Source: Lytechinus pictus
Taxonomy: Eukaryota
Reading direction: 5' to 3'
Assembly (NCBI RefSeq): GCF_037042905.1
Contig: NC_087251.1
Span: 23,128,001 to 23,192,000 of the forward strand
Length of the DNA: 64,000 nt
The notes under the pieces are model-generated. The model ran no database searches, had not been told where the DNA came from, and was given only the letters and a program-made list of their open reading frames with translations. Positions 1 to 64,000 of this stretch are shown piece by piece. A program made the position numbers and the translations under genes. Position 1 is the first letter of the stretch, and each line of letters starts with the position of its first letter.

Positions 1-199
1 ACTGAGTGCCCCCCCCGGGGCTGGTTTCAGCTTTCCTCACAAACCTAGTCTGTGACTGTTCATTCTGAAACATGGCGAATGATCAAAGTATAATTTTTTT
101 TCTGCAAGCTTTATCATAAATATACCTGGATATCCGACGTTAGTATGTGATACGAACGCGACACCGAAGTGTGTTCTTTGTGGTGTCTGTAACGTCTGC

Positions 200-450
200 T
201 CTGACAGTGTCACATGCCTGCCCACATTGACGTCATCTGGGGGTTCTCCGGTAACCCATGGCAACGTAGTCAGCTCACTCATTGGACTGTTGTGCGATTA
301 TTGGTGGGGAACGACCGAGAGCGTGACAGCAATGTTTTTCTCCCTCTCTGCCTCTCTTTCTCTTTCTCACTCTCTTACTCAGTGGCTTGTATTGTTATGC
401 CGCTTCTTCATTTTGTTACGAGTCGCTCGTGTTAACTCTGATTCAGTTTC
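200..450 (+). promoter_or_regulatory. Putative NCKX proximal promoter
   Basis: Palindrome TGACAGTGTCA (202-212), full CRE TGACGTCA (228-235), overlapping RFX X-box-like GTTCTCCGGTAAC (243-255) and GTAACCCATGGCAAC (251-265), inverted CCAAT ATTGG (281-285, 300-304), CT-rich tract, and Inr-like TCAGTT (443-448). Confidence 0.6.
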
Positions 451-912
451 TGTAAAAATAAAAAGTTGTGCGTTGACTGCAGAAGGCTTGAGCTAGGAGC
501 AGTGCATAAGAAACACGGCAACATTTGATGCATGTTCATTTGAGATGCTTGCTACCTCTTCAACTACGCGCTTCACATTCTTAGGAGCTACCGTCAAGTA
601 ACTTGACGATTTGCCGCTGGGGGATCCCTACAACACACAAAAGCAGACGTCATTTTTATTTATTGATCAAAATCTGCGGGTGTTTTGTGGTGTCTTTTCA
701 ACGTACTATTGGATATTTCCCCTGCATTTCACCACAGACCCACTTTTTTTTGTGATTGCGCTCAGTTTTCGAGTGGTGTTAAACTCAATTAACGAGCTGA
801 CAGCATTCCACCAGGTCTCATTGAGCGTGCATGTCTGACTGGAACATTGCTGTAAGCCACGGCTGCAGTGTTACTCTTCGTTGCAGCACCTTGACTTCTC
901 ATTTTCAAAGTG

Positions 913-1036
913 ATGGGGATGGCACTACGATATAGGAGGACCAGGAGCCTCTATCTCTGGAGAAAAATCCTTTTTGTAGCCCTCATCTTTGTTCTCTCCA
1001 CTGCATTGACACACGTAGCAAGGCATCATAACTCAG
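913..1036 (+). CDS. SLC24/NCKX exchanger, probable coding exon 1 (basic N-terminus plus signal/anchor helix)
   Basis: ATG at 913 with an in-frame TGA upstream at 892-894. Encodes MGMALRYRRTRSLYLWRKILFVALIFVLSTALTHVARHHNS and ends in phase 1 at CAG|gtaata, matching the phase of exon 2. It follows a promoter-like motif cluster. Linkage across 44 kb is inferred, since there is no direct homology in this exon. Confidence 0.7.
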
Positions 1037-2854
1037 GTAATATTGCAGTAGCTGGTCGTGATCACTGACATGTCATACAATTAACCTCAACTCAATTCTA
1101 TTATGTCGCACAGACAAGATAAATTAAGACGGTAATGAAGGATGTTTGATGAAGTATGACCTCAATGAAAAGAAAACCCCTTGATTTGATAGCCCAGCGC
1201 GCGCTCGTACCCGTATTTTCATGGAATCTCTGTATTAAATAACACGACTGTACCAGTTTATGATTTTAGTTGTTTACACAGTTTTCAAATACGTTTATAG
1301 GCCTACTGCTTAATCCAAAGCAGAATACGTATTTGTTTATTGTTAAAGCATGCGATTTAGAGCATCAAAGGAGAATAGCTACGAAGGTTTGCCTATTGAT
1401 TATGATCCGCTATGCCCATGCACATTCTTTATACATCTTAAATATCTATCAACAATCAGAAAGAGGTCATCCATTTAAGTGAGTGATTAAGGCCTAAAGG
1501 TCCCTGGGACATTTTGGTTGAACACCTTGAAAGTAAGATCACTGCGAAGCAATCTATGGAGATGTGTGAATGTCCACTATTATACCTCCGATTTGTACAG
1601 TCAGAAATTGTGCAACCAATGAATTCTTACATTCCATAATACAACCATGGAATGTACATTGAGTTTTTATTGTTATTTCTTCTTTTTGCAGCATAGTTTT
1701 ATAATATGAATTGTGATAGACAATTACGGAACTAACACTATCGTTAATAATTTCCTCTGTTTTTTTCTTCTTCTATACATCGGATCGTTAAACGGGGAAC
1801 ATAATATATACCCCGGAAAGTGACATAAAGTAAATAAAAACCCAGAAAATCAGGCAATGCGTTTGAACTCACAGAAGTAATATCAGTTAAGTGGGAGGAT
1901 AGCTTTGTTGTACTAGATATCGAGGCTCCCGGGAATTAACCCTGGATAGGGGGTGTGTCGTTGAGGTATGGGCCCGTCCATTAATGGGTATGGGCTCAGA
2001 TACATCTTCAGTATTATGAAGGCGTTATGATAATTCATTTGTTTGTATTATTCTCGAATCTTTACCTCATTGGTATGGAATCGCAAGAAGCTTCTGTTCA
2101 ACGTTCGTAGGATAGTTTCATCAATGTCGTATTCATCAACAATATCGAAATAATATCTTCGGAGGCCTATGAAATGACCATTCATAATAGTTTTAATACC
2201 ATCCAAGTGGATGGGGATATTCCGCATATTTCTTTGGGTTTTTTTCTCTTGATCACCTTTCCCTTTTCTCCTTTTCTACTAATCATAATGATGATATCAT
2301 TATGATAATTGTTATTTATTGACGTCACACATCATCTACCAGCAATTATGTATGTACCGTCCCAACGTTTTATATTACCAATAATATAAATGATATTTGA
2401 ATTATGTGAAACGATAATTAATTCACTGAGATTTTGTAATTTGTATGCGCTCAATTTGTTTCTGCTTTTATTTTGTCTTTAGAATTAGATGCCCCGGCAT
2501 ATTGGTGTTTACCCAAAATATGGTACAGCCTTGACGATTCCAAAGGATTCATGTCATTTTATGACTTGCATGCATCTCATTGAGCAGAAGCCTTACATAG
2601 TTCATTATATTTTGCCATTAATTCAGGTCAACACAACAGAAAGTAGGCTATATCACTCTCGGTAAATTGTATTTATGAAGGATTTGATATTGACGATTAT
2701 GTTTGTTTACATTACTGACCTGATGAGGTCAATGTGAAAAAATTAATGTGTGTGTTCAGGAAATAGACAAACTATCCCTTTTGTGAGCTACTATGTTTAT
2801 TAATGAAGGAAAACAATATAAATTTTGCCTCTCCAGCTAATTTTCTTATTCTAT

Positions 2855-3041
2855 ATTTTTTTCTTTTCTAGATTTTCTTCTCCTTTATCATCATCTCAAC
2901 CTTCTTCTTCTTTTTTCTTATTCTTCTTCTTGTTCTTGTTCTTCTTTTTCTTTTTCATTTTCTTCTCCTTCCTCTTCTTCCTCTTTTTCTTCTTCTTCTT
3001 CCTCGTCATTCATCTTTTTACCATATTTTTCTGTTCTTCTT
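2855..3041. repeat. Degenerate (TTC)n polypyrimidine microsatellite
   Basis: Long TTC/TTT-rich run; it produces the spurious poly-Phe ORF at 2825-3043. Confidence 0.85.
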
Positions 3042-6000
3042 AACTCCTCGAACTAGTACTTATTTTCGAATTATCCCAGAATCAAACAGCTGTTGTCTAA
3101 CGTGCTGTGGCAGAGATGTACGTAATTTCTGTACTGGTTTTAATATTCTGTATGTCTGGAAGTTTATGATCGATAATATTAACCAATCAAAGGCAACGAG
3201 AAGGCATTTATTTCGTTTTGTTCATTATCTGATCATAATTCAGATGCAGCTTTCGTTAATGGCAATCACTTTATTCGACTCTTCAGCGTTACTAGAAAAG
3301 AATTCGTCCTTCTCAATTTATTCCATCATAATGGTTTCTTTCGTGGTTAGGCACAATACGAGTTTTAATTTTGGTTAGTTGATTGTCATCGTTGACATTT
3401 CATTTCGCATCATCTTCTGACTTCTTTCGAGGTTAATAAGTACAATGATTTACTTCATGACGACATATTTTTTTTAAACGACGATACGCAAAGACCTGAT
3501 GCTGCCAAAACAACAATTGTTCAATGCTTGACGGTTACTGTTCTCATTATGTTCCTTTCGTCCAATACAAATGTCAGAATCTGTAATCTTTGGTGATGGT
3601 AAGTTGCTATTCGCCGATTTCATGGTTACGACAAGTTAGTGTCAAGTTTATGGTCGTTTAATCCAGAATTAATATTATGCTGGATCTGCGATAGTATACA
3701 TTTCAATACCATGAACTGATGTCGAATCATTGTTCCATTATTTTGTTTAAAATATGGAAAGCATAACATTTACCCATTATTTAACCACTGTTTTTGTATG
3801 TGGTACATGGAATATAAACGTGGAACAATATATCTGGGAATCCTTGTTAGATTGCATCTCATCGTAGCAATCTGATTTTAGTAATAATAGTGAAATTATT
3901 CAGACTTAGCTGCTGTTGAATGTATTGATGTTCCATATATTGGTTAGTATGAAACATACAATGGGCGTCCTTCAATAACTGAGTTAAGATCTATGAGTCA
4001 TTTTGAGGTCAATCTTTGAGCGAGAAATCTGCGTCATCAAGAAAACCTCAAAATTTTATTTTAGTACTTTATCATTAAAGGCAATCGATATTAGCTTTCA
4101 GTCAATTTGGTTTTAAAAAAGTCTGAAGAGCTTTATACAGAGAGCTACATGGAACATAAATGTAGGGAAAATTTTAACGGGTTCTGATAAAACATTATTT
4201 CCCTTACTATCAAAATCCTGCCACCAATGCATATATCTCAAAAATTGATATAAATAAGAAATTAATTTTACACACATTTCTCTGTTTATCAAGGGTTTGG
4301 TAAGTAGATCAAGAGACTTGCGTATTACTTTCACTCTCAGAACAACACACTAGTTTAAAATTATTAGATGAAAATGGTCACATTAGTGCAATATTGTTGT
4401 TTTGGTCAGATTCGAATATTTTCTACTCCAACTTTTCCAGAACACAGACTTTTCTTACTTCAGAATAATGTAAAATATATGACAAGACATATTAATTTTT
4501 TTTTTTTTAAACAAGTTCACACCTAGTTACCAACAAGACATATTAGTTGCTTCCGATTGACTGCTAATCTCGTCTTATTAATAGTTTGTACTAAGAATAT
4601 AAACTGCAGTACTCATCAATCTCACCGTCATCCATCAATTAAGTGAATCTATGAATAAACAATGTAAACCGATAAGGACAACTAATCAAATTAAGATAGA
4701 GATGGTTTGGGTTTATGCCTTACATTGTTCATTTAAGATTCTTCTAAGTCATGTATAGATTATTTCATTGCCAGAAAGGTGTCCTATCAAGGTTATATAT
4801 CCGTCAAAGAAAGAAAAACAAATATCAAATCACACTGGAAGGACAGATTTTATGCGATTATTCAACCTCAAGTCATGCTCAGGCTGCCAATGCAGTCATA
4901 AGTCTTCCAACTATAACGTCAAGTTTCCTAACTATTCTGTTAGTTTGTTTCATGCAACAGAAGGTAGGAACTGATATTCTTGATTAAAACCTGATCTATC
5001 AATTACAAATATGAAACTGAAATTGTCAAAATGTTTCTTTCACCCCCTCCATATATACTGATCGTCTGGAAGGAGTGACTCATGCAGATTTGAACCTCGG
5101 TCCCGCAGCAGTCTAATCTAGAGAGCTTGTGTGGTGATTGGCAATTGAGACGTTTCACACGAAAAATTACGTATTCATATCTTTCTGATTAGGATACAAA
5201 TATGGCCTTCACGTGGTCCCATGCTCATTGTAATTAAGATAATTTTTCGGATTTTCAGATTCTATCAAAGTAAAAAAAGAAATAGGCCTATATACAGTTT
5301 CATTTAACTTTTACTTTTAAGTTCAAAATCAACCGATTCAATAATCAAGTGTCAACTAGTAAATTATCGGGTGACTTTCTTGGAATAGCTGCTACGATGT
5401 AGGTCAAGCCTTAGGCAATATTTATGCAAATCTTGGACAGGAAGGAAGTGCGTAATATCATAATGAATTTGTGGTCTTGACAGTGTTATTACCATGAGGG
5501 ACGGAATGAGGGGTGACATAAAAATCGAAATGGATGGGTTTTCAAATTATCGAAATTACGAGTTCATGCCGTTCACATGCTGCAACTTCTCAAAAAAAGT
5601 TTACACTTTGCATGGACACACGAACGCAGATGAAGTCGAACCTAATTAATGATGCAATCGGTAAGATAATCTGAAGTGATCAGAATGACAAATATAATGT
5701 GATTTACTGATTTGGTCTGGATTTCGTTCCGTTTATAATAGCCTACTGATTGATCAATTTGCTCTTTGTACTGATTGCGTAACGGGAATACATTTAACGA
5801 CTCGCGTTCATCAAATTCTGTCTCTCTCTCTCTCTCGCTTTACGTCAATATTGACATGATCTATTGTTATCTCTACAAACGCACCCGATCATAAAAGAAA
5901 ACGTCAGCGAATTTGTTTTGTCGCCTATTATTGTATGGTAAATTGGTAATGAATAATGGATCAATGTGTTTGGTTCTGTATGACTTCTGTTGAGGAAGTC

Positions 6001-9000
6001 AGCACGGGCCGACAACAGAGGCAAACAAAAACATGAGTGGCATCCTAAATAAATTTGGTTCGTCGAGGAGACAAAACTAAAACGATATCGACTTTTAACC
6101 ATTAACCACTAATAATCAATAGGGAACATTAACTGTACAATAGTTCGGGTTGGACTTTACAGGATATTATCTCTTTAGAGTCACTTGGTCGCAATAGCGA
6201 GTTCTCCAACCGGTCTATAATTTCGACGGTCACTATAGGTTGTAGAGACTTATTTTACATAGATACATAGATGTCACTCAAGTTAAGAATTTAATGTAAC
6301 AGTGTAAGAAATAACACAATGATTGAATTCGTTTCTGCCCAGGCACCATTTATTTTGTATAAACATGCAATTGAGTACATATTGTGTTAACCCGTCCATT
6401 GGCAATATAATTTTGCCTTTCAAAACCTGTTCTTCTACAATCTCGATTTTTCTGAGCGCAATACAGACATCGACAAACCGACATGGGATCCGATAAGACT
6501 TTTGGCAAGCAATGCTACACTACCTGGGGGAGTGATTGTAGAGCAAAAGTTAGTCAAACGTAAAAAATCCCTTTGTATTAAATTGAACGAGATTCCATCT
6601 GCATAAAGAATATCAAAGTCAATCGATAAATCTAATTCACCCTTTGGTCATTATTATATTGTGACTTCTCATATTAGCTTGTTTGTTCTTCTTTGCATGT
6701 CATTAGTCCTGTGACTTTTATTCTCTCTCTCTCTAAGTGGGGGGGGGGGGCATTTACTTGCATAATGACGTTGAAGCAGGCGGCACACATTCCCTCGATC
6801 TGACGTATACCTCTCCATTCCTCAAAACCTAAATACATTAACAAAGTATAAATATCTACTTCCAATTAGTACTTACACTAATTACGTTTCTGGTTATGTG
6901 TTACCACCGCCTTCCCTGGAACATGTTAACGATTTAGCGAAAATTCAACTACGCCCGGGGGGGGGGGGGTGATGTCATAAGACTTTCATCACCTTCTAGA
7001 TTCCAGAACCATTAGTGATGCGATCCCATGCACATCTTATCCCCGTCTCAAGTCCGTCAGATGAACTTGGGGATCAAGGGAAATATTGGGTGTATATTGG
7101 GAGATAGTAAAATTAGAGGGTGTTTTGATGCGATCACATGCGGCAGTTTAAGTAGAATTGTAGAGTTGGTATACGTCTTGCTCGTGTTAATGGTGGGTGG
7201 GGTTTCGATGCGAGGGGCGGTAGGTTTCATCTGGTGGGTTTATTAGTGTGTATTGAGGTGAGGGGGTGATAGACCCCCCCCCCCCAATTCTTACCTCCAC
7301 CTACATCCCATGACAGCAGTGTCCTCCGCTGATACCTATAATAACTAGCACTGGGCCTTACCCATCTCGAATCACCAGACGAAGGATAAAGCTCGAACGC
7401 ATAAGCTGCATACCTGGGATACTTGGGCAAGACCAGACCTCGGGATGAAATACAGTGATCATCCTCCTACCCTTTGTCCGCCATGTTGTCCTGACAGAGA
7501 GAGAGAGTGAGAGAGAGAGATGGGGGGGGGGGACGACATGAAGCGAGAGAAAACATGAGGAATGGCACCTTCCATACTTATACGTTCATTTACCATTTTG
7601 ACAATAATAACACTTATTGACTTACAGTTGCAATCATCATTTCTGAACAGTTTTAGACGGATTATAATTTATTTCAAAATATGCTTCAGATTATTAGACC
7701 GCATATTTTTACTGTATTGAAGAATCGAATCCTTTTGTCTTGGTTACATGAAATCAATTCAAACACTTTAAATGATTTTTTTTAAGATAACGCCTATTAT
7801 GATGACGCTTCTGCAACGTAAACCTGAATTCTATTTTATAAACCGTTAGCACTTACTAGTATCATTTCTATAACCTTCAAAAAGGTATAGTATACTTAGT
7901 TTCTAATATCAAAGAACTTACAATAACTGTTAAAGCAAGAAGAAGAAAAAACACAACAACAACATCTTAATTGATTTTAATTCACAATATCTAAAGATGT
8001 TTCCAATTTTGTTTTTTAAAAAATCGTGACACATTGACGTTAGTAGACTTAACCTGATGAAAGGTTTTTATACATCAACCGGATAGGTTTGTTTGGAGAC
8101 CAGTTTAGAAATTCATTGTTTCAACGAACACGTGATTTCCTTTCAAAGTCATCCCCCTTTCCTTTGACGTAAATATATTATATTACAGGCAGAAGAGAGG
8201 TCTTATCGTTTCTGGAAAAAAAATGGTTTGTAACCACCGCACATGCACTGCGTCATTCAAAAAAAAAAATGCGTTCGAAAGAGAGATTATCAAAGACCAA
8301 GTTCACCCGAACCATGCCAACATCAAGTTGATTTCTACTAGTTCTCAAAGATCGTGTGTTATCAAATCTTACGGGGTTAAAAAAAGAGTAGGCCCTGCCT
8401 GTATGTTTTGGAGGAATACTCTTTTCGACCCAATTATCATTATCATTTTATAGGATATTCTATTGAACCAAATATTGAATCAGTGATTCATCCATATCGA
8501 AGCAAATTATCAGCATTTGCAAACATCTGTTTTAAGCGAGATCTGTAAATCATTTTGTTTGTCATTATCCGCGTCTCCTTGACATTTGTGGCCTAGCAAA
8601 CACGTGTGCTTTCCCATATCAACACAATCGTAACTTTTAATTGTAATTGAAGACGCTTGTCTGTTTTTAATGCATTCATGTGATTTTATTTTAAGAAATA
8701 AAAACATCAGCGTTGTGAGGCAGGTAGAATATTCTCTGAATGAATTGAGGGCTGAGATAGTTCTTGATTAGAGATCCATAAGATTCTTTGAATGTATTGA
8801 TGTTATAGAAGACATCGTGTCTATTATGACAAAGGTCGATACGTCCCTTGGTTGGCTTGTATAGTGATTTACAATAAGGTTCTTCCTGTCTGTGTACTTA
8901 CGGAAGTGAAACACTTGAAACAGGAATCGAAAACCTCTTAAAATGCTTCTGTATGAAATGGACATTTTTAAATTTTGGAAACAGGGACAAAGAATCATTG

Positions 9001-9906
9001 TAAAATTACCAAAAGTGATGTTGAAAAATCTGATTTCATGGTCATGGACATGGTATTGCTGCCATGCTATGTATAACGATATTTCGATTCCATTTTTCTG
9101 ACGTCATGATACGAAAAATGAAGCCATAAATGTATATCAAACCATCTTTATAGAAACCCTTTCATATATTGAAGTCTTCATGAAATATGTACTAGATTCA
9201 TCCATCATCGTCGACAGAATGATCGATGGATTCGACGACCTCTTCGAAGCGTTGTTCGTGATGAAAATATCATTTCGTTTTATTCGTTAATCTCACAGCA
9301 CTGCCCCAAGTCATATTGCCACTTCTAAATGCCTGAATAAATCTTTGAAGTTCTTTTCGAAGGCCTATATTTCGGGGTCATCTTCTGTTTTAATCCATGT
9401 CGTTTGACATGTACTGCGTAAGTTTATTCTTCATTCTGAAGTCTGACGTTGGTGTTCACGCTTTAATAACTTTGATCTGATTGAGCACAATCCTTGTGAA
9501 ATCCCATGACGTACAAAATGCATTCTTAATGAATACAGATTGGAACAGTAGAGGATGTTTCCCCTTCTCACAATTCTATTATCAATTGATAGATCGCATT
9601 ATACGAGGATCTGACTCATGAATTAGAAGATAAATGAAGGGCAATGATTGCTGATCTCTGAATCGGGATCAAAGCTGAAATACTGATTTCCCCCAGCCAA
9701 TAATCTATCATTGATCAGAGGACATTCAATTTCTATTCATTTAGCACACAGTCAACATATTTACATACCATGATGCACTATCACTGTCTGTATAATGCTA
9801 ACCGTGTCAAGTGCTAGCAGTTTAAGTATGTTATTTTCTTCCCTCGGAAAAACAGTTCATATGACATCAATCAAAGCATGGAGCTATTTAATAGCTCTAT
9901 GATCAA

Positions 9907-10081
9907 AATCTTTGATAAGAAACAACCCAAATATTAAACCTATGCATGTGTTTTTTAATTCAATGACCTTACAGAATTGATCTATATGCAATCATTTAGT
10001 AACCAATCTTTGAAAAGAAACAACCAATATATTAAACCTATGTTTTTTTTATTCAATGACTTTATAGAATTGACCTATATG
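9907..10081. repeat. Diverged tandem duplication, period ~98 bp
   Basis: aatctttga.aagaaacaacc...attaaacctatg...attcaatgac.tta.agaattga.ctatatg occurs starting at 9907 and at 10005. Confidence 0.8.
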
Positions 10082-10750
10082 TTTTCTTGGTTTATATTCT
10101 TCAAAGACAAATCAGCTGATTATACAAGCCATTCACTAAATCGATTTTCATCACTATATTGCATTTCGATATTATTTGAATTTAGAATCGGAGTTTGTCA
10201 TAGAACAAAAACAAATATTAAATGGCCTTTTAATTTACAGGTATATGGAGAGAGAATCTGTACAAGTCAATGTCTAGTAGCAATGATGTTGGCAAACGAG
10301 GGGGTGTATTCACATCAAAAGAGATAAATTTTAATTTCCCAAGTGCTCGTTTTTAGGTTATATTAGGTTCAACCTACTCATTATAGGCCCTATAATGATG
10401 TACACATTCTTGTAGACGATCCGCGACTGATTCATCCTAATCTCCCAGACAAGATACCAGTTTTTCCAGGTTCAAAGGTTCACACTCAATGACAGGGCGA
10501 TTATCAAGGACCAATAAAACCTAATTTCTTTTAAATCTATCTATTAGTTTATTATGTTTACATTGGGCTTTGTGGCTATCCACTGATCAATACCTTATCA
10601 TTCACGATTTATGAAATCATCGAAACGGTGATTTAAAGTTTAACATATAGACTTATTTATCTCCCTTTTGTAGTAAAATAAATAAGATCGAAAGTAAGCA
10701 TTATCAATTTTTAATAGATGATTGCAATATAGGCCTGTATACTCAAGACT

Positions 10751-10915
10751 GGGCATGATAGCTCAGTGGTAGTACATTTCCGCCGTTAAGAAAGGAAGAT
10801 CGCGTTCGATCCCCCAAATAGCGTTCGATCCCCCCAAATAGCTCAGCATTTATATTGGAAAAGGATAATGATAACATTTGGCTTCCCTGGCTTCCCTGTA
10901 ATAAAACGTTATTAA
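10751..10915 (+). mobile_element. tRNA-derived SINE remnant
   Basis: A box TAGCTCAGTGG and B box GTTCGATCC. The B-box segment gcgttcgatcccccaaata is tandemly duplicated. There is no intact cloverleaf. Confidence 0.65.
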
Positions 10916-11186
10916 AATCAGATTTTTACGTCTATTAAAGCCTTAAAATCCTGTCATGTTTAAAAAGACTCGTGCGTTTTCCAAACACGCCAAATGTCTC
11001 TTTTGTTTTCATACATTCTAATATCAACTTTAACTTGGATTCAAACAAACATTTTCAAAAGCAAACACATAACAAATCAACAAACATACACATTTCAATC
11101 CAAAGACAAACATACACAATTCCATACAAAAGAACGTGTTCTTAATGACCTAACATAAGAGTTTGTGTTCGTTTCGCTGCTTTTAA

Positions 11187-12123
11187 GGACGTTGCACAGT
11201 TATGTTTGTGCGCATTATGATCTGCGCATAGTTTACACTCTACGCGCTGACGTCACAATGGATGAACAGGTGATTAATTAGCTCCGGGTATGAAGCTGAT
11301 TTTTCTCATCTTCTGCACTTTAACTGCAGATCCGATGCGTTATTTCATGAAGCTAAAAATGGAATTATTCCATTAACCATTCAAAAAATAAATTCTCTAC
11401 GATTTCAAAATACTTCACTCTGCAGTGCTGCCAAGAATCACGAATATTACCCCGAGATCGAATAAATGGAAGAGTGGTTTTGATTTTTTCTTCTCATAGA
11501 TACAAAGCATTCGGCGCATTTTTGGTGTTTTAAAAAGCACATTTGCTCTAATAAAAATGCTGATAGTTTAAAAACAAGCACATGAACCCCTATTTTTTAA
11601 TGTTTGTACCTCTTAGGTATACCTTCCTCTACAACTCTGCAAATTTTGGTGAAAATGACATGGATTTTGAATAATGTGCAGCATTTATTGTATGTTCGTA
11701 GTTTGTTACTGAAATTTTACATTTTGTAGATTGGGATTTTGTTATCTTTTACGCCATTTTTAAGAACTTACAGTGCTGTTAAGCTTAAAATTGCAAACAA
11801 ATTGCACTATAAATATATTCTCCATTCTAACGATACAATTATTAACTCTCTTGCGAAATTTGATGACTTTCTCGTGTATTTTGACTGAGTAATAGAGGTT
11901 TAAACTCATTGTAGTAATCTTGGGCGGTCTAAAAATGTTAAATTCTTTTGAATGCGCAATTCTTAAGAACATCAGTTTGGGTGAACTTTGAAGCTCTATA
12001 GCAAAAAATCAAGCACATGGACCTATGTTAATTTTTGCATATTTCGAATATTAAGGTTCTAAAGTATCTATGTGCAAAGTTTGGTGAAAATGACATGGAT
12101 TTCACTTTAACTGTGGAACGTCC
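11187..12123. mobile_element. Non-autonomous DNA transposon with TTAA TSD (Kolobok-like)
   Basis: TIR GGACGTTGCACAGTTA / TAACTGTGGAACGTCC (1 mismatch), with TTAA on both sides (11183-11186, 12124-12127). The internal block caagcacatg...tgcaaa.tttggtgaaaatgacatggatt is present at ~11575-11668 and ~12010-12102. Confidence 0.85.
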
Positions 12124-13992
12124 TTAAGTTAAGACTTTATATAATTTTAATACGCTTTTCCTAATGGCATGATCAAAACAAGACGGTATCGTTCCGAAGG
12201 GAATTATATTCTGTTTCGAACGACTGTAAGATTTGTTTTAATTGCTGTTATATGTGTTTTATTTTGTATATGAATTGAAGTTGTCAATAATAAAATCCAC
12301 TTTAGGTTTGAGTAGCTATCAGTATACTATTAGTAGTAGAAGAGAAATAGAGACGGAGGCTTGTAATGATCAAGATTCCTACCTAAAATCTGTGCGTCAT
12401 GTCTGAATTATCGTCGGCTAAGTAGCCTGTTGGGATGGGTACTCGATTTGGTCCTTCAAATTATCCCTTCAGTAGCTAATTCTAGCAACCGTGTGAGAGT
12501 AATGACGTCATATTGACAGGCTTTTAGAAATATAGTCAAGTATGCCTTGCCTATTTTTAGTCAGACACTCTGATCGATTGAATAGTATTCATTGTGGAAC
12601 CATTGGGTTGATGCCGCGAGGTAGAGTTTAAAAAAAGCACATAAATCGTTTTACGTAATCCATCGATTTTTGTGCAATCAGTTATCCTTTTGATGTTGAG
12701 AAGACTGTCTGATGTGACCAAGCAAATACCCACCTGGTTTAGTTACAGATGGGGAAACGGTGTAACACGTCGAGTAAGAAATTAGTAATAGAAACCACAA
12801 AAAAAACACACACACACACACAAACAAGAAGAGATAGAGATCTAGAGGAGGAGAAATGCAAATGGAGTCATCCATTGGTAGGGAACGAGAGGACAAGAAC
12901 CCTCAGCTAGCTCAGAATATTTTTTAAATATATTTTTATTCTTTAATACTGCCAAAATAAATAGTCAATGATGACTTATAGCATCCCATTCAGAGATGGG
13001 AGTATCATCAGTTTTCCTAGGATGTTAATTGAGACGGAGTTAAGATGCTCCTAGTGTCTTGGTGATGTGACTATTCAAGGAAGACTCGATTCCCTCGCTC
13101 CCTCACGTACCCTTTAATGTATGCTCACAATATCCTGAATATTGCTTGAGATATCTAAAATTTGATTTATGTGTGCACTAAATAGGCAAATAGACCTTTT
13201 AAGACATATTGGAGTGTCATCTTTACGGGAGGGGGAAGGGGAATAAAATTATATTCAAAGTTTGCCCCTCCCTGGTTAAATGAAAATACTTTTTTTTCAG
13301 TTTTGGATTTGCCTGCATCCCACAAAATTTTCAATTTTTTTTCTTTTCATTCCTCCAGTCAATATCCCTCCCGGTTTAACAGGAGAATAAAGTATAGATG
13401 GCTTTACCAAAAAAGGGAATACGCATTTTTTTTTTATACCGAAAGGTGTATAACGACACTGCTTAAAAGTTTTTAAGGGCCCCCAATTGCATCTAGTTTT
13501 ACAATTAATTTTTTTTCTCTCTCGGTTACTTCTCTCCTTCCCTGTTAGATGCCAGTAATTCATAATTCATATTCGCTTTTTCCAGACTAGTTGAGTAGGT
13601 CGCTGACTTCGGAAGCAGTGAGTTAAATTTTAGCTATGAAAATTAATAATTTCCGGTTTTATATGTGCCGACCGAACAATATCTTAAATCTTACGGCAAT
13701 CCAACCACTCGAAGAAGTGTGAAGTAAATCCACAAAATGATGATATCTTCCTGTTTAGTTTCCGTTCCACGATAAGTGACTTAAAACACGTGGATCAAGA
13801 GTAATTTTTCATTCTCCGAATCTCATTTGAATAAGCCTTTTTTTTATTTCAGAGTTTTCCCCTAGGAAACTATTTGCATATCTGTCACATATTTTTGATT
13901 GATATTTATGTCATGGCTGCATATCCACGAAACACTAGTAGCTACTTTTGTCAGATTTATGAATGGTAAAATAGGTTGAAATTATTATTTTT

Positions 13993-14032
13993 ACGACGCG
14001 CTTGCGACGTCGGGACGTCGCAAGCGCGTCGT
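13993..14032. repeat. Perfect CpG-rich palindrome (19-bp arms, 2-nt spacer)
   Basis: ACGACGCGCTTGCGACGTC-GG-GACGTCGCAAGCGCGTCGT. Confidence 0.95.
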
Positions 14033-14079
14033 GAGAGACTTTGAGCAGGATCGGTCTCTTGGATGTCGGTATACAAATG

Positions 14080-14406
14080 TGGAAGCTGATAATGTCACAC
14101 TCTTTTTATTTCCTTTGTATTTTATACTATGAATGCTATGATTTCAATATTTTCAGTTGTCATATATTTGATCAAACAGAAGTTACATGAGAAATCAAAC
14201 ATTATGTTAAGTGACAGCGTGACGGGTCGACTTTCATAATACTATGTTCATACTGTTCATAATGTCCATTTGTTCATAGGAGAACATTTTGAATTGCCCA
14301 AACTTTCCTATTTTACATCCTACTGTGATGAATTCTTTAGCATTATTTCGTTTGATATTATATTTTATTCGATTTAACTTTTTGTTGGGATATAGACTTG
14401 ACCTTA
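14080..14406. mobile_element. Decayed partial TTAA-type MITE related to 15858-16442
   Basis: gctgataatgtcaca matches gctgatgatgtcaca of the 15858 element, and the segment ends in gacttgacc-ttaa. Confidence 0.45.
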
Positions 14407-15202
14407 AATGACTAAGTGATTTTGACAGATGGGAAAAACTCTCGGAATGATATTTACAATAAAAAATATATTAATCAAAATGTCCAAGTGCGTTTATATA
14501 TAAACCTATCGCCAGAATATTCAAAGTACGTATTTTTTTATTTTAAATGCCTGAAATATTGATCATGATGGTGATAAAGACATTGATGTTTATCTTGAAT
14601 GAATGATAGTATTGGTAAGAAGAATAACATCAACAAAATGAGATGATGATGATGACTGATGATAATAGTTACATTCGAATAATGGCATTAAAGACATTTT
14701 TTTTTTCATTGACAGTACGCTAGTTTAAATCGTACGTGCTTCACGCAAGAATACGATGGCTTGTAAATTATGACCAAAGTAATTTTCACTTAATAAAAGA
14801 CGGGTTTGTTTGAAATTCATGCGCAGTACTTGTAAATCTGGTATCTTGTAACCTACTTTTCGATTTGTAAGTGGATATACTTTAAAGATAAACGGTTTTG
14901 ACTCATGCCAAGCAGAAATGTATTGGTTAAACAAGAAACCATAGACAATGAGGTGTCTTCCATGGCGCCACTATCTCGAAATTGGCGGGAGATTCCGTTT
15001 TGTAGCAGCTATTACTTTCCTGTCTATTACGTTCTGAAAAATGATTAGTTGTGTCATCGCCAATTAATTCTAATCACGGCTTTATTACAGAGAAAAATAT
15101 TACTTTCTACGTGTCGTATACTTTGAACCATTTATGTATTGATACAACTATCTTCCCTAGAACCTTGTGGTCTTTGGAGAGCATGCATGGGTTCAAATTT
15201 AA

Positions 15203-15332
15203 GGCCCGTCTTATAAAGAATTATAAGAGATTTAAATCAAATGCAAACAGGGATTGATCTCAGACTGTGTCTTTAATAGATATGAATGTTAATCAATTGT
15301 GATCAATAATAACTCTTTGTTAGTTGGGGTCC
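15203..15332. mobile_element. Short degenerate MITE
   Basis: Imperfect TIRs ggcccgtcttataaagaatta / taactctttgttagttggggtcc. Confidence 0.5.
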
Positions 15333-15334
15333 TG

Positions 15335-15491
15335 GGGAGCGTCTCATGAAAGGACTTGTCGCACGTTTTATCCGACAAGTCAAATTTTATCCGACAGATA
15401 CCATAGCAACAGTGGTTCTCAGCCAATCAAAGTCAAGGGAAGTTGTCAGATCTGACAACTTGTCGGAAGAAAATGTTGATGAAACGCTTCC
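15335..15491. mobile_element. MITE with 3-bp CTG TSD (PIF/Harbinger-like)
   Basis: TIRs GGGAGCGTCTCATGAA / TTGATGAAACGCTTCC, CTG at 15332-15334 and 15492-15494, and internal inverted motifs tccgacaagt / acttgtcgga. Confidence 0.75.
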
Positions 15492-15857
15492 CTGGTGGCG
15501 TTTCCTTATCATAAAACAAATCGTAAAGATACGCACGACTTTACGCTCAGTCAGCTATTAGACCAGCCCCTGGACTGATAGACCGGCATCTCATCTCAAC
15601 ATTTAGGTTTTCACGTTTAACCGACATATTGATCCAATTGTCGATTTTGGCTCAACTAAACGTGATTAGACTTGCCTCCGTTGTGCTATTGAGTTTAGTC
15701 TGGCGAACTATATATGTCACATTAGAACATTCAGGAATTCAAAATACCCGACACGGAACTTACAGTCTGCACTGAAGCCCCCTTCGTATGGTCCAACAGC
15801 TATAGATCGGAATAATTTGGAATGAAAATATAACGGAATAATGATCAATTTTCTTAA

Positions 15858-16442
15858 AGGGATGGTCCGGGCTGAAAATATTAATATCTTAATACAGAGA
15901 GTAGAATTTACTGAGCAAAATGCCGAAAATTTCATCAAAATCAGATAACAAATAATAAGGTTATTGAAGTTTTTATAAGTTTAGCAATATTTTGTGAAAA
16001 CAGTTGTCATGAATATTCATTAGGTGGGCTGATGATGTCACATCTCCACTTTCCGTTTTCTTATGTTATTACATAAAATCATAATTTTTTCATTATTTCA
16101 TACTTCTGTGAATAATATGTCTCCCTTATAATGAAATAAGTTGCAGCAATAAATATCTAATGCACTAAATCGGTTGAAAATCAAATTTTTCTAGTTCTTG
16201 GAGGAAAACATTTGAATAAAGCTAATTTCATATTATAAAGTACAAAAGAACAAGTGGGGATGCGACATCATCAGCCCACCTAATGAATATTCATGACGAC
16301 TGTTTTCACAAAATATTGCTTAACTTTAAAATTCAATAACTTTGTTATTTGTTATCCGATTTTGATGAAATTTTCGGCATTTTGCTCAGTGAATTCTACT
16401 CTATTTATTAAGCTATAAATACTTTCAGCCCGGACCATTCCT
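15858..16442. mobile_element. Foldback MITE with TTAA TSD and AGG terminus (Kolobok-like)
   Basis: ~190-bp inverted arms starting AGGGATGGTCCGGGCTGAAA / TTTCAGCCCGGACCATTCCT, with TTAA at 15854-15857 and 16443-16446. Confidence 0.92.
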
Positions 16443-16692
16443 TTAAAAACCTTACAGTAGGCCTAAATACGACACAGGTATGTGGTTGACTGATTTATAT
16501 AGCTTTCACAACACAAACCCAAACACCGATGCATCCAACTACTATCCGGCCACCATACGCAGGCAATTAGTGTCGTGGTATTTTAAGAATATAAAAACTA
16601 AGTGAATGTTTTATTTTCACTATTAGAAAATAATTCATGAACTTTTTACATACAAATATATAAATGTTTTGTCTTGACCAAAATACATTTAT

Positions 16693-16912
16693 GGGGGCAT
16701 TGCAAGAAACTTGTGATTAATGGCAAGTCAATTTCAGTCTCTTTATCAATCATATGTCTTGTAATAAATTGTAAATTTGTGATTGATTGCTCGTCTGCTT
16801 CTTCGAATAAGGTGTGTAATCTGATTTTCTACAGCTGAAATTGATCTATTAGTTGTAAAATTGCAACAGAATATTTGCAATTGTTTGAAAATATTTTCTT
16901 GCAACACACCCC
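16693..16912. mobile_element. Short MITE
   Basis: TIRs GGGGGCATTGCAAGAAA / TTTCTTGCAACACACCCC. Confidence 0.6.
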
Positions 16913-17849
16913 TCAGAATGATGGGGATACCTCGATGACTTGTGTTGGGCTTATGTTTTTGTCCTATGGTGAGAGAATCGGTTGACCAAATTACAAGATT
17001 ACAAATTAAGTTACAATTTGATGCATACACACGTGACACTCTCTCCCACATGATTATTACCTGCGGTGAAGTAACAACCACCACTCTGCATGCTCTGTAT
17101 AACTTTATTTTACTTAACGCACGGATTGTGTTCTATTTAAAAAGGTAAGATTTTAGTGTACTCTCATACAGCTGTAATACTCCAGCTGTCTGAGAAGCAT
17201 GAACATTATTTTTTCAGAAATGATTGAGCCTTTTTTAATTTTAGCGGGGTTAAGTTTAGCAGTGAATTCCTTCTCGAGACCGTTATTATAGTCATCATTT
17301 TAGAAATAATTATTTTCATCACGTTTTGACTTTCTCGCCTGTCATATTGCCCCACCATGTTCCTTCCTTGTATGCATTCCCCATACTTCCCGTGTTCCCT
17401 GGGCAACTCCTCTTCTTCATTACAGTCGGATGAATATCAGATAAAGTCCTTGATCTAAGGCGCCATTAATCCACTCCGTATTAAACTCATCCCGGGCTTA
17501 ATCTGCAATACAATCAAGATGGTGATTGTGGAGAAACCGAATCTTGAGACTAGCCCCGCGCGTCATTAAAGGGTTAAAGGATAGATTTTCATTTCCCAAG
17601 CAACGGTAATTGTAAGAGTAGATGCCTTGCCTGCACAGAAAAGTATCTTCATGAAGAGAGAGAGGGAGGAACAGATGCGGGGAGGGAGAGATACCGAGGG
17701 ACAAGGAAAATACATTTTGGCTTGAAAAGATACAATTTTTATCAGATAGATGATAAAAAAATTTAGGTCACGAACAAGGTCAGATTAGTGAAAATTGCAA
17801 TTGATCAGCTGCGTTCAAGATACATTCTTCTTTCTTAATGAAGACTATA

Positions 17850-18200
17850 TTTAGAATAATGATAGAGTTGCCTGTTTAAATCCCCTCCGAAAGAAAGAAC
17901 GCAAAACACATTCGATTGGGGTCTCTCAGGGATAAGTTCTTGGACCTTTATTTTTCATTTTTCAAATATTCATTATTGAGAAGAAGTTGTGTTCATGGCC
18001 TTTCAAACTATTATTCTGTCCAAAAATAGTTTCAACAATTAGAACAACTTTTACAATTTTGATAGATGATTTGGTATATTTTGTGATGATCCTACAAGAA
18101 TGACATCTACTTGATTCGAGAAATAGCGACACATTTAAAAAAATCTGATTAAGGTTTTCCGATTTCCACTCTATAAAATAAACATTGTTTATCCATTTGT
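17850..18200 (+). pseudogene. Highly decayed LINE reverse transcriptase fragment
   Basis: About 17915-17962 translates as IGVSQG*VLGPLFFIF, a degenerate RT motif GVPQGSVLGPLLF. Boundaries are approximate. Confidence 0.55.
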
Positions 18201-18471
18201 TTAGCACCATTTTTGCAATTTCAATGGCTGGGATTTATGCTATTAGCCATGGGCGGAAATCCCAGGGGGGACAGGGGGGACGTGTCCCCCCTACTCAAAA
18301 TAGTAGGGGGGACACAATATCAAATGTCCCCCCTACTATTTTTTGTCTTTTATGATGGTAAGAAATACATCATTCTAAATCGAAATAAAAGATGTATTTT
18401 GGGACGAGTTGACCGTACTTTTGGGATGATAACCTTTTTTTTGCTTGTCAAATTTTCCCGCCCCTTGTCCC

Positions 18472-20573
18472 CATAGGCGGATCCAGGAGGCCGGGCCCCC
18501 CCCCCCCTATTGGCGGAGCAAAAAGAGGAAAAAAAGGAAAGAAAGAAGGAAAAAGGAAAAAGGAAAAAAGGAGGGAAAAGAGAGGAGAAAAAGAAGAGAA
18601 GGCGACGAGTGCATAAAATAAGATGAGGGGAAGACTTGGAAAATAAAAACAATCTTTCGTGCCACTAAATAAAATTTTCGCTCGCGCTTCGCGCTCGCAT
18701 TGCCTGTTAGGTGATTTACATATCTTGTTCAATATGGGGGCTCAAATATCAAGTTTAGAAGTCAATATACAAAACATATTTCACCTCGGAGATCGAACTT
18801 TCATTATTTTGTGTGATTTACAAATTTATTTTTAAAAAGTGCTCTGTAAAAATGTCAGTTTTATGGTCTGAATAATTTTATCAACATTTGCTGCTTGCGC
18901 TGCGCGCTCGCAAATTTTGATTTATCAGGTACCTATTATTTTCGTGTATTCCATAAAGTTTTCAAAATATCCCTTTTCAGGTCTGATTGTCAAGACGTAT
19001 CAGCTAGCGCTGCACGCTGGCATTTTGATTGGCGAGTTATGTATGTTTCAATATTGATTATACAACAAACTACTTAAAATCCTCTTTTCATGACGGTTTA
19101 TCAAAAATTTTAGCTCGCGATTTGCGCTCGCATTAATGGTTGAAAATAAATTATATTAACTGATGCATCCTATTCATAATTACAAAAGTGAAATTTCCAG
19201 TTTTTATGCCATAATATCATCAGATTTCGCGCCCTCATTAGGCATTAATAAATATGATATTAATTTAATAATTAAATTGTCCCTTTTGTTTCATCTCGCG
19301 CTTAGCAAGAGGAATAGGAAGATAGTCATCATTTTCATGACATGTCGTAAGGATGTCCCGGTCCTATGTCAAAACTCAAAGTAATAATAATGACAATTTT
19401 AGCTCTTTTTTTAAAGTGCAATCCATATCCACCTTACAATTTTCCTACAAAGTGCTTGAAATATAAAGCGGTAATTGACTCTTTTTTCAGATCGGAATAT
19501 CAAAGTTTCATGATTTTCATGATTAAAGATGTATTTAGAATGCCTAGATTCTAGGTCTAAATATGAAACACGCGCGCGCATGTTTATTCAAATACTCAAC
19601 TTGTTCTCTATTTAAATCATTATCCAGTTTCAGATCACAATATCAAAATTTTTCTGCTCGCGCTTTTTGCTCGCATTATTAATGTAGGAAGACCCCCTAT
19701 TACTCATCCTTTTCATGATTTACAAAACATTAATTTTAATTGATTTATTTTATTTAAACACGGTAAAAAGCCCTCGATCACTTATGGCTGTTTACAAAAC
19801 ATGAACAGAGTGGCCCATTTTTAGGTCTAAATCTCGATTTTTTTCTATCCTGTTCACGAGTACAAAAATTGATTAAAATTTTCCATTCTTTCTTTAGAAA
19901 TTTTCAAAAATTTTCAGCTCGCGCTTCGCGCTCGCATTTTTTGATTGTTGAAATATGTAACGCCTTCATGGCTAAGTGCAAGCAGTCCTTAACAGGTACC
20001 TTTTCAACAGGTACGTATATAGAAAATTTCTGCTCGCGCTATGCGCTCGCATGATTAATACTCATCCTTTTCATGATTTACAAAACACGAATAGAGTGTC
20101 TCGTTCAGTAAATATTATAGGACTAGATCTCAAAATTTTGCGCTCGCGCTTCGCGCTCGCATCAATTGTCTACTTATATACCTATTCTGCTTGAGTTACA
20201 AAAGTGCTTAGAATTTTCATTCTTTAGGTAAAAATGTCCCCCAAAAAACAGCTCGCGCTTTGCATTCGTAGTAATTATTAAGTTGCATACAGATTTTTTT
20301 CAGGATATCAAACATTGCCCAGAATGTTCAAATTTTAGGAAAAAATACATAAAATTTCCAAAAATTAGCTCGCGCTTCGCGCTCGCATCATATAAATAAG
20401 GATTATGATATCATATATGAATTTATAAGAATAAAGCTAAAAACTGACTAATGAGGAATACCCCTTCAAAGAAACAAACACAAATCATCTTCGAGCTGCC
20501 GATCGGGGAAAATATGGCTGAAACAAATTTCCGCCCCCCCCCCCCTATTGGCGAAGGCTGGATCCGCCCCATG
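18472..20573. mobile_element. Nested hAT-like non-autonomous element carrying an internal repeat array
   Basis: TIR CATAGGCGGATCCAG / CTGGATCCGCCCCATG. Both flanks share TGTCCC (imperfect TSD). The subterminal motif cccccctattggcg occurs near both ends. Confidence 0.8.
18680..20388 (+). repeat. ~110-bp-period array with conserved core GCTCGCGCTTCGCGCTCGCAT
   Basis: Core copies start at 18680, 18893, 19003, 19113, 19656, 19917, 20032, 20142, 20251 and 20368, with degenerate copies near 19225, 19294 and 19570. Confidence 0.9.
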
Positions 20574-21306
20574 TGTCCCCCCTACCTTTTGGGAGAGATT
20601 TCCGCCCATGCTATTAGCTATGAACTTTGTAGGGATATTTTCATAGAGAAATCTTCCGGTTTTCGACATCTTATTATATAAGTCCATGATAATACTAACC
20701 TTGTTCTATATGAATTCATGCATGCATGAAAAAACAAAGAACGCATGGATGGGAGCACGATTTTTCATTTTTTTCATGTTTTGAATTGGATAATATAGAT
20801 CGACCAAACTCGGAGGCGAAGTCACTAGCATCGATTAGCATGGCAGTTCAATGCGAGCGTGCCGTCTTCGACTTGTTTGCTGTGTACTTTGGTAGGCAAT
20901 GTTGGCTCTGCCTCGCTCATCAATTGAAGATTGTCGCAGATCAGCAAGCAGCTGCCCGCCTGCACGTTAGGTACACACCACCAGAAACCATATCCCTGAT
21001 CAGGTAGACAAGGGAGAAAGAGGAGTTGAAAAGAACGAGATGGTAGTTGCAAAAGGGTAATAATAGAATATTATTCAAACAGTTTTCCTCAAAATTCTTC
21101 CGAGTGAGTATCAAAAGATAGAAATAACTGATTAACCAAGATAATTAAGTGGGGTAAATGGGATATTATCATGCATTTTATTAAACAATGAAATGCACAT
21201 TGGAAAAACAGCTAAGCTGAAATATTTAGAGAAAGAGAGAGGGAGGGGAGAGAAAATTAGACAAAAAGAAAATACAAAGTGAGAGGTTCTCGAGAAAAAA
21301 AAAAGA

Positions 21307-23230
21307 AATTCAATTCAATTCAATGTTTTATTCAATTCCAATAAAAATCAATACAGAGTATAGAATACAGTAATAACAAATACAATGTACATAATAAGGC
21401 ACGAAAATGTAAGGTACATGTAAAACAGGTATTAAACAGATACAAATCCCAGTAAAAAGATACAATATTGGAATTAGGTGGTCATAAAAACCTATCAAGG
21501 TTTGTCGAGATAACCACCCTTATATAAATAAAATAAGCCACATTGAAATTATAAATTTAGTAAAATGCTAATTTAAAATTGAATTCAATAATTAAAATCA
21601 TTTGATAATACATGTACAAGTAATACTATAAACATATATAAGTTAAAACACGTTTAACAGGACAAACCAAACAAATAAATACACAAGGGCAGTAAAAATC
21701 CTTGTTTTCTCACATTATTGATTAAATATAGTTTCAATTTCCTGCTAAAAGAATTCGTTGAACTGATTGATCTTATTTCTATTGGAAGATTGTTTCAAAC
21801 AGCTGGAGCATGGTGTCTAAACGAGAATAATACATAATTTTTATTTACAGTCCATAAGTGATATTTATTTTTGTTTCTTGTATTATAATCATGAATATTT
21901 ACATTTAAATCAAGCATTGACGATATTGAATTATGGAGTATATTTTGTTTATGTTTAAAAAGTAATATTGCACAGAAGTAGGAGTTGAGTTGATAAATAT
22001 TCAGAACATTGAATTTCACGAAAAGTTCTTTAGTGTGGGCCTATCTGTGAGAAAATGAACATATTCGGATAACTCTTTTTTGTAAAATAAACAATCTTTC
22101 TAGTTTTGAGGGATATGTATTTGCCCATACTACGTTACAATAAGACAAGTACGGATTAGTAGTAAGATTAAGGTATCATACAATGTTAAAAGAATGTGTT
22201 GAGGCAAGAAGTCACTAAGTTGCGGATGATACCGATATTCTTAGATATTTTATTTGTCACGTCCATTATATGATTATTCCATGAAAGTCTTTCGTCAATT
22301 AAAACGCCTAAGAACTTTGAATTACTTACACGTTTGATAACTTGATTATTCATTTTAATATCTAATACTTCAATATTATTTACTATATTATGTCCATGAA
22401 ATAATATATAGTTCGATTTGTCCAAATTCAGAGAGAGTTTGTTATAATAAAACCATGCGGTTACATGAGGTAATTCTTGGTTTAAAACATTATTCAAAGA
22501 TTGTAGTGTATTATCAGAAACTAAAATATTGGTATCCGCAAATAACAAAAATACCAATTTGTCTGAACATTTTGGTTAAATCATTGATAAATATTAAAAA
22601 TAAGAGCAGTCCGAGGATAGATCCTTTGGGCACACCATATAAAACATTTAAGGGTTCAGCTAAAACATTTTTATAAGAAACATATTGCACACGATTTAAT
22701 AAATAATTCTGAAACCAACATAATACATGACCCCTTATTCCATAAAATTGTAATTTGTGTAAAAGTATATTATAGTCAATGCAATCAAAAGCCTTGCTAA
22801 GGTCTAAAAATATTCCGATAGTGTGCAATTTCTTATTTAATGAATTGATAATATTATCATGTAAGTTAATTAGGACCATTTCAGTGGAAACATTTTTTTA
22901 AAATCCATATTGCACGTCATTTAAAAGAGAGTTGCAGTTAAGAAAATTATATAATCGATTATAAACAATTCTTTCTAAAATCTTTGAAAAATATGGTAGT
23001 AGTGAAATGGGACGATAATTAGAGACATCGTGTAGATCACCTTTTTTATGAACAGGAATAACTTTTGAAATTTTCATTTTAGAAGGAACTATGGCAGAAG
23101 ATAGTGATAAATTAAAAATATGACATAACGGATGCAGAATGAATATAATCACTTTCTTGATTACAACTGGACTTAAATCATCGATACCACAACTACTGCT
23201 ACATTTTATATTTTTAACAATCTCAATAGG
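21307..23230 (-). mobile_element. 5'-truncated, inactivated CR1/L2-group LINE (RT domain, 3' UTR, (TTGAA)n tail)
   Basis: Broken ORFs 22898-23281, 22514-22879 and 22186-22557 contain YRPISLLPYFSKILERIVYNRL, QYGF, FLDLSKAFD, GVPKGSILG, LFADT and KFLGVLIDERLSW. Stops and frameshifts are present. There is a 3' UTR stem-loop at 21477-21518 and an AATTC-repeat tail at ~21307-21324. Confidence 0.93.
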
Positions 23231-23344
23231 ACCAAGAGATGCAGTAACAAAAAGGCTGATTATTAAATATTCAAGTACCAAGCCTTACTTTATTGATGTA
23301 TTAAAAAACATGGTTTATGTTAAGGTAGTGGAAGTGATCACTGA

Positions 23345-23450
23345 TAGTAGTAGTAGCAGTAGTAGTAGTAGTAGTAGTAGTAGAAGTAGTAGAAGTAGTA
23401 GTAGAAGTAGTAGTGGTAGTAGTAGTGGTAGTAGTAGTAGTAGTAGTAGT
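23345..23450. repeat. (AGT)n microsatellite
   Basis: Direct reading; it produces the poly-Ser in ORF 23139-23555. Confidence 0.95.
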
Positions 23451-26400
23451 TATAGCAACAACTGTCTTATTTTTACTGTATTAGAGAGAAGGGGTGTTGT
23501 TTTCTTTTGTAGGCATATTCCCCCTAACATTACAAATTTTTTGGTGATAAAGTAAAATACTTGAAAATCAGCATCCATAAATTTCTCAGCCGATAAGCAA
23601 TAGGGGTTTTGTGAGACTACATTATAAGGAGAAGCTTCTTTCTTCCCATGCGGTTTTTATCATGGTGATCAATAACCAAGCATTTGTGGTCTTCTGTCTC
23701 ATAATAAACGTGACATTGATTTTGTAATACAGTGTATGTACTTTCCGCACTCTCTTAGTCGGTTTTATTTAAATGGAAGATGATTCAAAAGATTTTCTGA
23801 TCAAAATAGTAAACTTATAATATCAGTAAAAGTGCGCGGCAAATGGTACTGCATTATAAAAGTGCTTGATTAATTATGTTGATCAAGTTAGCTGATAAGT
23901 ACTGCATAAAAAAAATTTGATATGTAAAGTTAAATCAAAAGTGTCATTAGATTTTAGTATGTTACTTCAACTTTCCGAGAGAACGGAGGATGAAGGGATA
24001 CGTAAACTAAAGAAGGCATACACAAAAAATAAAATGAAAAAAAGTAATTAATTAACGAACGAACATACAACAAATAAACTTGAAAGCCTAAAATGTTTGA
24101 TGAACGGAAGTCATTGTATTGTAAGTAGAGTGTTTGTAAGATTTGTTTTTTTTATTTATATTTTTAATTATTACGCATTATTTAAACAGGGTAGCCCCAT
24201 CAGTAGTCAAATACGGTTGTTTTGTCGTTTTAAGTGCTTAATTTGAGATTGATATCCTTTTCCACAATTCTCTAGAAATTAAGCACTTATCCATAGGAAT
24301 GTGATGCTTGTATATTCTTCTCTCACATCACAGTGAATCATATGGTATACCACGTCCTCAAATCTCAATGTTTCAGAAGTATATTGAACCTGCCGACCAA
24401 TATAAGCGACTTCTACAATCCCGCTAGTCGCTTGGCTTAAAGCAGGTGCTACGGTAGCTTTAAAACGCAAACAATATGAATCTTTACTTCCGGGGTAGTG
24501 GTAATGAAGTGAAAATGTTGCATGGGTCCAGTCCCATAAGCTGGCAGTTGTAAATGTCAAATCAATAGACTATTCGAAAATCGGTAGCCATTTCTTTTAT
24601 TTCCAAGTTATACCTATCATTAATAGAAGCGAAACACCTGGATCGGAAGCTCATCGATTTTTGTTAGGTTTCAAGGACTTCTTTGCTTTGAATAGACGCT
24701 ACTTTTATTCTGAATTCACTTGTTGCTTTTTGAAGAAAAAAATGAACTATAGTATGGTTTGTTCAAATACTAAATTTATAGGCTACCATAGACTATTTGT
24801 TCTTCATAAACATTCATTAATACAGATGAGAAAACTTGTTATATCAAAGCTTGAATTTTTCTCACCTTTTCAAAGTCAAAATTTGATCCATTGTTGCCTA
24901 TGTTAAAAAAGGTCTTTGCCCATTTGAAAAAAAATCTTGTAATAAGTTTACATCTAACTTAGATAACAAGATGTTTTCATGTTAGAATTTGAAAATTATG
25001 AAATATTACCGTTTTTCAAAATTTCGATTTGCACCTTTTTCTACTTACAGCATTATTTGTTTTCCCTATTTTTATCTCAAGAAGAGTATGTTTATTCAAT
25101 TTTTCATTGAACTAAATATCTATTTCATCCGGTCTTTAAATTTACTTATAGGAATTCTAAAGATTATGTATACCTTCAAGTGTAATAAAGTAATCACAAT
25201 TTCGACTTTTGGTTTCCCATCTAAGTAGGTGAAAAGTACTTTGGAAAACCTTAGAAAAAAAAATAATATCTGCTTCCTTTGGCTACACCATAAAGTTATT
25301 GTCTCCTTAATAGGGCATTCGATTGGATTTCAGTTGTTTTTACTTTCTGTTCAGCCTTCTTATCAAACTCATTTGAAAAGTTATCCTGTATAATCCATCC
25401 CACGCTGAGTAAAAGGAGAACAATGACCTCGATGTTCCTCGCCTAGAGAAAAAGCTGATAAAGAAAACAAAATCTGCTGGATTATCTCTTCTGATGAGGT
25501 CTTTAGGCGTTTAATGTACAACAAATTATTTCCCACTTCGGTCCTTTATTGTAGATTCAAATACTATGTGATGTTTATACTGAAAATAAACATAAATGCT
25601 CTAAAATGATCTGGAAATGGTGTAAAAGGGGAAAAACAAAGTGGAATAATGTAGGAGGAGATGTCAAATGAATTCAATACACCGTCACAGCTATTTTATT
25701 CAAAAAATTGGGATGATAGACCTTTTAAATCACTTTGAATAATTTAATGCATTCATTGAAAATCAACAAAGTGCGCTTTATTATCATTTTGTTGTCGTTG
25801 TTGCACATGCACTTTGTATTCGTTCGCTAAAGAAAATAAAAACCAAACAAACATTCAAAGATAATCAGAAAGTAAATTGGGTTTGACTTAAACGTGGAAA
25901 TGACGTTAAATCCGCCCCTCACAGATGTAAATGTTGATTTAGAAATGTCGTCTCCAACCGGACAGCCATCAGAGTGGAGCTAAAAATACACAGGAGTTGC
26001 AAATTACCATCTGGGCGATTTATGCGTTGTATACCTTTGGAAGAAAATAGTTTTACACACTGACAGTTGAATGTATACAATCACTGTGTGAACAAAGGCA
26101 TTATGCATCATGTATCGATAGTCACCATACCGGCACATACTAGTCCATGTGTTTCAACTGAAGTGTGTTGAGAAAAACTGCACAGGTGCATTACTAGCAC
26201 ACACCAAGAAGGAGTTGACAATGAAATGTCATTTGAGGTTTTATTCCGTTGTGAGAAAAATTAATGTCTATATCAGGTCCATCAAGCTCTCACATAAAAA
26301 ATGGTAATGGCGCTATTAAAAAATATATTTTAATATGAAAAGATTATATGACTAATTTCCGAGACCTTAGCAAGAATGGCCAGAATCTTATTGAAATGTC

Positions 26401-29400
26401 ACTCCGATGATGTATCTAGGACTATTATTTTGATTACACTGAGTCTTATTAGTATGTGCATATTTTAATATAAAAAAGAAACGGCCAACAGTCTTATCAA
26501 TTTAACAGTAAACCAGGTACTGATTGAGATAAAAGAACAGGCTGATAACTATTGATATGCATGACCCATTGCAAAGAGCATGACATGATTTCAGTTAAGA
26601 TGAAATATTTTTTTATCATTATAAGATTCTATTGACAACTAAATTATCGTTTCATTGATATGTTTACAGAATTATAAGAACGGAGGAAAATCGAAAGCAA
26701 TATAAAATTTTCTAAAAATTATCTACCGAAATCGTAATATGGTCCTTATAAGAGAGTCATTAAATATAATCTCTTCGAATATATATAAATATATATACAT
26801 ATGTATATATCTATACAGTATATACATAATTTATAGGGTGTGTATGTGTTTTCATTTTGAACAGAATTGTACCTTTATCAACATATAACGTTTTAAATGA
26901 CATTGTTTAATTAAGCCGCCTATTTCTAGTTGAGGACAGCGTTTCGGAGTAAATTTTCTAATATTATTTCTGTATTTTGTCTAAATTTCACAAACACTTT
27001 CGGAAACTACCACATAAAAAGAAGCACTCTAATACGTATACTTCAAGTGAATATTCTTTATAATAGGAAAATATATTAATGATTTATTTATATCCCGGTT
27101 TTTCGCGATTTTCAGCTACTTGAGATATCATTAAAGAATTTTATTTGTTTTTCACATGATAATTCAATATATATTCATTTATTACAATAGCAGGAAAATG
27201 TTTCATGTTAAGTAATCAATGTTATTTCATTATCATTCCATTTCATCAAATTTAAACGCCTACATGATACAGTTTAAATGCTCTACGGTGTTGTGTTTCG
27301 CAGTGGATATCTCACTATAATGAGTGGCACAAACCTCGCGGAGAAATAAAATGAAGGCGTTTCTATGACAACCGAGCTCAAATGAAATTCAGTATGCGCA
27401 TTTTTTTTTCTATTTCATTCTCTCATTCTTTCTCCTTTTCTCTGACTGGCCCCGAGGTTTTTTTTTTCTTAATTCGTTTGTTTCTGCGAGAAAATGAAAA
27501 TTACAGAGTCGTAGATATTAGCAATTGCGTTGTCTGAAACCAGTGTTAATACATATAATTTTACTTCGTTGGTACTTTATACAATCATTTATTTATTTTT
27601 CCGTCCCTCATCTTGAGAAAGTCCTTTTTTAGAATCGTTGTATATTATCGTTTGTAAAATAGTGTTTGATATTTCGTTGCAAAGGAGAAGTATGCAAACT
27701 GAATCCTATTAACTCGCAAATTTATTACATTGTACAGAAATATATTTTAAGGATTTTGAAGAGTAGGAAATACATGCAATGCACGGTGCCAATTTGCATA
27801 CGGAACAATTTCTGTAATGAGTCTTAAGATTTCCAAAGCTGATATGTAATCCAACTTTTTGCAAATATATCGTTTGTCTTGAAGAAGACAAGTAAAGGCC
27901 TAATATGTGTTTTTAAGAAATGAAAGTCAACTTGTATGCGTCTCAATACACGCACGGGTGTATCTACTTTAGAGGTTTAGGTGGTGGGATATAACACCGA
28001 TCTATTTGTTGAGGTTTTGATGCATATGACCAGGCGTTACATTTTCCACATATCATCCATGACAGTCTGTGATCAGACGTGGCCAGAGCTGTAGCCTTCA
28101 TAGGCATGCAGAAGAGATTTAAAGGGCGCGACTACAAATTTGCAGTATGGAAAATAAAAATGAATGATTTCGAAATTGGAAGAGAAGTCTGTGTTTTGCT
28201 TGAGTAGATTGTTCATTCTGGAATAACGTATGGCGTATCTTTTGAATTGAATGGATGAAAAAAGGAATTTCAAGGCAACGGTCGATTAGGGATGTAATTT
28301 ATATGATTAAGCTGCATATTTTCGTAAATTTAAAAAAAAGAAATGCATGGTATTAAATCTACATACATTAGTCCTTTAAACAGAAATATACAGCTTTCTT
28401 TAGATTCAATAACATGTCAATGATGTTTGTATAAAAACAGTATTATTTTTTTTTGTGAAATGGGTTATTTTGGTTCCCGGGTTTTTATTTTAGCCATTAA
28501 CTGACAAGTATGACGGTTATTTGTCTCGTACAGGCGCTGCGATTTTTGTTCTATTTTGGGGTTTTTGTTGTTGTCATGGCCGGGGTGGGGATATTCTTTT
28601 CGAATTGATTGTTGTACAAATTCCAATATTTATGTGGGACTCGTCCATGAGAAAGAAAGAGAATGAGATAAAAAGAGGGAAAGAGAGAGAATTGAAGAGG
28701 AGGGAGGGGATGGTAAAGGCGATGGGTGATTTCTAAGGAGGCATGGGCTGTGATTAGAGAGATTCATCGAACAAATGGGGTATTAAGAAGGGAGAAAAGG
28801 AGGATGTCAATGATGATAGCAAAGGGAAAATGGTTTGCCAGATATCCTCAAACGATATCACCATGCGTGGAAATACTCTACCATTCTCCTGTATGTGCAT
28901 GGGCACAGAGAATGGATAGGGTTTGACAATCACAACGAGCGATCTTATTTTCTATTTCGGAAAACAGATGACATTGTGCCAGTTGCAGATGAATCAATAA
29001 CCCAGATATTTCAAAATCTACTTTGGTTTCAATTGATGGGGATATGTATGTTCTACATGTACTTCTATTTCACATTAAAACAATTGCTGGAGATGGGCAT
29101 AGTGCGATGTTTGAAAGTACAGCGGATCCCGAGGAAGAGAAGAAAATAAAATGGCTGCCACAAAATGGAGGTTATACGTGACCAATATGTCATGGTGACA
29201 TTTAACAAGGAGACAGGACCGTCACCTATGACCTTCTCTCGTCGTACGTAATCATTTCATCTTCCGTGCTGACCACTTATTTTGGCACAATGGGTACATA
29301 CGCCTTCCTTCAGCGGTTGTTATGGAGACTATACATTTCCCAGAATAGCTTAACCCCGTTTCCCGCCGAACTATTGCGCTTTACTTTTTTCTCGTGTGCA

Positions 29401-30574
29401 GGGGCATTGGTCATCGGGGCCATCGTCATCATCTGTTTTCTCTCCTTGTCCTAACATAGGTACTGGCAATATTAGTGTTGAACTGTTTGCCTTCACATTT
29501 CCATTTGTATGTTTGAGAATATATGTTTTATTGGATATTATCGAAACTGTGCTCATGGATAATATTCAATCGAAAAAATAACTAATTCAATCTGTCTGTT
29601 GTATCCATTATTTGTGTTTTCTGGGAACATAAATGATATATCATGAGAGTGTCAAGAGCTAATGCATAGCATTAAAGTATCTGTATCATATCCGCCATTA
29701 AAATGCAGTATCTGTTTAAGATAAGTTTAGACGAATTATTGGATTTTCGACAGAAAAGTCCTCTGTCCGGACGCACTCCCCGGTAAGGGGGGGGGGGGTA
29801 TGGTTATGATTACGGGATGGAAGAGTCATTACAAAAAGTCTTACAACCTGCTTACCATCCACTGATGGAAATGTCTTTGCTGCATGCCAGCTAAAAAAGA
29901 TAATAACACCAGTATGACAAGCTAGGTCGAACCAGACGATATCACTAACTTACTCATCACGTGATCTAGTTTTCTTTATTCAGTTCCCGCCTTGTTTTAC
30001 CTAGCGACTCTCTTGTAAAGATTGTTTACCCAGAGCTCTCCAAATTGAGTTCGTATGGACCTCCATAGACAGTTGTTTAAATTGCATTCTTATGAAGGAA
30101 AACCGGAGAGTGTAACATCTCTTTCCAGAATAAACAGTTCAGATTACATGTACAAGGGCGTCCTTAATTTTCACAATAGCAGGTATGCATTTCGCATTGC
30201 CTTGAAATTATCGTGAATAAGGTATCATGAAGATGCTGATCATGAAAATTGTTTATTTTGAAAATGCTTCAAGGGGAACGAGTGCGCATCTCTACTTTCT
30301 TGCTCTCACAGAAGGTGTTTATACAATCAAGTGGGACGAAAGAATCGAATATCTTATATGATCAAGAATACTCGACGAATAACAGATGCGAGTTCGTCAA
30401 AAAGTACACATTCATGTCCCCTTATAATTAAGACTAGATTTATTATAATAATGATTCAAAGTTCAATTCACGTTTACACAAGACCATGCAAACACAGGCT
30501 TGGTTAACAATTGATTTGTGAATGGTTTATTTATAAAACAAAGGAAATCCGACCCATTTCGCGTTCACCTCGTC

Positions 30575-30719
30575 CCAGGAGGCGCTTTCTCAAAAGTTTT
30601 GTCAGTGATTTTTAAAGACTACTTTGCTCACAGCCAATCAAATGCAGTGATTTGCAGTAGCTTATAACATCTGTCTGTGATAATCACTGAAAAAAACTTT
30701 TCAATTAAACGCTTCCTGG
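30575..30719. mobile_element. Degenerate short MITE related to 15335-15491
   Basis: Ends ccaggaggcgcttt...ttttgtcagtgatt / aatcactgaaaaaa...aaacgcttcctgg, with a central cagccaatcaaa. Confidence 0.6.
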
Positions 30720-33700
30720 TGTCGATCAAGATATCAGCAGTAGATATGAAGTAATCAAAAATGTTGATTTCTTTTAGAAATGGAACATCTACTCTGTCTC
30801 TATGATTATTGGCATTTTCGGTAATTGGATGTAATGAAATTATTTTTGTCCCAGTTCTGCTGGAGTTGGGGGCACAATTTTGCAGAGCTCTGAAGTATAG
30901 TGGGTTTAATTTTCTGCAATATTCCTTGCTTTGATGCTGGCTGAGATTTGATCCAATTATGCCCAAAGTGCTGGCTTTTTTTTATTACCGTTGTAATAGG
31001 TCAAAAACGTTGATCAAGTTTTATTAGAAAGGCCGTCTCTCTTGGGAGTCCTCTTGATATTTGTAGTGGAATAAAAATCTTAGCTCGCGACGTGATTTAA
31101 TGATACCTAATTGATTTGGATGTTTGTTCGTATATTACGGTTAAATGGATTAGTAACGGCCTATTACCGCCTTGTGTGTTGGTGCATGAAGGAGGCGTGT
31201 GTATGTGAAAGTAAAGTTTGTGTTACGAATTGCTATTTTTAATACCGCGTCGCCATTACAGATTGAATAGGAACGTAACGACTCCACGACTCGTTGATGG
31301 TGCCCTGTTTTTATCCAGACCGTCCACACACAATCTCACACACTTAACATCTACCGCACCAGTCATATAAAGTCAATTTGTTTTACATTTGCTCATGTTT
31401 GCCTTTATTGTTACTTCGGCCAGCACCAAAAAAAAAATGAACCATGGAATGAACATTCGGGTGCATTGAACTTTGGAAGAAATTCTACCTGAATATACTA
31501 TAATATTTTTTCTACAAAACTCCTCTCGAATGATATACACCCGATAAAGAAATTGCACCCTAGATGCAACACACCTGCTTGGGAGCAATCTTACACCATA
31601 AGTAAAACAGACAAACAATAACATCTTGTCTTCTTTGTATGAACCCAAGCATTTTACACTCTTTTAGGGTGCACATTTCTTAGTAAAAAGGGTGCAAATT
31701 TATAATTCGCACCATTTACATGCTTTATGGTGTATGATTAAGTTAATTGTCTTATGAAAAATGCAAAAGCTTCTTAGGATGCAAAGTTGCACTCAAAGAA
31801 AATGTTTTTTCATTGTGCCCTTTTTTGCGTATGTCAATTTGAATGTAGATTCATGTTTGCAATTGAAGTATTATGACAAATATACTAACGCCCTTGTCCT
31901 GAAGTTTGTCTTTTTTATCAAAATGATAAAGGATGACCCATAACACGACTAAGAAGGAACATGTCAATGTTGTTTTGTTTGATTATCAGTCTATGCACAA
32001 ATTCTTTTCGATTGAATAATAAATTTCCTTAAGAAGACCGTTTTTAGTGGATCCCTCCATTTCCTCAACATTTATTTAAATAGTAAAGATGAATAAAAGA
32101 AGTTATATGCAAAATGCTTTATCCTGAATAGTCTACAGTTATTATTATGATTATCTAGTTCATTGTAAATATCATTATTAATATGGTTATCATATTGTTT
32201 AGTGTCTATTGTAAATATTTATTTATCTATGTCATATTGTCATACTGTATATACTTGTATATTCATTAATATCTTTGTAATGATTTCTTTTACTGATAAA
32301 TTGACTTGAGTTTAAATGAAAATAAACCAAAACTGAAACAGTCTTTCGATTAAAAAAATCAATTACTAGATCTATTCTCTTTTTATATTGTTCACATACT
32401 GTATATCTTAACACCTTCCTTACAGAAAATGTATTTTATATAGAAAGAATGAGAAGGGGTGCCAAAAATTGGCGCCAAGCCTTACCCATTACCATGTAAT
32501 GATTTTGAACATGGCAAATGATGTATTGTGAGAGCTTGCATATAATGCAGAATAGGAATCTCACACTCGTGATGTCGACGAAAGGTGAGGCTACCGACTA
32601 ACCGTAGTCATTCCAAGAAGGCATCCATTTAAATCAATTGAACCATCAATTACCTTCACAGACAATTGATCCCAAATAAATTTAACACGTTAAACAAACC
32701 GTGCGCCACACAAACTACACCCTTCATTTTCATCATGCTATCCAAACGTATATATTGTTAGCATGGTTAATGTAAGGCAGTAATAGACATGTGCTCTTTT
32801 CGGAGGTGCTGCGGGTTTAATTCAATATAGTTTCTTCGCAATCCATTCGAGAAAATAACAGATGATAATATACGAAACTTTTTTATGCTTTAGGTGTAAC
32901 AATGTTATGTAAACGAGTACAGAATTGCTTTGAAAATAAATATAGTGTATTAGGGAGTATTTTTCCAGACATCTTCATCAAATCTTGTTAATGACTGCTG
33001 AAACACAATTGATGTGTTTGTTCTACATTTCAATCTATACCATTAGAGATTCTTTTAGGATGTGTAATTATCTGGTAATCCGTGGAGATTGAGAGTATGT
33101 TTGCTAAAGACAGGATGTTGTCGGTAATAAGATAAGGGTAAAAGTTCAAACCAAAAAGATGTTGGCAAGCAAGAGAGTGTGACTAAAGAATGTAAACGTG
33201 TAGTGAAAGAATTAGAGTGGTTAGAAGAGCACTCAGTTGACAGAAGAAAAAAAGACAAACGGAATGTTTTTATGGTGACTAAATATAGATGGGGACAAAT
33301 AAGTGGAGTAATAAACATGATTATTAGTATGAGGTTTGGGGTTGTTTTCAGAAGAAAAAAATGTGCGACGTAAAACATGAGTAAATTAGGAAGAAATATC
33401 ATGAACTTAAACTTAGATGGGGGGGGGGGGGGGGGGAGAAGGGTCTGAAAGAGATAGATTGAGAGAAATTGAAGAAGGGACAGATGATGAGAAATAGAAT
33501 ACTGCGTTTAATCAGCCTTCTCCTTCGTGATTCAATTAGCTTCGTTTCCGGTGTATGATATTATTGAGATTTGATGAAAATAAGATTTCCAAGGAGTTTC
33601 AAATCGATGGTGCGACCGGATGACAGTATGAAAGGCGTTATTGATTGGCAATGGGCAATCAAGCAGATTAAATCTCTATGAGCTTTGAATAATGGAGATG

Positions 33701-36637
33701 CTTGGCAGTATTGGTTTCAGGAATGTTGCAGTTATTTGAATGATTTGAAAACGAATTTCGATCACCAAACATGGTAATTTGTCCTCCAAAGTCTACTCCA
33801 ATCGACATATATTCTACTTATTCAGGGTTTATCATTTCATTTTCATGACCATTATTAAAAACGCAAACAATTATTAAAAACGCAAACATGACGAATATAA
33901 GACTTTGCATGAAATCATAGACTTAACAAATACAATATGTTTTTAGAACTGATGGCCATGAGATTCAGTTTGTTCTATCATGTTTGTCAATAACTTGCAA
34001 ATTTTGAAACCGAATTCTGCGATAATGAATATTCAAAAGAAGGAAATATTGTGACATATTTTTCTGAGATTGTCTAATTTGTCGTTATAACCATTACAAA
34101 TATTTATTGTAATCAAAATTACTATCATCATTCTCATCATTATTCAACCAGTCATGTGCAAAATCACCGAGTTGGATCTCGTAAGTATTGTCCTTTTTTG
34201 GGGCAGCTACGACGTTGCTTGGCGATTAATTACAATGTCCTTTTATTTTGATATAGAAATGTTTGTTATTTTCTGAATACAGGCGTCTAAAAAATTAGCG
34301 GTCACGTCATTCTAAAAACATGGCACTGATTTTGATTGATGACGCCAATGGACATTTTACAAGGCCGCCTTTTTATCAGTTTTGCCTACCGATATCATTT
34401 ACACACTACAGGCTGGTTTACCCCTTCATCCCCAATTACATGGCCTTTACCAGTTGAGGATATGCAGTTCCGGCCGCCTTTGGCTTTTTTAAAAACTTGT
34501 TAGCCTTCCAACACCGTTTTCTCCTGGAAAACGAAGCGGAGAAGGTAATGCTTGCTATTGGCTTACTAGATCATTCATGGTTACTATGGCTTATATATTA
34601 TGCCATTTCCTATACGTCAGTACGAACATGGTTTGTATTTTCGTCCGTTTTGGTTAGGTGATTTTTAATCAAAATGGGTGCATGCTCCAATTAATAAGAA
34701 CCAGGTATCGTGAAGCAGTGATAGACAGTAAATATAGATTACCTTTCATAAGTGAACAGAAAAGATACAATAAATGGCATTTTATGATACAGCACCAATG
34801 GTATAGATTTGACATGTAACATTTCCTTTTCCCCTATACTATACATTTCGTCGTTATTTAACCGATTGATTTTGTGATCACTGTTCATTTCCCCGTGAAG
34901 ATTAAGATCTGATACGATTCATTTAGCTGATGGAATGTTAACCCATCTTTGATCCATCAACATAATAAAGTGGAGATGTTGCCACTCTATGAAAGGTGGG
35001 CCAGCCAAGTACTTTCTTGTCAAGAATTATCAATTTCAACGATCGCTTCTGCTTTTTCTAATGATTGTTTTTCATCTGAATATGGGGTTATCCGTTTTAT
35101 GGACTGTACCTGTTTTCTACGTGACTGGAAACACATAATTTGCAAATAGGGCTTATGCGTTGTTGAAATGTCCATAATTTACAATGTCATAAAGATTTTT
35201 AATTTTGTAAAGTAATTTGTTTATTAGATATATTATTCATTCTGTGCCACTGTGGAGAAGCCACTCTCTTAGATAAATACTGTGCTATTTCCTGAATATT
35301 GTAAAGGGTAACCCTCAGGTTAATTCATACGCCAAATGATGGACACCAAAAACCAATCTTCACTATTCCGAACACTTCTGTGCAGTTAACTTTCTTACTA
35401 TGATGCTATCTAGTCCGTGTATCCTATATACAGCATGTTGCTCGCAATTAAATCTTTATAATGAATTTGTTAATCTTTAAGACAAAATATAAAAATTTAA
35501 ATAGGAATTATGCTTCGCTTGTTTTGTAAACACGTCTTCGGTTGGATGTGGCGTTTCCACCAGGTCAGTCTCTGAAGTCAATGGAAATCCATAAGAAGAC
35601 GCATACAACAAGGCATAACTGTAGCTTCTTGATCTTCTACACTCAATCTTATTTTCTTGAGGAGTTTTAGGGGATGGAAAGGAACGAGTAGTTCCCCGAT
35701 GTACGATGGTTTAAATGGCGACTATCAATCATTGTCTTCGATTGACTCTCGCTCTTCGAACTGAAAACAAGGCCGAAGAATGTTCGTCATCATTTCCAAT
35801 TTTACCCTCCTGTTCTTTGTCGGGGAAAGTCTTCATTAGAGAACAATTTTATGTTTCCTCTGAGACCGATTGCATGGTAGATTGTGAAAAATTGTATTTA
35901 TTTAATTTGTTTGTTCATTTATTTATTCATTTATTTATTTTTTATTTCATGGGGGTTATGACTGAGGTATTTATTTGATGAATAATATTCATACATACAT
36001 GCCTGTCATTTTTTTGTAAATCAATAGTATACGAAGCATATTTAGTTGGCCAAATACCTTGTATCGCGCTATAAACAGATGGTTTAATTTGAATTTGTTG
36101 TGGATGTTTTGCGTTGATTGTAGACCCTGGATTGGTGATTAGTCAAGTATCCGTATCCTTTAAAGTGTCGGTTTCGCTGTAAAGTATTGAGCAGTAGCGA
36201 CACCCGTCGTTTGACTAAACGCTCAGAGTCACAGCGCAATTTCAAGGATGATTGGATATCTTTCACACGGATTAAAGACGATATGAGGTCTAAGACACCC
36301 CCCCCCCCCCCTCAAAAGAGAGAGCAAAATATATTGACATACATTTCTCCTTACGATTTAGGTCAGGGCTGTCTGAAACATTTAGACTGAAAATGTTTAC
36401 CAAGTTCTTGGTTTCTATAGGGTACATAATGATCATATTTATAGAATTCACGGATAACAAATGATACTTTTCTTAAAATAGTTAGTATTCTAGAAAAACC
36501 AAAATAAAAGAAATGAAGAATTCTCAGAGTAAAAAAACAAATCATTTAAGGAAACGGCAACAAAATTGGACGTTTTGATATCGTAGTAAAGGAAAAAAAA
36601 GCGAGGTGCAACGGCTAACCTATATACCTATTTATAT

Positions 36638-36850
36638 TTCATTTCATTTTCATTTCATTTATTTATTCCAAATTCTCATTAAAAAACATACAACATACAA
36701 ATCAAAGAATACACTATATACAAATAAAGATACAAAAATAGAAACACATTTAACAAGAGAATAAATGAGAATATGAGGGATCCAGCATAGACCAATGGCC
36801 TTTCTAAGGCTGGGCTCCCGAGACCATAATATAATCATAATAATCATAGA
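36638..36850 (-). mobile_element. 3' end fragment of a CR1/L2-group LINE
   Basis: (ATTTC)n tail plus tttatt, followed by a GC-richer hairpin-like block (gggatccagc...gctgggctccc). The layout is the same as the 3' end of the LINE at 21307. Confidence 0.55.
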
Positions 36851-39800
36851 AATCATGCAAAGTTTAAGTTTGAAGTTAAATATTTCAGTTGAGATCGAAA
36901 AGGACACATGATTCAAAAGTTAGACTTACTTTTAAACATGTAAAAACAGTAAAACAAGGAAAAAATGAAAGGGCTTAAATCAGAATCAAGCTAAGCGTTA
37001 AAAAAGATATACGAGTTTGTAAGTCTGAATATTACCTTGGCCTAGTTGGTATAGAAATATGAATGTTAAATCCATTGCGACGGGTGCATTTTAGGAGATG
37101 TGAACGTCAATGTAAGGGGTAACGGCAGTCTACTGTCACGAGGAAACTCTAGTCCATCACTCCATCCAAAACACCATGGGTAGACGGCTTAATTCATCAT
37201 TGAAATTCCATTATGTGTTTGATGGCTTCCAGAGAGACCAGGCCTGACTCTGCAAGGAAAGGGCTTGTTACGTAGGAGACCTCGGTAAAATGGCGACAAG
37301 GAGAAAGTTTTTTACTATTAGTATAAGGCTCACGTCAAATAACAATGGATCTTCGGGGGACTTTTCAAACTCGTTCTTGACATAATTATGCTATGTAGAG
37401 AATTGCAGAAAGGCTGTAGGTTATGTAAATAATTAGATTACAACTTAATCCTTAATTGAAGAAATTAGGTTAAATTGCATGCACTTTCTCAGATCAGATT
37501 ATAATACAAGCAAGCTACCAGGTACCAAATTTAATTCTTGTCTTCTATGGAGCTTGTATCGGATTAATAACATTTTATAAAATGTCGTACTCCTATGCAA
37601 AGAACGCATATTGTAAAGGAGATTGGAATCACTAACAGACTAATACCATTTCCCGAGATTGAATACACATGACTACCCTTCCTATTATAAGTATTATGAT
37701 GAAGAGAAACAGCATATAAACTTCCATACGGATGTCAGATGAAATGGACTTAACCTCTCCCAGATGTCCCTTGGGAGAAACTGGCTATGGTTGACGTCAC
37801 AATGGGAACAATAACTTGTTACCAATCACTAGATATAAGGTATTGTCTTGTCAACTAACATTATTTTCATTCGTTACTTTCACAAGGGATTTAATTGGAT
37901 TGCAGTTATGATATGCTTTCCTATTGGCTGACAATGAAACTCCTCTCCTAGATGTAATTCATCCTGAAATTGGAGGTCAGTATCTTTCATCATAATAAAT
38001 TAGAAGGAACACTCGTAGAGATGAAATTCTTAGCATGGAAAAGTAAACTCAAATGAAAATCGGTAAGCAGTTAATGTTGCCATGGAGACGTTGCTCTAAT
38101 CTTCATTCAAGCCTGAGAGAATCTGCTTATGGATTTATTCAAGATGAAGACTTTCAAGCTAGTGATTAATGTCCAAGTAATTAAATGGATGACTTTCTTC
38201 CTAGGAACGCGATGCAGTAGGCCTAGAGATAAATAGACTTTCGCGTCACAGTTTTTCCTCATCTATAGTAACAAAGTTAGATGCAAAAAAAGTGCGGTGA
38301 AATTCACATTTAATTTGTCGTTCTGCATTGAAGAACCTGCCATTGTAGAGATCTTCTTGTTTACCTTTTGCTTTTCACTTCTCACTGCATGAGTGTGACG
38401 GCCACGCCATCTTGGCCATGCTTACCACATACCAGCAGGAGATCCCGAAAGGTCGTGAATGATGAAATATTGAAGCGATTAGCGTCGCTTGTCGTATCAT
38501 ACACCCGTATCACAATGGCCGCGCCCGCTGCCAACAAATTGGAAATCAGGTCTAGGGACTTCATCCCTACCCAAACACAAATTATGCATGTTTCTTTTTA
38601 AAAAGAGATGGGGAAGCCTATTTGTCAAGGGATTCTTGTAGATAGGGACTTGGTTGACGTGCAGAAATTGCATCGACTTCATTGGTACAACCCTGGGTCA
38701 TGTAATAGATGTCAGGGATAGGGACTTCATATTACTGCGTGGTCGGTGTTGAGATTACTAAAGTACGTGAATGATCTTGTTTTCTTGATTTAATAACAAC
38801 GGAATTACAATTACAGATAAATTTCATGAACCACTTGGCACATATTTTTTATTCATGCATACAAATACTTAATGGGTGGTAATTTTATTGGTTTCTGTTC
38901 GAACTCATTTTGAGATCGTTACTAAAACTGGTATTTATCTTTAATTAACTACCCTTATCACTAAAGCTAAAAATAATGAAACTCGTAACATACCTGTATG
39001 TGTTAGCATTCAATATTTGGCCTTGACTTGTAAAGTTAATAATTTAATGGGTAACTGGGGGGGGGGTCAGAAATCCTATTTGTTCTAGGACCTTTGTATA
39101 TCCCATTTTCACATGATATTCTCATTTGTTTTCCAGACGCTCTTTTCTCTCTCTCACTCTTCCTGTCTTTTTCTTTCTGATCAAGCCTGAATGTTAAAGG
39201 AGCCTGCGAAAACAACAGATCAATAGCAAAGACATTAGAGCCGCGTCCATGATTTCTTTAGCATAATTGGTGAGGAATTGTTTATGTAGAATTTATTCAG
39301 TGGCTTGAGAATTATTCAAGCAGTTTGCTGATTTTTGGAAGTGCAAAGTGATCGCTTTAAAATTATTTAGCCCTGATAAATCAAATATAAAGGAATCTTA
39401 CGATTGGCCAATTTTTTTTCTTCGCAATATGGATTTAAATGAATGTATGAAATCATACCTTGATGAGCATTACTTCAAATTTCGTCAACAAGGCTGTGGA
39501 GGTGGACAGCATAATGGTAAGATGATGCTTACAACAACATGCATGGTATATTACGTGAAGAGTTCACGATGTGAATGAGATCACTTTGTAAAGGACAAAA
39601 GCTATTTAAAGATCAATAGCTATGTGTGCTTGTCTACGGCTCCATCTTACTCCTCCGCTTTGCACTTGTTTTGATTTACCTCTGTATAAAATTTTACATT
39701 CACATCACGTGACCTATATCATGTTATTCTCACACAGTAAAAATTAATGTAGATAATTTACTATTTTGTAATGGTGATGTATTATTGAAATATCCAATCT

Positions 39801-41869
39801 TTCTGTGCAAGTAATTGTGAACTATATCTTCTGATTATCTGTTGAAGTTTGAAATAGATATCACAGAATTTTCAGGAAAATGGGAAAGTTTTCTTCAGTC
39901 AAACCATTAATGATGATGTGATTTTTTACTATCCTCTTATTCTAAATGCTATTCATATAAAAAAATGTTTTATTATTATATTCATAGATTTTGTCCGATT
40001 ATTATTCTAACGTTCCAATCGTGCGATCGCCGTATTTTGAGATAACCTTTGTTCACCATTCAAAGATGATAATGAAAAGAGCATTCACCATATTTCAGCT
40101 ACCTTATGGCATTTACTCTACTTCGAAATGATCAAATCCATTGGGGAGGTGTATGCCCTCTCTATGTTTAGACAGTTTCCCCGAGTAGATTTGTGTAATT
40201 CAGGTTAAAACAACAATCTAAGATTTCCTCGCTACCTACCCATTAGCGATTCCCGTGAAAAAGGCGAGAAAATCCATTACTTCACTTTTTGCTTTAATCT
40301 ACAGGGAGCGCCTTTCAGAGATAAGGGACTTTAAAAGGAAAAAAAGTAATCATGTCCTTAACTCTTAAGCTTGTACTTTTTGTAAAGTGTAATGCTGTAT
40401 CTTCAGAAGATATGAAAGTATTCTGAAATGTGATGACATTTTATAAGACTGTTTCTCTTTTCGGTTTATATAGGCCAATGGTATAACATTATACCTACAA
40501 AACATATATTGATATTCTGTGTGTTAATTTTATGGTGCATTATACATTAGATTTATCGAAGAGTATTTGATCGATGAAAATGAGGGTCCGACATCAAGAT
40601 TTTATCTTGTTCAAATCATCAACATGAATTCTGTCAATCGTCTTCTTATAATTCTCTCGTGAGATAAACTATTTGGACCAGTCAACTAGAAATAATGGGA
40701 TTGTGTCCATCCTCTGAAAATACCCAAGTGTTTTTTTTTCAGTTGGAAATCATGAATATTCATTTCACCGCGGGTCTAACTGACATAGTCCGAGAAGCGG
40801 AAACAAGCAAATGATTGATCAGTGTCCGTTGACATACAAATGAAACAAAATGGCGGCGCGATTGATCGTTGTTTGTTGATTTCATTGTAAAATACGCTGC
40901 CTAAGTTCACTGTTCTTGGAAGGCATCCCGACAAACTCATCTCCATCCGATTGTGTTTCGGGAATGGTTCGGTGTGTTGATTGGTGTCTGAAGGCATCTT
41001 TAAGACCTAAAATGGCGGAAACCTTCCGATCAATAGAGAAGGCAGTTAGTGCCGTCGGCAATCTACCAAGCTCGCTGACACGTTCGATCGAACGACATGG
41101 AATCGAATGTCGGATGGCGATTGGAGTTCGACGTTGATTCATGTTATTTATTTGGAAGGTTATCCCGGTGACTGAAAGATGTGGCATCTAAAAAATCTGA
41201 ATTGTAGTATCACAGAGCTATTTAAGTAAATACAAATTAAAAGAGAACTTGAGAAAGTTTAAGTACTCATTAAACCCCCATCCCTGTTCATGGTATAGGC
41301 ATATTTTATTATTAAGTTTAACATTTACCCCTCTCCCTCAAAAACACGATGTAAAACAAATTTGTGAAATTGCAATTAAATACATCCGACAAATTATTGA
41401 GAGTAGACATAATATAAGGTGAATTTCCTTTTAAACCATAGTAAATAAAAAATGAACCTTATAGAGAGGGATGGGTGATAAAGAAACCATGTACATGTAG
41501 TTGTACAGTATTGGTGAATAATCCAATCGTTATGTTTCATGTCAGAGGGACGTTGTGTTGATGTAGAATTGCTGGTCCATTTAACTCTGAACAAACTGAT
41601 ATCACGCTGAGGAGATCGCTGACTCCATACTCGCAGCATCTCAGTACCTGACAGGTTCAGACATTATGGCGCACACATCAATCACGGACATATTTTGGCT
41701 CAATTGCGATGTAATCCAATGGTTAGAATGATAAGGCGTTCCCTGTCAGTTCTGAATCTCAGTGTTAAAATAAATCGTGATAAGAATATTGCTGCTGAAA
41801 TATAGATGTTTCTATTGAACCAAAAAAAGTGTTAAACTTTGTTGAATCTTTAAGGGACTTGATATGCGT

Positions 41870-42069
41870 GTGTGCTCTGGGAGGGTTTGTAAAGTGCGTG
41901 TGCGAGTTTGGGACGGTGTGTATTCTGACGTGCGTGTGTGGGTGGATGCGTAAGGGTTACATAACCATGTGTGCTCTGGGAGGGTTTATGAAGTACGTGT
42001 GCGAGTTTAGGGGAGTGTGTATTCTGGCGTGCGCGTGAGGGTGGATGCGAATGTGTGTACATAACCATG
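41870..42069. repeat. Two-copy tandem repeat, period 99 bp
   Basis: tgtgctctgggagggttt...ggtggatgcg...tacataaccatg starts at 41871 and at 41970. Confidence 0.9.
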
Positions 42070-42963
42070 ATTGAGATTCTGATATTTTAAAACGAAAAAA
42101 AAATTACAAGAAATGTTATTTTCACATCTGTGGTAGGTAGTCCATTAGATTTTTGAGAAGCAGTCGTCGTACTTCCGGATGATTTCAGTCTTGATGAAAG
42201 AAAAACACACATTATTAAGATGAGTTTTTGTGTGAGTAATACTAGGAATACTATAAAGAAAATCAGTTCCAAAGCATTTTGGTCGGAGTGAAGTCCGAAT
42301 TTTTATTCAATTCAAATCGCAGCCGATATTAAGATTGTTATGTTGACACCATGATTATCAACTAAAATTGCTTTCATTCCTCCAGGAAGGCTCGCGATTG
42401 ACTCGAATTACGATTTAAATGTCTATATCAATATTCCGAACGTCTGAGTGATTCATATGAAATGCTACTGCATTTTCTTTCCTTACTCGGACTGTATTGT
42501 GTGTGATGGTCCTAAGTCTTTTATTAGATATAAAACTCTTCATTATCTTTATTTATATTTCATTTGTGGTTTAGACATCTCGTTTCCAATTTCTTTCAAT
42601 CTGGACTCTGATGCTTTTAATTTTAATAAAATGGTTGTCAATGGCATTGTATCTTCTCACGTCGAGTGCAAATGAAAACATAAAGGAACGCCAAGACTTA
42701 ATTGCACGCTGTATGAGGTAATGGGAAGAAGGTTATGGAAAGACTTCCCGTGGCGGGTTTTATGATCGAATGATTAATATCACGGATTGCCGCCGGAGGT
42801 ATAGTGTTACATTCTACGAAATGTTCATCTTATATTCAAACATATTGGCCCCTACCCTAATATACTTATCATCAGCGGAAGGGATAGATACGGGTTCTAA
42901 TTTCATTTCATTCTTCTTTTAACTCTTCTGCACTTATTTCATTTCTTCTTTTACTACGTCATA

Positions 42964-43248
42964 CACTGTTAAAAAAACCCTGATTTTACAGACAAAAATG
43001 AAAGAAGATTTTGCAGAAAGCGATAACAGAATCATTCTGTAAATTCATAAAACAGGAATTTTTCTGCAATTTAACAGAACAGGTCTGTTTAAAAAGGGAA
43101 AAGGGTGTTTTATTAAAGGAAATTTGTAAGGTTCCATACACCAAATACCAATTTCCTGTAAAATTACGCAATCTGGTTAGATTACAGGTGTTCTCGAGAC
43201 TCTGCTGCAGGAACTTCTTTTATTTTAATGATAAATTTTCTAACAGTG
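42964..43248. mobile_element. MITE with CACTG ends and 2-bp TA TSD (CMC/EnSpm-like)
   Basis: ta-CACTGTTAAAAA ... TTTTCTAACAGTG-ta, with internal repeated tacag / ctgtaaa motifs. Confidence 0.8.
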
Positions 43249-45393
43249 TACATCAAACATAATGTAATTTTCTGCCCTTTCCATCTCTCTTACATATCGT
43301 TTCTCTCTACATCGCTGAATATAAATATTTATCTGTTCCTCTTTCTCTCCCCTTCTCTCCTTCGACTTTTCTCTTTATATCACTCACCCCTTTTCTGTCC
43401 CTTACCACTCTCTATCGTTACCAATAGCCTTATCAGAGAGAACACATTCCGAGGCACACCTTCACATCAATCAAAAGCTCAGAAACGTTTAAAGGTATAA
43501 AACACCGTCTGAAAGTACTTTGGATGTTACGTTTTTCTCATGAAGTGCTGAAACCATAACAAATTTGGAAGTCATTTTTTTTTCTAATAGTAAATTAAAC
43601 TCTTGCTGTTTACGCTTCATTTTCTCATTCACGAGACCAAGAAACATATAACGTGTATGAGGGGACAATGTGCGTCCCCAACGTGATCATCTGGATATTC
43701 GCATGGGCAGGAGAACCGTAAAGATATTTGAGTTGAAGGTCTCATTGCGAACACGAATCTATATTTCCTTCAATCAATAATTCATCAGGTGGGAGATCGA
43801 CCTAGATACTTCCCAGATCTAGGACATAGAATTAGCTTTCTACTTTGGTGTCCGGTACTTCCTACTCTGTTTAAAATGGATAATGCGGATGAGAATTGTC
43901 ATTATATTTGTTCCACTAATAATCTCTTTGCTAATATCCTTCTTTTGACCAGATAAATTGATTTATTACAACTCATGATGAAAATAAATTGAATTACAAT
44001 CTGTGCATTCTGACATGCCATGATGTAAAGACAATTTTCGTCAATGTCAAACGGTCTTGGTACTTTTCCTTCTCACCAAACTTGCCCCTTTTTGAGAATA
44101 AAACGAGCCAACTGCAAATCACGTGTAAATACCCTTAGTTGGAACTTTCTTTTCAAAGGCTGATGTTTTCAGCATGACTGAACTGCCGTCCGTTCAGCCT
44201 CAAGAACGCGACACAGTGGAAAACATTTAATGGAAGGAGATTTGCCTGATATCGATTGACTACTTCGATTTTGCCTGCCTTGTGTTGTTGAAAACAGGGG
44301 AATAGCTAATGCTTTGATCATGTCGTTGGTTTGTGCACCTGGATCACGCGGTTTATCAGAGATGTTGCTTTCTGTTGTCGAAGAAGTAGCAAACAGAAAA
44401 CACAACGCATTTTTCTGGGCCTGAATTGTCGAACACATTCAAATTATTTGCATTTGAAAAATCAGCCTTCTGAATTAGCTGGTAATTAATGCAAACGCGG
44501 TTCTGTTTGGGAAGTCCGAAAATTGTAGCCATCGGCATTGACGCAACATCCATAACCTCTTTATTTATCTGAGAAAAAAAAAGAGATAGCGAATGTGTTT
44601 GTAAAGATAACTTCTCTCTGCTATTTGTAGAGATCGTTGCTTAAGGCTCATATTTCCTCACTGTCTTATTATTCTAAACTTACCTTTATAATATATACGG
44701 TTCTATCCAGTAACAATAGACTCCCTTGTTCATACGCGTAAGTCAACTGAATGATTTTCAATGCATGGCAGTACCTGTGTACAAATATATATCCAAAATG
44801 CATAAATACTTATCTTCAAATAAAAGGCAGCCATCTACAGTTGCTTCATCGTTGATATATTTTTTCCAGTTTTGGTGTGAAACATAATACAATTTTCAGC
44901 ACTATAAATGGTTTATCACTAAACTTTTACATTGAAAATCCCACAGACTTTGGTAATGGGCATCCTCAAAAGATTCTTTAAAGTCCCCAGAGGGCGGTGC
45001 GAGCGAGAACCTTGACTTTTTTTTATAATTTAATACTTAATTTTGTGATTTTGACATAGTATTCCGAAAAAACATAATATCTTACCATCTTCTTTCATTG
45101 ACTTCCTTTTTTCTCACTTTTGGTGGTGGAACCTTAAGGTACCACGATCTGTAAGCCCTCTATCTTTAAGACGGTACTTTATAATACTATAGAACATAAA
45201 TAAGAAAATAAAGGCAGAATCTGAAATCTCTGTAATCAGAAGTGTGAGAATGTAATTGTTTTCCCCTTGGTAGTGAATTGTCAGTCATCCTTTTCAATTG
45301 CTGTGAAACACATGTTTATAGACAATTTAACCGAAATTTAGATACTGCTCGAACAACAACACATATCATAAACTTCTCCTTTTTATTTTGCAG

Positions 45394-45591
45394 TTGGTGG
45401 TAACAGGCATCATGCCGGAGCTGCCTTCGCATCCAATGATGAGCTCAAGATTTATGACGATGTTGGAACTGGTGATCAACGTGGTCGATTACGGCGTCGT
45501 TTGCTTGCTGAAACATCAAGTCCTAGCATGGACTATTTCACCGATATTACCAGCGGCGTCCACGAAGTGGAGATGAACTGTACGCCTTCAA
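45394..45591 (+). CDS. SLC24/NCKX exchanger, coding exon 2 (extracellular N-terminal region)
   Basis: Polypyrimidine tract and ttttgcag acceptor, 198 nt open, phase 1-1, gtaagc donor. Encodes (V)GGNRHHAGAAFASNDELKIYDDVGTGDQRGRLRRRLLAETSSPSMDYFTDITSGVHEVEMNCTPS(T). The NCT-P motif precedes the conserved EFP motif as in NCKX3/4. Confidence 0.85.
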
Positions 45592-48424
45592 GTAAGCCAT
45601 TTAGTAAAAACATACTTTTAAATATAATTATGATAAATTGTGTTATGAGGGGTTTTTTATCACAACTTGTGAATACCGCAATGAGCGTAGCTGTTCTCAT
45701 AATTTTGTAGCCGTTATTATTTTGAAGGATAACGAAACTGTAAAAAAAATGGCAAGTTGTTCACTGTATACTAGCACAATGTCCAAAGTTGTAATGTATT
45801 TTATTTTTCAGTTATCAGAAATAATAAATGCCGAATTGCTGTATTTTATGTAGATATTAAAATCGACACACACCCTCTCACATACACACACCCCTACACA
45901 CATACGTACATAGGGAGAGAGAAGGGTAATCTAGCCAGTTTGATTATTCTAGTACGGTAAAAAATAGTGAACTATCAGACGAATGACGTATGGCTTCATA
46001 TGAATACGTTACTCACTTATTCGTGTTAAAGCAGGTGCATAAAACTAAAGCAGGAAACTTAATCATTGGTGGAATAAAATCACGTTCATTACGAAACCTA
46101 AATTCATATTACGCGAGTGGAGAAGACTGGGGTTAACGATATTTATACAGATGCCGCATTTTTAACGGAGTTGAAACAAGGATGAGCCTTTAACATTTCA
46201 TAGCATCTCCCAAGCCGGATGCCGGAGGATGGTGTTTTATTATCGGGTCATCTTTATTCGCTATCCCTCCGGAACAGTAAAGCTCCGATGTCACATGATT
46301 GCGCACTCGTCATCGCATTTCCAAATTAATGATTGTTGCTGTCAGGGTGTTACTCTTGGAGTAATATAAGGAATTTAGTTGCTTAATCGTTTGTAAATGT
46401 CGACTTTATTCTACCTCTATCACTCAATTTACGCCTCCTCCTGTATCTCTTTATCTAAGGCTTACAGATATTTGTTTTTGTTTGAGTTTTGTTTAGCTTA
46501 TCTTTCCCTCACGTTTGCCTATCAATCCCTCCATCTACTGTCTACACAGGCTTTCTTTCTAGCCATCGATTGCAGATCCTTATCTGTATTTCACTTCCTG
46601 ACAAGTCTGACACATTAACTCATTTACAACCTCTATCCTAAGGCTCATCCTCTTTCACATTCATATTTTTTTAATGTTCCTATGTTGTTCGTATTATTTG
46701 TCAAAGAACACTTGATCAAACCTTGATTATTTCTCTGGAAGTCGATGATGTCTTATTCATCAACCCTATACAAATTCTAAACGCGGTTTTCAGTATTTTG
46801 ATGAAGTCATCGTCCTAAAACTAATGTTGTAGGATAAAGATGCAGGAACGTAGCATAAGATGGCACGATACTTTTACTAGATGGCAGACCCGCTGGCTCA
46901 TTTTCAATTTCTTCGTACTGCTGGATGGTAAAATGCGACCCTTTTTTTTCAAGTCGATAGGAGCTTATTCAAGTTTGATATTCAAATAAACATTGTATGT
47001 CAATGATAAATGCAATAGTCTCTCTGCACGAATAAAGCATGGAAAATTAATACAGTAAACATATGACATATGTACAATGCAAAGAAAATACGGCTTCCCA
47101 TAATTGTAACGCAGACCAGATCATTGCTTTACTTTAACCATAGTTCAAAATATCCACCAGTATGTTCATATCTTCTCAAGACGAGCCTGAAAAGTTCAGA
47201 TCACCGTTCACCTGTAATCTGATATGGCCGCCATTTTCCTGCGCAAACAGAATAAAGAGGATGTACAAGCACAGAGGGCAAGCCATTGCAAACAATGGCA
47301 CACGAAACTGTGTTTTCTCTTCAGTAATGTTTCCTTTAAAGGATTTCCTCTCAAGGGATTGCTTAGAGAGAAAGAGGATAGATTTGAAGTGAGCATTTTA
47401 AAGTGATTACATTTTTGTTTATGAGAATTGAATCTATGTACGATAGGAATGGGGAGTTGTAGGACTAAAAATCGTATTTTAAACAAAGGTCAGTCAGTAA
47501 CAGGAAAATGGAGTGAGAACTAAATTGATTAGCTGAAAAGATTGATTACTCTTATGTAGCCTATGTATTTAGAAAAAAATAGATGTACAATTTTTTAAAG
47601 AAAAGAATCTTTAATCCATGTTACCGTGAGTTCTGAGAATGGGCTTTCAAGATGAACACTATGTAAGTGAACTTAAGCATTTTCGGAATTTATGGTGGAA
47701 GAAAGTGGTATTTTGTACAGAAGATACCTTTACCACTATATCATGAACTAACAACATGTGGTAACTCAATGAGACTGTGAGGGAACACACTGTTCCAGCT
47801 GCCTGTTTTAATTTTGTTATTGTCATTTACCGTTCCCAAATACAGTCCTAATTTTCAAAAAAATTTATAGTCCCTAATCACTGTAGCAAAGTGCTTAGTG
47901 CTGTGACGATCTAAGAAAAATGAAGACGAATGGTTTGTCAAGATTCCGTCTCCATCACGAGTCTTTATTAATTGCAGTATCGTTTATTATTCCAAGCTTC
48001 CTGTGTACATTGCTGCGTCAAAGAAAAAAAATAATCCCTTGAAATGAAGCTTTACATACATCATCCCTGGATGAATTTGAACATCAATCATTCGCACGTG
48101 AACGAATCACTAACAACAACGTCACGTGATGTGAAGTGAACATGGGGAGAATCCAGGGGAAACAGCTGATGTTCTATTCTAAGAAACCCCAGGGTAATAT
48201 AATAGGGATTTCATCAGTGAAAGCAAAAGAGGAACACTGCACTGTGATTTGAAACAAATGATATGGTTTTCCCCTATTTAAGTAACAATTTTTAAGTAAC
48301 AATGGTTGTAGGAAAACAAACCTTAAGGGTTAGAAATTATTGGGTTTTAGCTAAATAGTCAATTCATACCTACTTCCTCTTCCCCGTGCATGTACTATTT
48401 CTCGATCATTTCTCCCCGTTTTCA

Positions 48425-48615
48425 CACTCTAAAAACACTGAGTAAAATGTTACCCAATATTGGGTAGAAAGGGAACATGCATGTTTGCTGGGTATTTTTT
48501 GTACCCCATATTTGGCTATTTCAATGCAACATTTCGGTTTTTTTTTTTAACCCTACCAACATGCATGTTCCCATTTTACTCAATATTGGGTAAACCTTTT
48601 TTTACCCATAAAGTA
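48425..48615. mobile_element. Palindromic CACTC-type MITE, right end eroded
   Basis: CACTCTAAAAA start and inverted arms ttacccaatattgggtagaaagggaacatgcatgtt / aacatgcatgttcccattttactcaatattgggtaa. Confidence 0.65.
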
Positions 48616-50153
48616 ATTTTCTGTATCTATCATATATTATAAGTCCCCTTTTTTCTCTTTCTTTTTTTATATCGATTAATCCATTGTCTCTTCATTTGAT
48701 TCCCATCCAGGTTTGTATTCTCTGTTTATTCGCTTTGATCAGAGTTTATCTGCATATTGTTTTTTTCATTTTTACATACACATTTGCAATATTTTATTGA
48801 TAAATGTAAGCCAGCAGAGATAAAATGTGCAAGATAAATATTTGTAATTAAAAGTGCTTTTGAATAATCCGAATAAAAAATACTACCGTCAACACTCTAA
48901 AACAATAAAGTTTAAAGTTTATATCTGAAACACTGGAACCATTTTAGTTTGAAAGATAAACGCAACTTATTATTTTAGATCCCAGAATTATTAAGACGAA
49001 ATAAAGAAAAATAATGAAACAATGATGATAATAAAGACTTAAAGGTGACGATAAGAGCAACAATTATTTTGGCGATGGTTCATCGTACCATGGCTATTTT
49101 TCGCAAAGTTTTAAACAGTATTTTCAGGTACTGATGAAGAAAATAAATAAGAGCTACTTATTTCTGTAAGAAAATACTGAGATGACTTTTAAAATTCACC
49201 TAATACATCCGCCTACGGTGGTGAATTTATTGGATGAGAAAAAAAAAACCGATTTAAATGTCATGATTATTGGGTAGATTTAATGGAGTCGAGAAAAAAT
49301 AGAAGAAAATTCCCATCTCAGCTTGCGGCGTGTGAATTGATTGGTGAAATTTGTTTCAAAGATGTATAAAATACGATTCTTATATATTATGCTATTGGTG
49401 GTTGTTTCATGAAGGTCACGATTACATGATTAGTATTCGCTTTGTGATTTCTGTTAAAATCTATCGAATGAAAACGATGTCGCAGGAGAAATCCCGACAG
49501 AATAATGTTATTAATTTCGTGTTTTTTATGCAACAATGTATTCAGCTTTCATTTGTTTTATTAGTGAAGGTTAAAAATACTTCATTTATTTACTTCATGA
49601 AATACATGAAAAATATCAACATTATTTTTTAATATTTGATCTAATGGGAGAGTGTTATTATCTTTTAGCCTTTTAATTTCGCATTTGTTGATCATTAACA
49701 AAAATCAAAAGACTTATTGTGGCTGACAATGTCCATAATATGTATATATTTTTTCAGATTTTCAATGTTTTTTTTCAAGTTCTTTGATCAAATGGGGGGG
49801 GGGGGGAATAGCAATCAAACTGTCCCCGGTAAATTATGTAAAGAAAAAGTAACTATTGGTTTGAAAAAGGTTTTTGACACAATCTCATTAAGATATTTAA
49901 AAAGTTAGAAGCCCAAATTAACACTTAGTTAACTCTTACTATAAAATTGGTTTTTAAACTAAATGTTTTGAGTAGTATAAAGTAGATGGAATGTTGTACA
50001 TTTCTTGAGTAATTGATCAAAAATAAGTTTGATCGGTAAATATCTACATAGTCTACACCCGCTCTGCTTGACTTACTTTCCGTTTGGTATCACCGATCAT
50101 GATCTAATCGTCTACAAGCAGTACCCAATTCTGTACATAGAATACAAAATATG

Positions 50154-50395
50154 CACTGCAAAAATTCCGGTGTTGATTTAACACCAGTCCGGAAGCTATA
50201 TATGTACACACCAGAAAAGTATTGAAACAACACCAGTTTGGAATCAAACTGATGCTGTTTTAATACTAATTGTTGTTGTATAAAGACATATCTGGTGTTT
50301 GACCAAAACCAAACTGGTGGTGTTTAACACTTCTCTGGTGTGGACATATATAGATTCTGGGCTTGTGTTAAATCAACACCGGGGTTTTTTCAGTG
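50154..50395. mobile_element. Foldback MITE with CACTG ends and 2-bp TG TSD (CMC/EnSpm-like)
   Basis: tg-CACTGCAAAAATTCCGGTGTTGATTTAACAC ... GTGTTAAATCAACACCGGGGTTTTTTCAGTG-tg, with repeated acacca / tggtgt motifs. Confidence 0.88.
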
Positions 50396-53300
50396 TGATC
50401 ATTGTCTTTGCCATTTCATATATGCTCACATGAATGTAATATTGTCCAATCTTTTTCAGAGAGGAGTTATATTAACATTCACCAACAACAATTTTGCTTT
50501 AAAACTAAAGAATTTATGACATGGAAGGCGGTAGGGTTTTTATTTTTGGTTCAGTTTAGTTTATAAATCACCCAATACATGGTCGTTTTTTTTTAAGTTT
50601 ATCCTCTGGTCACATGGTCACATTTTTTTAATTGTTGCTCCGTTTATATTAAATCATTTGATAATTTGGCCATCAAATGCATGGAAATATATTCAGCCAA
50701 TATTCTCCAAAAACCAATGTTCTGACCAACCTCTCAGCATCTCCGCTGGAGGTTACGCACCGAGGGGCCGTTACGCCATAAAGCCTGGAGCTCACGAACC
50801 ATTACCACACCTTCCTGAATAAGCATGTTGGGATCAGTGGAAATGCTGATTCTGTCTTTCGTGGAACTGTAGCTGGAATTGAATCAAAGGAAATACGCAT
50901 TTGTATCAGGGACAGGTAAATCAGTACAAGGGGTTGCAAGAATGCATTGAACTGTGAAAGATTGGGATGACCTACAGACATAGTAGTTACACAATGCAAT
51001 CGTGCGTGAATTTATAACCGATGCATGAGGAAAAAGCGGTATATAAGAAAACATCTTAAAAATTTACGCTATATACACTTTCACAATTTAAATAATATCA
51101 GAACATTGACCAGATAATATCTTTGGAGAGAGTCTGTTTTCATTTTTATTTAAAAATTCATTCCCTTCATAATCGGCTGAATCAAAACAAGTGAAATGCT
51201 CCTCAAAGGGGCATTTTGTGATTAATATATAATGTATCCATCCTCAACAATGCGTTCCTTCACTTTGCCTCTCTCCACCCAGATGTTAAATGGTAGAATA
51301 ACGTGAATGGGGAAACAAGTTTACATTGGGGAAAAAAAACCAAATCGTTTATGGCAAGAAAGAATTTGATGACCGGGGTAATCTTTAAAGGCGCCGTCTG
51401 GATGTAAAATAAAAATAGTTATAATATCACTATCATTCATGCATTATGTTAAACTTTACTTTCATACAATATTATTATGTAGACCTTGCGTCTCTCATCA
51501 CTATGATAAGAACGATAATGGCATGCCAGATCAATGAACATTGTTAGAAGAAAATGAAACGCGTTCAATTTGATAAATATCATAAGGAAATTTGTTTCAA
51601 ATTTTGAGGTAGGCAGTATGAAAAACAAGTTAATATACGTGTGGAGGCAGTATAACTAGCATTTGCTACTCACTTTATCATTCTCTTTTTTTTTTCTCCG
51701 TGGGCTATATAATAGTCAAGTGGTGAGCGCACTGCGCATGACCACAGGGGGTAGCAATACCCTGGATTTGGCCGTGACATTGCATACAATCGGTACAAAT
51801 AGTCACGTGACTACTATTTTCCTGGGGACCTCTTTGAGTGGTTAGTTTCCTCATCTGCTGGTTTCTTGTGGTACACCCTCTTATTTCTTGATACTAAGCA
51901 CATGACTCGGTTATTGCATGTTTAATTCATTCACTATTTTCAATTCGATTTCATAAGTAGTCCGACGTACATGACTGTACACTGCAAGACGTGTGTTTGT
52001 CAAAATAATTGTTTAAAGACTTTGGTTATTACTCCATTTAAGCAAATATTTATTGTCGTTATCCCTGGAATTCTGTTACATGTTCATGAATCAAAATTAT
52101 GTCCCGTTTCATTAGTTTCATCTTTAAAATGACGAACTGTAATGATCTATACTTTTGAGACAAAACAAATCCCATCGTTGAAATAAAATAAAAAGTCTTT
52201 TCTCATATGAATCCTGTCTATATTGATATAGACATTATATAGAAAATATATTGACATTAATAATTTACTGGTATGAAAAGAAAAAAAGAGAAAATGCACC
52301 TTTAAATCGTGCTGAGCCTTTACCCCCCCCCCCCCCCACACACACACACACACACGCATGGAAATATACGAAAGAATAGGCATTTCCCAAAAGAAAGCCA
52401 CCAAACCTAATAGTATTGAAGCATGATTAAATTGCTGGCTGTTAGAATAGGGGACCAAGTGTCTTGCATTTGTAATAAAAACATGTAAATTATATTTTAC
52501 TCATTCATAGATAGTGTAATTAAGAATGATGTCGAAAGATTAAATCGTCGGTAGCCATACGAAGAGCTGCAAATAGAAGCGTGAAATTGCTGTAATAAAT
52601 CGAATTTGTTCTATTGCCCGTAGTTCCTTAAGCCTCAAGGATGGTAAAATGAAGTCGGTACCTCGTCTCATTTCTGTTGACATTTGGATTTTGTTCGAAG
52701 GAAGAAAGAACACAGTTTTTTTTTTCTCTCATTCTATTGGTCTTTGATTATCCGTCACTTGGAATTGTGCGAAAGAGAAAGATGCGCTGATGCATATTCC
52801 ACCCCCCTCTATGGTTGATCTTTGTAAGGGGGTACCCACCCTGATATCAAACTATTTTGAATACATAGAGCATGCACAGCCTTATGACCACCCACATCAT
52901 TTTCCAAGTGGTGAAAGAAATGTCGGGGGGGGGGGGGTTAACGGTTTAAAATAGAAAAGAAGAAAAAAAATGAATTGAAAAAAGAGCACTTTGCTGTAGG
53001 AATATGCGAATCCCTTAATGCCATCGAGAGTAAATTACTTCTGTTGGGGTCGTCTTGCCACTTTTCATTAAAATACCTTTGCGCCGCCCCTGCAACAGAG
53101 TGAAATCATACTACCAAAACAGGAACATCTTTAACAAAATCAAAAGCATTAGATATAACAATGTTACGAAATTTGGCAGTTTTGCATGACGATAAAAAAA
53201 CTCTCATTACTGCAACATACTTTTGAATGCAGATTAGTAAGGCGTATAATTATGTTTGAAGCCTTCTTTTTTATTGTATGTTATTTTATGTGAAATTACA

Positions 53301-54133
53301 AAAACAAACTATTTTTTCGCCAAAATTATAGAACAATGTGATATCTCATGAGAACATCACCATCTGACGGTAACATAATATGATACGAAGGTGACAATGT
53401 CTAAGAATCTCTTGAAAAGTTAATAGCTTAGACTCCATGTAAGAACACGCCACAATACTTCTAATGTTTGGAAATAGTGGAGGTGAGTTAAGTCGGACAG
53501 TGCGCTTTGAAACACCCGTATAAAGCGTTATTATTACTATTATTCTCATTATTATTAGTAGTATTATAATCTACTTGGCTCTGACATCTATAATCTATAT
53601 GGCTAGACACACACACACATTTTGTTTTTGCTTCAATACCATGTTTGATTAAAGTATAAAACACATGTTCTCTGGGATGAAGTGTAAGGCAGTAAGGCGT
53701 GAAGGCACATGTCCATGGTCGGCCCAGACGTTCATAATCACGTATTATATAGATACACTTTCTCAACACACTCGCACAAACACCCACACAATTGGGAATA
53801 ATCTCCCGCATCCATAAACAGGGATTTACTGTTTGATTTGTCATAATCATCTCAACCTTCATAAATTTATCTTATTTCGAGCTAATTTTGACTCGACAGA
53901 ATAGCACAGCATTACTGCAGTGCCAGTGGGTTTTTTTAATGCTGGGTATATTTCTTTTTATTGCATCTTTGCTCTATTTAGGGTATTCCAATAGATGCCG
54001 GAACGAACAATGTCAAAACAAAACAAAACATCGGAAAGAGGCAAAACATAAGTGTCTGGGTAAAGACCTTTTAGATGTGCGATAAATGATATTATGGGTA
54101 GTGTTCAGCTAAGTGTCCTTACAGCATGACCAA

Positions 54134-54511
54134 TACCCCTTTCATAAACCCATCCTCCAATTAGCCGCCTAAGAGTAATGAGGATAATTCAATGTAAATT
54201 GCGTTCACAAACTCCGAAAATAATCCGCACTATTTTTACGAGCGCCCGTCCTGAAAAAGGCGGATAATCGTCATGGCAACCGCACACACCCCCTCCGATG
54301 CGGTTGTGTTGGAAAAGGGTGACCTTGTGACCGCACCATGGCAATTATCCGCATTACTTTGGAAATGCGTTCATAAAGTCAAAATCTGGACCCGATGCCG
54401 CTATTATGCGGATAATTGCAGCATCAAAATAATGCGGATAACTCTGGTCCTCCGATTTTACGATAAACTTATGCTGCTATTAGCCGCATAATTGGGTTTA
54501 TGAAAGGGGTA
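54134..54511. mobile_element. MITE with perfect 19-bp TIR and 3-bp CAA TSD (PIF/Harbinger-like)
   Basis: caa-TACCCCTTTCATAAACCCA ... TGGGTTTATGAAAGGGGTA-caa, with multiple internal GCGGAT(A/T)A motifs in both orientations. Confidence 0.9.
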
Positions 54512-56149
54512 CAAGATTCTATTTAACTGAGCACATTTCAGTCAATCCGTCACGCTGTACTGGATGGATTCGAGATCGCTGAAACCAGGCAATCAAGCGG
54601 ACCATACTTCGTCAAGTCAAGGACTTCAAGCGTTAATTTATTGACAATTATGAATCTATAATGCAAATAAGAAAAAGATCGAATATGATATTACAGTGTG
54701 TTAGAACATTCATCCTTTGTGTAACCATGTATGCCCTTGAGGTGAAACGAAAATGCGGTATTCATTTTCTTCTATCATGCTTTATCGTGAAGAGAATAGT
54801 ACCCAACTCTTTTCGCCAATCGACCAAGCGAAGAAGAGCAACATCTCAGTTCACTCATAAATCTTTGTACAGCTCTTCAACAACAAGGGCGTGAGCAAAC
54901 ATAATTCGGAAACCAAGACTCTAATTGGGGTGTCACGTTTGCTATTACAAGTCAGAATTTCCCATTGATTTGTTATCTTAGCTCGCATATTTAGAGGGAA
55001 AAGAGTTGTTTAAACCTGTAATTTCTAAACAAACGGGGTTAAATGGTAAATAATGTGTTTGCTCTTTTAATTTCAAGCTCTGTGGATATTCACAATCCAC
55101 ACATCCTTGTTTCATTCATTGCTGAAATATGGTGTTTTATTTGAATGTCAATACTTAATTTTCTAAATGCGTTCCTTTGCTTGCTGGGATGTTTTGCGGG
55201 ATTTTTTTTGGGTAAAGATCTATACACCTTGTGATGTGCAATATTGTCAATTATATTTCACACGTAGGCGTTAATCCACTGGAAAACCACTTTTGAGAAC
55301 GCCCCCTCCTACATTTTTACCGAGGGACACTGTGTAGCCAAGGAGGCTTACCTTCGTCGGTCTCGCTAGCATCTATCAAGTTCGTTGTTGGTATCATTAT
55401 GTGGCATTCGGTATGTCATGTGTGGGTTAAAAATATTCTTTATTATGTGTTATTCAAAATACCAGGGACTTTGCTTAAGTGAAAGGATGAATAAACATTT
55501 ATGCACAGGCAAATGCAGAGGACGTTGATTGGTGGCATTAATACATAGTCAGAGCATGCTGAATGATGAACTAAATCTAATGGCATATACTGTTCGGTTT
55601 TCGTAACGGAATGTGAGAGGGCTGAGGGGCTGTAGAACGTCCAAACTGTTTTTTTTATTGAATATCTGGTATATTTTATTTTACACTTTTTTACTGAGTC
55701 CGCCGAACATTATCATTACATGCCATATTTCTCGTTAACGAAATTAATATAAATAATCATTTATTACCGAAAAACGGCTATGATGAAAATGCTTTTTCAT
55801 GTGACATAGGTGAAAGGTTTACATCATTTTTTGGAGGTGCTCTGTCAATGTCATTGTAATTCTAACGATGTTGAGAAATGAGAAAAAAACCTAATGGAGG
55901 ACTGATTTATTCTCAGTGAGATAACCTAAAAAAAATGCGATAGAGATGCAATTAAAAGAAACAAATTAATAAGCAGAGACAGATGAATAGAAATAAAAAT
56001 CATAAAGAAATTGATAAATGAATCAATAGACAAAGAATTAAGTAATAAAATAAATACATAAATTGATAAATAAACAAATATAAAGATACACCATGAATAA
56101 ATCAATAAACAAATAGAATATATAAATGAATAATAGATAAAATTTATAT

Positions 56150-56345
56150 TGGTATTTATTTTCCATATCACAATGTTAAAAACAATGCAAGGTAACTGTA
56201 TGTACATAAAAATAAAGCGAAATGGCTGGATAAACCCACTTAGCTTTGTCAATATAACCACGCTGTCTTTCCCTGGGGTCCAGGACATACAACAAAAGTT
56301 ACTGTACATGATAAAAACATATATAAATATAGAAATACAATAGTA
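56150..56345 (-). mobile_element. Probable L2-type LINE 3' UTR fragment
   Basis: tttatt at the left end and a GC-richer block ctggataaaccc...ccctggggtccagg inside AT-rich low-complexity sequence. Confidence 0.4.
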
Positions 56346-57455
56346 AAAAGATAAATACATAAATAAGCGAGAGCTACACTACTGAACCATTCGGTGATGT
56401 AATCATAAAATGATTCCGCTACCCCCCCCTACTCCCGCTTTCCCGCTAATCTCGTCAGGAGTAGATATCATTTCATTGTTGGAAGCGGTAATGAACTGTT
56501 AGTAATAAGGAAAGTCAAGCTTGGGTCAGCGGCTCCAGCTGTGGGGCATGGCTTGTGTGTCAAGTTTCTATCGTGACCTCTGCGGTATGCCTTAGATGGG
56601 GAGGGGGTGGGGTGTCAAGCGAAAAGGGTGCAGTCATGATGATATATATCAAAAGGAAAGGTATGGGACACCCGCACGCTGACAATGATCATTTAGTCTA
56701 CAAAGCTTTACACTGTGTAATATAGCGGACGAAGATGAGGTAATTGGCCCACCTGATTGCACCCCCGCCATACTCTTAGATTAGCCTATATACGCCTCGG
56801 TCATTCATAAATTTGGTCAAGATTAATTTCGCATTACATACCACCTTTGATGGGCTGAGTACAAACTAATCAAAAGAAAATTTAGATTTATTAGAATTCC
56901 TAATGGGTCAACATTCTCTACGCAGCAGATAGAAATGGCTTGTGGTATATTTATTGGCCTGCAGGCAAACCTGTCGGAGTGATATCGGTTTACAAAGGCG
57001 GTGAACTCTGTTACATTTGTATACTATGAAAATCAATCAATCCGAAAAGATGACACTATGTACACTCAAATTTCGGTTGTTTTAAGTTAATGCAGTTAAA
57101 CAATTATTGGTTGAAACATTGACAGTTAGGCTTCGGGATCGGATTGTGGGCCCCACTTTAATATTGCTTTGTTTAGTAGGAGAAAGCTTACGTTACTTCA
57201 ACATCTAATGAAGATCATATATCACATTCATGATCAAGAAAAAGAAAAAAGAAAATAAATAACAAGTCTAGTCAGACACGTCATGGGAACCATTTGAACT
57301 AAAAAAAAAAAATGGAAGCACAGGGATTGAAGCGCGGTATATGAATGCTAGAAAATTGGTCATATTGTTTATCACCGTCAGTCTTTGGATGCATATTTTT
57401 CTCCGAGCCCAAATCTCTGGGAGAGGAATGACAGTTCTGAGTGATGAGTGATCAA

Positions 57456-57614
57456 GGGTTCCGTTGCATAAAAGTTATTATCTTGGTAACTTTGCCATCC
57501 AATGGTAACTTTCATGGAATCCTTGGTTTTGATTGGCTGATGAGCATTGTTACCATGGTAGTTACCACTGGATGACAAAGTTACTATAGTAGTAACTTTT
57601 ATACAACGGGGCTC
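57456..57614. mobile_element. Short MITE
   Basis: TIRs GGGTTCCGTTGCATAAAAGTTA / TAACTTTTATACAACGGGGCTC, with repeated ggtaac / gttacc motifs. Confidence 0.75.
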
Positions 57615-58630
57615 AGAAGGCATACGATTCTTATAGTCGTTCATCAAAACCATCTCTGATTGAAGTAGGTATCCATGCGTATGGGATTAGCTCACATGGC
57701 AGCTCTAGTCTGATGAAGATAGTCATAGGTGTCAGTATGAAGTTACTTCACCGAATATGTAAACACGTTTTCATTCTGACAGGCAAAATTGTTATTCTTC
57801 AGATACCATTTCGTGTGTCTTGAGAACATAGATTGACTTTACTCTCTATAGTCTAAAATAACCATGTGTGGATACACAGCAATCGTTCTATAAATGGTAC
57901 ACATACATGTACGTCATTCCAAACGTATTATCTTGGCCCAAAGTGATCAGAGTGATGGTTATATCTTTGTTGGGAGGTCTCTAATGTATGATTGCATGCT
58001 CTGTGAGTGATCTCGGTGACAAAGTACGAAATAAACTGATAAAATAGTTCCAGGTTTGACCCCATGCTACTTTATGTGCGTCATAGGGTTTTCTTCTTTG
58101 ATCAAAATCATCGACACATCAAGCCACAGCAGTTACTCAAAATTTATCAAATAAATTTACATTCCGATAAGTAAATATTGCATGCACTGAAGCATATTCT
58201 CTTGTAATGCGGTTTCTCTTGAGACATAATGAGTTTTATTAAAAAGGAAAGAGTCTACCTTCTTTTAGTTCACTTTTGAAGACATGAAAAATCATTACTG
58301 ACTATGAATGAGGGCATGCATTGACCTCTGGAAGGGCCATCGGATGTTTCAATCCCCTTTTCAGTTGCTTTCACACAATTACAAGATATTAGTTATGTCT
58401 ATATTTATGGGTGAGTTTGTAATGGTTAATGGTATGAGCTAAAAAGTGAATTGAATATACGTGATGAAATGGCATCCAATATGTCTAAGAAAAGTTGAAA
58501 CCTTTATCAAAATAAATAAAACTATTTGCATTTTATCTTTGTTTCCCAAAATTGCTGTCACAAAAAAAATTCAGTCGTAATGTTTAAAGCACAAATGGCT
58601 TTTAATAATTCTTTTTCTTGTATTTTCCAG

Positions 58631-58707
58631 CTATTGAGGAATTCCCTGGGGATCTTTTCACAGAAGAACAACGAGAAAAGGGAGCTTTTATTTTACATGC
58701 ATTATGT
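58631..58707 (+). CDS. SLC24/NCKX exchanger, coding exon 3
   Basis: ttttccag acceptor, 77 nt, gtaagt donor. Encodes (T)IEEFPGDLFTEEQREKGAFILHALC, matching the NCKX3/4 motif EFPxDxFTxxxRxxGAxxLH before TM1. Confidence 0.95.
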
Positions 58708-60741
58708 GTAAGTATACATTTGTTCTTTTAGTAAAATTATAGTTTATACATAGATATATTCTTATATTGGTAGATATTATGAGTATAAGGTAAATTTTTT
58801 TTCTTCAAATCACTGCTGATAAAAGCTGCGAATATTTGTTTATTTTTTGAGTCCACATCAATTGCTCATAAAACTTTAATATATGTATGGAAAATTCTCT
58901 ATGGTTAGAGCATCAATAATTTCAGAAATATGATTTATTCCATGTTCTCTGAATTGCTTTGAGTTATATAACTTTAATTACTAAGGTTATTACTTAAGTA
59001 CTATTTACAGAGCGAAAATAAAATTGTGTGTCGTTTTCAGACAGTATATTTCTTGTTGGTTCTTAGATGTTTCATCTTCCGTTCGGTATTCGTAGAACCA
59101 GAGATGATTTGCTTTCCAGATTAGATCAACATATGTTTGCAATGTAATTGTTGGTTGAAGCATGTTTAGTCTGTTACCGACGCGTACGAATGTCAAGAAG
59201 ACATTGGCATTACGTTCAAGTGATCTACCAGATTGGATCTTTAATGAAGTAAGGGATCAAACGACTAAAGTCAATTGACACCAGAAACCGTAATGAAACC
59301 AAATGACTAGATGTACCAATCTCATCCTCCTAGAAATCTAAATTGATTGACTGCAGGCCGTACCGGTAACGTCACATTCTAACGACGCAAACACGTGTGA
59401 CATTTCATATCCAACCCTAATGTTAGGTCATGGGTGTATCACGTGACCTAATCATGCCTCTGCGTGTGTGTCTCCACACGAAATTGTCTTATATGATTAC
59501 CTCCATCTTCATGAATTGCAATTGTTTGCTGTTTCAACTATGGCAGTGAGAATGATGAATTTATTGGCGTGATGTACGGGGTTTGTACGAGTTCTTTGAA
59601 CTTCTTGAATGGGGGGGTCAATATTTATCGGGTAGTCAATGAAATGTCATACTGCTTATTTGGCATTCCAATACCTTGATTGATCGGTGTTTAGGTTTAC
59701 CGGATTGCTCTAACTTGTCTAAAGGCTGCTGTAAACTTAATCGAAACATACATTAAGTCCATAAGAAACGTGTTTGGCATATCCGATAGATTAATGGCCT
59801 CATTTCTACATATCTTGAATGAATATAAAAACCAACGTTGAAACTAACCTCGCCTATTGATTTGTATTAGCAACTTACCTAAGCCTGTGATTTATACTTG
59901 TTTTGAGTTTATCTCAACATGGAACTAAGTTTACCCAAAAAAACTCTTAAGAATTTGTGAATCAAAGTTCGACCTTAAAAAGTATTCCACAGCTTTTCGA
60001 CTGAAAGCGCTCAAGGTCGAAATGTTAAGTGTTCGGCAAGGCGTTCGGCATCTCTCCAATTAATTTTATAACACACATAAAACATAAAAATAAACAAATA
60101 ATGAATTTCAAGTTTTTCAAGATGGATAAATATGATGTATTTATCTGGTGCCCTGTATACAATCCAAGAACTTTTTTCCATGAAAACTCTAACTACGGAT
60201 TATATTTTTATATTGGGAAATGTCGACCCTGAAGGTGATATATGAAATAAAAACAAATTTACAGGATGCATCAGGTCGACAGGAGGATCTGAACGATTCC
60301 ACATTATTAAGACCTCAGGCATTGCATTACCTACTAAATTGCATCAACTTCCCAACAGATGAATTTACAATACAGCTTAGTGCTCAGGCGAGGTTGTTTT
60401 TAATGTTTGAATCCAAAATATTTTCTCAGAATATCATTTAAGACTTTACACTGTATTGAAATGGATTTCATGCGCTCGTCAAGAAGGTCTTCTGATGTTT
60501 CAATGAGGTAACTATACACAGGTTTTAGTTCAGGTTTAGGTTATGCCACAATTATGCTATCAAGCTAATAATATTTTTAAGGAAGAATTTCTAAGATTTT
60601 TAATACATCCCAAAACATGATGTTATTGAATTATGATATTAATTGAAATGACAGCAACAACTTTAACGTATGACTTTTTATCTGAAATTGACCACTGAAT
60701 CATTGTGAATAGTATTGTTTCACGGGCCAGGCTGTGTCCTT

Positions 60742-60977
60742 GATTTATTTATTTATTTTTTTTGATTGATTGGTGGTGATTTTTTTACCTGATTGCTAAG
60801 AAAGCATGAATGCTTGTAAGCAAGCAACCAGAGGACCGACGGCTTAAGGTCCCCCCCGAAGGACCTGGTACTGAGGATTAATGCCTTACCAAAGGGCACA
60901 AGCGCACCAAGTGGGAATCGAACCCGGGTCACCGGAATACGAGTCCCCCGCTCTACCGACTGAGCTATCGCGCCTCC
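60742..60977 (-). mobile_element. Apparently full-length tRNA-derived SINE
   Basis: The minus strand reads GGAGGCGCGATAGCTCAGTCGGTAGAGC (A box) ... GGTTCGATTCCC (B box), then a body gtgccctttggtaaggcattaatcc...ggaccttaagccgtcggtcc, then an A-rich (AAAT)n tail. Confidence 0.9.
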
Positions 60978-63288
60978 TTACCCGTCAACTCCAAAGTTTC
61001 CAAGGTCACCTATTAAATGAAATTAATTTTACTTAACTGTAATAAAGATAATGATGAAGAATGTGAATTACTACCATTAACATTACCTAGAATTTGTGGT
61101 CTGGTCGGAAATGAAGAGCAATTCCGTTATAATATCCGTCAGAGCTTTTTATTTCACCATTTTCCTCCCTGTCCTATTTCTATTCACGATTTTGAGGTGA
61201 GTTGCAAGAAAAGTATAAACATTCATTCTTGCAAAAGAAAAATATATAAATGTATGTCCTCTGATTAGAATGATATTTTGATTCTAAATTTGGAACACAC
61301 TGATAACAACATATTCAAATAGACCAAATCATTTTGTATGGTGTGAGATCGATTGCAGAGAGTTGCATTTGATAAATTTACAACAACAACAAATCAAGTC
61401 CCAACTGCGCTTCAAATTCTGATTATGAGAATCATGTCATGTTTTTGTAGATTAGTTTGATTGCCACTCTTTCCTCAACGGATCCTTGGAGTTGGTTTCA
61501 TATGTTTGATTGTGATATCGTACACTCTAAACATAAACGATTTGAAATGGGTAAATCACCCTTTAAAAGAGCTGACGAGTGACGGCGTTTTTAATAAGAG
61601 TGGAAAACGATGTCACTCTGCCATTTTCCACTCTCTTCGCCTTTATTTTTAGAGTATATCAGGAGCCATCGTTACACACACCAATCGAGCTTGATGTTCA
61701 GCCAATCAGAAGTCTGTATGATAAGCATTACATTTGAATTTGTGCGACAGACACCAGAACATGATGTCTACATCATACGTCTGCACAATAGTTTCATATC
61801 TACCCCTGATCTTCAAAGTTGCACGCTTACATTAAATAAATTGACAAAGCTGAATGTTTATTTGAAAAATGATACGAATAACCAACAATGCCTTTTTTAT
61901 TAGTTCATGTCTTAACATAATACATTTCACCTTATGCAATAATCGGGGCGATGCAGCTTGTATATGAGAATGCTGCAATTGAGCTCAATTTACGAATATT
62001 TTCGCAGAAGACAATTCAGATGCTTTGTTTTTTTAGGATGAGTTTTGTGAGAAGCCCCTTTCACCTTTTCGCGGGATGAAGAACATGAAGTGGCTGGTCG
62101 AGATTCTAACCCTGGGAGTCTTTGATGTAGGTGCTCATTAGCGAAGTACCGCACTGTGGTTGATGCCTATTACAAATCATGTGCAAGACAGATATTGGCA
62201 CCCAAAATAGCCTCAACTACGTTTCACAGCTGCCACGTTCACTCTGAGTCGGTACGGGTTGTGCAAACCCTGCGATTGACACAGCAAACATGATCAGCCG
62301 CTAATGATCCGCATTCCTGATCCGTTGGCACCCTTTCTCTCATTAAGTGAACATTTTTGTGTGTTTACACGTACCAATGCATGCTTCTTGGACTCGAGAC
62401 AACGGCGCTGTTAGCATTCAAGAAGTGGACCTTAGTGTGTTGGCCCATGTTCTCCCGCCGTAGGCTTTGTGTGACGTGCATTAATAAAATGGTTCATCTG
62501 TACTTTTTAATTCTGTTGCAAGATACGATACCTTTGAAGGTATCGGTTTGGTTACTATAGCATCAATTGATTCCAAACTTCAGAAACAGCTTTTTAACTG
62601 TCTCCATTAAAAGGTCACATGATTTTAATTGTCATAGTGGTTTTAATTAAGTTTTTCTTGAGAATTCATCCCTGCAGAATGATCAATTACTATCTCACTA
62701 GAATTGAAATGCATCTGCCAACAAGAATAGATCATTGCTTCAGACGTGTAGAATACTAATTTTAGAAAAGTACAAAGTTGAGTCCCTTGCTACATTGTGC
62801 AATATTCGAACTTTTATCAACATTAATTACTTGAAGATTATTACCATGTGGTTACAAAACTTTCCACAATGACTAAATTTCTGTTTCTACTATCATCTAA
62901 TCCGAAAGTTCCTAACATGATCATCAGTGATCCAGCATTATTATACAACAAATTACAATTACCTTGAGTCATCCGTTTGAACCTTTTACATGTTGATGCA
63001 CCTCATAATACTGCGTAAAATTGTCCGAATATTTCCTTCCCGTCTTTCCGTGTGGATTAACTCCATATCTCCTACCATCTAGGGGAAGTGGAATTGTTTG
63101 AAATCGTCGAAAGGCCTACTATGTCTCACATTGATAATCTATACACAGTAAGCGTGCCTGATACAATCATAATGTATGACTAGTAGCATGACCCAGTTTT
63201 TGTAAAGATTTTTTTGGACAATAGTCTGAAAATACATTTATTACCTAAAATAAACACCCGTTATGTTTGTTTGTTTTTTGTCTTACAG

Positions 63289-63363
63289 GCCGTATACATG
63301 TTTATTGCACTGGCCATTGTCTGTGATGACTTTTTTGTGTCTTCGCTGGAAAAAATATGTGAG
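63289..63363 (+). CDS. SLC24/NCKX exchanger, coding exon 4 (TM1); gene continues past window
   Basis: tcttacag acceptor, 75 nt, phase 0-0, gtaaga donor. Encodes AVYMFIALAIVCDDFFVSSLEKICE, nearly identical to the vertebrate NCKX3/4 segment YMFYALAIVCDDFFVPSLEKICE. Confidence 0.96.
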
Positions 63364-64000
63364 GTAAGATTCAAATAAGCCAACAGCAATGTTAACAAGC
63401 AAGATTTAAACAAAGTCACAAAGGCCACATGCTGCTTTAGTGTAACTCATGCAAGTACCTTTCTTTCCAATATTTTTCAATAATTACACATTATGATGAC
63501 AAAAACGTAAATACAGTACATCATAACAATGCCATGTTGGTAAAGTGCAAATTCCACTTTTGTTTGGAGACGAACAAACCTTATATCTGAGCAGATTGGT
63601 TTCAAAGAGGAAACGGAAATTGTTTCGTTAAAATTCTGATCCATGATAATCCACGTCCCTTACGTAATTTTATCATTCAATTTAACGGTACACGTTCCAG
63701 AAATATGGAACTTTATTTTTGTCGAAGTCGATGGCTCTTCTTCCATTCTATTGATGTGCATAATCAAAACAAGATCAATAGTGTAAGAAAACGTTAGTTC
63801 TTTATTCCAAATAAGCAGCAAGAATTAATGAGATATGAGAAATACCCAGCAAAGTACTTCATTCCCCCTAAAAAAAATATGAATTTAAGGTCATGTGGTT
63901 TTCATCCCTTGAGCAGCTAAGGGTTAGGATTTGAATCTTATGGAAATATTGGATTACGTATGTATTTGTGATAGAGTTTATCTAGATCATACTTTTCTTT

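Follow-up and report, generated by a model that had tools for sequence, protein, structure and literature searches.

To understand why a short, CpG-rich palindrome is repeated many times inside a transposon of Lytechinus pictus, we analysed the repeats, the elements that carry them and similar sequences in other collections. The repeats lie in a 64,000-nucleotide stretch of contig NC_087251.1, referred to here as the window, which is AT-rich (27-45% GC per kb). The window contains ten copies of a 21-mer with up to five mismatches, all on the plus strand, that start at 18680, 18893, 19003, 19113, 19656, 19917, 20032, 20142, 20251 and 20368 and carry 0, 3, 4, 2, 3, 0, 2, 0, 5 and 0 mismatches, respectively. 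The initial annotation had counted at least ten clear copies; ten are present, spanning 18680-20388, but only four are exact, the other six being degenerate with two to five mismatches. The next-best sites in the window have seven mismatches, and the eight copies that lie within three mismatches compare with none in 100 dinucleotide shuffles. Successive cores are separated by 213, 110, 110, 543, 261, 115, 110, 109 and 117 bp, all of which had been recorded before except for the gaps of 543 and 261 bp. An A/T tract had also been noted in front of most copies, and AAAATTT is indeed found within 14 nt upstream of six of the ten (eight if one mismatch is allowed), against a background of 0.39 per kb in the window.

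The spacers, which are 88-96 nt long, are related to one another. Mean pairwise identity is 0.84 for the core and 0.49 for the spacers, compared with 0.39-0.44 (mean approximately 0.40) in ten shuffled spacer sets. Spacer alignments gave a mean z of 1.41 over 45 pairs versus -0.03 over 90 control pairs, with four of the 45 pairs above z 3 compared with three of the 90 controls. A profile derived from six spacers alone revealed additional, decayed units with lost or reduced cores within the 543- and 261-bp gaps (E 1.3e-6 to 0.08); at the seven core slots expected there, the best cores have 7-11 mismatches of 19. We estimate that the array (18680..20470, plus strand, from the spacer profile and alignments) comprises approximately 16 units of about 110 bp, ten with the core kept and about six coreless. 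Since the spacers are related, the array is an old head-to-tail tandem repeat rather than a CRISPR, as the initial annotation had proposed, and a 19-nt core, in many cases preceded by an A4T3-4 tract, has outlasted the rest of the unit. The earlier statement that the core is better conserved than the spacers holds on alignment, but not the description of it as nearly constant, as 19 of 210 core positions are substituted, and the contrast between core and spacer is in part one of ascertainment because about six units have no core. The array was not reported by Tandem Repeats Finder.

The array was thought to be carried inside a transposon, which proved correct, but the carrier consists of two nested elements rather than one. 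The outer element (18248-20610) has perfect 14-bp terminal inverted repeats (TIRs), with CATGGGCGGAAATC at 18248..18261 on the plus strand (14/14 complementary) and its counterpart at 20597..20610 on the minus strand, and is flanked by an identical 8-bp target-site duplication (TSD), CTATTAGC, at 18240..18247 and 20611..20618. These are hallmarks of the hAT superfamily, in which short TIRs range from 10 to 25 bp (PMC3942097). The left body of the outer element (18262..18471, plus strand) contains inverted and direct TGTCCCCCCTAC subterminal repeats, and the inner element, 2102 bp long (18472..20573, plus strand), sits within one subterminal repeat of the outer one, giving a composite of 2363 bp; excising it leaves an outer shell of 255 bp. 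The inner insertion likely generated a 6-bp duplication, TGTCCC, read from the sequence, with its left copy at 18466..18471 and its right copy at 20574-20579, where the right body of the outer element (20574..20596, plus strand) begins. As read, this duplication is exact over 6 bp, and a duplication of 7 or 8 bp requires the loss of one or two bases in the C run. The inner element has a left subterminal C-run repeat (18495..18518, plus strand) that is 96% identical to 20533-20556, and its right end (20533..20573, plus strand) is composed of a C run, ATTGG, 6 nt and the TIR. The array begins approximately 200 bp inside each end of this inner element.

Pfam searches gave no matches among the 12 ORFs of the element, so that no coding capacity was found, and no transposase was detected among the ORFs of the window. 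MITEs are usually non-coding and under 500 bp in length (PMC2872659); the host had been annotated as a MITE, a designation that suits only the outer shell in size, as the 2.1-kb carrier of the array and the composite are too long. We read both elements as non-autonomous and hAT/Tip-like, an assignment to the Tip group that reflects the resemblance of their termini and C-run repeats, the formal criterion being transposase clade. Their CAT ends and the 8-bp TSD fit the P superfamily too, which has a THAP transposase as partner, CAT ends and TSDs of 7-8 bp, and a P-type origin may apply; the ends resemble those of Tip100. Long inverted arms and mirrored arrays were not found in the element and all ten cores are on one strand, which rules out a foldback element with tandem-repeat TIRs. 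All results on the element derive from one genomic copy, the only one in the window. A plasmid search gave no match to it, comparison with a eukaryote-like genome, G002, gave only four short AT-rich matches, and in a search of sequencing runs 20 of 24 rows (nine studies, three coded organisms) shared 12-40% of the sampled words, none reaching half; no RNA run was listed among them, and these runs are left out of the argument.

Among known transposons, Tip100 is close in several respects. The outer TIR matches 9 of 11 Tip100 TIR bases and the outer element has an 8-bp TSD (PMC12511174, PMC3942097), the right end of the inner element has the same layout of C run, ATTGG, 6 nt and TIR, with 14 of 16 terminal columns matching when compared by eye (PMC12511174, supplementary Fig. 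S1), and C-run subterminal repeats are present in both (PMC12511174). In contrast to Tip100, the elements described here have no transposase, have T rather than G as their third base and show, as read, an inner duplication of 6 bp; the hairpin array is absent from Tip100. The 6-bp duplication around the inner element, and a 5-bp TSD in an element with the same 20-mer on a metagenomic contig (L007), recall the hAT5 and hAT6 groups; TSDs of 5-7 bp are reported for hAT5-7, and membership of hAT5 or hAT6 rests on the transposase (PMC12730594), which is absent from the window. Tandem arrays or conserved interiors within non-coding elements have been described for Tetris, Galileo and sea-urchin foldback elements (PMC4079207) and for the coral CMITE (PMC2872659). 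However, the repeats of Tetris, Galileo and the foldbacks are located in mirrored long TIRs, whereas here the ten cores face one way between short TIRs, and the interior of the coral CMITE is a different sequence.

What, then, distinguishes the core? Its minus strand reads G-CGAG-CGC-GAA-GCG-CGAG-C, that is, a GCGAAGC mini-hairpin on a CGAG block (tandem sheared G·A pairs), whereas the plus strand would carry T·C mismatches and a TTC loop. The GCGAAGC mini-hairpin melts at 76.5 C and is exonuclease-resistant, and tandem mini-hairpins are bound poorly by single-strand-binding protein (SSB) (PMC13037366); the CGAG block has been defined by NMR (AUTS2 promoter; PMC10085684). The minus strand of the core stacks the d(GCGNAGC) mini-hairpin and the CGAG block one under the other. 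The motif is strand-asymmetric, fits a DNA-specific hairpin design and, as described below, occurs far beyond this element. Its asymmetry rests on this literature, since with the DNA parameters of ViennaRNA both strands have an energy of -4.8 kcal/mol. The published roles of the mini-hairpin are in phage and plasmid priming sites and in the N4 promoter, in contrast to its arrangement here as an array in a eukaryotic transposon. The available text of the mini-hairpin review (PMC13037366) does not contain the string 'transpos', that of a structured-RNA survey (PMC5737381) contains neither 'GNA' nor 'triloop', and among open-licence papers, searched at the level of abstracts, we found none tying the hairpin to eukaryotic transposons; Dfam or Repbase may already contain the present family of elements.

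The ten cores, all with the hairpin on the minus strand, have decayed to different extents. Core 1 (18680..18698) has an intact CGAG-block/GAA hairpin, as do core 6 (19917..19935), core 8 (20142..20160) and core 10 (20368..20386). Core 2 (18893..18911) has a GCA loop and one arm change, and core 3 (19003..19021) has a GCA loop with the closing pair and both arms altered. Both GCTCGC boxes are intact in core 4 (19113..19131), in which the loop and inner stem are damaged, and in core 5 (19656..19674), in which the inner stem is lost. Core 7 (20032..20050) has an ATA loop, probably a GTA loop after a C-to-T change, and core 9 (20251..20269) is heavily decayed. A half-core remnant is present at 19294..19306 (plus strand), with weaker remnants near 18784, 19225 and 19561-19581. 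Thus, four of the ten cores are fully intact, seven retain both CGAG arms and both GCTCGC boxes, and on the minus strand five keep the c-GNA-g loop, in which a GNA triloop is closed by two G-C pairs. The middle, free base of the loop is altered in three of ten cores and the three sheared-pair adenine sites in none of 30; the Fisher p is 0.012, rising to 0.049 when the change in two of the copies is counted as a single event. The most mutated position is the loop-closing CpG, with C11 changed to T in four of ten cores compared with four transitions at 90 other CpG positions; loss of constraint and exposure of a loop base both fit this mutability, which cannot separate them. The cores of this genomic copy are now decaying.

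The class [CGAG block]-[variable Watson-Crick stem]-[GNA triloop] is, judging from sequence comparisons, kept as a one-strand structure, and this is the best-supported step of our argument. A search of viral contigs with the 19-mer frame and a free loop gave at least 121 loci, of which 109 remained when 12 duplicate contexts were dropped. On the strand with the TC arms, the loop was T-N-C in 61 of 109 and G-N-A in 5 of 109 among the matches listed (backgrounds 8.7% and 7.2%). Counted by cluster, again among the matches listed, T-N-C was found in 16 of 60 and G-N-A in 4 of 60, one cluster alone accounting for 42 loci, and the 15 listed clusters below 55% GC included ten with T-N-C and none with G-N-A. 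Flanking hairpins at the same viral loci vary in stem sequence and length but keep the pairing and the loop rule, in 41 of 45 GA-arm and 13 of 13 TC-arm cases, which are not independent of one another. In cyanophage S-RIP1, the non-coding DNA that separates the terminase gene from a series of small genes contains two such hairpins facing each other.

When the A tract was required and the insert left free, perfect GNA hairpins were found in 36 of 55 viral clusters (at least 120 loci, among the matches listed). A short form of the hairpin with AAAATTTT on the same side as in the array was present at 48 viral loci in 28 clusters, compared with one locus for the control TTTTAAAA and none with the tract on the opposite side, against octamer backgrounds in viral flanks of 41 vs 16. 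The long form was accompanied by an A tract at 1 of 67 viral loci. The combination of long form and A tract gave no matches in the GTDB collection, where the short form with an A tract gave 35 matches in 11 clusters, including one three-member cluster that looks coding. One cluster of 21 loci, within L304-L338, shares sequence together with the A tract and short hairpin across cyanobacteria, Acidobacteria and Verrucomicrobia records and is possibly the end of a mobile element. A prokaryote-like contig (L002:2145-5642) contains twelve CGAG/GNA hairpins with varied stems in both orientations. Across three whole genomes, G001, G003 and G004, the hairpin is not in excess (45 vs 46, 2 vs 1 and 6 vs 12).

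In eukaryote-like DNA, seven other Tip-like elements or ends contain the long or the short form. The long form is found in three Tip-like elements (L004, L007 and L012) among 11 metagenome matches. One of these, L007, has both ends, a 5-bp TSD and the same 20-mer within a hAT remnant (Pfam PF05699, E 1e-5), and in L012 both ends are visible and a TSD was not found. On the L007 contig (50-1292) this element, 238 bp long with its 5-bp TSD, is nested in the hAT remnant, which itself has a near-perfect 8-bp TSD, identified by eye, an arrangement that resembles the nesting in the window. The short form is found at Tip-like ends in four of the 35 GTDB matches (L332, L333, L334 and L336), which look like eukaryotic contaminants; both ends are visible in L336, where a TSD was not found. 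The difference between the long and short forms amounts to 2 bp per arm, as expected of a hairpin. These TIR loci cannot themselves show covariation because they were found with exact patterns. The same core was also observed in a near-exact 104-bp tandem duplication on an unrelated contig (L010:239-363), a period close to that of the array.

The eukaryote-like genome G002 is repeat-rich, with 113 reverse transcriptase matches in 12 Mb, and gave 193 hairpin matches compared with 11 for the reversed pattern. The pattern CTCG-N-C-NNN-G-N-CTCG matched 93 times vs six for its reverse, and counting by eye gave a T-N-C loop in 76 of the 93, a G-N-A loop in none and complementary free stem bases in 85. 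A form with one extra stem pair matched 54 times vs seven reversed; of these 54, again counted by eye, 48 have a T-N-C loop and 47 a complementary stem. The stems are of three and five types in the two patterns, respectively, and represent copies of few families rather than independent events. Of the 51 hairpins in stretches of this genome chosen for a match, 43 are located at the tips of long palindromic elements and one has an A tract; a loosely defined A-tract pattern shows no enrichment (34 vs 44 in the control). Among these stretches (L369-L388 and L395-L397) we observed numerous families of palindromic elements that have a CGAG/GNA tip, their arms ranging from tens of bases to more than 100. 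Such tips may also be borne by the CryptonA and Eulor5-6 consensus sequences. The available text of PMC3212892 and PMC5753468 contains neither 'hairpin' nor 'palindrom'. Eukaryote-like DNA is present in several entries of the prokaryote collection (G002, L332, L336 and L392:3270-5596); in L392, GC-rich coding DNA switches to AT-rich DNA with a repeated unit that we take to be eukaryotic 5S rDNA.

In our preferred explanation, to which we give about even odds, the core was retained for its fold in single-stranded DNA, which would serve to protect, pause or prime while the element is copied and would favour duplication of the core in tandem. The core would have been kept while the family was active because its minus strand folds whenever the DNA becomes single-stranded, as might occur in gap repair after excision, on the lagging strand or on extrusion by supercoiling. 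Once formed, the fold would resist exonuclease and single-strand-binding protein, and could pause polymerase or start primase beside the A/T tract. The outcome would be that complete copying of the element is favoured and that slippage from hairpin to hairpin builds the array. Weighing against such a fold, half of the cores are without the c-GNA-g loop and Tip100 is without the motif; the text of the Tip100 supplement (PMC12511174) gave no motif match, in a search that could miss matches spanning line breaks. Since Tip100 transposes with only 100 bp of each end (PMC12511174), the array is unlikely to be essential for cut-and-paste transposition. A more speculative extension, which we think improbable, is that A4T4 together with the CGAG-block/GNA hairpin constitutes an ancient single-stranded DNA priming or pausing signal, common to phage ends, prokaryotic repeats and eukaryotic non-autonomous transposons, and that non-coding cut-and-paste elements keep it, and in this locus multiply it, because it enables their copying via a single-stranded intermediate.

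The core might instead be a double-stranded protein site, in which two direct GCTCGC boxes beside an A/T tract are bound either by a ZBED-like factor of the host or by the partner hAT transposase through its zinc finger, the array supplying secondary sites; this is the main rival, although we regard it as doubtful. The hAT-derived BED protein ZBED6 has GCTCGC as its consensus (PMC2780926), Hermes has BED domains that bind cooperatively to short subterminal repeats and depend on AT-rich flanking DNA (PMC10368747), and in Galileo additional transposase sites are present in the internal tandem repeats (as cited in PMC4079207). The locus has two exact GCTCGC boxes per core, an AT-rich flank and a hAT context, each box is intact in eight of ten cores as compared with alterations in the middle three bases in six of ten, and CpG is intact at 40 of 50 core sites, the spacers having 8 CpG compared with 17 expected. 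However, the boxes are 7 nt apart here and 3 nt apart in L332, L333, L334 and L336, which have the same ends, loop rule and A tract, and the hairpin design with covarying stems occurs in phages and prokaryotes. Phages and prokaryotes are not known to have hAT BED proteins. Separate C-run repeats of the inner element stand where Tip100 has its own, and the boxes are far from the tips, near which Hermes sites must be precisely placed (PMC10368747); ZBED6 is described as confined to placental mammals (PMC2780926). The cores are also without helical phasing. Phase coherence of the ten cores at periods of 10-11 bp is low (R 0.09-0.29) and the gaps are irregular, which rules out helical phasing and leaves the proposal of a fixed, phased spacing unsupported.

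A further alternative, rather unlikely in our judgement, is that the hairpin module is a neutral passenger, captured from another repeat and multiplied by slippage. Its apparent conservation would then stem from conversion among the cores, from faster mutation of the A/T-rich spacers and from a count restricted to units whose core is good. Such a passenger would account for the coreless units, about six of some 16, and for the broken loops in half of the cores; two spacers share a recent 37-bp duplication (z 12), Tip100 manages without the motif and internal tandem repeats are common in transposons (PMC4079207). Against it, four identical cores are spread over 1.7 kb while the spacers downstream of them score at chance (six pairs, z -0.6 to 1.3), and the same module is present in the seven unrelated Tip-like elements or ends.

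That the array encodes repeated RNA hairpins, as had been suggested, or is a CRISPR-like array processed to small RNAs is very improbable in spite of its repeat-spacer appearance and the better RNA fold of the minus strand (-7.9 vs -5.8 kcal/mol for the plus strand): the spacers are related, Rfam gave no match at gathering score, nor any across the array with E as high as 1, none of 136 ORFs in the window had a Cas-like Pfam match, and an RNA hairpin in particular is unlikely because the RNA folds are no better than shuffles (z -0.14 to -1.02) and a related mini-hairpin octamer melts at 39 C as RNA compared with 76.5 C as DNA (PMC13037366). A CRISPR array shares the short palindromic repeat and longer spacers but is ruled out by the homologous spacers and decayed repeats, the lack of cas genes in the window and of an Rfam CRISPR repeat match, and the eukaryotic transposon context.

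The element itself is ordinary selfish DNA. Its repeats are what has survived best of an ancient tandem array that is decaying within a nested pair of non-coding elements. Transposons with internal tandem repeats are already known (PMC4079207), as are both halves of the hairpin. To these the locus adds the periodic arrangement of the hairpin within a eukaryotic TIR element, its recurrence at Tip-like ends and its coupling to an A tract. A hairpin design specific to DNA, familiar from the chemistry of oligonucleotides and from the origins of phages, is kept, with covarying stems, in eukaryotic repeats, and the same design recurs in Tip-like transposons. If the hairpin acts on single-stranded DNA, it would represent an unrecognised step in the copying of non-autonomous elements; if the reading as an ancient signal is true, it would help to explain why non-autonomous elements outnumber their autonomous partners.

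The remainder of the window contains further repeats and gene-like sequences. A profile search for a flanking host gene returned a single uninformative match, and a promoter and terminator scan of the window was likewise uninformative, being based on a bacterial model in a eukaryotic host. A weak match to a lysosomal alpha-mannosidase-like domain at 24282-24569 (minus strand, E 5e-5, below the cut-off) is possibly an exon. A tRNA-Thr-like gene was called by ARAGORN at 60902-60973 (minus strand) and a second tRNA-like head was spotted by eye at approximately 10750-10850 (plus strand); either may be a SINE. A broken LINE-type reverse transcriptase occupies 21800-23450 on the minus strand, with Pfam RVT_1 matches at 22517-22897 and 22901-23284, and adjoins a (TAG)n run at 23345-23450. 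Long inverted arms were also found in three small elements (15851-16449, 48450-48593 and 50154-50395), and a 99-bp tandem repeat at 41869-42069 is present in two copies with 86% matches.
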